Positions 1 through 64,000 of a DNA stretch of 64,000 nucleotides are shown piece after piece. The translations under genes and the position numbers were made by a program. The stretch is from Histomonas meleagridis 2922-C6/04-290x. Taxonomy: Eukaryota; Protista; Parabasalia. Each line of letters starts with the position of its first letter. The first letter of the stretch is position 1. Where the stretch lies: assembly GCA_020184695.1 (NCBI GenBank), contig JAANOX010000205.1, forward strand, positions 558,001-622,000. The letters run 5' to 3'. Below the pieces are notes generated by a model, which searched no databases, was not told the origin of the DNA, and saw only the letters and a program-made list of their open reading frames with translations.

Positions 1-318
1 TGCGATTTGAATTGCTGTATAAAATTACTAAAATAATTTCCAAATTATTAAAACATATTACAAATTAATAAAACAAATTCTAAATTATTCAAATGAATAG
101 TTTTTGCATTAACATCAATTCCTTTATCTAAAAGTAGTTTTACTATTTCTATATTATTATTTCTAACTGCTATATGAAGTGCTGTTTCAAATTATTAAAA
201 CAAATCCAAAATTATTCAAATGAATATCTTTTGCATTCACATCGATTCCTTCTTTATCTAAAAGTAATTTTACTATTTCTATATTATTATTTCTAACTGC
301 AATATGAAGTGCTGTTTC
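1..318 (-). CDS. Ankyrin-repeat modules (226-318, 99-188, <1-21) separated by inserts
   Basis: Manual translation: ETALHIAVRNNNIEIVKLLLDKEGIDVNAKD (93 nt), ETALHIAVRNNNIEIVKLLLDKGIDVNAKT (90 nt), YTAIQIA... Confidence 0.9.
22..98 (-). other. 77-nt intron-like insert in ankyrin hairpin (17 + 3x20)
   Basis: Head ATTCATTTGAATAATTT, then AGAATTTGTTTTATTAATTT / GTAATATGTTTTAATAATTT / GGAAATTATTTTAGTAATTT; lies between codons K-T and Y-T-A. Confidence 0.75.
189..225 (-). other. 37-nt intron-like insert in ankyrin hairpin (17 + 20)
   Basis: ATTCATTTGAATAATTT + TGGATTTGTTTTAATAATTT between K-D and E-T-A-L-H; shifts the frame. Confidence 0.75.
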
Positions 319-375
319 AAATTATTAGAATATATTCCAAATTATTAAAACATAATTTAAATTATTCAAACGAAT
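319..375 (-). other. 57-nt intron-like insert in ankyrin hairpin (17 + 2x20)
   Basis: ATTCGTTTGAATAATTT + AAATTATGTTTTAATAATTT + GGAATATATTCTAATAATTT; in frame but contains TAA TAA. Confidence 0.75.
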
Positions 376-1155
376 AGTTTTTGTATTAACATCAATTCCT
401 TTTTGTTCGAAAACATATTTCACAAGTTCAATATTTCCTGATTCTGAAGCAAATGGCAAAATATTTTTTGGAATTTGATTATTTTGGAGGAAATATTTCA
501 AGAGAAATAAATTTCCATTTCTTGCTGATTTATTTATATTATCAGCATTAACATTAATTCCTTTTTCTTCTAAAAATGCTAAAATTTCATAATTATCTTT
601 TTTAATACAAAAACTTATCAAATCATTTGTTTTATCTTTAGACATTTTTGGTATTGATTGTGTTTTTTCTAATTTATTTTCATAAATATATTTAAAGATA
701 TCATTTTTATGAAATTGAATTGCTGCTTCATATGCACCATCAAATGTTGAATGATTTTGTTCACATAAATGAATGATTTCTACATTTCCACCTGAAACTG
801 CATATTTACCTGTATTGTTTACATTTGCTCCATTCATAAGTAAATATTTAAAACATTTAATTGAAGAAAAAAATGCTGCATAATCAATTAATGTAACATT
901 TTCTTGATTAATAAATGAACATCTTTCATAGAGTGATGGTTCAATAGTTTGGTTAAAGTCAAAGTTTGTTTGTGATGACATTTCTTGAAGTTTTTCGATT
1001 TCATCATTTCGAATTATTTTCGCAATTTCATTCAAATTATGTCCTTCTTTAATTAATTGCTTATGAAGCTCCCAATCATTCTTCGATAATTCTTCATAAT
1101 TTTTGAAAAAAGTATCTTCAAAGCCATATTGATTTCTATTAGTTTGAATATACAA
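325..1155 (-). CDS. DUF3447-type ankyrin-repeat protein (parabasalid expanded family); continues as interrupted ankyrin repeats to the window start
   Basis: Family-typical motifs TLIDYAAFFSSIKCFKYLL, AVSGGNVEIIHLCEQ, AAIQFHKNDIF, followed by ankyrin repeats. The ORF 'end' at 325 falls inside an AT-rich insert; ETALHIAVRNNNIEIVKLLL resumes at 318. Confidence 0.88.
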   Translation of the reverse strand: MYIQTNRNQYGFEDTFFKNYEELSKNDWELHKQLIKEGHNLNEIAKIIRNDEIEKLQEMSSQTNFDFNQTIEPSLYERCSFINQENVTLIDYAAFFSSIKCFKYLLMNGANVNNTGKYAVSGGNVEIIHLCEQNHSTFDGAYEAAIQFHKNDIFKYIYENKLEKTQSIPKMSKDKTNDLISFCIKKDNYEILAFLEEKGINVNADNINKSARNGNLFLLKYFLQNNQIPKNILPFASESGNIELVKYVFEQKGIDVNTKTIRLNNLNYVLIIWNIF

Positions 1156-1567
1156 ACTAAATAATGATTAAGTTTGAATAATGATTGAATTTTTTTGGTG
1201 ATATTTAAATCAATTAAATTTTGTTCAATCATTTGTGCTATCACATAATAAGATTCTTGTGTAGTGATTCCAGATATATACTTAATAAAAATTGATATTA
1301 GATTACCACCGATATTTTGATTAATTTCTTCTTCTTTTTTTTGAAGTGTTTTTAAAAAATTTAAGTAAATATCAAATGTATTTCTTTGTAATGAAAATGC
1401 ATTAAATACCAATTTGCATGCAATAATATTAAATGTGTTGGGAAAATTTGAATCGAATATTTTGTGCTAGTATTTGTATTACGTGTTGTTTTCAATTTTT
1501 TAATGCGGTTTTCGAGTTGACTTTTTGTGTTCAATGTTAACTTTTTGTAAGCAAAATATGAATTCAT
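1053..1567 (-). pseudogene. Probable frameshifted 5' part of the DUF3447-ankyrin gene
   Basis: Overlapping short same-strand ORFs (1361-1627, 1053-1412) lead into 325-1155 in different frames; duplicated TATTCAAACT near 1141-1180. Confidence 0.4.
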
Positions 1568-2203
1568 ATTTGAAATCAAAAAATAAAAATATCCAAAAAA
1601 TATACGAATGAATTCACTTAAAGACATGTGGTATAAGGTTTAATCTCTATGTTTATTGATATTTTCGAGTTATATAAAAATCCCATTGTGGAATTTTTCG
1701 CTTACACTCTCCTTGAACCGACAGGGGCAACCAACTTTCCTTATTATAGATTTTTTTTTTTTAATTTTGGAATTATTTATAATGTTCTAAGTATAGCATC
1801 TCCTTAAGCCCACAAAATTCTTAAGCTCAAAATAGGGATTTCCTAAATATTTGTGAAAAGGGCTTTATAAATGGTCATATATAGAATTTTGCCATTTTGA
1901 GCCTCAAATATTTGTATGTAGAAATTATGGGCACCCTTATAATTTCTTATAGCATTATACAAAAATGATATTAACTGACATAGAATGTATCTGGAATGTA
2001 CGATATTATATTAAAGTGAAGAACAAAAAATACATCGAAAAATTCGAAGCATGATGTTTTACAATTAGAAAAAAAAATTGAGAGTCACAAAGGAACACAG
2101 AGTGGTTGACCGTTAATGGAGTTAAAAGAATTTGATCATCAAATTCAAGTAAACGTCTTAAACCGATTTTGAATGGTTGAAGAAAAGTGACATTATAAAA
2201 TCT

Positions 2204-3097
2204 TTAATTTGATGACAGCGAAAACAACCCACTGAAGCTCCTTGCAACATTTGTAGAACGAGGAGTCTTTGGGCTTCTAGTAGGGGTTCTTTTAGGTGTA
2301 GGCACCTTTTTTGGAGTGTTAATAATTGTCGGAAAATCTTCATCGATTTTGTACTGTTTTAAAAATAACAAATCATTGTCTGTGAGCTTCAATCCTAAGT
2401 TAAGCGCCGCCTTTTTTAACACGCATTCAAGCTTGGCAATGACTTTATCAAAGTTTGCATATTCTAATTCAAGCGCTTTTTTCTCTTTTTCTTCGCATAA
2501 CTGATCTTCTCTACGATGCCGTTGCTCAATGACTTCTTTGTTCTTTTCGAACGCGCGTTGTAGGTCTTCTTGACGCTTTGCCGATGATTTCGATCTGCTT
2601 TCAACAGATTCATTGTATAATCTCTCTGCTTCGCTATAATTCCGTGCTTTTGCATTGTACTGAGCTTGCTTTTTTAGATGTGCACTTGTGGGATCATTTC
2701 TGTTAACTTCAAGTTCAAGAGCAGCTGAATAATTATTCGCAAATTTTATCAATTCTTCTGTGTGAACTTGGTGAAGATAAATCTTCCTTTGCTGGTATTC
2801 GCGTTTAATTTCAAAAACAGCCTCCCGAGCAGCTTTAAGATAATTTGTAGCATGTAATTGAATTTCTTCCTTTTTAAGTTGGAACTGAAGCTCATTTTCA
2901 ATTGATTTATTGTCTTGTGTTGTTGTTTCTATCTGTTTTTTAAGTCTATCTATGTGACAATCGATTGCTCTGGTTTTACTAAATTCACAATTTTCGATAG
3001 ATTTTTGTCTTTCTTTTTTTAGTACCTCTAGCTCCTTTTTTAGCTCGTCAATTGTCGCATGGTTAATGGTATTATCTGTTGTTGTTGAAGAAGACAT
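2204..3097 (-). CDS. Coiled-coil hypothetical protein
   Basis: 297-aa ORF with heptad-like E/K/Q-rich helices and a basic P/T/R-rich tail; no family motif recognised. Confidence 0.85.
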   Translation of the reverse strand: MSSSTTTDNTINHATIDELKKELEVLKKERQKSIENCEFSKTRAIDCHIDRLKKQIETTTQDNKSIENELQFQLKKEEIQLHATNYLKAAREAVFEIKREYQQRKIYLHQVHTEELIKFANNYSAALELEVNRNDPTSAHLKKQAQYNAKARNYSEAERLYNESVESRSKSSAKRQEDLQRAFEKNKEVIEQRHRREDQLCEEKEKKALELEYANFDKVIAKLECVLKKAALNLGLKLTDNDLLFLKQYKIDEDFPTIINTPKKVPTPKRTPTRSPKTPRSTNVARSFSGLFSLSSN

Positions 3098-3439
3098 TTG
3101 ATGTTTTTGTCAACAAAATTGAAAACTTTGTCAACATGTTCTAAACGTCAAAAAATAATTTTATAAGAACAAAAAAATTTATGCACCGGGAAAATTAACC
3201 AAAAAATCTTTGTGATTGATTATAAAAATTCATGAAGAATACATATTCGAGCTAATTTTATTATTTCAATTGAAATGTATTTATCAACATTTTTATTTTT
3301 GTCATACATAATAATTTCCAAATTTTTGTAAATAATATATTAAAATGTCAAAAAAATTAAATTTAATCATTCTAAATGAAAGAGATTTTTCTCATCAAAA
3401 ACTTTTTGATGCGAACAAACTTAGTCAATTCACTGTTTG

Positions 3440-5599
3440 ATGAAGAGAAATGCGCCAAATATTTCGATCGATTTTTTTGTCACAAAACCTCCAAAACAAA
3501 TGCCTACAATCGAAGAAATAAATCGCGAAACTAAACAAGGTCTTGTTATTGTGAAATCTCATGTGAATCAAAATACCAAGCATATTACAATTCCTTCAAG
3601 CAACTTAGACATTGCCACAATTAATGAGATGGCTTCCAGCATATGGTCTGAGTTATCACAAGGAATTGATTCTCTTTTTGAAAATGGAATATCATCTATT
3701 AATTGTGCAAAGCTATATCAAGAAGCTGAACGTTACTGTCGCATTCAAAATCCTAAATCACTTTATGATCTTTTAATTCCTCAATTACAAGAAATTGTAA
3801 ATAACTTTATTACAACCATAAGCAGTGACTTGGATCTAAATGGAATTTCAAATTTAATACAAATTTTTGAGCAGAAAATGAATTATCTTCGCCGAATATT
3901 TAGTTATCTTGATCGTGGATATATTTATGCAAAACGTGTTGAAGGCAATTTATCTCTTAATGACTTAATTTATAGTATCCTCAGACATAGCCTCCAAGAA
4001 AACAAGGAATGTATTGATCATATTTTAACACAAATTCAACTTGAGATTAATATATTTCGATGTGAGGAAAATACATCAAAAACTTTCATCAAAACAGCAA
4101 TTGACTTCTTTGATCACTTAGGTTTTTATGATGAACTTATAGAGCCTATGATCTGTGATCAATCCAAAGATTATTATTCGTCAATTAGTCAAGAACTTAC
4201 ACTTTTACCGTTCATCGAATGGTTAAATCATTCGCTTACCAAAGAAAAAGAACTCATTGATGTTGGCGTCAAACAAAGTACTTATAAATTGGTGATGATG
4301 ATTATTCGTCAAACATGTTTAGAATCTAATGTTTCGTTAATATTTGGAAATGAATTCTGTGAAAACTTAGAAGCACAAAATGGTAATGTCATACAAAACA
4401 TATATCAATTCTTCGATGATGATTCAATTCGACATTTATTCCATGAAAACCTCGCAAATTATTACGTACAGTATTCAAAGAAACTTCTTGAAACAGATGA
4501 CATAACAGAAATTATTAGGGGATATTACCATTCATACAAATTTATTAATGAAATATTCCCTGGTAATGATATTATCTCTAAAATATTAACTAAATCATTT
4601 AGCCAAAGCTTTTTGCCGAAGTCAGATCATTTAGCAAAACTTTTTGCTATTCATATGGATAAATGTCAACCAATAACTAAATCTGATAGAGAGTTCCTAA
4701 AACTAAGTAGATCTAAAAGTACTTTCGAATCTGCTTATTCATATTTGCTGATAAAAAGAATATTTTCTTGGATCCCATTTAACATTGATCGTGAAAAAAA
4801 GTTGGTGAAAGTGTTCAAGAAAATCGCAGGACCTGATTACACGAATCGACTTGAAATGATTTTAAAGGATTTGGTCATATCCAAAGAAGTGAATTTTGAT
4901 GGAGAAAATTTTCAAGCGGTTATTTTATCGTCTGAAGTTTTTCCGAACACATCATTTGACAAGGTGAACTTCCCCGATTTTGTGAGAAACGATATGGAAA
5001 AATTTTCTGAAATTTATTTCCAAAATCAGAAAAATCAAAGGAAGGTGATCAATTGGTCCTCAAAACTTTCAATGGTTTTTGGTCAAATATGCGGGGTGCC
5101 CTGCAAAATGAATGGCAATCAGGCGGTTATTCTGCTGTCGGCACAAAACGGAGGAAAAACACTTAGCGAATTAGCGCATGAAACTGGAATTAGTGAAGAT
5201 GAGCTCAGGGATGAATTGGCTTTACTAATGTCAAAGGAGTCATGCTTCCTCATTGTTCAAGATGAAAATAATTATTATCAAATGAATGATAACCCACAAA
5301 TCATTACTAACAAAGATGGTGTGCTTGAGTTACCTGAACTAAATGCTTCAAAGATAGAAAAGGAAAGAGCTTCATTAGAATCAAACATTGAATACATTCA
5401 AAATAATCAAATGCTTTGCGAAATTATCACAAAGCTAAAAGTGTTCAAGGTCTTGCCGTTAAGTGATTTATACAACAAAGTTCTTAAAGTTTTGAGTTTT
5501 GAACCTGGAACCGTAAAATTTTTAAACTGTATTAAAGATCTTGAGAAGAAAGGATTCATCGAAAGGTGTGGAGAGAAACAGTACAAATATTTGCCGTGA
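3440..5599 (+). CDS. Divergent cullin-family protein (Cul4-like N-terminus)
   Basis: Cullin repeat motifs (YLRRIFSYLDRGYI, LAKLFAIHMDK, FESAYSYLLIKRI, GPDYTNRLEMILKDL, INWSSKLS) and C-terminal winged helix (IITKLKVFK...IKDLEKKGFIER). First ATG at 3440. Confidence 0.85.
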   Translation: MKRNAPNISIDFFVTKPPKQMPTIEEINRETKQGLVIVKSHVNQNTKHITIPSSNLDIATINEMASSIWSELSQGIDSLFENGISSINCAKLYQEAERYCRIQNPKSLYDLLIPQLQEIVNNFITTISSDLDLNGISNLIQIFEQKMNYLRRIFSYLDRGYIYAKRVEGNLSLNDLIYSILRHSLQENKECIDHILTQIQLEINIFRCEENTSKTFIKTAIDFFDHLGFYDELIEPMICDQSKDYYSSISQELTLLPFIEWLNHSLTKEKELIDVGVKQSTYKLVMMIIRQTCLESNVSLIFGNEFCENLEAQNGNVIQNIYQFFDDDSIRHLFHENLANYYVQYSKKLLETDDITEIIRGYYHSYKFINEIFPGNDIISKILTKSFSQSFLPKSDHLAKLFAIHMDKCQPITKSDREFLKLSRSKSTFESAYSYLLIKRIFSWIPFNIDREKKLVKVFKKIAGPDYTNRLEMILKDLVISKEVNFDGENFQAVILSSEVFPNTSFDKVNFPDFVRNDMEKFSEIYFQNQKNQRKVINWSSKLSMVFGQICGVPCKMNGNQAVILLSAQNGGKTLSELAHETGISEDELRDELALLMSKESCFLIVQDENNYYQMNDNPQIITNKDGVLELPELNASKIEKERASLESNIEYIQNNQMLCEIITKLKVFKVLPLSDLYNKVLKVLSFEPGTVKFLNCIKDLEKKGFIERCGEKQYKYLP

Positions 5600-5738
5600 G
5601 ATTAGTGCTTCCAACAAAATGACTATGTAAATAAAACAGATAAATATTTTTAGCATTAATATCAATTCCTTCTTGTTCAAGAAGTAATTTAACTATTTCT
5701 GTATGACCTTTTTCAGATGCATAAATAAGTGCTGTTTT

Positions 5739-5835
5739 AAATAATTAAAATAATTTCCAAATATTATTTTGAATTACCAAATAATACTTTGAAGTTCTAA
5801 ATTATTAAAATGATTATCAAATAAAACAAATATAT
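5739..5835 (-). other. 97-nt intron-like insert (17 + 4x20)
   Basis: ATATATTTGTTTTATTT + GATAATCATTTTAATAATTT + AGAACTTCAAAGTATTATTT + GGTAATTCAAAATAATATTT + GGAAATTATTTTAATTATTT. Confidence 0.75.
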
Positions 5836-5928
5836 GCCTTTGATATTAATATCAATTCCCTTTTGTTCAAGAAGTAATTTAACTATTTCTGTATGACCAT
5901 TTCCATATGCCAAAATAAGTGCTGTTTT

Positions 5929-6005
5929 AAATAATTTAAATAATTTCCAAATATTATTTTGAAATATTAAAATATTAATATAAATATTAAATAAAATAAA
6001 TCTGT
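5929..6005 (-). other. 77-nt intron-like insert (17 + 3x20) with degenerate head
   Basis: ACAGATTTATTTTATTT + AATATTTATATTAATATTTT + AATATTTCAAAATAATATTT + GGAAATTATTTAAATTATTT, then AAA ACA GCA CTT. Confidence 0.65.
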
Positions 6006-6318
6006 ACATTTGAAGATACTTCCATTAGTACTGTTTTAAATTATATTGATAACTCTTTTTAATTGCATTAAAAAATGTATTATAAAATAATTTTAAAAAA
6101 TTCCAAATAATATTTTTTTATTTTTTAATATTCGAACAAACACTCAATAAAGTATAAAATCACTTTAATTATTAAAATCAAGAACATTTTCTTTAAGTAA
6201 GTAGTCAAATAGTTATTTATTTACAAAAGTTATTGAAATTTATGAAACTGGACACCTCACAAGAAAATATTGTTTCTCTTGATTTCACAATAAAATTTTC
6301 TTTCTATAGATTTATAGT

Positions 6319-6862
6319 ATGGATCTGATTGGCATTCCTATGTGTGCACGGGTTCTAACTATTGTGGCATTCACTATATGCTTCACACCTTTGATGTTCT
6401 TGTTAATTCACATTATCTTGACTTCCAAATTTTTTAATACAATTATTCATTGTAAATGTCCTGATTCAAATAGGTGGCTTACATGCCCGTGCTGTGAAGG
6501 AAATTGTGTTGATCAGTGTTGGTTATGTAATGGCTGGAAATATTGCACTTGTTTTCCAAAATGCTGTTACGCTTCCTAAGATTACCTTTATTGTGGGTAG
6601 CCATCATGTTGCTGTCAGACAGCATACTTTAGGTGTCCGAGCGAGGAATATTGTTGTTGCCCTGATCCAACAGAAAATTCCATTGAAAGAGCTCGCATGT
6701 CACCTCAACAGGAGACAACTGGTGAATCAGCTGTAACTATTCCAACAGATCAAAACTAATAATAACCCTTATTTCAATGAGGAACAAACATATGCTCAAG
6801 GAGCACAATGTTGCCCATATGCCAACAATGAAATGATCGAGGATAACGTAGTCGTTAATTAA
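6319..6862 (+). pseudogene. Membrane-anchored cysteine-rich protein, disrupted
   Basis: Hydrophobic N-terminus followed by a Cys-rich frame that continues past TAA (6577) and TAG (6598): CCYAS*DYLYCG*PSCCCQTAYFRCPSEEYCCCP. Frameshift near 6755 into TNNNPYFNEEQTYAQGAQCCPY...VVVN*. Confidence 0.65.
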
Positions 6863-7175
6863 CAAAAGAGAAAAATAAATTATTCATGACACATCATAAT
6901 ATTACTATTTGTTAAGATGAAGTTTGATTCATTTACTGTCTTCTACTTAAATCTTGGATGAAACTCCTAATATGGTTTTTAACTTTGGAGCTCTTCGATA
7001 TATAATATACATGCATGATTAATGTTATATTTTAATATAATTGTTGAGTAATATTCATAATAAATAAAGGTAAATTTATTTTTTCATTTCGAAAATTGAA
7101 ACCGTTAACTGGATGTGATGTGACTTGACACTTTTCCTCGACCAAGATTTATTTGAATCGTTTACAAAATCATCG

Positions 7176-7889
7176 ATGTGTGCTCTTTATGAACAGATTC
7201 ACAAAGGGTTCAGTGCCCTACAAACACTAGAACGTAAAGATGAAGAAGAACTTATCCCAGAAGATCCGAATGTTACACTTATTTTTCAACTTTGGGAACC
7301 ATTAAATTATACATCACCATTTCCAATAACAATTGAAATTCCACATTCTCTTCATATTAATTCGTTATTACCGGTTAGAGTTATCACAAAAGATCCACAA
7401 GAAGAATGGAAGGAAAAATTTAAAGAAGCACTTCCTCCATTCCCTTTAAAGGTATATTCAATAACAAAATGGAAGAAAAGATTCAACAGTGCATATGAAA
7501 GACGTAATGTTATTAAAGAAACAAGTGTTTTTGTTGCTGATCGAAGAATAGGATATATATTAGGAGATTCTATTGGAGCTGATTTCTTCGCGAAAAAGAA
7601 GCTACCTGTTCTAGTTGATTTTCCAGATGGTGAAGATGTTCTTAAACCTATTCAACAAGTTTTGGAATGCACAACAGCAACATTACCTAAGGGTTATAAA
7701 TTTGCGTCTGCTGTTGGAAGGTTATCGTGGAATGCGGATGATGTTGCAGATAACTCGGTTGCCGTGATAGATGCAATATTCGAAAAGATTGGCAAAGAAA
7801 AGGTTGCCGCAATCTTTCTTCGAACCCCAGGAAGCACATTGATTCCAGTGTATACAGCAGATATTAAAGAAATAATCACATCTGAGTAA
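7176..7889 (+). CDS. Ribosomal protein L1-domain protein (RSL1D1/Utp30/Cic1-like ribosome biogenesis factor)
   Basis: Motifs FVADRRIGYILGDSIGADFFAKKKLPVLVD, SAVGRLSWNADDVADN, IFLRTPGSTLIPVY. First ATG at 7176. Confidence 0.8.
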   Translation: MCALYEQIHKGFSALQTLERKDEEELIPEDPNVTLIFQLWEPLNYTSPFPITIEIPHSLHINSLLPVRVITKDPQEEWKEKFKEALPPFPLKVYSITKWKKRFNSAYERRNVIKETSVFVADRRIGYILGDSIGADFFAKKKLPVLVDFPDGEDVLKPIQQVLECTTATLPKGYKFASAVGRLSWNADDVADNSVAVIDAIFEKIGKEKVAAIFLRTPGSTLIPVYTADIKEIITSE

Positions 7890-8166
7890 TAAATAAGAAT
7901 ATAAAGTTTTTTAAATTTTTGAAAAATACGTAATGCACTGTTAAAGATTCTTTAAATGTTTTCTTATTATTACTTTAAAAGAAGCTTTTTTAAGATAACT
8001 AATTCATGAATAAAACAAGATATGACAATGTTTGCAATTAAATCATTTTACTAACACAAATATCTAAATAAGATAACTTATACATATTACTTAATTTTTA
8101 CAAACAACAAAACCGTTGAAGTTTCTAAAACTATTGATCGGCTTAACCGCCTTTGTGGATGAAATT

Positions 8167-9762
8167 TCATTCAATTTCTGACTCAGATTCTGTATCGTAT
8201 GACGATTCCCAGTATGAATCCCTTGAGACAATATGAACTTGATGTATATAAGCAACTGTCGCTATACAAGATGTGAACACGATCCACATTCCTGCTGCGG
8301 TGATCACTCCTACATAAAAGAATCCAAGCCATGCAACACGATTTGTACCATCATCAATAATTATGAAGAAATCATCGATCGAATCACCCATACCACTGGT
8401 GATCATGCGCTGTACCAGGTATCTGAAAGTTTCGAAGGAGTCATCGATGAATCCAAATGTAAATATTCCAAATAGTGAAAGTCCAGTTACAATTGGAAGA
8501 ATACCAATGACAAGGTAAACAAGGCGCATTGCAGCTTCACGAAGGATGACAATGAGCTGATAAAATGGAAGATAGGATCCAAACCATTGATTTAATCGGA
8601 CAAACGAAAAGAATGTTGTAACAGAAATGAATTCTATGCTGACCTGAGATGGAAATTGTGTCATAACAAGGGAGTCAGAAAAAAGATAAATTGATGATGA
8701 AATTGTAAAGATTGTGGAAATGAGATCAATTGTCCGCCAATACCCAATAGAAAAGTGATACTGATCTTTAGTGTTAAGATGACGGTACTCAGGTGTACTC
8801 TTAACCATTTGTTGATGAGTTTTGAAACATTGATAAAGCTTGATAAGAAGGAGAATAAAGTGCAAAATAGATAAGATGATAAGCTCAAGTGAGAACCAGT
8901 AAGTGAATCGGTACATTTGGATATCATATTTTGAAAATAATGGAATATCTGAATCTACAGCAAGGTGAAGATGTTCTCTTTTCCCTTTAGCAACGACACC
9001 ATTAGAAGGTTTTTTAAAGAAATTTGTCTTTTTTGTTTGTTTCTTTTTGTTTCTTTGGAGCGGTTTCTGGCGGTTAATTTTTTTGAATTGTTTATTTGGC
9101 ACTTTTTGTAAAGGAAAGCCTTCAAACGAATGATGAGAAAAACCATCATAAAACACTGAAAGGTTACAATGTTGGCTTTTCGTTGATGATTTCGCTGCAA
9201 AAAAGCTAAGGCCTTTTTTAGAAAAAAAATTGGTTTCAATTAACCATCTTGTACATCCAGTTGTAGCTTTTGCATTGGAAATGGTACGTAAATCAAGGGA
9301 AAGTTTAATGTTAGTGATATGAGTGAAAAAACCAAGATCAAGGTCATCAGGTATAGGACCTATTGTTTTTGTTCCATTAATCCAATCAATTTCACATAAA
9401 ATATCCTCTGATCTAGGAGTTAAACTTATGTTAAGAAAAGAGTTATTAAGGATATTGTAAAAATTATCATAAAGTGTATCAAAATAATCTGTAACATAAT
9501 CAATCGTTGAAATAGCACTTTCATCATCTTCTGTGTCATAATAAAAAGATTCTACAAAAACTTGTCGATGCATAAAGTAATAGTAAACTGTTGGTTCGAT
9601 AATTTTAAAATAGAAAAAGAGAAGAATAAATAATTCTAATAAATGATAAATTGTAGCCCATGGAGGATTAAAGTAACGTTTCCATTTGAATTGGATTCCA
9701 TAGTGCCAGAACGGATTACTTGTAGGAATTTTATGGCGAACAAATCTAAATCGAATCGCCAT
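8167..9762 (-). CDS. Mucolipin (TRPML)/polycystin-like cation channel
   Basis: N-terminal NPFWHY..PWATI motif, S1 followed by a large luminal loop, five further hydrophobic segments, pore-like FETFRYLVQRMITSGMGDSIDD, S6 WIVFTSCIATVAY. Confidence 0.75.
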   Translation of the reverse strand: MAIRFRFVRHKIPTSNPFWHYGIQFKWKRYFNPPWATIYHLLELFILLFFYFKIIEPTVYYYFMHRQVFVESFYYDTEDDESAISTIDYVTDYFDTLYDNFYNILNNSFLNISLTPRSEDILCEIDWINGTKTIGPIPDDLDLGFFTHITNIKLSLDLRTISNAKATTGCTRWLIETNFFSKKGLSFFAAKSSTKSQHCNLSVFYDGFSHHSFEGFPLQKVPNKQFKKINRQKPLQRNKKKQTKKTNFFKKPSNGVVAKGKREHLHLAVDSDIPLFSKYDIQMYRFTYWFSLELIILSILHFILLLIKLYQCFKTHQQMVKSTPEYRHLNTKDQYHFSIGYWRTIDLISTIFTISSSIYLFSDSLVMTQFPSQVSIEFISVTTFFSFVRLNQWFGSYLPFYQLIVILREAAMRLVYLVIGILPIVTGLSLFGIFTFGFIDDSFETFRYLVQRMITSGMGDSIDDFFIIIDDGTNRVAWLGFFYVGVITAAGMWIVFTSCIATVAYIHQVHIVSRDSYWESSYDTESESEIE

Positions 9763-10376
9763 TTGAAACGGTAAAAGATATTAACGTTCCCCAGAGCGAT
9801 CAAAACCGCTTGCAAGCGGGCATAAAACGGTTTTATTTTACAACACATCACATCCAACATTCAGATTTTTCACATATTAATTTAATAAGTTATTATTTTA
9901 ATGATATCAAAACAAATTACATGAAAACATTTAAACCACGAAAAACATTATAAAACAAAATTATAACAAAAATCGATTAAACAAAATTTAAAGATTATGA
10001 TCACAATAAATCAAATAAAACACAAATTTAAAATAAAAAGAGTATCCAAAGAAAGTCACATAAGGATATGCAATGTTTTTTGATTCAAAAATCCTTCAAG
10101 AATCGAATTTTTCAATTTGAAAAAATGTCAAAAGAAATTATTCATCGAATGAATTTTTCATTTTTTTTTTCACATCAAAGTATATAAAAACAGAAATCGT
10201 ATTCAAAGATTTAATTTCTTTTATAAACGAAAACTTTTTTTTTGACGATGGCTTTGTTCCATTTTTTGTTTTTCGGAGTAAAGCATTCGAATCCGGGTAA
10301 TCCACAGAATGTTTGGGGCACTCCCTCTTTATTCAATAAACCAATCAAATTTCAAAACAGTTCTAAAAACACAAAA

Positions 10377-13300
10377 ATGTCGTGGACTAAATATGAAGAG
10401 AAAGCAACAGCGATTCACCCGTTTACCCCTGCCCAAGACGAACACCTAAAGGTTTTAACTGGTGACCGATTGGAAATCACCGAGAAAAACGGCAGATGGG
10501 TCAAGTGTAAAAATCTCGAGACATCATGTGTCGGTATCTGTCCCATTCAATGTCTTCAAATCGCAAGTCAGAACCCACAAGACAACTTCAGCCTTCTGGG
10601 CGTAGAAGTTCAATATTTATTTGATTACATTTTCAAAACTTATTTCCCAACCAAAAGTCCCAACGAAAACGATATGCACATACTCGACCTTGTCAAGAAA
10701 GTTCAGTCATGTTATCCACCAACAGAATCGACGCGTGTTCAATTAGCATTATCTATCGATGATCTTCGTTCAGCACTTGGACTTACACAGTTCCAACGCG
10801 ATCAATTCGGTAATGTCATTACTACGCACACTACTACCAAATCGTTATTTTCATCTGATTCGTCCAAAGATATAAATAAGACCAAATCAGCGTATACATC
10901 GCAGCTAGAAGTCACGTTAAGTTTCACGTATACATTTAACACTGAACTTCGACTTTGTTTTCGATTATATGATAAGCAAAAGAATGAAGTTTTAAGTGCG
11001 CCAGCCGACATATTTTTACCAGCGAATTGCGAAGAGAAACAAACGCTTAAATTCATTAACATTGAGAAGAATAATTTTTCATCGACCGCAATTGTATGTC
11101 GAGCATTTGGTATCACGAAACCAGGCGAAGGAATCCCCGATTTATATGAATATAAAGGAATTGCAGCATCGATGTTACAACCACCAAAAGATTTCCATAC
11201 AAGTGCTGACCAACATTTACAATTACAATTTCATTCGATGAATGAAATCTCACAAATAGATTCAGTCGATGCAATTCTTAATTCAACATTTGGTGAAAAT
11301 GATATTTCTCCTTTAAGTGTCCAAGTTAATTTTCTTGAGTATATTGATAAAGCTAAGAATGTAACAGAAAGTAATGTAATACCAACTTTAAGTATACCAC
11401 AAAACATTTCTACTTCATTAGATGCTAATTATACATATGTCCGAATACATTTATTACATCATAAAACTAAATTAAAGAAAACACGTGTCGTATTACGTGT
11501 ATTAGATATTGAAAAAAAGGAATATATAAATTGTTTCGAACATACATCAGATCCAAGTGTCTTTCCAAGTGTAGTTCAAAAAGGTTCGACTGATATGAAA
11601 ATTGATGAAATAGCTGCAATTAAATTAGATAAGAATTCCGATTTATCTAAATGGATAATGATATTTGAAGTACAACGACCTAATAAAGGTCAAGTACATC
11701 TTTCATCATATGCTATTGAATCATTATTAAATAATGATAATACATTAAATGAATCAAAAGATAAGAAATTAACATTAAATAAACCTACTGCACAAGTAAT
11801 GACACCAGAAGATTATATTAATCAATTCATTAATACAAAGACTAAATCAACTGGTACTGGTGGTGATTTAAATATATCAATTACTTCTGTATCAACTGAT
11901 TTCACTAAGAACCCAACAATTTATAAGATATTACATTGGAAAGATCATGTACAAGAACTTGAAGAAGATAATGTTGAAACACCTAAAGATATTGAACAAG
12001 TTACATTATCAATATTTATGAATCGAATATTTATAAATTTAGCGGAAATGATGATATCAAAGAATCCAAAACTTGAACAATTTTCGACTAATTTCTTTGT
12101 TAAAACTTTATATGAAATTGATCAAAGTAAGTCACAATTATTTAAATCATTTTTCGATGGATTTATTGAAACCCAATTTAATCCGAATAATACTGTTTTA
12201 TCTAATTTACATACATTATTCATGAAATATATTGCAGATGCATTACCTTCAAGTTCTGATAATAAGAATAATAATAATGGTGATGAATATTCATTAGGTG
12301 ATTGTAAAATATGTTGTCGATGTTTATTCCATATTTTATCAATCATTTCTGCTTCATTAAAGATGAATACTGAAATCAAAAATGAAAATCAATTTAAAGA
12401 ATCAGTTAAAATCATCTTTCAAAGATTAGGTATATTAATGTCAATTGAAGATAAAACTATGATTGTCTTTAAATCATTTGTAGCTCGATCATTTCCAATG
12501 TTATGTGATATAGCTTTAGGTTATTTCCAACAAAATGAACGTATTAAATTAGTCATTGATTTCTTTAATGCTAATGCATTTAAATCTGATACTAATGATG
12601 ATATAGTTAAACAAACACGTGCTAATAAGTTAAGATTAATTAGTGGTTCTGTAGAAGCTCAATTCTTTTCAGAAGAAATAAATCGGAAACAATTATTACC
12701 AATGATTATTAAAGATTTGATAGAATTAAATCAAGGAAACTTTCAACAATTTATATTCCCAATAATTCAAAATATATTTTTCTTATTAAAATCAACTTCT
12801 TCATGTTTCCAAAATGCTATAACACCATTAGCACATTTTTTAGAAGATATCATACAAAACAAAGAAGATTTTAACTTCTTAATATTATTTTTATATTTTT
12901 CAAAGTTAAATATAATTAAAAATACCATCTTAAAATCAAAAGATAAAATTACTACTTATAATTCATTATTAAATATAGTATTAACTGTAGTTAAATCAAA
13001 TCCTCCAACTTATTTATTTTATGTTTGTTCTACTGTATTTACTAATTTAATATCATTTTCTCAAATGCCTGAATTTGATTTTGTACAAAGTACATTAGAT
13101 AAATTAATTGAAATCATTGCAGCATTCTTTAATGAATTCTTACGATTTAATATGTCATTAGATAAATGTGATCAAAACTTCTTCCAACAAATTTATTGTC
13201 CTAATTTAGGACCAATTGCATCAATATTACCAAAATTAATGAAATCTATGTCTCGAAGTAAATTTAGTTCTGATGTCTTTTTACCATTATTCCATTTTTA

Positions 13301-14945
13301 TATTAATCAAGAAGATTCACAAACACGTTCAAGTGTTATAGATAGTTTCCAATTAATATTAGAAAATGATTATAATGATCGTCGTAATTTCTCTCGATCT
13401 GTTAATGCTTGTATCCATGCAATGGATGCTATTAGTAATAGTGAGAATGAGAAACTTTTAGATTTAATTACATTATTTGATCAAACTAAACCTAAAGTTA
13501 AGAAACAAGGTTCAGATTTATTCTTTAATAATTTGAATTTATTTGCACAATATATTTATGATTTAGGTCGATATCCTAATCAAAGACAATATGAAGATGA
13601 ACGTACCACAGCTATTATTTCAGTATTAAATTCATGTCGTAATAATAATGACTTTCAATTATTCCCACATTTTGCTTCTAAATTATATGAATTACATATT
13701 AACTTAGGGAATAAAGTTGAAGCAGCTGAAGCTTTAATCGAATGTAGTAAAATATTAAAATGGGATGATCGAGAACATGTATCTGAAGGTCATGGATTCC
13801 CAGAACAAGAGAAACGAGAACGTAAAAGATTAATATTACATAAAGCTGTCGAATTATATATAGAATCAGAGTTTTATGAAAAGGCTTTAGAAGTATTAGA
13901 AGAATTATTAAAGTATTATCAAGATTATGAAGAAAATCAAATTAAAATATCAGAAGTATATGAATTAGAAAGTAAATGTTATGATTTAATATGTAATCAA
14001 GAACGTAATATATTAAATCGATTTTATGGCGTTAAGTTTTATGGTTCTAAATTCGATACTTATTTCAAAGATAAAACTTTCGTTTATCGAAGAAATGGTT
14101 TCTTTATGAATGATCAAATGATGAGAGATTTAAAGGATAAATTCCCTGAAGCTAAAGTCGATCCTAAACCTCCTTCTGATGAAGATTTAAAGGATCCAAA
14201 TTTATATTATATTTATGTGTTTAATTTAAAGCCAAAAGATTTAGATAATTTCGATTGTTATATGCCTCAAAGTACTTTAATGGTTAAAAGTTGTTGTAAT
14301 ATTCAAGAGTTTTATAGTGAAACTCCAATCCGTATTAAACGTGAAGGGAATTATGGTGAATTTGCTGAATGGCATCGAAATGTTATCACGTATAATACTG
14401 AAATGCCTTTACAAGGGATTGCTAGACGTTCAACAGTGATAAAGACTTCTCCTGTGAAAGTTATGTCACCAATAGAATGCGCTATTTATGATACAAATCA
14501 AAAGACTTTGGAATTAATGCAAAAGGCTTGTATGTATTGGAGATGTATCCGATTTAAGTTGAAATTTAACGCAGTTGCTGTTTCGTCTTTCTCAATGTTA
14601 CAAAATGGTATCGTAAACGCAGCTGTAAATGGTGGTACAAAGATCTTTCAAGAATTGTTCTTGGAAAGCGACTTAAGATTAGAAAAAATTAATCAATTAA
14701 ATGCACAAAAATTAAAGGACGCATTCGCAGATCAATTAAAGGCTGTAAACTTCGCATTACAAGTACATTATATAGTGAAAAGTGCACAATATAATGAATT
14801 ACATCAAAATATTGTAGAGAATTTTGAAGAAATGAAAAAACAAATGGAAAAGGCGATAGGAACAATTAACTTAACTGAAAGAGCTACAATGTTCGAAATT
14901 CCACCAACTGATTTCTTCGAGGCACCGCTAGATAAGGGAGAATAA
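10377..14945 (+). CDS. DOCK-family Rho/Rac GEF (SH3 - C2/DHR1 - DHR2)
   Basis: N-terminal SH3 (AIHPFTPAQDEHLKVLTGDRLEITEKNGRWVKC), C2-like region, DHR2 motifs (LYELHINLGNKVEAAEAL, RFYGVKFYG..FVYR, MSPIECAIYD, GIVNAAVNGG). Likely ATG at 10377. Confidence 0.92.
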   Translation: MSWTKYEEKATAIHPFTPAQDEHLKVLTGDRLEITEKNGRWVKCKNLETSCVGICPIQCLQIASQNPQDNFSLLGVEVQYLFDYIFKTYFPTKSPNENDMHILDLVKKVQSCYPPTESTRVQLALSIDDLRSALGLTQFQRDQFGNVITTHTTTKSLFSSDSSKDINKTKSAYTSQLEVTLSFTYTFNTELRLCFRLYDKQKNEVLSAPADIFLPANCEEKQTLKFINIEKNNFSSTAIVCRAFGITKPGEGIPDLYEYKGIAASMLQPPKDFHTSADQHLQLQFHSMNEISQIDSVDAILNSTFGENDISPLSVQVNFLEYIDKAKNVTESNVIPTLSIPQNISTSLDANYTYVRIHLLHHKTKLKKTRVVLRVLDIEKKEYINCFEHTSDPSVFPSVVQKGSTDMKIDEIAAIKLDKNSDLSKWIMIFEVQRPNKGQVHLSSYAIESLLNNDNTLNESKDKKLTLNKPTAQVMTPEDYINQFINTKTKSTGTGGDLNISITSVSTDFTKNPTIYKILHWKDHVQELEEDNVETPKDIEQVTLSIFMNRIFINLAEMMISKNPKLEQFSTNFFVKTLYEIDQSKSQLFKSFFDGFIETQFNPNNTVLSNLHTLFMKYIADALPSSSDNKNNNNGDEYSLGDCKICCRCLFHILSIISASLKMNTEIKNENQFKESVKIIFQRLGILMSIEDKTMIVFKSFVARSFPMLCDIALGYFQQNERIKLVIDFFNANAFKSDTNDDIVKQTRANKLRLISGSVEAQFFSEEINRKQLLPMIIKDLIELNQGNFQQFIFPIIQNIFFLLKSTSSCFQNAITPLAHFLEDIIQNKEDFNFLILFLYFSKLNIIKNTILKSKDKITTYNSLLNIVLTVVKSNPPTYLFYVCSTVFTNLISFSQMPEFDFVQSTLDKLIEIIAAFFNEFLRFNMSLDKCDQNFFQQIYCPNLGPIASILPKLMKSMSRSKFSSDVFLPLFHFYINQEDSQTRSSVIDSFQLILENDYNDRRNFSRSVNACIHAMDAISNSENEKLLDLITLFDQTKPKVKKQGSDLFFNNLNLFAQYIYDLGRYPNQRQYEDERTTAIISVLNSCRNNNDFQLFPHFASKLYELHINLGNKVEAAEALIECSKILKWDDREHVSEGHGFPEQEKRERKRLILHKAVELYIESEFYEKALEVLEELLKYYQDYEENQIKISEVYELESKCYDLICNQERNILNRFYGVKFYGSKFDTYFKDKTFVYRRNGFFMNDQMMRDLKDKFPEAKVDPKPPSDEDLKDPNLYYIYVFNLKPKDLDNFDCYMPQSTLMVKSCCNIQEFYSETPIRIKREGNYGEFAEWHRNVITYNTEMPLQGIARRSTVIKTSPVKVMSPIECAIYDTNQKTLELMQKACMYWRCIRFKLKFNAVAVSSFSMLQNGIVNAAVNGGTKIFQELFLESDLRLEKINQLNAQKLKDAFADQLKAVNFALQVHYIVKSAQYNELHQNIVENFEEMKKQMEKAIGTINLTERATMFEIPPTDFFEAPLDKGE

Positions 14946-15529
14946 AAATAGCGAAAATATTTAATTACGTTTTGATTCGATTTTGTATTAAGTTTTCGGT
15001 TAGTCGATCGATTGTGAGCTTTACTCATAACTTCTACGTAATTTGTTCGGCATATGAATTGAATATGTTTGTTTGAAAAATCAGCGGTTTTGATCGTTTC
15101 ATAGACAAGCTGTAATAATATGTTGTATATATTAATATCTTAAAGAATTTATTATTGAATACAATAAGTGATATGAAAAAACCATACTGTAACATTTAGA
15201 TAAATTTGAAAATTCAAAGGATGTAAACAATCAAAATATTATCACCTTTAGATAAAATAATTTCTTAATATTTGGGAATGAATTATTGACAGAAATGATT
15301 CATTCAAAATACATCTTCAAATTAATAAGAAATCTATAAGAGAGAATGGACATTTGGTAACATTATTGTGACTTGTGATATGAAAAAACAACTCAGATAT
15401 ACCCCAATATGGAGGCTATATATATACCCTAGGGTAGGAGCAGCTCGAACTGAAATTTTTACCGGTTTTGAAACAAAAAGTTAGCAGAAAGTGAAATGAT
15501 TTTGCTAACTTTATTTTAACATTTGATAG

Positions 15530-15537
15530 AACCGTTT
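15530..15537 (+). promoter_or_regulatory. M3-like (Myb-bound) core promoter motif AACCGTTT
   Basis: Fits the Trichomonas M3 consensus DRCSGTTD, 4 nt before ATG 15542. Similar motifs occur before other starts (7100, 39722, 39738, 52398, 52415). Confidence 0.5.
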
Positions 15538-15541
15538 AAAG

Positions 15542-17350
15542 ATGTCTGATGTATCTGAAGCTAGCGAAATTATCGTAGAAAAATCATCATCAAGTGACAG
15601 CTCAAACTCCGAGTCAGAAAAAGAAAAGGAAAAAGAAGAACCAAAAGTTGTTGAAAAACATGAGCATAAACGTCATCGAACAAAAAATGGTAAAAGACAA
15701 GGTGAATCAGGGGAAAGAAGGAAAAAACATAGAAGGTCAAAAGTTAATCATTCTGACGAAAACCAAAAATCAAATCCACCTTCACAATCGAAACTTCAAG
15801 AAGTTGAAACGCATAAATCATCATCAAGCTCTTCTTCTTCTGATGTTGAATCATCGAAGCCAAAATCAAAAAGTAGCAAAAGAAAGAAAGTCGATTTCAC
15901 ACCAACACGCCAACGACGTGGTAGTGAAGGACGTGTTTCTTTTGCTGTTAATGCTAAAGCACCATCACAAGCTGTAGCCAAAGCCACCAAATCCGAAAAA
16001 CCAGAAAAGTTACCAGATACCCCACATGAAGAACTTAACTCCATCTTTAAAGAAATCATTATGAACCACGATTACATCATAGATCAAATGAAGGAAGCTG
16101 AAAATCAACTCAAATCCAATCCCCGAGATTCTCTTGAATCGCAACATCGTTTCATCAAGGACTTTTTCAACGACCTCCAGAACCGTATTACTGATGCCGC
16201 TACCACATTCACCCAAAAAGTCGATGAACGCCAAAAAGAAGTTATTGAAATTGGAAATCAACTCAAAATCATTGAAAGCCAATTCAAAGCAGCACGTGAC
16301 GAATCCCTAGAAACAGCTCTTGACCGTACACGCGGTGCATTTCCCTCATCAAAAATTTCCGAAATGCCAAAACTGCAAACGGTCTCCAAACCGTCGACCA
16401 TTTATTTGTTTCCTTACAATGTACGAATCCGAAGCAAGATAACACCACCATTAAAGAGCATTGAGAACCTTTCTGTTAGTGACTTAATAAAAGTTACTGA
16501 CGAACCTAAAAAACAAAAGTTCCAATCTCCATTAGATTTCTTTTCACCAAAACACATATATCAAAAATGCGATCCATTTGCGCCAGTGAGCATTATAGAG
16601 ACTCGCGCTATGTATGTTCCAGATAATATGGTGCTCGATGAATTTGCACCAGATAATGATAACTCGGAAACATCTGATGAAAACGCAGAACCTAAACCAC
16701 AACAACAAAATGTTGCGGAGGAAGTGAAAGAAAATGAAAACGAAGAATCAAAAGGAAGAAAAGGCAAAAAGAAAATTATTAAGAAAAATAATTCTAATAA
16801 TAATAACAAAGACAAAAGAGAAGCAAAGAAACCAAAGAAAAGACTCGGTAAAAAGAAACACGAAGAAGAAAAGGATAAAAAAGTTGAAGAAGAACGTAAA
16901 ATCGAAGAAGAGCAAAAAATTGCTGAAGAAAAGAGAATCGAAGAACAGCAAAAGGCTGAAGAAGAGCAGAAAATTGCTGAAGAACAAAAAGCTGAAGAAG
17001 AACAGAAAGTTGCTGAAGAGCATAAAGCTGAAGAAGAGCAGAAAATTGCTGAAGAACAAAAAGCTGAAGAAGAACAGAAAGTTGCTGAAGAGCATAAAGC
17101 TGAAGAAGAGCAGAAAATTGCTGAAGAACAAAAAGCTGAAGAAGAGCAGAAAGTTGCTGAGGAAGAGCACGAAGATGAAGAAGAGAATGACGAGAAAAGC
17201 CAAAAAGAAACTTCAGCTGATGAAGAAAACAAATCGGATGATAATGAAAATGAGAATTCGACGTCATCTGATAACTCGTCGTCTTCGGATGACTCTTCGT
17301 CCTCAGGTTCAAGTGGAACAAGCAGCGACGACAGCGATTCTGATGAGTAA
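15542..17350 (+). CDS. Low-complexity S/K/E-rich hypothetical protein with central coiled coil
   Basis: 602-aa ORF; M3-like AACCGTTT immediately upstream of the ATG; stop lies in a TAAA context. Confidence 0.85.
   Translation: MSDVSEASEIIVEKSSSSDSSNSESEKEKEKEEPKVVEKHEHKRHRTKNGKRQGESGERRKKHRRSKVNHSDENQKSNPPSQSKLQEVETHKSSSSSSSSDVESSKPKSKSSKRKKVDFTPTRQRRGSEGRVSFAVNAKAPSQAVAKATKSEKPEKLPDTPHEELNSIFKEIIMNHDYIIDQMKEAENQLKSNPRDSLESQHRFIKDFFNDLQNRITDAATTFTQKVDERQKEVIEIGNQLKIIESQFKAARDESLETALDRTRGAFPSSKISEMPKLQTVSKPSTIYLFPYNVRIRSKITPPLKSIENLSVSDLIKVTDEPKKQKFQSPLDFFSPKHIYQKCDPFAPVSIIETRAMYVPDNMVLDEFAPDNDNSETSDENAEPKPQQQNVAEEVKENENEESKGRKGKKKIIKKNNSNNNNKDKREAKKPKKRLGKKKHEEEKDKKVEEERKIEEEQKIAEEKRIEEQQKAEEEQKIAEEQKAEEEQKVAEEHKAEEEQKIAEEQKAEEEQKVAEEHKAEEEQKIAEEQKAEEEQKVAEEEHEDEEENDEKSQKETSADEENKSDDNENENSTSSDNSSSSDDSSSSGSSGTSSDDSDSDE
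16955..17165 (+). repeat. 72-bp coding tandem repeat (AEEEQKIAEEQKAEEEQKVAEEHK), about 3 copies
   Basis: Near-identical units start at 16955, 17027 and 17099. Confidence 0.92.
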
Positions 17351-17797
17351 ATTTAATTTTTGAACATTTTTAATCAAATTCCAAACAATTTTTTATGGGG
17401 CAAATGCACTTTTCCCATACCAGATATTTTTTAGTAAAAAATTTTATTGTTAAAATTGTTTTTATAAAAAATTATAAAGATGAAAAGTTATTATCGTTTA
17501 TGACTTATTTAATTTTTTATTGACATTTTTGTAGATACATCAATAAAAAAATTATTCATTATTTTACTTTTGAAATTATTTAACTAATAATAACTAGATG
17601 TGAAACCATGAAATAAAATTGTTACTCCGATACAAATTATTTGTTTTTTTTTTAATGGATATCATAATTTATTAAAATGATTTCATCTTCATAATGAGTG
17701 TTTTTCCTATTTACAACTTTGTCAATTTTCGTACCAGAGATATTTATATTCAATTTTTTATGTCATTTATTTCTATTCAATTTATCCTCTTTGGGAA

Positions 17798-19462
17798 ATG
17801 GAAGAATCGAAGCCCACAGAATTATTCGGGTGTGGGGAATATGCGATTCACCAACCAAAAAGCGGACCTCCATCTCTTTATAAGTTTGTAAACCAAAAAA
17901 TTCAAAACGTTGATATCAATTTTCCCGAAAATCTTCATATTGAAAAAATAATTGAAACATCTAATGATGAATCAGGCTTACCTGGGTTTGCGTTGATGTC
18001 AGAAAGTAATTCATATTTTTTATCATTTTATAGTATGTCTTTTGAAGAAATCCCAAGTTATAACGATTTATCCAAAGTTGCAATTTTTGACCAGTTCCAG
18101 CAAATTGAAATCAGAGGCGATGAGTTGATTCATATTCAATTAGATACAAAGATATGCAATGTTCCACCAGATTCAATCATAATTTGTTCTAACCCATCAC
18201 GAGCATTACTAATATCTAAAGCTATTCCATTTTCCTTAATAATAACTCCAAAGAAAACAATTAATTTTCCTCAGGGATTTTCAATTAAAATGGAATGTGC
18301 CACATTTTTTGATGACAACTCTGTAGCGTTTTCAACAAATGATGGGTACGTTCATTTGTATTCTTTAAATTCAGAAATCAAATCAGTGAAAGTTGGTTTC
18401 TCAATTATCCGGATCGATTATGCCAATTTAGATTGCTTCGAACAAATGTTTGTTTGCTTAAGCGCAGATCACCAACTTTTTGGGATTCATTTTCTTTCAT
18501 CCACAATCACAAAATTATCTGAAAACATTCTTGATTTTTGTATAATTCATTCTCCCTTTGATCAAATTGTTATTGAAAACACGAACAGTGAAATATCTTT
18601 ACTAAATGTTAATGAAATCGAACCAATTAATCAGACGATACATTCAATCATAAATGCTCTTGATTCGCGAGTTTTGACTGGAATTTCACAGTTGTCTGAC
18701 CAAAGGTCTCGTTTAGCGCTACGTAAGAATCTTATCGATGGAAAAAACCAAATTTTTCCTCCGATGATAACATTGTTTGGATCTCCTCCCGAAGAAGAAA
18801 AAGATGAAAGCGAGGACTCACAGCAATTGTTTTGGGTTGAAAACGCAGAAGGACTTAGTTTTGATATCTGTTGTAATAATCAATTTCCTCATCCTTTAGA
18901 TGTTTTCTTATCTTCCAAAAGTTGTTCTTTTATATGCAGCTGTATGATTTTGCCTATAGATGAACAACGAATTCATGTTGTTTGTCAAATTGTACTTGAA
19001 AGCATGAAACAAGTTGATTCATTTCAAGTGTTTCTAAAGTTTGACGAACAAGTTTCATACGTTGACTCTGTTTGTTTTTCAATTCAAGATTTAGTTAACC
19101 AAAAGTTTATTGAACGAATTAATGAGTCATATTTTGTTTCATTTCCAAATGAACTTGGAGTAATACAATATCCACCTAACTCGGAGATCATTGACAATGG
19201 CATAATTGTTCACATTGTCTCCGACAACTGTAGGAACTTCGAAAAGGAGTCTATGTCCATAAAGTATTCTCTTCCAGAGGATTCGAAATTTGTCAAAAAT
19301 CAGAATTTACAAAAAGTGCTATCGGCTGCTAAGGAAATTATTCGACAAATTGAACAGTTTATACAGGTAATACTTTTCGATGGGAACCAAGAAATTGATG
19401 CGAAATACATCAAAATTCAGAGAGCTTCTATTGAAGAACTTTTTTCATCGATCATTTGGTGA
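17798..19462 (+). CDS. Hypothetical protein (possible N-terminal beta-propeller)
   Basis: 554-aa ORF with short beta-strand-like segments (VAFSTNDGYVHLY); family not recognised. Confidence 0.8.
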   Translation: MEESKPTELFGCGEYAIHQPKSGPPSLYKFVNQKIQNVDINFPENLHIEKIIETSNDESGLPGFALMSESNSYFLSFYSMSFEEIPSYNDLSKVAIFDQFQQIEIRGDELIHIQLDTKICNVPPDSIIICSNPSRALLISKAIPFSLIITPKKTINFPQGFSIKMECATFFDDNSVAFSTNDGYVHLYSLNSEIKSVKVGFSIIRIDYANLDCFEQMFVCLSADHQLFGIHFLSSTITKLSENILDFCIIHSPFDQIVIENTNSEISLLNVNEIEPINQTIHSIINALDSRVLTGISQLSDQRSRLALRKNLIDGKNQIFPPMITLFGSPPEEEKDESEDSQQLFWVENAEGLSFDICCNNQFPHPLDVFLSSKSCSFICSCMILPIDEQRIHVVCQIVLESMKQVDSFQVFLKFDEQVSYVDSVCFSIQDLVNQKFIERINESYFVSFPNELGVIQYPPNSEIIDNGIIVHIVSDNCRNFEKESMSIKYSLPEDSKFVKNQNLQKVLSAAKEIIRQIEQFIQVILFDGNQEIDAKYIKIQRASIEELFSSIIW

Positions 19463-19779
19463 TCATTGATTTTCATTACTACAAGAAACATAAGCACACA
19501 ATGGTTTTAAAAAGCACGTCATTACACTATGATTGTTTATATTTAATAAATTTTTTTAAAAAAGTATTTTTTTAATCTATTCATACAAAATCATGTCCAC
19601 ATAATTATGTATGTTCAACATATAATAATTCATCACACTATGAATAAATGAATCACCAAAGAGCGATAAAAATAACAACAGATGAATTTTATTAAATATA
19701 TATTTTAATATTGTTATTAATGATAAAATTTTGGTTTTACTCTATTTCCCATTCCTTAAAAAATTATAAAATTTATAAC

Positions 19780-22700
19780 TTATACAGAAAGTTGATCAAT
19801 ACCATTATCTTCTTTGAAGTCTTTTGCAAATGGATCTTCATCATTATTTGTCATTGACAATACACTTGATGGCGCATTTATATTTGTTATGGAAACATCC
19901 TCAAAACTATTAGAAATTTGTTCAACAGACACACGCTTTTTGTTTTTAATACGAACTATTAGCACAATAAGTAAAACAATTATGATAATAACAATTATAG
20001 CAACAATCACACCAATTATAATGCTATTGTTTGTGTTATCATTGTCGTCAATATCTTCGATTGCATAAAAAATAGTAAAGAAATTAGAATAAAAACTAAA
20101 AGCAGAAGGAAATATAATAATTGTATATTCGTAATAAATAAATTCCGTATAAATATATGTGTGAACTGAGTTAATAATTGAAACTGTATAAGTTATAGAG
20201 GTATAATTTTGATGTGAATATGTTTGTGTGTATGAAATTAAATATGTTAAAGTGAGTGAATACAAAAAACTTAATGAAAAATTTGATATAAATGAATTTG
20301 AGTTTAAATTTGACTTATTTGATACTGTAAATGTGCTAGTTTGAGTAGATGGTCTTGAGTATGTATGCATTTGATTTGGTGAATGTATTAGAATTTGTGT
20401 ATGTATTTGATTGTGAAAATGTATTACTTTGACTAAATATATTCGATTGACTAAAATTATTTGATTGTGAAAATGTATTTGATTGTGAAAATGTATTACT
20501 TGTTGAAAATGTATCACTTTGACTAAATGTATTAGAAATACTTAAAGTATTTGTTTGTGAAAATGTATTTGATTGACTGAATGTATTACTTTGGCTGAAT
20601 GTACTCGAATGACTAAAAGTATTTGATTGCGAAATAGTATTTGATTGACTAAAAGTATTACTTTGTGTAAATGTAATCAAGAATGTATTTGAATGTGTGA
20701 ATGTATTTGTTGGAGGGAGACATTCATCAAGTGTTCCAAATGTTACCAATAAATCACCAAATTTTGTACCGGTATATGTATCCAATGTCATTATAATCTT
20801 TGCAAGTACATTCGTAAATACACTACTACCAAATGTTGGTTTGTTTTCACCATAAAAATAAATCCATGAAAGTTTATTACAATTGTTGAAAGCATATCCA
20901 TTGATTTTAGTAACGCCTTTACCGATATGAGCTTGTCTTAAATTATAACAATATTGAAAAGTTCCAGTATTTATTGTTTGAACATTTTCACCTATGGAAA
21001 TAACTTCTAAATTATTACAATATCGAAATACATATGTTCCAATTGAAGTTAATGAATTAGGTAATGTAATATTTAATAGTGAAGAACATGTATTAAACCC
21101 AAAATTTCCTATTGTAGTTAATTTTTCACCAAAAATAATCTTAGATAAATTATAGCAATATTGAAATGCATAATTTCCGATAGTTACTAAATGTGAAAAT
21201 GTAACAATTCTTAAAAAATAACATGAATAAAATGAATAAAGCTCAAGTTCAGTTACAGTATCAGGAACTACATATGTTTTATTTGTATATCCAGTAGGAT
21301 AGCTTATGATTTTTTCAAAATCCTTCGTATAAAGAATTCCATCATTATTTAAATATGCATAATTTGGATTATTTTCATCAACTTTTATGTATTGTAAATT
21401 ATGACACGCTGCAAAAGATCCATAACCAATTGAAGTAACTGATTTTGGAATTGTAATATTTACTAATGAATCGCAAAATTGAAAAACATTGTATTCGATT
21501 GTAGTAACAGATTCACCAATTGTAACAATCTCTAAACCTGAACATGAGTGAAAGGCGTATGAACTAATCAAAGTTACAGTACTTGATATTGCTATAGTTT
21601 TTACTGAAGAACAATATTGAAACATATTTTCTGAAATCTGTGATAAATTTCCATTTATTTATTCTAAACTTGTGCAATTATAAAAAATGCATAGTTGTTA
21701 ATATTTGTTACTGAAGTTGTAATTGTAATATTTTTCAAGTAATAGCTTGATTCGAAGGCATAATATTCAATATCAGTTACAGTATCTGGAATTATATATA
21801 TTACATTCGTTTTTCCTGCCGGATAACCGATGATTTTATTTAGAGCTTTGTTATAAATAATGCCATCATTATTATAATTTGCATAATTTGGATTATTTTC
21901 ATCCACTATAATGTTCTGTAAACTTTTGCATGCTCCAAATATGTTAACACTAATTGAAGTAAGAGTGCTTGGAATTGTGACACTTGTTATTGAATAACAA
22001 TGCAGAAATGCATTTGTTCCTATTGAAGTAACTGAACTTGGAAAGACAATATCCTTTAATGACACACATACCTTGAATGCAAAATCACCAATTATATTTA
22101 CACTTTCACCATTTACTACTGTTTTTATATCATAACATTGCTCAAATGCACTTCCTTCAATTGCAGTTACCAAGTCACCAATTTCAACAGAAATTAGCAA
22201 ATTCCAATTATAAAATGAATAGTAACCAATAGCAAAATCACCATTAATGTTAAGGTGTATTGCTTCATCCTTGTAATCTTGTGTGAATTCACTGGAATCT
22301 GTTATATAAAGCGTTTTTGTATCAGCATCGAATACTTCTATGGTATGCACTATAAATATTAGAAACACAATTATGATCAGACAATTTGGATATTTTATTT
22401 TTGTGATAATATCATTGCATATAGATTTCTTATTGTTCAATGTAATAAGAAGCAAATGGTAAACTAAATAAAAACGAATACAGCTTTGAACAAAACTATA
22501 CAAATGCTTTAACCAATGAGTTAAATTGAAATAACGATTTATTATGTTTCTTTCCAAGATTTGAAATAGAGTGGAATTAGAAGTTGAACTTATTATAATT
22601 AAATTTTCATTGATAATTGGCGTAGAAAACAACATGCAATCTGATGGATAAAAATGTTTCTTAGATAATTTGAAAAAATGATTGTCTTCAATACAATAAA

Positions 22701-22869
22701 GTATATAATCAATGACAAAAACATATTCATGCTTACAATATGGGCGCAATTTTTTAGTGTTAGGTGTGATAAAATTTTTTGATACAAAATTTTGCGTGTT
22801 ATCATTTCCAAAATTTTTGTTTATTTCAGAAAATCTTAAAGGCCTTTTAATTGCATTTAAAATGGACAC
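19780..22869 (-). pseudogene. BspA-like LRR surface protein in three pieces (LRR / LRR + SNTFSQ stalk / TM + tail)
   Basis: TpLRR repeats (CxSLxxITIPxSVTSIGxxAF). Frameshift at the T-run 21682-21687 plus in-frame TAA at 21659-21661; second frameshift near 20365 before the Ser/Thr stalk, TM segment and DEDPFAKDFKE tail. Confidence 0.85.
20380..20710 (-). repeat. 18-bp coding repeats (SNTFSQ hexapeptide stalk)
   Basis: Repeated TCAAATACATTTTCACAA-like units. Confidence 0.85.
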
Positions 22870-23240
22870 ATATGTACAAAATGTATAAGTAATGATGGTT
22901 CATTTTGAAGATGAATGTCTCTTTAGCTAACCACAAAATCGAATGTAAACTATTCAAAAAAGCATTGAATTTGCGTCTAACTGTTATGATTTGTGAACAC
23001 CAGAAAAAAAACAACTTCAATTGAAACAACTTTTCAAAAAGTTGTGCCTTATACGGTTTTTGCACATGGAAATGTCATTCAGACGTTGGGTTCTCTATAT
23101 GTGTAATATAAAAGATAAAAACAATTACTCAAGTGAACAAAGGCAAAAATGATTTGCATTCGCATGCGCTCATATAAATTTGTTCTAAAGATTTCGCTTG
23201 GATTCATAAAACAGTAAAAAATTTTTTTTATTAAAAACGC

Positions 23241-25400
23241 TCAGCAAATGGTGCAAACGTTGGCATCCGGATCACTCGGGATGTCGTTAGGCAAAGTGGG
23301 CTTTTCATTCGCATTTTTGTTATCGTTTGTGTTATTATTTTGTTCGTTTCTGTTATTTTGGTTAGCGTTTTTCTCATTATTATTGTTTTGGCTATTATTC
23401 GCATTATTATTTTGTTCGTTTCTATCATTTTGTTTATTATTCGCATTATTATTTTGTTCATTACTATCATTTTGGTTAACATTTTGATTATCATCATTTG
23501 GCTCAACAACTTCTTCTTCCTCTTCCTCCTTTTCGTCAGGTTCGTTAATTCTCTCCAATCGTGCGATATCGCTTATCAATTTCTCCTTTTTATTATTTAT
23601 TTCTTCCGATTCCACAGTATTTACATTTGGTTTCCATGCAAGTACTTCTTTAATTAATTCCTCGATTTTCATCTTTGTTTTATTTGATAATTTTTCATTA
23701 GTTTTATTTTTTCTTCTTATTTTGTAACAAAATGATTTCAAGTCATTAAGTTCGGTTGCGATTTTTTCTTTCTTTTTTTGTTTGATTTGGAATTCTTTTT
23801 CTGCCTCTGCTAATCTTTTTCTTTCTTTCTTGGACATACTTCCTGCATTATTACTGATTTTAATACTTTCACTATTACCTGTTGTTTCATCTACTGCTGA
23901 AACGTGTAAAATTCCATTTTCGTCAACGAAAAACTTCACTTTAATTTTTGGCTTTGAATTTGATGGTTGATCTAATGCCAAAACGAAACTTCCCAAAAAA
24001 TTATTTTCATTGAGATCTTCACTTTCTCCTTCATATATTTCGATATATACAAAAGATTCATTCTTTTCTTTTGAAGTGAAATCATCTTGTACTCTTTCGA
24101 CTGGTATTTGTGTATTACGTTCTATAAATTTACACATTCTATTATCAACATTTAAACCTAATGATATTGGTACAACATCTTCCATTGACTTAATACCAGG
24201 AGGAGGATTACCCTTAAGTATAGCTGCTTGAATTGCTGCACCATATGCAACTGCTGTTCGTGCTTCAATGTTTTGGCGTATTTTTTCATTGCCAAAGTAA
24301 TTACCAAGCATCTTCTTGATATATTGAATATTTGATGAGCCTCCAATAAGAACTACGTCTGTAACTTCTGTCTTCTCCATTCGAACATCGGATAAAACAC
24401 GTTTGACAGTATCTAATGTTGAATCAAATAAATCTGAACATAATTTTTCAAACTCACTTAAGGATATTGTTCTGAATATTTGTTTGTTTTCATATATATT
24501 TGGACAATGAATCGTAGCATTGTTCGATTTCGATAATGTTATTTTCGTGTTCTCACATTTCCGTTTTAACTCAGCTAACGAACGTGGGATTTCACGTAGA
24601 TCAATTCCGTGAATTTCTTTAAAAATGTCTGCAATATAATCAACAAGTCGCATATCAAAATCTTGGCCACCTAAATGAGTGTTACCAGCAGTTGCTAAAA
24701 CTTTAAACTTCCCATCATATACTTCAAGTAATGAAACATCAAATGTACCGCCTCCTAAATCATAAACTAGAACAATATGTTGATCATCATCATATATACC
24801 AATGTTCTTATAGCCATATGCTATTGCTGCAGCAGTGGGCTCGTTTATAATACGTAATACTTTGAACCCGGCAATAATACCAGCATCTTTGGTGGCTTTG
24901 CGTTGCGCATCATTAAAATATGCTGGTACTGTAATGACTGCTTCACTGACATTGCAACCTAAAAAGTTTTCTGCATTTTGCTTAACTTGACCTAAAATCA
25001 TGGCTGAGATTTCTTCTGGATAAAATTGTTTCTTCTCATCTTCCAAGTCAATTTCGATAACTGGTCGATCATTCTTGCCTTTTACAACTTTAAATGGCCA
25101 ATGTCGGAGATACTTTTGAACATCTTTATACCTTTTTCCAATCATACGTTTGGAATCATAAATCGTATTTTGTGGAAACATTGGTGCATTATTGGCTGCT
25201 TCATCAGCAAGTAATCTTTCATCCTTTTTTATTAAAACCATAGATGGTATGGTCGAATTATTCATCAAACTTGGAATACATTGAAGTTCATCATCACTAT
25301 AAATAGCAGCACATGTATAAGTAGTACCAAGATCGATTCCAATTGCAATACTTTGTTTTTCGTTTTGTCTTCTCGCTGAACGTTCACGGAACCGGTTCAT
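23241..25400 (-). CDS. hsp70: Atypical Hsp70 (DnaK family) with N/Q-rich tail, no EEVD
   Basis: IGIDLGTTY, TVPAYFNDAQRKATKDAG, IINEPTAAAIAYG, DLGGGTFDVS, THLGGQDFD. Likely ATG at 25400 (MNRFRE). Confidence 0.93.
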   Translation of the reverse strand: MNRFRERSARRQNEKQSIAIGIDLGTTYTCAAIYSDDELQCIPSLMNNSTIPSMVLIKKDERLLADEAANNAPMFPQNTIYDSKRMIGKRYKDVQKYLRHWPFKVVKGKNDRPVIEIDLEDEKKQFYPEEISAMILGQVKQNAENFLGCNVSEAVITVPAYFNDAQRKATKDAGIIAGFKVLRIINEPTAAAIAYGYKNIGIYDDDQHIVLVYDLGGGTFDVSLLEVYDGKFKVLATAGNTHLGGQDFDMRLVDYIADIFKEIHGIDLREIPRSLAELKRKCENTKITLSKSNNATIHCPNIYENKQIFRTISLSEFEKLCSDLFDSTLDTVKRVLSDVRMEKTEVTDVVLIGGSSNIQYIKKMLGNYFGNEKIRQNIEARTAVAYGAAIQAAILKGNPPPGIKSMEDVVPISLGLNVDNRMCKFIERNTQIPVERVQDDFTSKEKNESFVYIEIYEGESEDLNENNFLGSFVLALDQPSNSKPKIKVKFFVDENGILHVSAVDETTGNSESIKISNNAGSMSKKERKRLAEAEKEFQIKQKKKEKIATELNDLKSFCYKIRRKNKTNEKLSNKTKMKIEELIKEVLAWKPNVNTVESEEINNKKEKLISDIARLERINEPDEKEEEEEEVVEPNDDNQNVNQNDSNEQNNNANNKQNDRNEQNNNANNSQNNNNEKNANQNNRNEQNNNTNDNKNANEKPTLPNDIPSDPDANVCTIC

Positions 25401-25797
25401 CGCTTTAATTAAAAAAAAAAAAAATGCCACGAATATTCTGTTATAACAAAGAAAATAAAGTACTGAATTTCAATTTTTTTTTTTTTGTTTCTGAAGCTTC
25501 CACAAAAAATAAACAATATTGCCGGAGCTAACAAATGTCATTTATCGAAAAAGTTTTTGTTCATTACAATAATGGTGAGAAATTGAAATAGGAATGCAAT
25601 TACTACAGGGATAGAACAGTAAAAATTTATTATTTTTGGCTTTATACCAGTGTTAGAATGCTTATATTAGAACGTGTAACATGTATAATATATATTCGAT
25701 CTACGTTTTTAAATGTTATTCTTCAATTTATTTATCAAAAAAACATGAATAAATGAATTTTTTAATTCAATTTTAGATGAAATTAGTTCTGATGGTA

Positions 25798-26090
25798 TTA
25801 TTTCTGAAGTAATTCAACAATTTCAGTGTAATTTTTTAAGGATGCTTTCATTAGTGCCGTTTAAAGTAGTTAAAATAATTTCCAAATATATTGGTGTTTC
25901 AAATTATTAATTTAGATTCCAAACAAAACGAATAAATATCTATGACATTAATATCAATTCCTTTTTTTCCAATTAAGTTCAATGTTTCTTGATACAGATC
26001 CATAAGCCATAAATATTTTTTAGGATTTTATTTTTCATAAAAAAAAGTTTCACGAGAAATATATTTCCATTTCTTGCTGTTTCATTAATA
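25798..26090 (-). pseudogene. Degraded 3' end of a DUF3447-ankyrin gene
   Basis: INETARNGNIFLVKLFF..KKGIDINVID parallels the 325-1155 C-terminus (INKSARNGNLFLLKYF..KGIDVNTKT); then an insert and *TALMKASLKNYTEIVELLQK*. Confidence 0.75.
25901..25937 (-). other. 37-nt intron-like insert (17 + 20)
   Basis: ATTTATTCGTTTTGTTT + GGAATCTAAATTAATAATTT between I-D and GAA ACA CCA (E-T-P). Confidence 0.7.
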
Positions 26091-26621
26091 AAAACTTGAA
26101 ATAAATAACCTAGAAATCCTGAAAAAAGTGAAAACGGTGAAGAAGATATTCATAGAAAAAAAGCTTCGATGTTTGAAATTTTTTCACATTCTAATATACA
26201 CAGAAAAACTCGAACTTAAAATTCATCATGACCGGAATAAGCAGGGGGACCAATGGGCGATTCTGTGGTGATATTACTTGATGTACATCAGGGTAGCCTG
26301 TTTTCCATTGAGATTTGAACGTTTTTCTCCACCATTACACCACTTACACTTTTAGAATTACTGCCTTTTCATAATGCATTATTATATGATACACTTTTTC
26401 GTCATAAGTGCACTTTTTGAAATTGAATAGTTTATGATTAATCCACAAATTACATCATTTGTTTCATCATTTTTTCCTATCACAAACCCCAAAATCTCTG
26501 CGGAAATACCAATTTCAAGTCCAAATTCCAAGGCATCATTTTAAGAAAAATTAAACATGTTAACCCCAAATTAATGAAAATCATTGAAAACTTTTTTAAA
26601 ATACTAAACCAATATCAGGGT

Positions 26622-27527
26622 TTAGAAGATTGTACAGGCCTTGTTGTAATAGGCTCTGCGTGATTCAAGTCCATTGTAGCCACCGTTAACTCTAAGAGTA
26701 ACTTGTTCAACTGTAGCACCATTAGCGCATAAGCTGTTCATTCCATTGTTGTACCACCAGAATCCAGCTGATGTCCATGGGTAATATACAGCTACGTAAT
26801 CAACACCTTGCATGACATTCTGATCACCGATATAGTTAGCGAACGCTTGATAGTTATATCTACCAGTGAGTTGGATGTAACCACCGCCCTTGTACTTAGG
26901 TCCATCACCAGCGTAGATGTTACCAAGATCTGAGCGATATTCATAAGCTGTACCACTTGCAAGTTCCTTAGTATACTTACCAAGAGCTGATTCGTGTGCG
27001 CATTGTGAAAGGAAGTGAAGGAGTGAGTTACGGTTTGTGATTCCGAATCTTGAGAGACAGTTATTAAGATCATTGATGATTGAGCTTGATGTATCAACCC
27101 ATCCGAATGCTTGCATTTGTGCTGTTGTGACTGTTCCTGTTGTTGTTGTTGGGGTTGGAACTGGTGTTGAGCCACCACTGGATGATGATGGGATCTTAAG
27201 AACTTGACCAACATAAATTAAGTTTGCATTGCTGATACCATTGAGTGAGCAAATAGCGGAAACTGTGGTACCATATTTTGATGCAATTGCGGAAAGTGTA
27301 TCACCTGATTTAACTGTGTATGTTGTGTATGAGGATGAGCTACCACCATCATCAGAAACTTTAAGAACTTGACCAACATAGATTAAGTTGGCGTTTGTGA
27401 TTCCATTCCATGCTTGAAGTTGTGCAACTGTTGTGCCATATTTTACGGCAATTGCTGAAAGAGTATCGCCGGATTGCACTGTGTAGTACGTCGCTGAAGA
27501 AGCAAGCGCTACCAAAAAGGCAAACAT
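26622..27527 (-). CDS. Secreted LysM-LysM-GH19 (chitinase/lysozyme, endolysin-type) protein
   Basis: Short signal peptide [12 protein letters not shown], two LysM domains ([20 protein letters not shown]...[17 protein letters not shown]/I), PT/T linker, GH19 core [49 protein letters not shown] at 27527. Confidence 0.93.
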
Positions 27528-28388
27528 AATAATGCTTCGATAACGCTTTTCACAATTCCCGGAAACCGAAGCTTTCAATTTTTAATGGGGGGTAATTGTG
27601 ATGAATTCATTTTGTTTGTTTTTTAAATAAATATATTTTCGAACACATGAATATTTATTAAATTATATTTATATAAAATAAAAAAGATATTATAATAACA
27701 ATATATATAAATTAGATTTATAATTGCTATTAAGGATTTGGAGATTTGTTCATTTGGTTTTGATGTGTCATTTGCCACAACGATTGTGTGGTATAAAGCT
27801 ATGAAATTTCCGCATCATTCTCTCAAAAAAAATTTTAGCTTCAGAAACCCAATACAATTTTTTGTGAGATTTCAAAATTCACTTTTTGATATCATGATAG
27901 GCCGATTATTTAACACGAAAAAGAGTTTATCCTTTTTAAAAAGTCGATCCGATGATTCATTTTTATCCTTCCATACAGTTGTCCAAACCCAATATCGTAC
28001 AGATGTAACCAAAGCCATAGTATCTCTAATGTTTTTGGAGTCTGTATTACGAGGAAATATTAGATATGTAGGTTTTATTAAATCATCCGAAAAAAAAAAA
28101 AAAAAAACAAAGTCTTTTAATTTCCCATTATATAAAACTATAATTGAATCATTTTTAAATATATGTATAATAGCAAAACACAAATTGCAAATTTTTATCA
28201 ATTTTGATAATTATCAAGAAACATAATATCGTTGAACTCTAAAAAAAGACGACGTAATTAATTAAGTCCTTAATTCACGACTAATCCCAAACCTTTTTAT
28301 TAATATTTTTCCTCCAAAAAATGATTTGTAACAAATTTCGTTTACTATTTCCGCTTCAAATAAGTCACAAAACATTAACATTTATTAA

Positions 28389-31300
28389 TTAAACATATTC
28401 TATTTGATCGTGTGGGAACACTTGAATAATTCCATTACTACAAATACAAATAATTGATGAAATTATCGGGTCATACAGAACGTATTTCACGTTACCGCTT
28501 ACCTTATCTATTTGTTGTATGCACTCTGGCCGAAATGCTTCGAACATGAACAATTCATTTTCATCATTAGTAAACACGACATAATCGAAACACGACGCGG
28601 TGCTAAACGTGAAAACAGATTTAACCTTTCGCGCGAATCTTCTTTTCTTAATCACTTCGCCATTAACGCTTAATAGCATTATGAAATCATCAGTAAACAC
28701 AACAATAAATGACCATTTCTTTGTGATGATAATCGAGTTCACAGTCGATCCAATGTGTACTTTGTTGACACAGTCACCTGTAACTAATGAATGAACACTT
28801 AAATATCCATCAATCGTCACAACAACAAAAATCTTAAATTGTGGTTGTGAACTAATTAAATATATTGGCGCTGAAGCACACATTAATACTTTGTCTATTC
28901 TTGAAGTAAATATCATCGTTCGAACAGTGGTTGTATCGGAGCAGTAAAGTATTGAATTGTCGCAGCATACAAAAAGTGGATTTTCTGATTGAACGAAAAA
29001 AGTGTCAACGGGTTCAAGATTCTTTAAAAGTTCTAATGAACAGCTTTTAGGATTAAAAATAACAAGTTTCTTAGTGTAGCCTGAGACATGCGTACGATTT
29101 TTGATGTTATATGGAAATTGTTCATCACTAAGTGAAGCTTTAATTTGTGGATATGTTTCAATTCGAAGCATACGAAACATTTCTCGGTTGGAAAGGATTT
29201 GTAAGTAGAAGACTAAAGGTTCTTCACGTGATAATATACAAAATGATATTTTGATATTTTTGAGTCTAAGCTTCATGGATTTAGATGGAATCTCCGGTTG
29301 AATAAGTTTTCGTGCGATATGTGGTTTGTTGAAAAGTTGTTCATTTGGTGAATCTTTTGGCATCTTATAACCAAAAATTTGGTCAATGAACAAATGAAGC
29401 TTTTGTGATACTGCAGGAGATTCAAGGATCTTACGGTGTTGATATATAAATCCGAAATCATTGAAAAATTGTTGAGGCAAGAAAAAGCTTTCTGGAGAAA
29501 CAACAGTTTGTTCATCTGGAAGTAAGCTATTAAACACAGTAAAGTCACGTCTTTGTTTTAAGTTAAAGTTTTGTAAAATAGCCGGAAAGACTGGATAATG
29601 CTTGGAATCGTTAAACGTTCTCCCGCTCAAAATGTTCAGTTTCATAAGGTATTCAAAATTGGAAATGAGACCTTTACGCCACCTAACGGTTATTGGGAAG
29701 TCGTTAAACAACGATGACGACGGTTTCTTTTGAATTATTTGAACGTTTGGAAGGGAAATTTTTGGTAAATTATTTTGGACTTTAGGAAAATCGTTTTGAT
29801 CAAAACTTACTAAGAATGTACGACCATTAATAAGGTAAAATTCTAAAGAGTTTGTTATATTTGAATTATTTGTTTTTCTTGTTAATACAATTCGAATTAA
29901 ATGTGATTCAAAAACAACTTTACCAATCTGTACAAGATTATTAAACAGTTGGAATAAAACTCGTTTCTGACTTGAATATTTTATAAGTTCGCATTCACAT
30001 GAAAAGATTGGATCAGTAACTTTAACACTTCGAGTTCCTTTAGTTTTTTGTGTTACACGTTTCATCTTCATTGGGCAATAATATATACAAAATGTTTTAT
30101 CTCTTTTAATTTGTTTGTCATCATTTTGGTTTTCATTTTGAGTTGGCCTTATATCCTTTAAACGGTTTTCCTCTTTTTGAATTTTGTCGAGTGACTTCAC
30201 TTCTGCGTTGTCAGAATTCTGTTCAATTCCGAGTCCAGCTGTTGAAATTCTTCTTGAAATCAATTGAATCTGTGGCAAAATACTACTTATCGTACATTTA
30301 TATGAATACAATTCGTTTTGAATTATTTCATCGAAATCCTTTAATTTATCATTATAAATTTTATCTTTAGTTAAGAAATATTTGAAAATTATGATCAAAG
30401 GTTCTTCTTCGTTTTCATCTTCATTCGATTCATTATGAAATTGTTGTATTTCATTGTAATATGATAATGCAATTTCAGCGCTATCTTTATCGATCCATTC
30501 CATTTCATTATTTAATCGAATTTGGAATGAAGTTTGAATTTGATTAACGTCGAAGTTACTTAAGTATTCGAAATCCTCGAGTTTATTAAATGATTTCTTT
30601 TCATTTTCGATTAAGTCGAAATCGAAATCGAATTGTTCGAAATCATTTAAATATTTATTATATTCATTTACTAAAATTTTATGATATTTTTGACAATTAA
30701 TATGAAAGAATACGGAAGAAAAGAATTTTTGTAGCAAGAATTTAACTTCATTAGTTTCTAATCTTTTAATCAAAATAAATGAAAAAATAAATGAATTAAC
30801 AAATGATTCATCATAAGTGTTTGTAATATATTGAATAAGTTGTACAAAAACATTAAGATAATCAATGTTATCACAAAACGTTTCATCATTTGAACAAAAA
30901 ACAGCAAAAATAAATGTCCACACATTAATTCGTATGTCATTTTTCGCATTAAATGTAAGCATTACAATCCATATGATCCAAAACGTTGAGTTTTGATAAG
31001 CTTTAATTAACTTTTGCGAGTTATCTTTCAGATAATCAATTAAATTATTCATACATTCATCGCCTAATTTAATGGCTAAGAGTACCAAAACAGATATCAA
31101 ATTATGATACTCCGAAAGATGTTTCAACATTAAATTAAAGAATTCAACTGTTTGAGTTTTAAGATTTCTAAATATCGTAACAAAGAATGTATCGACGTTA
31201 TCTTCTTTACCTATGAAATGTGTTACTATTAATATTGCTTCATTAATTTCAATGTCATCATCAGATAAAAGTAATAAAAGTTGTGGAAAATGATTTTTTA

Positions 31301-34300
31301 AGTCGATTTTAGGTGAAAACTCTAAAATTAAATTGAGAAAACTTAACTTTGTGTATTTCGTTTTACAATTTAATAAATGAATGAAATATAAATCAATTGC
31401 TTCGTTAGTCACACGGATATTAGTTAATTTAATGAAAACATTTGAAAACAATTTCCCGCAATTTATAATTTCTGTTTCATTAAATCGATCTTTAAAATAT
31501 AAATCATTTTCGAAACAAAAGAATATTTTATATTGTGTAATTAATAAAGAGAAGTAATCATTTTCTTTTAATATATTATTATAAGAATAAATGATTACAT
31601 GTGACCAATGATTTAATATTAATTGGAAATCTTTTACATTACAATGATACCATATCCATATATTAAAGATTATTAAGTTAAACCATTTTCGGATTAATGG
31701 TTGATATTTTAATACTTCGAATATTTCGAAGACTTCTTTATAATATTCATAACTTGCGTTTTGTACCAAAAACAAATAAATATCATTAATGTTTGTAAAT
31801 TGTTTTTGTAAATCAAATGAATTATTAAATAAGATTTTAATTATACTAAAAACTCCTTTTATATTTAAATTCGAGATTAATGTATTAATTTGATTAAATT
31901 CTAAAAAGATTTTTAATAAATTATTCGGAGGCATTAATGAATTATTAATTTTGACTAATAATGATTTCGATTTTTTAATTGCTTTATTAATAGGCCTTGA
32001 AACAAAGAATTCTTCTTTTTTATATTTACTATTAAATGAATCTGTTGAGAAAATTGGTTTAAGTTGATAAAAATCATTTAACTCATTAAATGTACCAGAA
32101 TATATTTTAAGTTTCGATAAATAACCAAATGTTTTAATTTCATTATATTCATTATTTATATTATAATTTAAAAACAATTGAAGATTTCCTTTCGCAAATT
32201 TAAATTTATAAAATTCGCCTTCATTTAATTCAATATCATTTTTATAACAATTTAATTTAATAATATCTAATTCAGGTACAAGTGTTACAATATATTCATT
32301 TTCATCGGAATTAATTTTCTTGTCAATACAAACAGTTGAACGAATACCATTACCATCATATTTAATATATATTGAACCATTTTGAATATATACATAAAAC
32401 ATTGATTTATCCATATCAATGATTGTAAATAAATAATGTTTTTTATTATGAATTTGAGAATAAACATCATTATAAGTTAATAAGAAACTAAATGTAAATC
32501 CAGAATTTAAATCAATATCATAAATCCCATTAACTTCAAATTGTAATGGTAAATCACCAAAAGGATATAAAGTCGAATAATTTATATGTTGACATATTGG
32601 CATTACATTATTAAGGAATTCAATTATACCATTTTTATTAATGTTATTAAGTATTAATTTACTAAACAAATAATTTGATTTTAATGAACTAATTGATATA
32701 ATAAATGGAATTATTATATTTTTTAATTCTCTTTTAGTTAAAATTAATTTCATTTTCAAATCAAAAAATTCAATTTCATTATTATCATTCGATATATAAC
32801 GTTTCATTAAGATATAATCTAAATAACCTTTTTGTAATTGATATATATTTGTAAATGAAATTCTCGATAAGTTTCGTAATTGTAATATAATTGAAATGAA
32901 TTTTTTCGATTCACCAAATGATGAAATAATTAATGGTATTATCGATGGAACTTTTATAAAGAACTTTGATTGAACACCAAAACTTCCACTTAATAAACAA
33001 AACAAATCTTTATATATTAAATCATTTGGTTCATTTCCAAATATTTTATGTATAATTTCATTTAATAATTTTAATTGATTAAAAGAAAACTCAAAAGAAT
33101 CATCAGTCAAACAAAACAATAAACAAAGAGTTAAAATACTATGTAAAATAGATTCATTTGGTGATATATAACATAAATTAATTAATGGATTTAATATATG
33201 TTTAAATCCTAATGATAATTTAATATTATTATTTAATCCATCAATTAAACATTTCATTAAAATAGTAATTAAATTTATATATTCATTATCTTCAAATTTT
33301 TTAGTTGCTTCTAAAATGATAACTTTAATATATTTACTTATTGATTTTAACTTAGAGAAATTAAATAAATTCGATAATATATTACGAAATGATATTAATA
33401 TAAAATCTGTTAAATTCCGTTCAAATACAAATGATAAAAATCCAATCGAAAATATATTCGAATTCATATAATAAGCAGAACAATTTTTGGATGATGCAAT
33501 TTTATATAAAATAATAAAATTATTGTTCCGTGATTCAACGATAGATTCATTCTCATTCATTTGTTGTAATACTTTCGATACATGTAAAATACTTGAAATA
33601 AATCGTTCATTATTTAATAGTTCAGATTCAGTCGGATTTAATATATTATAAAATCGAACTAATAAATCAGTATGTAATAATGGATAAGTTTCTAATAACT
33701 CAAATGTTTTCAAGAATAAAATTGGTGAAACTTGATGAATCACATTAATAAACTTATTACGAAATGAATTAACATATGGATCATAATTCTCAAACAAACT
33801 TTGATTATGTGTATATATAAAATTAAGTACAATTTCATCAAGAAATGTTTGAAGAAATGTTTCATTAACAATACGACAAAATAGAATTAAAAATGACGTG
33901 GAAACTTCATAAAACAATGGACTATTCCCAAATTGTACTAAAATGGGAATGGAAGCTTTAATAAATACATGTTTGAAACGTTCTGACGATTGATTTAGAA
34001 GTGGTTCAACTCGATATACATAAGAAAGTGATTCATTAGATATGATTTCATCTAATGATATATTATTTCGTAACTTTTCATATGGAGGGATTTTAAAATT
34101 AGGTTGAAATGTTCGTGTTATAAATTCATTCGAATTTGAAGCTGTATCGTTAAAACGGTTTCTTATTAAACGGTCGTTGTATGAAAAAGTGATTTTCGGT
34201 GGATTGGATTGAATGAGATTATAAAAACATGAGGCAAAAATAATATAGGCATCTGAAAAATCTTCATTATCATATTTGTTGGAAACTTTGGCAAGAATAC

Positions 34301-34958
34301 CTACGGCTTTAGGATCAAGTTGAAAAAGCGTTTGATTAAGAATTGTAAGAAATGAATGAGAGAATTGATCAAGCATTAATGGAAAGTCTCTGTCAATTAA
34401 AACTTCAATGGTATCAAGCATAAGATTTTTGGATTCTTCATAACTAGAAAAATGAATACACTTAAAGAATTGAAAAAGAATTGGTGTAAAAGATTCGTTT
34501 AAGGTCGTGTTTGAAATAATATCTTTAAGTAATAAATTATATGCTTCTTTTGGATAAGAAGATTTAGAAAATGAGTTAAGGAACATATTAAATGTTGAAT
34601 TTCTAATTTGAACAAGTGAAGACTTTGTAATTTCACAATTATGAAAATAAGTGAGAACAAACTCTGAATCATTATACTTATTTGGATCTGTTGAATAATT
34701 CCATAGTAAACATTCAAATAAGATTAAAATTTCTTGTTCTTCCTGGACTTGGCTATCTTTGGCTGAGTCTAAAATATCCTTTTCGTATTTAAGCTGATTT
34801 TGTTTAATAAAATCTTCATCATTTTGAATTTTAAGTTGATGTACTTTTGGAACAACAGAAATAACAGAAACTTCATTTTCTGGTTTAGAAGACAAAGTAG
34901 ATCTATATTTGATTAAATCAATAAGGGGATGTGTATCTTTTTTGCTGCTTGATCTCAT
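28389..34958 (-). CDS. Beige/BEACH-family protein (PH-BEACH-WD40) with shortened BEACH core
   Basis: SLEFYLINGRTFLVSF (PH), WRKGLISNFEYLMKLNILSGRTFND..YPVFP, FIYQHRKILES..VSQKLHLFIDQIFGYK, C-terminal beta-propeller. Confidence 0.9.
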   Translation of the reverse strand: MRSSSKKDTHPLIDLIKYRSTLSSKPENEVSVISVVPKVHQLKIQNDEDFIKQNQLKYEKDILDSAKDSQVQEEQEILILFECLLWNYSTDPNKYNDSEFVLTYFHNCEITKSSLVQIRNSTFNMFLNSFSKSSYPKEAYNLLLKDIISNTTLNESFTPILFQFFKCIHFSSYEESKNLMLDTIEVLIDRDFPLMLDQFSHSFLTILNQTLFQLDPKAVGILAKVSNKYDNEDFSDAYIIFASCFYNLIQSNPPKITFSYNDRLIRNRFNDTASNSNEFITRTFQPNFKIPPYEKLRNNISLDEIISNESLSYVYRVEPLLNQSSERFKHVFIKASIPILVQFGNSPLFYEVSTSFLILFCRIVNETFLQTFLDEIVLNFIYTHNQSLFENYDPYVNSFRNKFINVIHQVSPILFLKTFELLETYPLLHTDLLVRFYNILNPTESELLNNERFISSILHVSKVLQQMNENESIVESRNNNFIILYKIASSKNCSAYYMNSNIFSIGFLSFVFERNLTDFILISFRNILSNLFNFSKLKSISKYIKVIILEATKKFEDNEYINLITILMKCLIDGLNNNIKLSLGFKHILNPLINLCYISPNESILHSILTLCLLFCLTDDSFEFSFNQLKLLNEIIHKIFGNEPNDLIYKDLFCLLSGSFGVQSKFFIKVPSIIPLIISSFGESKKFISIILQLRNLSRISFTNIYQLQKGYLDYILMKRYISNDNNEIEFFDLKMKLILTKRELKNIIIPFIISISSLKSNYLFSKLILNNINKNGIIEFLNNVMPICQHINYSTLYPFGDLPLQFEVNGIYDIDLNSGFTFSFLLTYNDVYSQIHNKKHYLFTIIDMDKSMFYVYIQNGSIYIKYDGNGIRSTVCIDKKINSDENEYIVTLVPELDIIKLNCYKNDIELNEGEFYKFKFAKGNLQLFLNYNINNEYNEIKTFGYLSKLKIYSGTFNELNDFYQLKPIFSTDSFNSKYKKEEFFVSRPINKAIKKSKSLLVKINNSLMPPNNLLKIFLEFNQINTLISNLNIKGVFSIIKILFNNSFDLQKQFTNINDIYLFLVQNASYEYYKEVFEIFEVLKYQPLIRKWFNLIIFNIWIWYHCNVKDFQLILNHWSHVIIYSYNNILKENDYFSLLITQYKIFFCFENDLYFKDRFNETEIINCGKLFSNVFIKLTNIRVTNEAIDLYFIHLLNCKTKYTKLSFLNLILEFSPKIDLKNHFPQLLLLLSDDDIEINEAILIVTHFIGKEDNVDTFFVTIFRNLKTQTVEFFNLMLKHLSEYHNLISVLVLLAIKLGDECMNNLIDYLKDNSQKLIKAYQNSTFWIIWIVMLTFNAKNDIRINVWTFIFAVFCSNDETFCDNIDYLNVFVQLIQYITNTYDESFVNSFIFSFILIKRLETNEVKFLLQKFFSSVFFHINCQKYHKILVNEYNKYLNDFEQFDFDFDLIENEKKSFNKLEDFEYLSNFDVNQIQTSFQIRLNNEMEWIDKDSAEIALSYYNEIQQFHNESNEDENEEEPLIIIFKYFLTKDKIYNDKLKDFDEIIQNELYSYKCTISSILPQIQLISRRISTAGLGIEQNSDNAEVKSLDKIQKEENRLKDIRPTQNENQNDDKQIKRDKTFCIYYCPMKMKRVTQKTKGTRSVKVTDPIFSCECELIKYSSQKRVLFQLFNNLVQIGKVVFESHLIRIVLTRKTNNSNITNSLEFYLINGRTFLVSFDQNDFPKVQNNLPKISLPNVQIIQKKPSSSLFNDFPITVRWRKGLISNFEYLMKLNILSGRTFNDSKHYPVFPAILQNFNLKQRRDFTVFNSLLPDEQTVVSPESFFLPQQFFNDFGFIYQHRKILESPAVSQKLHLFIDQIFGYKMPKDSPNEQLFNKPHIARKLIQPEIPSKSMKLRLKNIKISFCILSREEPLVFYLQILSNREMFRMLRIETYPQIKASLSDEQFPYNIKNRTHVSGYTKKLVIFNPKSCSLELLKNLEPVDTFFVQSENPLFVCCDNSILYCSDTTTVRTMIFTSRIDKVLMCASAPIYLISSQPQFKIFVVVTIDGYLSVHSLVTGDCVNKVHIGSTVNSIIITKKWSFIVVFTDDFIMLLSVNGEVIKKRRFARKVKSVFTFSTASCFDYVVFTNDENELFMFEAFRPECIQQIDKVSGNVKYVLYDPIISSIICICSNGIIQVFPHDQIEYV

Positions 34959-35286
34959 CTGTTGTAATAATTGAAAGCTTTACAATTTTTTTGTGTTGCC
35001 AAAATGATATGACACTTTTAAAATTTAAAGAAAATCATCGCATCTTCAACTTTCATTCTTAAATATTAATCAAAATCCTACAATTCGGTATATACTTACT
35101 ATATCGCATATTTTACCTAATTATTTTAATATTGCTTTTCATTTTGATATCAAATAATGTGAAAAAATAAATATTATTAGTCATTTTCTAAATAAGCTTC
35201 TTGATCGCAAAAATGTTTTATTCAATCTTAAGTTCAATAATTCAATAATATCTTCATGTATAAGCTTGAAAACCAAAGATAAGTCC

Positions 35287-35306
35287 AAAGACGTTAAGTC
35301 ACTTCA
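35287..35306 (+). promoter_or_regulatory. 20-bp element AAAGACGTTAAGTCACTTCA (contains Inr-like TCACTT)
   Basis: Identical copy at 61612-61631; both lie within about 100 bp upstream of a gene start on the same strand. Confidence 0.55.
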
Positions 35307-35386
35307 CGTCAACTCCCCTTTTCACTTTTGATTTGAATTTCATCGTTAACCGACCAAATTTTCACTTCCGAAAAATATTTTAATAA

Positions 35387-37172
35387 ATGGAAAAAACAAA
35401 AGATAAAAAATTTCCACCACATGCAGAAGTTCTCATTCCACCAGCTGAACAAATTCAAGGTTCAGATACAAGTTATTCCAATTATTCCAATCCTCAATTT
35501 GTTTCGTCTTTAAATGCGTATGATCCTCAATATCAAATTCAAGAAAACCTAGTTTTTACTGAACAAAATAAGCAACCATTTATTCCACAATTTACACCCA
35601 ATTTATATTATACACCAGATCTATCAGCTGACTTATTTAATGTTGAAGAATTTGAAGACTATGTAGCTAACCTTGATGATTATATCTCGCGCACACCAAT
35701 AGGCCGAGGTTCCTTTGGTAATGTTTATTATTGTGTTCATCGATATACAGGATGGAAGTTTGTAATCAAAGAATTAAATCGTACAAATCTACCAGAGAAG
35801 CAGCATCTTTTTTTTGAGCGCGAAATCAAGATATTATTACAGTGTAAAAATCCATTTTTATTAAATTGTTATGGCTTTACAATTCGACCTGAATTTACTA
35901 TTGTCACTGAATATATGGAATTAGGTTCCTTATGGACATTACTCCATAAGAGTCCAAATTTATTAAATTCCACACAAAAAACAAACATTGCTATTGGCAT
36001 TGCTCATGGGATGAAATATTTGCATCATCATGGCATCATTCATCGTGACTTAAAATCTCCAAACATCTTATTAGATCATAAACTTTTACCAAAAATTTCT
36101 GACTTTGGTCTGAGTAAAATACTCAAAAGTTATGAAAGTAATAATGGCGAAGAAATAATGACTAATTGTACAGGCACCGCCAATTGGATGGCTCCTGAAC
36201 AAATTAGTTCCAATTCTTATAGTTTCCAAGTTGATGTTTATGCATATGGGTTAATATTATATGAATTATTAACAGGCGAATGTCCATTTAACAAATTAAA
36301 CCAAGTCCAAATATATGATGCTGTTCGATCTGGAATTAGACCTGAAATACCAATACAATATCGGAACTCATCGATTGTCAATTTAATTGTTAAATGTTGG
36401 CAACAAAATCCTTTCGATCGCCCAACTTTCGATGAGATATATATTGAGTTAATTACGCGAAAAGTCGAGTTCCCAGGTACTAATAATGATGGAGTTAAGT
36501 TATTATTACATTATATTGATAATAAGACACAAGTTAATCATGAATCGAAACCTTTTAACTCATCGAAACTTCTAAATAATACTTTAAACATATATAATAC
36601 TATAAATAATAATAATGACATTTTTTTGATGAAAAATAAATTATTCGAATATGCAAAAAATGGGAACATCGATGACTTCGTAAGCGTTTTCGTTTCGTTC
36701 TTAAATGTTAAGGATTTGATTAATTATAGAGATAATAGTAGTTATATTTATTTATGTTTTTTGGAGTTTTTTCATCTTTTTTCAAACTGCTTTACATTAT
36801 GCTTGTTGCTATGGTCAAGCTCAAATGGTACAATTCCTACTTGGAATTCAAGGAATAAATATAAACATTAAAGATATTAACGGAAATACCCCATTATCTG
36901 TTGCTGTGCAATGTGAACAGAAGTTTATCGTTTCGCTGTTGATCAATTCAAACGGAATCGACGTAAACCTCTCAAATGAGTCGCTTTTGACACCTTTACA
37001 TTACGCAGTAATTACTAACAACTCAGATATAGCTAAGTTACTTTTGTTTTGTAAAGATATTGATTTGAATGTTGTGGATGGAAATGGTAATACACCTTTG
37101 GACATAGCAATCAAACTTGGTTTTAATACATTGGCTGAAATGATTAATCAAAAATCTATAAACATGTTATAA
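35387..37172 (+). CDS. TKL-family protein kinase with C-terminal ankyrin repeats, joined across insert 36746-36782
   Basis: GRGSFG, VIKE, HRDLKSPNILL, DFG, GTANWMAPE, DVYAYG. Removing 37 nt joins ORF 35387 in frame to QTALHY... and ORF 36825-37172 (582 aa). Confidence 0.88.
36746..36782 (+). other. 37-nt intron-like insert (17 + 20) in the kinase's ankyrin hairpin
   Basis: ATTTATTTATGTTTTTT + GGAGTTTTTTCATCTTTTTT, then CAA ACT GCT TTA CAT. Confidence 0.75.
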
Positions 37173-37600
37173 AAATTTAATGTAAAATTAAACTTGTTCC
37201 AAAAAATTTTTATAAATTCACAACAGGAAAAGAAAAATATAAATAAAAATATAAATAGAAGATTTGTTAATGAATTTGATTACATTTCATATTTTTAATA
37301 TAAAATTTTGGAGAGCTACAATATGATTTAAGTCATTTTTTATTTTTGCATATTAATTAAAATGATTAAATCAGCAATTTCAACCGTTAAAAAGTTGTGT
37401 AATTTCAATGTAAATATCAGAAAAAATTCAATTATTACTTTAAATGTTTTAAATTTGATATCAAATTGTCGGCGAAGACATTGAATCTTTCTAATTCAAA
37501 TTGGTTAACCAAAATTTGGCTGACTATGGCCTAATATTTTTTGAATTTGAGTTTCGTTTGCTTTCAAATTTGTTTTGATTAATTATTAAATTTCATTTTA

Positions 37601-39096
37601 ATGATCCATCTGTTCTTTCCATTATTTTGGAGTTTTTTATATTCACAGCATAGATCAATTATTCAAAATAATGAATACATCATTGATGAATTTTCTTCAA
37701 ATCTTCAAACTACCATTAAATCCAAAGAAGACACCTATGATCATTCAAATATTTTTCACTTTATAAAATTTAATGTATTAAGCTTTTGTCTAAATGTTGC
37801 ATTGGTTATCATTTTAATATTCATATTTATTATTAGCAAAGGTTATTTTACAAAAATGAATTTAAAATATAAATCAAATCATAATGTTACTCCATTTGCT
37901 TTTGTGACGCTTTTCATATTTTCCATTAAGAGTTTATTTTTTACTAGTAATGGAATAGTTGAAATTACTGATACTAATGAACTAAATACTATTGATAGCT
38001 ATAAAAACCTAACCACCCGTGTTATCATTGATGGTGCAGTTACGGGGGTTACAGATAGATGTTTTGTGGAATGGAATCAGTTATCAACTGAAAATATCGG
38101 AAATAGTGTTGTTTCGATTAGCTTTTCTGTGTTTTATTCTTGTTGCAAATTGGAATCTGTTATTTTTGGAGACAACGATGAAACAATTGGAAATAATGCA
38201 TTTATATATTGTAGTTCATTAAGAAATATTACAATTCCAAATTCAGTGACAACAATTGGCTCTTATGTCTTTTATAATTTTTCCAAATTAGAATCTGTTA
38301 TTTTTGGAGAAAATATCACAACATTTGGAAATAATGTATTTAGATATTGTAGTTCACTTCAATGCATTTATTTCAATGGCACATCAGAACCAGATATATC
38401 TTCTACATCTTTTTATAATGTACCATGTTCTAGAATAATGGTTAAGCCATATTATCAAGGGGAGAAATTTGGTGAATTAAAAGTTACTACAGAAGTAATT
38501 GCCGAATGCATTGTATCATCAAATTCATTTACAAAATCAAATTCATTTACAAAATCAAATACATTTACAAAATCAAATACATTTACAAAATCAAATACAT
38601 TTACAAAATCAGATTCATTTACTAAATCAAATACATTCACTAAATCAAATACATTTTAGTTTATTAATTATATTACCTTCTCTCACACTTGCACGCTAGT
38701 GCACACATTACCATTTCCACGGCACTTCATATCATAAATTCATATTTGACGCAAGCATATTCTCCATCAATTATTAATTCTTCGCTTACACAATTAATTA
38801 CAGAATATGTATATTACAATTCCACAGTGTTCGCATACACAAAGTATTACAGTTTCTATTCCGACATATACACAGCTTTTGCGAAAGAAAATGAAGACAA
38901 AGATGAAACTATTGAAATCAAGAAAAGCACATTAATAGCGATCATTTGTTGCGTCGTTGCAATTGTTTTGATTGTTATTGCGATTGTTATCTTTATTGTA
39001 CGTAGGAGCAAAACTAAGCCTTCGTATCATAACGATTTCGTAAAGTCTTCTTCAGAATCTAATTCGGACAAAAAGATTAAAGAAGACATATTCTGA
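37601..39096 (+). pseudogene. BspA-like LRR surface protein; stalk separated from TM anchor by a stop and frameshift
   Basis: TpLRR repeats, (SNTFTK)n, TAG at 38657-38659, then S/T segment, TM (LIAIICCVVAIVLIVIAIVIFIV) and tail in another frame (38689-39096). Confidence 0.82.
38519..38656 (+). repeat. 18-bp coding tandem repeat (SNTFTK), about 7.5 copies
   Basis: TCAAATACATTTACAAAA units. Confidence 0.92.
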
Positions 39097-39794
39097 AAAC
39101 TTGCAAGTATGGTAATGTTCGAGAAAGAGAAATGGATGTAATGTAATAGATTTAGAGAAATTTTTAAGGAAATCTTAAATATGCTTTGAATATTGATGTA
39201 ATACTTCTGTTGGATAATATATTTTATGAATTAGAATTCTAAAAAAAATATCGCAAATGAACGTCATTTATATGGAGTTGGAGTTCGATGATACCACAGC
39301 ATTATCCGTTTTTTATATTGATTACAAAGTTAAAAATATTTTATGAAGAAGTAATATTTCTAATGACGGAGTTTTTAAAAATTAAGTGAACAAATGATCA
39401 ATAAATTGGAATTAAAGATAGATTAAAATTGTGATTATACAATAAATGACCAGATAAAACAATTCATCTATATAGTTTTAATATATTGTTTTAAATATTG
39501 AACTTAATTCTGATAAAATTTTAAATAACAATCTTCAAAAAATATGAAAAAAATTTAATTAATTCATTTAATCAATATAATAAATTTATTATTTTGATCA
39601 AAATGATTTATAAATAAAAAATCAATTAATATGAATTAAGCATTTTTATAAAAATCAGAAAGAAATTGTTTGATGGAAGATATAACAAATGAAAATGCCG
39701 TCGACCGATCATTTAATCAATGGCCGTTAATTTATAAGACGGTTATGAACTGAAATCTTTGAATTTTAAGAAGTTTGACTCAATTAGTTAAACG

Positions 39795-40439
39795 ATGGAC
39801 AACACCGAAGAAGAAATCCAACCAACACAAAAGGTACTCAAAATAATTGTTGTTGGCGATATGGGTACAGGAAAGACATCTCTGATCCGCAAATTTGTTG
39901 AAGGCAACTTTTCCGAATTTTATAAGATAACAATTGGTGTAGATTTTGCAAATAAGGTTCTTAAATTCGATGAAAATTCCACGGCTGATGTCCAGTTATG
40001 GGATATTGCAGGACAAGAACGTTTTGGTAGTATGACTGGAGTTTATTATAGAGAAGCTGTTGGAGCTGTTGTAGTTTTTGATGTTATGCGAAATGCAACA
40101 TTTGATATGACTAAGGTTTGGAAGAAAGATATAGATGAAAAAGTCAGAACTTCTCTTGGCGTTCCAGTGCCAACAATTTTATTAGGAAATAAAATTGATC
40201 TTATGGAAAAAAACGAAGCATGGGAAAAGAAGAAGCAAGAAATCGAGGAGTACACCAAAGAAAACAACTTTTTGGCATTTTTCGAGACATCCGCCAAAGA
40301 TGGAATTAACATTGACGAATCTCTCGAATACCTTGTTGAGTATATATTAAAGAATAACATCGAAAGCGAGAGCTCAAGAATGAATGATGGTGTACGACTT
40401 GGACAGAATCAACAAGAAGAAAAAGGCTGCGGTTGCTAA
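39795..40439 (+). CDS. Rab32/38/29-subfamily-like GTPase
   Basis: GDMGTGKTS, TIGVDF, subfamily-diagnostic WDIAGQE, NKID, ETSAK, C-terminal CGC. Confidence 0.92.
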   Translation: MDNTEEEIQPTQKVLKIIVVGDMGTGKTSLIRKFVEGNFSEFYKITIGVDFANKVLKFDENSTADVQLWDIAGQERFGSMTGVYYREAVGAVVVFDVMRNATFDMTKVWKKDIDEKVRTSLGVPVPTILLGNKIDLMEKNEAWEKKKQEIEEYTKENNFLAFFETSAKDGINIDESLEYLVEYILKNNIESESSRMNDGVRLGQNQQEEKGCGC

Positions 40440-40792
40440 CCATTTTACTCTTTAGAAACTTAAAAAAATTAAAAACTATTTATGTTTTTATTTGAGAAAA
40501 AGCAATTTCTTCTATGGAATTAAGAATTTCGACGTTTTTTAGGTATAATGTTTCAATTTGATTATTGTTCAATCGATTTATAATGAAATATTATTCAATA
40601 AAAACATATATTTTGTAATTGCAGTCTTAAAAATAGTAAAATTCCGAATAAGTTTTCTCTAAATCAGTGCAAACTTAAATCATTAAATTTTTGAAAAAGA
40701 ACATAAAAATGATTTTATTTCCCTACAAAACAATAGAAAATCAGAAAATTATTTAAAAATATTATAAAATTTAATGTGATATAACAAACGAT

Positions 40793-41404
40793 TTAGCATT
40801 GACATTTTTCTTTTGGTTTCTCATCTTCGCTAATTATTTCGGACAAAATGTTTGATTTCTTTTGTGTTGTGGTATTTTTGGCAGAATTATATAAATCTTC
40901 GGCAATGTTTTTAAATAATTGATCAACTCCATCTCCTGTTTTTGCAGATGTCATGAAAAATTTACATTGGTTTATCTTTGATGATTCTTGAATTAATTTG
41001 ATTTTCTGTTCTTTTCCTTGTTCATCAATAAGATCAATTTTATTACCTGCCATAAATATTAAACAATCTGGATCTACATTGTTTGTCACAAGTTCATTTA
41101 GTTTTTGAAGTTCTGCTAATGGATCTTTAAGTGACATATCAAAAACAAAAATACAAGCATTGGCATTTCTTAAATACAAAGGAATAAGTGACTGAAATTT
41201 TTCTTGACCTGCAGTATCCCATATGTTTATTGTAACTTCATTCTCTTCATCAATCATTATCTTACATCTAACATAAGCAGCTCCAACAGTTGGTTGAACT
41301 TCTCCAGAAAAGTTGTTTTCATGGTACTTCTGAACAAGGGATGTTTTTCCCACGCCACTAGACCCCACAAGAACAACTTTGTAGACTTCTTCTGAATCCA
41401 TCAT
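40793..41404 (-). CDS. Rab-family small GTPase (TVGAAY switch I, Rab5/21/22-like, divergent)
   Basis: GSSGVGKTS, WDTAGQE, NKID, TSAK, C-terminal CQC. Confidence 0.9.
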   Translation of the reverse strand: MMDSEEVYKVVLVGSSGVGKTSLVQKYHENNFSGEVQPTVGAAYVRCKIMIDEENEVTINIWDTAGQEKFQSLIPLYLRNANACIFVFDMSLKDPLAELQKLNELVTNNVDPDCLIFMAGNKIDLIDEQGKEQKIKLIQESSKINQCKFFMTSAKTGDGVDQLFKNIAEDLYNSAKNTTTQKKSNILSEIISEDEKPKEKCQC

Positions 41405-41861
41405 TTTCTTCTGTCGTTAACTTTTATATAGTTTACATCTGACCAAGTTGAGTTCCCGTTCGGAGGTTTTTTTTGCTAATCATACAAAAAGTTCTTTGTA
41501 TAAAAACCATCAAAAAATCACCGTAACAGAGGCACTGTGTTGCATATTATCCTATTTACGGCTTTCTTGTAGCAAGCTCTTTTATTCAAACAATTACCCA
41601 TTTTTTTTGTAATTCCAAAAAACATTATATTTTAAATTGTAAAAAAAAATTCCTTATTTTTAAATAATTGCTTCAGATAAATTTTTTAAGTAACAAATAC
41701 TTTCTGATAATATAAATCCTGAAGGAATTATGCTTAAGTTAACTTTAGCTCAAGTAAACCATTCGAAATTAATAAGTTTACTTCCTATCGACAATTTTTA
41801 CACAATTTTCATCAAATTTTAAAATTAAATAAAAGAATTTACTCTATATACAAATAATTTA

Positions 41862-43010
41862 TTAATTTTCTGCTCTTATGAAAACAAGACCAGATTTTTT
41901 AGGCTCTTTTAATCTGATTAACTTATGCCGCGCGATTTGTTTTATGTTTTGTTCTGTTTCTATGTCTTCGCCAATATATTTTTCCCTTAACATAAAACTT
42001 TCCATTTGTAAATATGAAATCTTTAATAACATAACATTAAATATAAGTTTCATAACAACAAAATTTAAATTTAATACAATTGATACAATCCCAAAGATTA
42101 ACATCAAGAACAAATGTATAAAACTTTTTAAAGTGAATTCTTTCGCAAGGCGAATCTTGAGCAAAATAACTTTTTGATCAATCATCTGATCTAAAAGTTT
42201 CACTAAGAGGAAAATACTGATTATAAAATGACGCATGTACCCAACGATCGAGAAAAACGTGAAAAACGTGAAAAAGATTAAACATTTCGGATTATTCGAT
42301 CGTAATAATATCGAAATTGATATTGTTAATGATAAAGATGTTAAAATGGAACTAATAACAAAACATTTTGGTTGCGAATATGTGAATATGCACCACCCGC
42401 GACTGGCTAGTAATGTTAATGTTAACAATATCGTGAAGTATGTAATATTTAATAATTGAATAAGTATTTCAAACTTACGCATAAAGCGAAGTGTAAACGA
42501 TATGGCATTTATAATCGATAGAAAGGTAAAAGCAAAGTGGAGGCGAATTCGAAAATGTGGAAATTTATACCTATTGAAAATCCATAAAAAATAATTGAAG
42601 AAATATGTTAGTGCTAAAATGCCGTCGATACACTTTAACGGAGCAATGGTTTTTTCTGGGAATTCTGTATTAACATTTGGAAATTGATTCGATTTATTTT
42701 TTATGAATTCTTGGCTTGGTGTGTTAACTGATAGAGATACTTGTTGTTCTATTTTTATTTCCGAAGGTTCATAATTAATATTACCATTTAAAATTTTATG
42801 GAGTTTATTCCTCCTGGATAAAATTACACTTGTCTTCGGAAGAAGTAATTTTCTAATTCGGCTAGAAGAAGAAATAATATTCTTTTGTATTATGCAATTT
42901 GTACAAGAATTTGGAAGCTTTGGTGGCTTGCTTAGTGTGGCGTTTGCTTGTGCTTCATTTATACAGGTATGAGTACAACTTATCAGCTTGATGAGAAGGA
43001 TCACAAGCAT
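41862..43010 (-). CDS. Signal peptide + multi-pass membrane protein (possibly GOST/lung-7TM-like)
   Basis: N-terminal hydrophobic leader, luminal region, about 7 hydrophobic segments, LASRGWCI motif. Family call is tentative. Confidence 0.6.
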   Translation of the reverse strand: MLVILLIKLISCTHTCINEAQANATLSKPPKLPNSCTNCIIQKNIISSSSRIRKLLLPKTSVILSRRNKLHKILNGNINYEPSEIKIEQQVSLSVNTPSQEFIKNKSNQFPNVNTEFPEKTIAPLKCIDGILALTYFFNYFLWIFNRYKFPHFRIRLHFAFTFLSIINAISFTLRFMRKFEILIQLLNITYFTILLTLTLLASRGWCIFTYSQPKCFVISSILTSLSLTISISILLRSNNPKCLIFFTFFTFFSIVGYMRHFIISIFLLVKLLDQMIDQKVILLKIRLAKEFTLKSFIHLFLMLIFGIVSIVLNLNFVVMKLIFNVMLLKISYLQMESFMLREKYIGEDIETEQNIKQIARHKLIRLKEPKKSGLVFIRAEN

Positions 43011-43758
43011 TTTGACATTGAATGTAAGCCGAAATTTGAATTCAAAACGTGTTTTACGATCATATTACACCACAGTGAATAATAAATAGTTTATGGACGT
43101 AAATCTTCAAAAAGTATTGTAAACTATATAAAATTATCATTCCATCAGTTATGTTGAATGATTACAACACTTAATTGAAAATATTCAAACAAAATATCAG
43201 TTTTTCATTGTTCACCATATTGAATTTTCTGTATGACGATGGTAGTTTTTCTGGTTAAATGTTCGCCTTCTTGTTTTTTCATTTCTCATGAATTTACAAA
43301 TGTATCTCTTTGTTTTCCAGAAAATTCATTATGATATTCGTTAATGTCAATTACACGTCAAGAAAATTTATCTAAATTATAAATGATTTCGATATTATAT
43401 TCGAAATAGGACAGTATTTTACTACTATTATTAATACCAACTCCTTCTTCAGGCAGTATGAAATTATTTGCATCTCTGTTCTAAATGATCAAAATATTTA
43501 ATTTATATGAATTATTTATTATTTCTTTTGGTAAGCAGATAATAGTGATTTTGTATATTTTAAACGTCAGTAATATCTGCTATCATAAAAATAAAAAATA
43601 ATTTTTTAAATTTTTTGTATACAACTTCTAAGGAATGACAGCTTAACAAAATCGTTGTAAAACACTTTTTTTTAATAGAAATTAAAAATTAAAGACATCT
43701 AACATTTAAAAATCAATTCATATAAACGGGGTATCCCGTAAAAAACGTTCTCCTTTCA

Positions 43759-44679
43759 CTATTCTTCTTCTTCAACATGTACAATAAAATTCTTTTCATG
43801 ACACACTTCGCTTATTAACTTTCCATTTTCTTCTATTCGAAATTGCGGGAACCCTGTTTTCAAAATAAACTTTTTCGGAAACATGAATTTCCTTACGAAC
43901 ACAAACAAAAGATCAATTTTTTGATCTCTTGGGAACTTATGTATTCGATTTATGTTATCTGGGAACTGGAATCTAATTGTTGCGATGTCTGTTGAGTCGT
44001 TTGTCTCTGGAAGTTCTTCGAATTCTTTTTCAACCTTTTTTCGTTGTTCTTCTTCATCTTCGATTTGTTTTCGTGCTCGTTGTTCTTCTTCAGCTTCTTC
44101 TCTAGTAACTTCTTGATCTTGTTGAACTGCATCATTGAACTCTTCGTTTTGTTGTTGGATGATGGCAGCATCTTGTGTTCTTTGGTTGTTCTCAATTTGG
44201 ATTGATGATAAAAGATCACTTTCATCAATTCTTCCTTCAAGGATAGCGAAGACACGGGAATCACTAAGGGTTGTTCCATTAGGTCTAAGGATGATTATTG
44301 TTGGGATTTCGGTAAATTCAAGTTCACATGCTGAATGCCATCCTTCAGGATAAGAAACATCTAATGGGATAAATATGAAGTTTGAATGGATTTCATTTGC
44401 AATGGACTCCTTTTGGAGAATTTTAACGACATGATTTGTATTCGGATTATCAGCAAAATAAATAAATATAAAAAGTGAACGATTGAGATTTTTCGCATCA
44501 GTAATAGCATCTTTGAGAGGTCCTGGATGTGAATCAAATGGAAAAGTAAATTGAAGTTGATGATGCAAATTTTCTTGATTATTATAAGGCATGCTTCCGT
44601 TCATGAAATGATGGTAAATACGTTTGAAAATATTACAATTACTGGAATGTTCTTCTGTAATTAGTTCTTGGTTTTCCAT
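43759..44679 (-). CDS. UAS + UBX domain protein (FAF1/UBXD8-like p97 cofactor)
   Basis: GPLKDAITDAKNLNRSLFIFIY (UAS), acidic coiled coil, IRFQFPD...HKF...LKTGFP (UBX). Confidence 0.88.
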   Translation of the reverse strand: MENQELITEEHSSNCNIFKRIYHHFMNGSMPYNNQENLHHQLQFTFPFDSHPGPLKDAITDAKNLNRSLFIFIYFADNPNTNHVVKILQKESIANEIHSNFIFIPLDVSYPEGWHSACELEFTEIPTIIILRPNGTTLSDSRVFAILEGRIDESDLLSSIQIENNQRTQDAAIIQQQNEEFNDAVQQDQEVTREEAEEEQRARKQIEDEEEQRKKVEKEFEELPETNDSTDIATIRFQFPDNINRIHKFPRDQKIDLLFVFVRKFMFPKKFILKTGFPQFRIEENGKLISEVCHEKNFIVHVEEEE

Positions 44680-44727
44680 TTGTAGATTTTTGTATGTGAT
44701 GAGAACGTTTAATTTCAGGTATTTTGG

Positions 44728-44745
44728 TCATTTCATATCCCTTTT
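44728..44745 (+). promoter_or_regulatory. Inr-like TCATTT/TCATAT plus M5-like CCTTT in the UBX/SET intergenic gap
   Basis: TCATTTCATATCCCTTTT about 25-40 nt upstream of the SET ATG. Confidence 0.4.
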
Positions 44746-44769
44746 TTTTTCTTTTTTCTTTTGATATAA

Positions 44770-45738
44770 ATGAAAAGAAGTTCAAATCATCCAAGCAAAA
44801 TGGATGATTCACTTCCGCACCTAACAAGAGAAGAAAAACAACGTTTTTCTTTATGTTCATATTACGCAAATTTATTAAAGAATTCTTCATTTGGAGACCA
44901 AACCAATACAGAAAAACGAAAATCTACAGTTGTAAAAGAACTTTCCCGCAGTACTTCAGAAAATTTTCTTTTTGATTGTGATAAATTAAGTCGTAAAGCA
45001 TTACGTTTTGAGATAAGCGATATCGATTGTTGGGGTGTTTTTGCTGACGAGCCCATTCAGAAAGGCGAGCCTATTATAGAATACATTGGCGAAGTAATTC
45101 GACAACGCGTTGTTGAAAAACGAGAGAAAGAATATGAACTTGAAGGTAATCATGGCTCATACATATTCCGTATTGATGACGACAACAATATTGATGCCAC
45201 ACATTCTGGTGGTCTTGCTCGATATATTAATCATAGTTGTGATCCGAACTGCGAAACACGTATTATACCATTTGACAAGACCAAGCGCGTTGTGATCTTT
45301 GCCAAACGCAATATCTCACCTTGTGAAGAACTAAGTTATGATTATCAACTTCCATATGAGATCAAAGAAAAAGCTATTCGATGCACATGTCATTCCCCTA
45401 ACTGCAAAGGATGGCTAAATTGGAAGCAAGACCAAGATGAAATTATTCGAAGGAATTTGAACATTGGAAATGATGCACCATTTGAACCAGATTCCGAAAC
45501 TGATGAAGAAACAAAACCTTACAGGAAGCACATTCACGACAGAAATGAGAAAGTTGAGAAAATGAAACGTGAAAGACAACTTGTTAGTGATATACATGTT
45601 TTGATTCCTTCTGTAGAAATCGATAAGGATGTAATCACAAAAACATTGGGGTTATCTTTTGATGATGAAGATGATGAAATTGATGAAATAGAAAATAAGA
45701 AACAAAAGAAAAAGAAAAAAGGAAAAAGACGTAAGTGA
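44770..45738 (+). CDS. SET1-like histone lysine methyltransferase (SET + post-SET)
   Basis: WGVFADEPI..IIEYIGEVIR, YIFRIDD..IDAT..GGLARYINHSCDPNC, EELSYDY, IRCTCHSPNCKGWLN. Confidence 0.93.
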   Translation: MKRSSNHPSKMDDSLPHLTREEKQRFSLCSYYANLLKNSSFGDQTNTEKRKSTVVKELSRSTSENFLFDCDKLSRKALRFEISDIDCWGVFADEPIQKGEPIIEYIGEVIRQRVVEKREKEYELEGNHGSYIFRIDDDNNIDATHSGGLARYINHSCDPNCETRIIPFDKTKRVVIFAKRNISPCEELSYDYQLPYEIKEKAIRCTCHSPNCKGWLNWKQDQDEIIRRNLNIGNDAPFEPDSETDEETKPYRKHIHDRNEKVEKMKRERQLVSDIHVLIPSVEIDKDVITKTLGLSFDDEDDEIDEIENKKQKKKKKGKRRK

Positions 45739-46308
45739 AAAATTAGCGGATTAATAAATAAAGTATAAAGTTAATTCTCTTGGAATGATTCGATTAATAC
45801 GCAAATGTTCCTGGTTGCAGTTTTTTCTGATGTTTATTTTGTTTACCATTGAAAAATTGTGTGCAAAGGCTTCATAAAGCTTGATTGAAAAAGTTGCTCT
45901 CATCGTTTTTGACACATTGAAATTCTTCTGAAATTTGTGGAATCACAATTATCAGAGCGCCCGATGGTTTAATGAACCTTCGAAGATGGTAGATCAGTAA
46001 TTTCCCATATTTCTATTTGATATCAAAAATGATAATTGTGCAGTTCTTATAATTCGGCAGTGATCTTTTTTGATACGTTGAGTGTGACTTACGCTTCTGT
46101 AAACTAATAGCATTGAGGAACTTTACAATACGTTACTTTAACCTCTTAAATAACAAATTTAAATTTTTTCTAAGGGTGTTTAAACAAAAAGTTTTGTGAG
46201 TGTAGTTCTTTGTTCCACTTATCGGTGACAGAAACGATTTCTGAATTTTGTGATATTACTGAATTATTTGAATGATTTTTGACGTGGTGTTTTGGTTACT
46301 TAGTCAAG

Positions 46309-47349
46309 ATGGGCTCGTTTCAAGAGGATGACTTAGATCTCCCACCACAAGAATATAAATCAGATCCTAAAACAAATTGTTCATATAGTTCGTATAAAAG
46401 GGATATAAAATGGAAATTAATCTTTATTGCTATTTTTTTCATAATATTTTTTACAATTCTTTTCATCTGTACATATGTCATTCCACGTGATGAATATCTA
46501 GAAGCTAAAAAACAGGATCCCAAACTCGAATTTCAAGAACCATATACTCCAGGAGATGCATTACATTGGACAAATTATTGTATATTTCTAATATTTTTAC
46601 TTGGGCTTATAGGGTACGCTTCTGATCATCCAAAAGAATTTTTTTATGTGATGTTTTTAACGATTTATGTGGTTTTTGGGTTATTTTCTGCTGGGATATG
46701 GATTGCATACGCCGCTACTATTGCAAATTCAGGCACAGTGAAAACAGCATGGGATAAACATTTTTCATATGATAATTATAATAAAAACATAACCAATATA
46801 AAAGTAGAAAAACCATATATAAAGATATCAGCATCTGGATATACATCGACCGGGAGGAAACATAGAACCTATTACTATTGTAATCCAGAAGCGATAATAG
46901 TTAATTCAACTAATTGTTCAACAACTTATAATTTGCCTGAGTTACATAATCACTCATGGGTTAATATTATATATAATATTACATCAACACAAGATATTGA
47001 TGATTTTGTTGAAAGAGTCGGACAAAAATATAAAGATTCATTACCTACAACAGATGAACGCGGATTAACGATTAGTTGGAAATATGATATTAGATTTGGA
47101 TTTAATTCTGAAATTAATGGACTTTATTTTGTTACCAAAAGTAATGAACTTGAAGGTAAACTTAAAAAATCCAATGGTAAGGCAATGATGGCTTTTTGGG
47201 CAGGCGTTGGTTATGTTTATAGATTGAGGTCATACCCAGTATTTCGACCTATAATATCTAAATCTGATATTGAAATAGATTTGCCTGAACTTCCTGATAA
47301 TGATCCAATATGGGATAGAATCGCACAAACAAAATGTATACTTGAATAA
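46309..47349 (+). CDS. Membrane protein of unknown function (three TM segments, possibly TMEM151-like)
   Basis: Three hydrophobic segments, a long loop and a late hydrophobic segment; first ATG at 46309. Confidence 0.7.
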   Translation: MGSFQEDDLDLPPQEYKSDPKTNCSYSSYKRDIKWKLIFIAIFFIIFFTILFICTYVIPRDEYLEAKKQDPKLEFQEPYTPGDALHWTNYCIFLIFLLGLIGYASDHPKEFFYVMFLTIYVVFGLFSAGIWIAYAATIANSGTVKTAWDKHFSYDNYNKNITNIKVEKPYIKISASGYTSTGRKHRTYYYCNPEAIIVNSTNCSTTYNLPELHNHSWVNIIYNITSTQDIDDFVERVGQKYKDSLPTTDERGLTISWKYDIRFGFNSEINGLYFVTKSNELEGKLKKSNGKAMMAFWAGVGYVYRLRSYPVFRPIISKSDIEIDLPELPDNDPIWDRIAQTKCILE

Positions 47350-47754
47350 TTTTGATTCTTTTCAGAATAAGAAATAAATCTTAATTCAGATTTTCAATAT
47401 GTTCTTTAAAAGGATAATTTTCGTTCGTTTTGAGTTAATAATTTATAAGATAAATTAATTTAACATGAAGTGATAAAAACTAATTTCTTCTTAAAATTAA
47501 TTAGATTGCGAAAAGAATTTGAATTTTTTGAAAATATATTTTTTACATTTTGGCATGAATTCAATTGGCGTAAATAATAAGATCAAAATATGGAAAAATA
47601 CATTTGCGAAATGGAAAATAACCGCTTTGTAAACTTTATTATCCTGCAAGAAGCCAAGAATGCATTTAAAGTTTTTTCCACTCTATCACAAGTACTCCCA
47701 ATGCAAAGGGCTTAAAATTCGCGAGGAAAAATTAAAAAAAATACTGATTTTTCT

Positions 47755-48354
47755 TTAAAGATTATTGTTATTGTGAACGCTATCTTGGTTGTTCCCATTT
47801 TCGTGAGCTAATAACAAATTAGGGTCAATTTGATTTAAACCCATTTCGAGCTGTGCACGAGCTTGCGTTTGATTTCGCAACCCAGAATACCATCGATTCT
47901 TGATGGAACTGGGACTTCTGCCTTGTAGCTTTTGTGCTATGAGTGACCAGCGATTACCCAGCTCTTTTTGTGATTGAATAATGACTTGATCTTCCCAAGG
48001 CTCAAATGGATCGTGACGAATTCCTGGCTGCAGCCTCTGAAACCACCTCTCACGGCATTGCTTAGGAGTTCTGGTCGGCACAAATTTTGCTATGTCAGTC
48101 CATTTTTTAGGACCAAGTTGATTGACTGCAGTTGTTAGCATCTCGTCTTCTTGCTGATTCCACGTACCTCTTGTTATCATTGAATTATCTTTTGGTGATT
48201 GCTGTATTCGCATAAGAAAATTAATTAAATCTTGTGGCTGGATTGAAGTATTCGAACAAATTTGTGGATACCCATCAATTTGTTGTTGAACTCCTTGAAT
48301 GGGCGCTTGCTGTTGTTGTTGCTGTATTGAGTTTTGATCTAAATCATTCATCAT
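47755..48354 (-). CDS. R2R3-Myb transcription factor
   Basis: RGTWNQQEDEML..WTDIAKFVPTRTPKQCRERW..FEPWED..GNRWSLIAQKLQGRSPSSIKNRW; Q-rich N-terminus. Confidence 0.95.
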   Translation of the reverse strand: MMNDLDQNSIQQQQQQAPIQGVQQQIDGYPQICSNTSIQPQDLINFLMRIQQSPKDNSMITRGTWNQQEDEMLTTAVNQLGPKKWTDIAKFVPTRTPKQCRERWFQRLQPGIRHDPFEPWEDQVIIQSQKELGNRWSLIAQKLQGRSPSSIKNRWYSGLRNQTQARAQLEMGLNQIDPNLLLAHENGNNQDSVHNNNNL

Positions 48355-48769
48355 TGTTCCCCGCCAAAATTAATATGACATGTTACATGAAAAAACTTTG
48401 TTTCAGAATAATACAAAAAGCCAGATGCCATATTGAAAACGCAAACGTTTTATTAAGTGAAGAATAAGCTTTTTGAGGGTTGAAAATTCTTAACTTTTTC
48501 AAATTGTTATGTCGATATTCCAATTTAAAATAGATAAAAAACAAAATTATTAAGATCTTAAAATATCCTAAAATAAGTTAGGGAAAAAATGAATCACCAA
48601 GGTTTACCAACAATAATTTCAAAACATATTGTAAAAAATCCTAAAAACAATCTCCATCAAAACATCCATTCAAAAATATTAAATACACATACATAAAGAA
48701 TTCAGCAAAGTGCAATATCTTTATAAAAGATTTATTACCAGTGGTTTTTATTTACTAGAAACGCGCTTA

Positions 48770-49879
48770 TTATTCTGTCTTATAATATACAATCAGTGCT
48801 TGTAACGCACTAATCAAAATCTGCACAAGGAATGCTAAGCCACTATAAATTAAGTCTTTTGTCAGTACACCCTTCAAATCTAATTTCTCCTCTTCCACAT
48901 TTTCAAGGTCTAGTTCAGCAAACGCAGCATTGCCTTGGTCCAAATCAACTTCTTCGTCCTCTAAATATGCCGAAAATCGATCGAACCATGAAAAGTCATT
49001 ATGCGATTGAATGAACATCACAAGCAAAAACGAAACAAAGAATTGGTATCCAAACCCAGATATGATCAATGACCATGCGTTATCGTATGCATACGACGTT
49101 TTATATTGATCAAGTGGATTACAAATGAGATATGCAACACATGCGAAAAAGAGTAAACAAGAACATACAAAAGATACAATAACAGGAACTAAACTGATAA
49201 AGCACTCAATAACTATGCCAAAACAAATGGAAAAAAGAATTTGTAAAACATTGGATTTTCCATATAGGACATCATAAACAGATAAAAAGATAATGAAAAA
49301 GACGGCCATGAGCTTGACGATAAAGCCATTGAAACAGATGGTGAATATTTTGCGAAGAACTGGATTCAATTCTAAAAATAATGGATTATCATTATTATTA
49401 CGACCACCATATTTCATAAAGAAAATGGCCATAGCGGTTTCTATTACAACGTTAACAGATGGTAATTGATATTCAAATCCGAGATAATTCATGAATGGCC
49501 CACTTTGATTTGTATGTGCACATGGACCAGGTTGTTGAGTAATCCACCCAAGCACAGGCGATATAAGATTAGCAAAGGTGCAGGTGTACAAAAATTTAAG
49601 TAATTGAAGTCGACTTCGATGATATAATTTCTGCATTTTTTTCTGTTTTCCAGAGGCTTGGAATAAGAAAATAACAGGAAGAATAATAACTAAGTAAACA
49701 GCAGCCATGCCTATAAAGTAAAATGAGACCCAATCAGAAAAAGAAGAAAAAATACCATCGGTTATGTCATCCAGAAAATTTTGGTAGCAATTAAGAAAAA
49801 AGCTATCTCCAAAAGTAGAAGCAAGATAGTTTTTGAGCATTTCGTTATCGCTTGTAGTAAATTGGGTTGGTTTAGACAT
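48770..49879 (-). CDS. Multi-pass membrane protein, weak PAP2/glucose-6-phosphatase-like layout
   Basis: About 8 hydrophobic segments; QQPGPC...QLPSVN at the positions of the PAP2 RP and PSGH motifs (degenerate). Confidence 0.6.
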   Translation of the reverse strand: MSKPTQFTTSDNEMLKNYLASTFGDSFFLNCYQNFLDDITDGIFSSFSDWVSFYFIGMAAVYLVIILPVIFLFQASGKQKKMQKLYHRSRLQLLKFLYTCTFANLISPVLGWITQQPGPCAHTNQSGPFMNYLGFEYQLPSVNVVIETAMAIFFMKYGGRNNNDNPLFLELNPVLRKIFTICFNGFIVKLMAVFFIIFLSVYDVLYGKSNVLQILFSICFGIVIECFISLVPVIVSFVCSCLLFFACVAYLICNPLDQYKTSYAYDNAWSLIISGFGYQFFVSFLLVMFIQSHNDFSWFDRFSAYLEDEEVDLDQGNAAFAELDLENVEEEKLDLKGVLTKDLIYSGLAFLVQILISALQALIVYYKTE

Positions 49880-50067
49880 TTGTCAAAATGTGTATTTTGT
49901 CACTTTTGGAACGGTTGGTGATAAAAACGGTTAATACAAATTTGAACCGAATTCAATTTTTGAAAGAATAAAAAAAAGTGTTTATGGGTGAAATCGTTTA
50001 ACGTCTTCAAAGCTCCATCTGGTGTAAATAATTAAAAAAGTTGTGTTAATAACGTACAAAAAATGTA

Positions 50068-51858
50068 ATGGAAACTAATTTAATGAATCAAAAGAAATTT
50101 CTTCAAAAAAATAAATCATCATTAACAAATTTGGACCCAAAAGGTGGCTCTATTCAAGTAATAGCAGTTGATAAAGTATGGTATGGAGATTTAATCAATT
50201 GGCTGTTCAACGGTTCAAAAACAATTCCTAGCAAAATTAAATCCCCAGACATTTTGCTAAATAACCAACTCAAAAAAGGAGTTCGAGTTGGTATTGATTT
50301 TGAAGTTGTTCATACAAATATTTGGTCATATTTAACAAATATTTTTTCAACGCCAAAGCAGAAAATCCAAGGCTTTCTAGTTTACACTGAAACCAAAAGA
50401 GAAGTAGAATTTGTTTATCCACCGCAAACAATTCAAATCCAATTTGGTCGCCAAACTCTAATAAGGGTTGCATCACTTTCATGGTTAATCAAAGAAATCA
50501 AAGAAAGTGCGTGTAATCAATGTCATGTGTATCCTTCAAAATCGTTTTTGTATCACTTGCAAACTAACAGCAAAATTGATGATTCATTAACAGTCGAAAA
50601 GGTTCTAAAACAGTATGGAAACAATTTCGAGCTTCGATGTATTGAAAGTCATAAATTATTTTCCACTCCAAATTCTAAAACGCCTCATATTTTCAAGCCA
50701 GATGTCAATTTGCAATCACCACGTAAACCAATTCAATCCATAAATACTGTTAAAACCCCCACAAAATTATCTCCTCGACCACCTTTATCACCAATACCAA
50801 ACAAACAAGTACAAAAAAAATCAGCATCAAATATATTCCAAGAACCTCAACCTTCTTTACCTCTTCTTAACTCACCTATTAGTACACCATCATATCCCAA
50901 TCCTGTTGGGCTTGTAAATCTTGGAAATACTTGTTTTTTAAATGCGTCATTACAATGTATTTGTCGAATTAAGCCACTTGTTTCATTTATTCTTTCCACT
51001 GATTTTGACTCCCAAATAAACATCAACAACTCTCTTGGATCAAAAGGAAAGATTGCACGTGCATTTCGGAATTTTCTTATTGAAATTTCTTCCTCTCGAA
51101 GTGCTGTAAATCCATCAAAATTACGTGAAGCTATAATTTCCAAATATAGGCGATTCTCCAATTTTGCACAACATGATTCACAAGAGTTCCTTAATGCTCT
51201 GATTGATGGACTTCATGAAGATTTTAATCAACCTTCAAAAGACAAAACGCTTGAAAATGCTGATTCATTAGAGCTTCATTTATCACGTAATTCTTCTCCA
51301 ATACAGAAGATATTCCTCGGAAGCATGTTCAGCAGCATTGAATGTCCTGAATGCGGTTTCAGCAAAATTGTGAGGGATCCGTTTATGTTTTTTACAGTTG
51401 ATGTGCCGAAAAGTGTCATTGGAGTACGTTTATTGAATTGTTTGAAAAAGTTTAATCAATGCGAAATTCTTGATAAAGATAACTTGTGGGAATGTGAAAA
51501 ATGTGGAAAAAAAGTAAGAGCAAGAAAAAGAATGGGTTTGAATGAATGTCCAAATGTGTTAATTATACATTTGAAACGCTTTTCTGAAAATGGACATTTT
51601 GCAAGAAAAAATGAAACAAAAGTTGAATATCCAGATTTATTGTCTTCCAAGGATTTTATGGAAAAGGATTGTGGAGATTATAATTTGGTCGGAGTTGTAT
51701 GCCATTGCGGAGGATTGAATGGAGGACATTACACAGCTATGGCATTAGACCAAAAAAATAACATTTGGTACTATTTCAATGACTCGATTGTCAAGAAAAT
51801 TAGCGCATCTTCTGCTCATGTAAGTGATGCATATGTTTTGTTTTATCAGCGTATATAA
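50068..51858 (+). CDS. Ubiquitin-specific protease (C19/USP) with DUSP-like N-terminus
   Basis: Cys box GLVNLGNTCFLNASLQC, QHDSQEF, His box HCGGLNGGHYTA, WYYFNDS. Confidence 0.95.
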   Translation: METNLMNQKKFLQKNKSSLTNLDPKGGSIQVIAVDKVWYGDLINWLFNGSKTIPSKIKSPDILLNNQLKKGVRVGIDFEVVHTNIWSYLTNIFSTPKQKIQGFLVYTETKREVEFVYPPQTIQIQFGRQTLIRVASLSWLIKEIKESACNQCHVYPSKSFLYHLQTNSKIDDSLTVEKVLKQYGNNFELRCIESHKLFSTPNSKTPHIFKPDVNLQSPRKPIQSINTVKTPTKLSPRPPLSPIPNKQVQKKSASNIFQEPQPSLPLLNSPISTPSYPNPVGLVNLGNTCFLNASLQCICRIKPLVSFILSTDFDSQININNSLGSKGKIARAFRNFLIEISSSRSAVNPSKLREAIISKYRRFSNFAQHDSQEFLNALIDGLHEDFNQPSKDKTLENADSLELHLSRNSSPIQKIFLGSMFSSIECPECGFSKIVRDPFMFFTVDVPKSVIGVRLLNCLKKFNQCEILDKDNLWECEKCGKKVRARKRMGLNECPNVLIIHLKRFSENGHFARKNETKVEYPDLLSSKDFMEKDCGDYNLVGVVCHCGGLNGGHYTAMALDQKNNIWYYFNDSIVKKISASSAHVSDAYVLFYQRI

Positions 51859-52470
51859 ATAAATTACCATGTAACTATTTCTTATCGATTTATTTTCATG
51901 TATATATTTGATTGTATTTCAAAATAATATGAAATCGTATAAAATTATATTTGTCTTATTATATGACCATCCCTTACTTGACAAAACAAAAATGAAGGTT
52001 GGATTCAATTATTTCAAATAAAAACCAATATTGAAATAAATAACGGTTCCGTTATAGTCATGACGATCTGAATAAATTTCTATTGGATTTTTCTATTTGA
52101 AAGCATTCAAAAAATTCGATTTAGCTCCAATCAGCAGGATTTACATCTTTCCACTTCAAAAAATAAAAATAGAGGTCTCGTCATATGCTTAACTATTACA
52201 TTATAAGGAAACAAATTCTCAATATAGAATATCGTCAAAGTTTATCTATATATATAAATAAATGTATAAAATATAGGATATTATTATTTATTTTGCTTGA
52301 AAAGTTATAAATGGTATGACATACTTTTCGGTAACCTAATGGTCAATAAAATCACACCATAATTTGTATGATTACTTCAACCCTCAAAAAAATTTGAAAC
52401 CGTTTATTCATTTTAACGGTTGCTTAAAATAGTTCATTTTCTAAAATTACCCTTATTACCCTTATTAATA

Positions 52471-55400
52471 ATGTATCAAGCCTTGCTTAACCAGGAAATC
52501 CAATTGGATTTGCCATTACTCGAAAAAGCTATCGAAGACGGATATAGAACGGGAAATAATGAAGCAATTTTTGCCATGAATTTTTCCAGTGAAAGGCCTG
52601 ATATTTTTGAGTATATCAATCAATTTTTACAACCACAAAAATCTCCATTTGTTAAATATTATGGGCTACAAATTTTTAATAAGTTAGTTGAGCTACATTG
52701 GGCTGCAATTCCCCAACCCGAAGTTCGAAATTCACTGAAATCATTATTATTAGAATTCATTAAAAACACGATCCAAACGAAAGATCAGTATTTGTCTTAT
52801 CAAATTCTAAATGAAGCAGATAAAGTTTTGATATCAATTTTAAAATATGAATGGCCAAACGAATGGCCAGAATTCATATCTGTGGCTCTAGAAACAAGCA
52901 AGAATTCTTTAGATACATATCTCAATTTTATAAATATATTTGGAATGTTAGCAGATGAAATCACAAATTTTTCAGAAGCATCTTTATCAACCACACGGTC
53001 CGCCGAAATGTATGCTCAATTCCAAGCAGAATTTCCAAAGATTGTTTTATACATACAAGGATCTTTAGATAATCCAAGGAGTGAAATGGAAGTGAAAGTC
53101 ATATTGAAAAACCTTCGCTACTTCGTCAAAGCAACTGATTTAGCAGCAATTATTGATTCTGATATAATTGATCTTATTTGTCGAAGGCATTTGCAAAACC
53201 CAAAACTCGTTCCATGTTGTCTTTCAGCCATCGGTGACATTTTTAGCACCAACAATTTCTTGCTTTCTTCACCTCAAATAATTTCACGGATTTTCCTTGT
53301 AATTGTTGCTGTTGTTGAACCAGCTTTTTGCGATCAATCATTATCTCGAGTTCCTGAAACATATGGAATTACTATCGACGATTTTGTTCATACGTTCACC
53401 GTTTCAATCATTTCATTCATAACTTCGTTTTATCAAGTGCTCGAAACCGAAACCGTCGAAGCGTATTCAAAAGTTTTACAATGGCTTTGTTTTATAACCG
53501 CCAACGCGTGTCAAGATGACTTTCGCCTTTGTATTGAGCTATGGTTCACACTTACAAGAGCAGTTTATTCAGAACGTGTTTCAGCACACTTAGATTATTG
53601 TCCCGTTTATGTTCCAATTTTTGCAATGCTTCGAAGAATTGGAATATCGAAAATGGAAAAACCTTCCGAAGTCATTATTTCTATCGATGAAGAAGGAATT
53701 CACTCTCGAAGGTTAGATTCTTCTACAGAAGCTACAGTAGCATACACTCATATGAGAGAGATGCTTGTTTACTTAACACATATAGATCAAAATGATATGA
53801 TGGAAGCGCTTGTTCAAAGAGTTAATGAAGTCACTCAAAGTGAATGGAATCCAAATGCTATTAATTCATTATGTTGGGCAATCGGATCTTTAAGTGGTGC
53901 CTTACCAGAGAAAGAAGAACTCAACTTCATTTCTAATATTTTAAGCTATTTAATACGAGCATGTATGCAACTTTCTGATATCCCTGCACGAGCAATAGCA
54001 GCAAGTGGTGTTATGTACATATGTAGTCAATACAGTCGAGTTTTAATTCAATCATGGCAACTTTTGAAGACAGTTTTAATGAAATTATTTGATTTTATGA
54101 AAGAACCAATTCCAGCAGTACAAGATTCTGCTGTTGAATCATTCAAAAACATTGCCCGGTTTTGTCGTTCTGAGATTATCAAGAAGCAACCAAGCGAACA
54201 AGCATCGTTCCTTGATATGATGCTCTCAAACATGGGTGAAATTCTCCAACCGCTATCACTAGAGAACGTTATCGGCACTTTTGAAGCGGTTGTCATGATA
54301 ATTCAATGCATAACCGATGAAAAACAAAGAACCGAAAAAGCCGCCGTTTTATGTGGTGGAATTAACGGAACCCTTGAATCCCTTAAATCGAATGTTCAAT
54401 TACTCAATGACCAATGGCATGAACAATTCCTTTTTGTTCTCCAATGTAATGCGGGGCTAGCCAAATATTTAGGATGTACATTTATACCTAATCAACTTTC
54501 AAACATCCTTCCTGCTTTAATGGAAATTTATCAAAGAACATCAGCTCTTCTTTTAGAATGCGCTGTAAAGAATGCCTTAGCATTAAAAGAAGCTTCAATG
54601 CTTAGAAGTATAAATGCGGGAATTGCAAGATTATTAGATACTTCTGTATCGAACTGTGGTAATTCTACGCCAATCATCCAGTTCATACTACCGCCTGTTC
54701 TACAAGTCATTGTACCTGATTACCAGAACTCTCCAGCAAAGGTACCAGAGGTCGTCGGTTTGATGGCGGCTTTGACGATGAAAATCCCCGGTGAAATTCA
54801 AGCCTCAATTCAAATGATTTTCGCAACGGTTTTCCAACCAACGGTACCACTTATTCAAGACATGAACGATAACTTTGCGTTCAAAAAGGAGTTCAACCGT
54901 TTGATGAGTTCGTTGGTGTCAAATTGCACCAGCTTCTTAACATGCGTCCAAATAGATGACGTCGTATTGTTCATGAACTGTCTTAAGCTTTTGTGTGGGA
55001 ACACACAACCAGAGATCTCCGAAAAGTCACTTCAAATTGCATCAAATCTTATTAATATGCTCGAAGCTAGAACTCCACCACAGTTCATAGCACAGTTCCA
55101 CGACTTCTTTGCTGTTGATTTTCTTGTCTTTGCGTTCAATCTTATGACCGATAGTTTTCATAAATTTGCATTCAACCAACTCACAGGGCTAATCCGTAGT
55201 CTTATGCAGTTACCAGTGATGAACAATAAGATGCAACAAATAGTTGAAATGCTCACAGGTGTATTCCCTAATACAAGTCCAACAGATATTTATAATTTTG
55301 TACTCCAAATGCAAAGCGAAGCACCGAGTTACACAAACTTCAAGAATTTGATGCGGAACTTCTTGGTTGAGGCAAGAAAATTCTCTCCGAAAGATCCATC

Positions 55401-55551
55401 ATTGTTTGCAAAGGAAATGGAGGAGGTTGTCCAAGAGATAGAAAGGAAGAAGAACGTCCCAGGGCTACTTCCTCCATCGCAAAATCCTCAATTATTAGAG
55501 GAGATAGAACAATTGACTTCTTTTGTCGGTAATATGTCATTAAGATTATAA
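52471..55551 (+). CDS. XPO1: Exportin-1/CRM1
   Basis: LCWAIGSLSGAL, AIAASGVMYICSQYSR..WQLLKTVLMKLFDFMKE..VQDSAVESF match the CRM1 H10-H12 region; ILKYEWPNEWPEFI; first ATG at 52471. Confidence 0.9.
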   Translation: MYQALLNQEIQLDLPLLEKAIEDGYRTGNNEAIFAMNFSSERPDIFEYINQFLQPQKSPFVKYYGLQIFNKLVELHWAAIPQPEVRNSLKSLLLEFIKNTIQTKDQYLSYQILNEADKVLISILKYEWPNEWPEFISVALETSKNSLDTYLNFINIFGMLADEITNFSEASLSTTRSAEMYAQFQAEFPKIVLYIQGSLDNPRSEMEVKVILKNLRYFVKATDLAAIIDSDIIDLICRRHLQNPKLVPCCLSAIGDIFSTNNFLLSSPQIISRIFLVIVAVVEPAFCDQSLSRVPETYGITIDDFVHTFTVSIISFITSFYQVLETETVEAYSKVLQWLCFITANACQDDFRLCIELWFTLTRAVYSERVSAHLDYCPVYVPIFAMLRRIGISKMEKPSEVIISIDEEGIHSRRLDSSTEATVAYTHMREMLVYLTHIDQNDMMEALVQRVNEVTQSEWNPNAINSLCWAIGSLSGALPEKEELNFISNILSYLIRACMQLSDIPARAIAASGVMYICSQYSRVLIQSWQLLKTVLMKLFDFMKEPIPAVQDSAVESFKNIARFCRSEIIKKQPSEQASFLDMMLSNMGEILQPLSLENVIGTFEAVVMIIQCITDEKQRTEKAAVLCGGINGTLESLKSNVQLLNDQWHEQFLFVLQCNAGLAKYLGCTFIPNQLSNILPALMEIYQRTSALLLECAVKNALALKEASMLRSINAGIARLLDTSVSNCGNSTPIIQFILPPVLQVIVPDYQNSPAKVPEVVGLMAALTMKIPGEIQASIQMIFATVFQPTVPLIQDMNDNFAFKKEFNRLMSSLVSNCTSFLTCVQIDDVVLFMNCLKLLCGNTQPEISEKSLQIASNLINMLEARTPPQFIAQFHDFFAVDFLVFAFNLMTDSFHKFAFNQLTGLIRSLMQLPVMNNKMQQIVEMLTGVFPNTSPTDIYNFVLQMQSEAPSYTNFKNLMRNFLVEARKFSPKDPSLFAKEMEEVVQEIERKKNVPGLLPPSQNPQLLEEIEQLTSFVGNMSLRL

Positions 55552-55824
55552 TAAACATTTATACATTTTTAACCGTAAAAATTTGCATTTAAATGCTCTT
55601 CTTTATGATGTGATAAGAAAGAAATGAAATACATTAACATGTTCAACAGATATTCTCATTATTCACAACATTTATAACCAGACATAAAAAATGTAATTGT
55701 TGCTTATTATTGATTTTAACATTTTGTTATTATGTACTTAAATACATAAAAAACTTTTGGTGAAATTATATTTTGAAAAAACAAATTTATCAAACATAAT
55801 TTAAGAAAAATTTTATTTATTCTC

Positions 55825-57261
55825 TTAAAAATCATCTTCTTCATAATACTCCTCTTCCTCTATTTCGTTACCGCCATCGCCCAAATTCGAGATCTGAATG
55901 AAAATATTATTTGGATCATCATCGAAATCACTGTCGCTAAAGAAACTTGGCAAAGGTCCACCGAATTCTTTATGTATTGTATCGAAGTATTGATAATATA
56001 CGTCATCATAAAACTGTTTCCATTCATTATTTTCATCTTCGCTTGGAGCTCCTTCGATATCTATGATATGTTCAGTAAAACTAAACAAATATCCCCAATA
56101 ATTTGCGTCTTTGATTTGGTCCTTTTTCGAATATTCGGTAACAATTCGATGTTTCATATCTAACTTTTCAATCAGGATGTTGGCAGAGCGGTTTTGCATC
56201 AAGGCTGAAAATAAACCGTAGAACGATACGTGGAAAATTGAATGGATTTTGAGCTCAAAAAACCGATCAAGCAGAATTTGCATCGTATCGTAAATAAACG
56301 GTTCCGGGTTTTCTTCTGATGCACGAAGAAACAAAACAAGGAGCTCTATAGCTTTCTCATGCTTAGAAAGAAATGGTAAGGGCCCACAAATAAAGTGACA
56401 GATGTCTTCAAGATGATTAATGGCATATTCATAAACAGGTGTACAAATCATATCTTCTTCACATATGTCGTCAGAACCATAAGAAACATCATCCATCTGA
56501 GAGCAGAGCTCAAAAATTAGGGAAAAGGCCCAATAACTGGATTCTGAGTATGCTGAGTGAAGTGCAATATCAAATATTTTGGAAATCTTTTCATCAGTCA
56601 CAATCTGGCTAATAAGAGAAGAGTCCGGATTAGCATTCGAAATAATGGATGAAATAATTGATAATACTCGAGAATTGAAAATTTCATCTGTCTCAGAAAG
56701 TGATTCAAAAAGACAATCACAGGCATTTATATCTTCGAAAAATGATGAAATTTGTGCACTTGGGTCAATTGCTAATGAATAAAGCACATCATATACGGGT
56801 TCTTGCTTAATTGACTTGATTAAGAGGGAGAAAAATTGCGGTTTCTTGGAGAGGTACAGGTGGATAACTGAGTTTTGCGTTTTTAATAAAATCAAAATCA
56901 ATTGAGAAAAAATACGAGCTGGTACTGCTGGTATTGGATCTTTTGAAAGCTCTTCTATCATTCTTTCATAGAAAAACTCATTTTGACTTATTTTTGTCGC
57001 ATAATAGCGAGTAAGTTTGTCAAGAATTCCTTGTGCTATACGTGCATAATGACCATCACCATCACCTTCTTGTAGAGCCTTTTCTAGTAATTGTTGGAAA
57101 TTATTTAGAAAGAACATGGTTATTGTGGGATTATTTGGTGAAATAGCTTGAACAATATTTGATTCACATAATAGGTCATCAATTGAACAATTCCCGTTGT
57201 TGATTTTATTTTTGATATTGTCAAAGGAAATAGAAGGATAATTGCCTTGCCTGAGAAACAT
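55825..57261 (-). CDS. SIT4 phosphatase-associated (SAPS/PP6R) family protein
   Basis: MF start, CSIDDLLCESNIVQ N-terminal motif, HSIFHVSF, NYWGYL, W..F motif and acidic tail. Confidence 0.75.
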   Translation of the reverse strand: MFLRQGNYPSISFDNIKNKINNGNCSIDDLLCESNIVQAISPNNPTITMFFLNNFQQLLEKALQEGDGDGHYARIAQGILDKLTRYYATKISQNEFFYERMIEELSKDPIPAVPARIFSQLILILLKTQNSVIHLYLSKKPQFFSLLIKSIKQEPVYDVLYSLAIDPSAQISSFFEDINACDCLFESLSETDEIFNSRVLSIISSIISNANPDSSLISQIVTDEKISKIFDIALHSAYSESSYWAFSLIFELCSQMDDVSYGSDDICEEDMICTPVYEYAINHLEDICHFICGPLPFLSKHEKAIELLVLFLRASEENPEPFIYDTMQILLDRFFELKIHSIFHVSFYGLFSALMQNRSANILIEKLDMKHRIVTEYSKKDQIKDANYWGYLFSFTEHIIDIEGAPSEDENNEWKQFYDDVYYQYFDTIHKEFGGPLPSFFSDSDFDDDPNNIFIQISNLGDGGNEIEEEEYYEEDDF

Positions 57262-58306
57262 CCGAGCCCTTTACCTTAACGTCCGTCGCTCTGGTGAGAG
57301 TAAACCATACAAAAAAATATAAAGCCAAGCCAAAAAGTGATTCCAAACCGAAAAGCCAGCGTTAACATCTCCAAAAATAAAAATAATGCTCATAACGAAG
57401 GAGACACAAGAATACATCGCATCCAAAGAATAATGAATAACTTAAAAAATGGAAAATAATTTAGCAAATATAAGAAAATGGAAATTCTATCCAAAATTTA
57501 TTTATAGTCAAATATAAATAAATCTTTGAAATTTTTGTAATATATTTTCTTTGAATGGAACAACGGTCGCAATAATCTTTTTTGTCAGCGGGATTTGGTA
57601 ATTAACAATACTTAATATTAACAATACTAAAACTTTCGTAAATCGAACGAAAAACGCTAGTTTATGTAACACGACATAGTTAAAATATATAAGATTCCGT
57701 CATAAGATACTTAAGAAATAACAATCATTTCACATTTTTTTTTTTGTGATTTTATATCCATATCATATGGCAACGTGTTTGGATGTATTCCATAAAATAT
57801 TTTTTGAAAATAAAAGGGTTTTCATGCTAAACTCAACATCTTCTTCATTGCATCAAATGCAGGTAGCTTATAAAAAGAAAAATGCCTTCAGTTAAATTCT
57901 GATATTTAGCTTCATAGTTTAAATTCATTATAAATACATGCATCAATTATCATAAAATTATAAAAAAGATTTGCATGTAGAGTTTAATTAATTTTATATT
58001 AAAAAAAATAATGTGTGGATCCAACACAATAAGAACTTAAAACTATGTTCCAATATGTCGAAAATGGAATCTTTTTATATGGATAATTTAAATGAGAAGA
58101 ACGTTATTTACTTTTTTTAGACAGAATTATCTCACATCTCTTCTCAATTTTTAACCTCTCATGTTCAATTTGCAAATTTACGTTGAAGTACGTTGAATTC
58201 AAATTTAATTCTTCCAAAAATATTTAACAAAGCAGTAAGTTTTGAAATGAAGAAATTGAACTGAATACAAATTTGAATCGAACTCTCTCAAAAATTCATC
58301 ATCTTC

Positions 58307-60817
58307 ATGCAGGCCATTTCTTTAGCCCTTTCGATTCTTTCATTTTTCTTTCAGATTTCAAGTCAAATATCGATTAATAAAGCGGGTGTATTAGGTTTTT
58401 CATATTCTTATCAAATGGTTCCAACATATGAACAAACGAATATTTTAACGAGTACCGAAGTATTAACGAATACAAAAGTTTCTTCGAATACACAAGTTAT
58501 TACATCCACATATATTGAAACGAATTCAATGACAGAATCATTAACGTTGAAAAGTTCACTTTCACAAAGATTTTTTGAAACCGAATTTTCGACACATACA
58601 ATTGTGAATACGAAATCTTATACATTATCGAATTCGTTTATTTTAACTGACACATATTCGTTAACGCAAACACAAAAGTTGACTGATTCAATTACGATTT
58701 CGCCAACATTTATTTATACGAATACATATGATACATCATATACGTATTTAGATAGTTTGTTAAATGTACCTTCAACTTCACAAACGTCCATTTTAACATA
58801 TGTTTCATCGATAACACGTGTTTATGTAAATTCGGTGACATATTCACTCACGAATACATTATCAGAAACTCTAGTTTCATCATATACTTCTTCTTTTGTT
58901 AATTCAGTCACATATTCATCTTCATTGAAGAGCACACAAACATTGAGTAGCACACGAACATTAGGATATACCACGCAGAATACAAAGGCAAAATCATATA
59001 CAAAATCATCAACTATTTCATATGTTTATTATACATCATCCACCAAATATACGACATATAAATCTTCTTATACAGATTCATATACATATAAATCATCATA
59101 TACGACTGTTTATTCAGTTGTTACTCGAAGTCCATCAATCATGTATACAGAAACGATGTCATGTGGATATCCAAATGCAAACAAAATGAATGCACTAAAA
59201 ATACAAACAATCAAAAATATTAATATGCAACGTTCTGATGATAGATTAATAATTTCTGGAGCAAAGCCAAAGGTTCCATGTATGTTAGTGCCAATATATA
59301 AAACTGTATATTCAATTTCTACAACAATAACAAGATCGATAACATCATCGAGATCATTAACATCATCTAAAACAATGGTTCCAACAGTTACAGTATCAAA
59401 AACGATTACATCAACTAAAGAAAATTCAATAACAATGTCAGAAACATATTGTTCATCAATAACAAAAACATTAACGATTACGAATACTAAAACACTTAAA
59501 AATACACAAACACAAACACGTACTATATCATCTACAAAAAGTCCAACACTAAGTATTACAGAAGTTGAATCGAATACATATCCACCAACGAAAACTCGAA
59601 CTTATACGAAATCATTAACAAATTCTAATGTTAATTCAGGTAGTTTAACGAATTCATTTATTTCGACACAAACGATTTCAAAAACATCATCACCATCATT
59701 AACGAATTCGATAACAATAATACCATCTATAACTAATATTCAAACATCAACATTGACATTAACATTAAGTTATACATATGTTAAAGATAATACACTTACA
59801 CCAACTCAAACATTAAGTATTACTAATACAAAATCGACAAGTTTAACATATATTGCGACGATATTCTTAATTGATATATATACGAATACAGAATCAATTA
59901 CATTATCACCAATTTCAACATTATCTCAAACTGAGATGATAACAAATTCGAATACATTTTCAGTAGAAACTACACATACAAAATCATTCTTATATTCAAA
60001 TTCATATCAAATAACATATGAACTAACATTAATACGAATAGAAATTGAAGATTCTAAAACATTTACATCATCATTTACATATACAATAGAACAAGAACCT
60101 ACGAATACATTCACAATTACAAATACGAATACATTCACAATTACAAATACGAATACATTCACAATTACAAATACAAATACAATTCCGAAATCACAAACAA
60201 CAATAACACCACAAATACAAACGAAAACACAAACAGAAACAATAACGCAAAATACTAAAGAACCCACAAATATAAATACAAAATCGAATATATTTACAGC
60301 AACAGCATCTATCCAAGAAATTAATTCAATAATTACTATCAGTATTTCGAAATTATTAACACAAACGATTGCATTAACACAAACATTAAGTATTATTAAT
60401 AGTTTTCTTTCTGAATCATTTACATATATAATATTTAATTCTAAAGTTAAACTTACGAACACGATATTTATTTATTATAATTATACTATTTTTCAATTTC
60501 ATACTCTTGAAAAATATTATTCTAATTATATTTATATTTATGAAGATCATGAAGGAAATGAAGAAAAGCAAAATTCGAATAATTTATGGATTATTATTGG
60601 AATTGTTATTGGAGTTATTGTTATAATTATTATTACAATAACAATAATTATTCATATTAATCGACATAATAAGAATCATGACGAAGAAATTGTTGAAGAA
60701 GTTAAATATCAAGAAGGTGAAATTGATGGATGTAGAAGTATTATGAAATTAGAAGATATTGATGAAGATCCATTTGCTGTTGATTTTGAAGAACATAAAT
60801 TTGTTAGTCCAATTTAA
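58307..60817 (+). CDS. Type I membrane Ser/Thr-rich surface protein
   Basis: Signal peptide, about 700 aa of S/T-alternating sequence, TM (LWIIIGIVIGVIVIIIITITIII), tail DEDPFAVDFEE. Confidence 0.9.
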   Translation: MQAISLALSILSFFFQISSQISINKAGVLGFSYSYQMVPTYEQTNILTSTEVLTNTKVSSNTQVITSTYIETNSMTESLTLKSSLSQRFFETEFSTHTIVNTKSYTLSNSFILTDTYSLTQTQKLTDSITISPTFIYTNTYDTSYTYLDSLLNVPSTSQTSILTYVSSITRVYVNSVTYSLTNTLSETLVSSYTSSFVNSVTYSSSLKSTQTLSSTRTLGYTTQNTKAKSYTKSSTISYVYYTSSTKYTTYKSSYTDSYTYKSSYTTVYSVVTRSPSIMYTETMSCGYPNANKMNALKIQTIKNINMQRSDDRLIISGAKPKVPCMLVPIYKTVYSISTTITRSITSSRSLTSSKTMVPTVTVSKTITSTKENSITMSETYCSSITKTLTITNTKTLKNTQTQTRTISSTKSPTLSITEVESNTYPPTKTRTYTKSLTNSNVNSGSLTNSFISTQTISKTSSPSLTNSITIIPSITNIQTSTLTLTLSYTYVKDNTLTPTQTLSITNTKSTSLTYIATIFLIDIYTNTESITLSPISTLSQTEMITNSNTFSVETTHTKSFLYSNSYQITYELTLIRIEIEDSKTFTSSFTYTIEQEPTNTFTITNTNTFTITNTNTFTITNTNTIPKSQTTITPQIQTKTQTETITQNTKEPTNINTKSNIFTATASIQEINSIITISISKLLTQTIALTQTLSIINSFLSESFTYIIFNSKVKLTNTIFIYYNYTIFQFHTLEKYYSNYIYIYEDHEGNEEKQNSNNLWIIIGIVIGVIVIIIITITIIIHINRHNKNHDEEIVEEVKYQEGEIDGCRSIMKLEDIDEDPFAVDFEEHKFVSPI
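60101..60172 (+). repeat. 24-bp perfect tandem repeat x3 (TNTFTITN)
   Basis: ACGAATACATTCACAATTACAAAT three times. Confidence 0.95.
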
Positions 60818-61611
60818 TTTTATTCATATAATAAATAAAAGATCTGTTCATTATGTTAGATAATAGAGGAAATTATCCTCGTGACAAAATAAAATCTCAA
60901 TTTATTCGCTTATTTGTTTTCAATTTATATCGATAGTGGGATGATTTTTGTTTGAATACAGATTATGTTTATTATTTTGAATCAATTGTGCATTTTTCTG
61001 ATTGCTTACCAGTGATTATGAGTGTTTATGTATTTTTGAGATAAAAAAGGATGTTTATCAAAATTTGTGATTCTTAGAAAATGAATATCCATTATTTTTT
61101 CTTTTTAAAAATGATAATTAATTATTTGATTTTTATATATTATTATTATGCACTACTTGGATAGGATTGTATTTGAACTATAATACATTGATGAAGTGCA
61201 TGGAAATAAATCTGAATTTAGTTGGATTCAAACTATTTTTTAAAAACTTTACAGTAAAGCACGCTAAATAACGATACAATAAAGCAGTCAGCAAATAAAT
61301 TCCTTCAATCGCTCACAGCTAACAAATTAACTCCAAGTTTGAAAAGCAGACACTTTTCTATGATTGAGTATGAATTTCAAACATCTTTCCTCAATTGGTA
61401 TCATTAAAAATCACGAAACCCTCGAACAACCAATCCACACAGAGGGTTTTTGCTCATTTTATTAAGGTAATCCGTTTCATGTTGTCACAAGATGAAGGTG
61501 TACATTTCTCCATTTAAATAAAACGTAAAAACCAATTTTTTTAGAAAAAAGGATAGCAGCGAATAAAGTTTCGTATGGTGTTTTCCATATTTTGGAATTC
61601 GTTTGCATAGA

Positions 61612-61631
61612 AAAGACGTTAAGTCACTTCA
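61612..61631 (+). promoter_or_regulatory. 20-bp element identical to 35287-35306
   Basis: AAAGACGTTAAGTCACTTCA, ending 44 nt upstream of ATG 61676. Confidence 0.55.
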
Positions 61632-61675
61632 AATTTATAGTCTGGGGCACCCTAAAAGCAAAAAAATCGAAAGAA

Positions 61676-64000
61676 ATGTTTAACTTTGAACAATCATATA
61701 AAACATTTGCTAAAATATGTAATGTTTCTTCTGATTGTTCTAAATTTAAGTCAACGTTCCCAAACCTCCAAAATGCAGCAACAGAAAAAACAAATTCAGA
61801 TCAAGATGATGTAATTCTTTGGGATTCTGGAGCGCCAATACCTTGCTTGCTTGGTAAAGCCCGTACCTCCCAAGTAGATACAATTATTGGATCTGTATTA
61901 TTAATATCTTGTAATACTGCTTTTCTCATTGCTTCATCAATTCTAGAAGGCCAAATGAAGAAAGAAACGCAATGTAGTATCCAAATCATATATACTGCGA
62001 TTAAAGACACAATAAAAGAACAACTTCCGAATTTTGATGAAGAAACACAAACGCTTTTTTCAAAATATCTTGAATTTTTTACAACAATTGAAGACCATGC
62101 TTCATTAGAAGATATAAGAACAGCATCAGCAACAATTCAAAGTAAGGTTTATTCAATGTTCGAAATCCATCCATTTTTTGGTGATTTTGTTTATTTGATC
62201 TTCCAGTTCCTCTTGAATTTCCAATCCTTTGGGATCATAGAGCTTGCTTCTAACATGTTCCAAGAATTTTCCAAAATCGAAAAACCTGTCATAAAGGCAC
62301 TAAAATTACTCTTGAAACAAAAGTTCCAATCATCAACCAATAAATTCCAAGAGATCAACAAAATTCTTTCAGATTCAATAGCTTCAATGCCAGCTGAATA
62401 TCCTTATTATTTAAGCCGTAAGTATGTGATTGAATCACTTCTTCCTCTTACTGATCAAATCTTACATCTTTGCTCGAAACTTCCAAACAGCCTCTTTGGC
62501 CAATCATTTCACGCGTCAGAAACCGAATATCTTCCAATTGAATTTTCTCAATCGTTCCTATCAATTTTCACAGCAGAAACCGTCGAACATGAGTACGTTA
62601 AGCAACTTGCATTATCATTAAACTCATGTACAAATGATACATTATTACAATATTTATGTAGTGGCGCATCCTATTTTTTTGACGAAATACTTGGCTATAC
62701 TTCAATAATTTCATCGTTATTGCCAATTGAACCAAATTCATTAATTGAACATTTGTCATATTTATTACAACAATTATCACCAATCTTTTCAGCGATATCA
62801 AATCAATTTTATCAAACGATTAAAGCTTCAAATATTAATTTAGATCCATCATTAAACTTTTCATTTAATGGAATTAATGCTACAATTACAACACCACTTT
62901 CGGCGTTACAAACAATAATGATATATAATAACATTCAACCACTTCTCCCAGAAGACAAACAAGAAATGTTATCAAGTTATTATAATAATTTAGTTAATAT
63001 TTCATTATCTTGGATTATTACAATTACAAAACTTTTGAGGTTATTTGAAATGAAAATTGTTGAAATGTTAATTGACATCATTGACATACAATATAATTTA
63101 TCTAATGAAGTTAAAACTAAAATTCTTGAAGATTATAATCACTTAGATAAATGCGATATATCGAAATTAGATTTTAATCAAATAATCCAAATCTTAACGT
63201 ATTCCAAGTCAATTAACGAAATAATCATTTCAAAATTTGACGAGATACGATCATTTAAGACACAATCATTTGCATGCTTTACACCGAATTTTCAAAGCAT
63301 AACCGAATTTGTTGATTCTTCGATATCAATTATTAATGAATTAAATGAAATATTAAATTCAACGCCAACCACCTCAAAAATCAACACAACTATATATCAA
63401 CAAAACTCATCAATTTTATTACAAAAAATGTTTTTCCAAGTAGATACATTAATGACAGCGATTTCCACACAATTTGAATATGTTCCATCAGTTTTATCTA
63501 ATTTAAGGTTACAAATCTTTCAATTAAACCTCCAAATAATACCATTAAAAATTAATGTTAATTTATTACAAGAAAAATTAAATATCTTAAGTAATGAAAA
63601 CGATGTTAAAAAACTACTTGAACTATCATCAGAATATCAAAACTATATTCAAGATTTGATACAAAAAGTATTAGCGCCACGAATCGATGAAAACTTTGTA
63701 CAAAAAATGCGATTATCAAATAAAGAAGATGTTGACACATTAATACAAAAAATTGATTCTCCTGAAATACGAAACGAAATTTTATATGAAATTCATTCGA
63801 TATATGAAAATCCGATTTATCGCCAAGAACAAAAGAAAATCGAAATAAACCTCAAGAAAGTTATTGAGATGCGAGTTCGAAATGATTATCCATTAGACAT
63901 AACGAAAATCGCGCAACTTACTGAGAAAGAAATTTATGATAACTCGTTAGCCATAGCTGCGATAATTCCATTATATGCAGGAGAGAACCTCGAAATATTA
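61676..64000 (+). CDS. Large helical hypothetical protein, 3'-incomplete (absent from the ORF track)
   Basis: Manual translation from ATG TTT AAC TTT GAA stays open for 775 codons to the window end. Confidence 0.85.
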   Translation, partial: MFNFEQSYKTFAKICNVSSDCSKFKSTFPNLQNAATEKTNSDQDDVILWDSGAPIPCLLGKARTSQVDTIIGSVLLISCNTAFLIASSILEGQMKKETQCSIQIIYTAIKDTIKEQLPNFDEETQTLFSKYLEFFTTIEDHASLEDIRTASATIQSKVYSMFEIHPFFGDFVYLIFQFLLNFQSFGIIELASNMFQEFSKIEKPVIKALKLLLKQKFQSSTNKFQEINKILSDSIASMPAEYPYYLSRKYVIESLLPLTDQILHLCSKLPNSLFGQSFHASETEYLPIEFSQSFLSIFTAETVEHEYVKQLALSLNSCTNDTLLQYLCSGASYFFDEILGYTSIISSLLPIEPNSLIEHLSYLLQQLSPIFSAISNQFYQTIKASNINLDPSLNFSFNGINATITTPLSALQTIMIYNNIQPLLPEDKQEMLSSYYNNLVNISLSWIITITKLLRLFEMKIVEMLIDIIDIQYNLSNEVKTKILEDYNHLDKCDISKLDFNQIIQILTYSKSINEIIISKFDEIRSFKTQSFACFTPNFQSITEFVDSSISIINELNEILNSTPTTSKINTTIYQQNSSILLQKMFFQVDTLMTAISTQFEYVPSVLSNLRLQIFQLNLQIIPLKINVNLLQEKLNILSNENDVKKLLELSSEYQNYIQDLIQKVLAPRIDENFVQKMRLSNKEDVDTLIQKIDSPEIRNEILYEIHSIYENPIYRQEQKKIEINLKKVIEMRVRNDYPLDITKIAQLTEKEIYDNSLAIAAIIPLYAGENLEIL

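Follow-up and report, generated by a model that had tools for sequence, protein, structure and literature searches.

A gene that looks like a secreted bacterial or phage endolysin, found among the genes of a protist, raises the question of whether it belongs to that organism and, if so, what its product may be used for. The gene lies in a stretch of 64,000 nucleotides (C205:558001-622000 of the Histomonas meleagridis assembly, 43.1 Mb in 281 contigs), the whole of which we call the window. Our results make it likely that this is a functional Histomonas gene for a secreted, LysM-anchored GH19 muramidase directed against bacterial walls, which stems from an old bacterial transfer and was duplicated in the Histomonas lineage. 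This view builds on the architecture, catalytic residues, purifying selection, codon usage, context and family relations observed for the gene and on the fold of an AlphaFold2 (AF2) model, and from these we infer how the protein is likely to be secreted, what its substrate may be and which biological role it might play.

The bacterial origin of the family, its secretion, and the muramidase activity of its Trichomonas relatives have already been published, and the window adds only a third intact paralogue. Trichomonas GH19 enzymes were reported to be laterally acquired from bacteria in a study whose tree includes the Histomonas GH19s and which describes homologues in Histomonas, Tritrichomonas, Hexamita, Monocercomonoides and Blattamonas, often with LysM in place of SH3b (Hart et al. 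2025, PMC12612818). In a preprint from 2026 (10.64898/2026.10.12.758501), GH19 muramidases appear among the candidates for lateral gene transfer in each of the five trichomonad genomes annotated there, including that of Histomonas. In H. meleagridis itself, KAH0804812 was reported to combine LysM with a GH19 domain and to be more abundant in the virulent strain, and both it and KAH0804813 were described as secreted or surface proteins, with a signal peptide called by SignalP and with detection in the surface fraction as well as in the exoproteome (De Jesus Ramires et al. 2022, PMC9610433).

The coding sequence is complete and intronless and occupies exactly positions 26622 to 27527 of the window on the minus strand, running uninterrupted from its first ATG at 27527 to a TAA stop and predicting a protein of 301 amino acids with a mass of 32.2 kDa and a pI of 8.1. 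A TTG start for a longer reading frame was rejected as an artefact of the bacterial start-codon table. At the N terminus stands a short hydrophobic leader (residues 1-12, positions 27492-27527), a putative signal peptide, followed by two LysM domains at residues ~13-57 (27357-27491) and ~68-113 (27189-27326), a flexible linker rich in Ser, Thr and Pro (residues 114-131, 27135-27188) and an endolysin-type, or "loopless", GH19 catalytic domain (residues 132-301, 26625-27134). Leader and linker were read from the sequence and have AF2 pLDDT values below 50 for residues 1-9 and 117-129, respectively. Both LysM stretches were found in a Pfam search of the 301-aa protein (PF01476, E 1.6e-40); DSSP on the AF2 model gives E-H-H-E twice, corresponding to the beta-alpha-alpha-beta LysM fold, and Foldseek matched the model to the tandem LysM structure 4uz2 at 46% identity. 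The stop codon reads TAAA with the next base, as it does in 4/4 intact paralogues, and TAAA is the trichomonad poly(A) signal. The 3' end appears to be short (26605-26624, minus strand), as the contig of a small run from 2013 stops 17 nt past the stop.

The catalytic domain belongs to the endolysin-type (ELYS) branch of GH19, is nearer to endolysins than to chitinases and, with 170 amino acids, is without the plant loops. It matches the phage endolysins of PHROG 181 with E 1.4e-32 (PHROG endolysin families overall, E 1e-17 to 1e-32), and a phmmer search of the PDB returned PWe2 9ms7 (E 3.6e-24), mycobacteriophage LysA 9hqw (E 4.8e-20) and SPN1S 4ok7, whereas plant and bacterial chitinase chains were remote matches only (E 7e-4 to 0.5). 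The AF2 model, built on 46 homologues, has a mean pLDDT of 85, with values of 90-97 in the catalytic domain, and its top Foldseek neighbours are phage GH19 endolysins and tandem LysM structures (9ms7, E 5e-10, TM 0.74 on target). The phage GH19 endolysins (9ms7, 9hqw, 4ok7 and 9eoi of P. aeruginosa) have the compact fold without plant chitinase loops and the Glu-x8-Glu pair in common with the window protein, but they are only 20-31% identical to it and act from inside the cell at phage lysis, without a eukaryotic secretion leader. The chitinase-centred Pfam model PF00182 scores 15.3 bits on the domain, below its gathering cut-off of 25.5, and NCBIfam gave no match to the catalytic domain. The sub-threshold score seems to be a limit of the Pfam model and not evidence against GH19 membership, because PF00182 was assigned to only ~9 of the ~190 homologues returned and thus seems to miss the endolysin branch. 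Glu179 (codon at 26991-26993), the predicted general acid in an HES motif, is invariant in 172/172 homologous domains and aligns with the catalytic region of solved endolysins, and Glu188 (26964-26966), which lies nine residues further on and is predicted from homologue conservation to be the general base, is Glu in 171/172. The motifs that a sequence-only reading of this DNA had picked out are all present (H178-E179-S180, E188 nine residues on, a stretch of the GDGxxYKGxGxIQLTGRxNY type, and NGGYNG), and the PHROG, PDB and Foldseek matches support its view of a bacterial or phage endolysin-type enzyme and, together with Pfam and the AF2 model, its LysM-LysM-GH19 architecture.

A census of the family, made by six-frame search of the whole assembly and subsequent ORF reading, Pfam searches and alignment, turned up LysM-GH19 genes in three intact copies, a single SH3b-GH19 gene and a group of copies that are catalytically dead; the gene in the window is the third intact LysM-LysM-GH19 paralogue of Histomonas. 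The other two, KAH0804812 (C14a, 302 aa) and KAH0804813 (308 aa), form a tandem pair on contig C14 and share with the window gene, which lies on C205, the leader-LysM-LysM-linker-GH19 layout and nearly identical N-termini. Compared with it, they are 82% and 76% identical over the whole protein, rising to 88% and 82% for the GH19 domain alone, and they differ from it in pI (9.2 and 9.8 versus 8.1) and in the fraction of C-ending codons (0.73 and 0.66 versus 0.55). The idea that the window protein is the published KAH0804812 was rejected, since the latter is the C14a paralogue, though the predicted mass is 32.2 kDa in both. Between the window gene and C14a, dS is ~0.96 and dN/dS is 0.16 over the whole protein, and we therefore regard the duplication as old and both copies as kept under purifying selection. 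The SH3b gene (C258:118047-119012, plus strand) encodes a leader-SH3b-SH3b-GH19 protein of 321 aa, KAH0802871, deposited as "CwlA precursor", with a GH19 domain 75% identical to that of the window protein and two PF08239 domains (E 2e-34) that align as a pair with those of T. vaginalis TVAG_021240 (E 2e-19). The cluster on contig C190 (216986-220440 and 239185-240177) consists of LysM-(Pro/Thr linker)-GH19-like copies with split ORFs, in which the acid Glu has changed to Lys (CAYKS for CAHES), a deletion has removed the segment of the second Glu, and NGG is no longer present; their codon usage is at background level, and they are probably decaying pseudogenes rather than lectins.

It had been claimed from the letters alone that the gene is rich in C-ending codons, unlike its neighbours, and this proved correct. 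Its two-fold pyrimidine codons end in C in 47 cases and in T in 39 (55% C), compared with 1159 and 3922, respectively, in the other ORFs of the window (Fisher p 3.5e-10), for which a share of 24% is typical. On a codon-adaptation score built from actin and enolase versus the window background, the gene reaches 0.07, the highest value among 28 window ORFs (median -0.75, next best -0.40), and, like actin and enolase, it shows an avoidance of four-fold codons ending in G. The high score and the avoidance of G therefore indicate that the bias is the host's own translational preference and not foreign composition. Although real and host-like, the bias is of intermediate strength, as the scores make clear: 0.6 for actin, 0.20 for C14a, 0.12 for C14b, 0.11 for the SH3b gene and -0.7 to -0.8 for the dead C190 copies. 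Codon adaptation among the family copies parallels the evidence for expression.

For expression, we compared the region with contigs of four of the five small public runs in which the stretch occurs, taking these runs, by a guess, to be RNA. The contigs of three 2023 runs cover the LysM-GH19 ORF, those of two of the three ending at 27644/27645 inside the upstream spacer, and coverage of positions 27680-27947, further upstream, is absent in all four runs compared. In the 2013 run (6.7 Mb), positions 26605-27474 are covered at a depth of ~4, and this run is probably cDNA, because a DNA run of 6.7 Mb could not give such depth on a 43-Mb genome. Very deep short pieces (depth 8,000-25,000) overlap the window gene with 1, 1, 3 and 1 mismatches, which are the exact counts for C14a at these places, whereas the contigs of the window copy itself have depths of 160-207, all of these being per-contig values that are unfit for ranking genes. 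This hints that C14a is the dominant transcript and that the window copy is less expressed. The high expression expected by the sequence-only reading holds for the C14 paralogues more than for the window copy, with its lower depth and intermediate bias. Among the entries listed in the tables that PMC9610433 gives for surfaceome, proteome and exoproteome, those named "LysM" are KAH0804812 and KAH0804813, with the SH3b protein KAH0802871 alongside, and protein evidence for the window copy was not found among these listed "LysM" entries. The adaptation score and the dN/dS of 0.16 point to a gene in use, and secretion of its product appears probable by analogy, as the leader is nearly identical to the N-termini of the paralogues that were reported to be SignalP-positive.

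The same contigs drew our attention to the sequences on either side of the gene. The contig ends at 27644/27645 lie ~118 nt upstream of the ATG, beside a TCAT that resembles the trichomonad initiator (27644-27650), and if this were a real 5' end, the leader would be of unusual length and contain two upstream ATGs. On the other side, the ORF-poor stretch between the Hsp70 gene and the LysM-GH19 gene (25431-26620) is covered by the same transcript-like contigs; at 25806-25966 these have several alternative joints, with skips of 59, 83, 88 and 116 nt ending at 25946, and inserted letters that differ and loose ends were seen there in three runs. The stretch, and especially its part at 25806-25966, looks like a repeated or variable element.

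After the Histomonas paralogues, the GH19 domain is most similar to those of Monocercomonoides (72% identity), T. vaginalis TVAG_021240 (69%, SH3b type), Tritrichomonas foetus (68%, LysM type) and Hexamita (67%, PG_binding_1 type), with metagenome proteins also ranking among the nearest, and its identity to the domains of Clostridia, Paenibacillus and Bacillaceae is 60-64%. When the entire window protein is compared, the LysM-GH19 proteins of Bacillaceae are 52-55% identical to it, with 96% of it covered, and the whole LysM-GH19 architecture therefore exists in bacteria. The Firmicutes wall hydrolases of Bacillaceae, Paenibacillus and Clostridium combine the same endolysin-type GH19 domain with LysM, PG_binding_1 or choline-binding modules, and in Bacillaceae the N-terminal LysM repeats are arranged as in the window protein. 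The Firmicutes genes often have 3-5 LysM repeats, however, where the window protein has two, and the Firmicutes set separates from the metamonads in both of our trees, with moderate support. In a quick tree of 172 GH19 domains, the named Parabasalia and Preaxostyla fall into one half, with many metagenome sequences, and all named bacteria and Hexamita into the other (84% SH-aLRT). In a careful tree of 76 domains, 18 named Firmicutes are separated from all other sequences (93/94), the metamonad half now also includes Hexamita and a Clostridium neonatale-type sequence, and most of the inner branching lacks resolution. The window gene, the C14 pair and one further near-identical sequence form one clade (100/99).

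The window gene accordingly groups with parabasalid and preaxostylan GH19s, and plant chitinases are remote (E ~1e-3); sequence comparison argues solidly that the nearest relatives outside Metamonada are bacterial, namely Firmicutes, and not eukaryotic chitinases. Because the family spans Parabasalia and Preaxostyla, we consider the transfer to be old and not recent, and the window copy to have arisen by duplication inside the Histomonas lineage. Attempts to name the bacterial donor or to count transfers were abandoned, as 170 columns leave the deep branches without resolution and Hexamita and the Clostridium neonatale-type sequence switch sides between trees.

Some of the metagenome sequences deserve mention in their own right. 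Of the contigs whose sequences fall into the metamonad half, three were inspected; all three are AT-rich, at 27-32% GC, one of them having ankyrin-rich neighbours and another ABC-transporter genes, which gives them a protist-like look but is no proof. Two human-gut metagenome contigs (ENA, ~26 kb, 31% GC) carry adjacent SH3b-SH3b-GH19 genes at 4905-5861 and 6001-6933, beside ABC transporters; the GH19 domain of this pair is 78% identical to that of the window protein, and the pair stands near the Histomonas SH3b gene in the trees. A parabasalid of the gut, close to Histomonas, is the probable source of these contigs; it might, at a guess, be Dientamoeba.

The unusual similarity of the GH19 domain to Firmicutes proteins, and the occurrence of the same LysM-GH19 architecture in Bacillaceae, could also mean that the gene is a bacterial contamination, sits on a chimeric contig or was very recently and independently transferred. 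However, eukaryotic genes flank it at less than 1 kb on both sides, and its neighbours within a few kb include Hsp70, a 2189-aa BEACH-domain protein, a BspA-type leucine-rich-repeat protein and a protein kinase. The identical protein is known from two contigs, of up to 3.08 Mb in length, four intact paralogues are spread over three contigs, and the closest database proteins carry the name Histomonas meleagridis. Moreover, the codon bias is of the host type, a Shine-Dalgarno-like context is absent, the stop reads TAAA like those of the paralogues, and the gene is nested in a Histomonas-specific clade at a dS of about 1. Because of the eukaryotic flanks and the identical protein on two contigs, contamination or a chimera is excluded for practical purposes, the paralogues on other contigs and the host codon usage having led us to the same rejection, and we regard this entire explanation, recent transfer included, as extremely improbable. 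The protist host assumed from the outset is confirmed by the Histomonas paralogues and the eukaryotic flanks.

As a secreted muramidase of Histomonas, the protein would be routed into the secretory pathway by its leader, its two LysM modules would bind a GlcNAc-containing glycan, most likely bacterial peptidoglycan, and its GH19 domain would cleave the MurNAc-GlcNAc backbone, with Glu179 as the acid and Glu188 as the base. Such an enzyme could aid a bacterivorous, bacteria-dependent parasite in lysing or digesting bacteria at its surface or in its surroundings, and would descend from a Firmicutes-like wall hydrolase that passed from a bacterium to a metamonad long ago and was then duplicated in the Histomonas lineage. 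The suggestion of the sequence-only reading that this is an antibacterial or nutritional effector agrees, by analogy, with the published biochemistry of Trichomonas homologues, as two class B SH3b-GH19 enzymes of Trichomonas are muramidases that are inactive on three chitin substrates, an E-to-Q mutant being without activity (PMC12612818). These enzymes (TGA_001274700 and TVAGG3_0677660) share with the window protein their place in the laterally acquired GH19 lineage of metamonads, are secreted and have the bacterial wall as their target, and the catalytic domain of T. vaginalis TVAG_021240, 69% identical to that of the window protein, has the same two Glu residues. They bind via two SH3b domains and not via two LysM domains, and their muramidase activity is experimental, that of the window protein predicted.

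LysM binds chitin as well as peptidoglycan, GH19 includes chitinases, and class IV and bacterial chitinases are matched remotely in both sequence and structure, all of which would fit a chitinase instead of a muramidase. Such a chitinase would be directed against the walls of fungi in the caecum or against the eggshell, which is chitinous, of the nematode vector Heterakis, with LysM modules that bind chitin. Hart et al. (PMC12612818) left chitin activity open for GH19s without SH3b. We nevertheless consider a chitinase unlikely, as endolysins match the domain far better (E 1e-24 to 1e-32) than chitinases do (E ~1e-3), LysM and PG_binding_1 are the accessory modules that typify the endolysin subfamily in GH19ED (PMC8547705), and the class B enzymes of Trichomonas, at 69% identity, act on peptidoglycan and on 0/3 chitin substrates. 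It has also been proposed that KAH0804812, with its surface location and higher abundance in the virulent strain, takes part in extracellular-matrix binding and adhesion or aids in bacterial phagocytosis (PMC9610433), and the window protein might by the same token be mainly a lectin or adhesin that tethers bacteria for phagocytosis or binds host matrix, with catalysis being secondary. The genome does retain LysM-GH19 copies without both catalytic Glu residues, but the split ORFs and background codon usage of these copies look like decay and make them no model for the window gene, which retains both Glu residues and every substrate-cleft motif, all of them invariant, and for which dN/dS is low over the whole protein. 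A role chiefly in binding thus appears very unlikely to us.

The window gene might be sub-functionalised rather than a redundant third lysozyme, acting in another setting than the abundant C14 pair (the Heterakis vector, tissue) or on another glycan (chitin, differently modified peptidoglycan). This is a tentative and unlikely reading, which rests on the age of the copy (dS ~1), its lower pI and its apparently lower expression in culture.

To what was already published on this family, our analysis adds the genome-wide census and the finding that codon adaptation runs parallel to the evidence for expression. [quoted passage not shown] The parasite requires bacteria for growth, and secreted lysozyme-like enzymes would be plausible tools with which it may feed on the caecal flora or reshape it.
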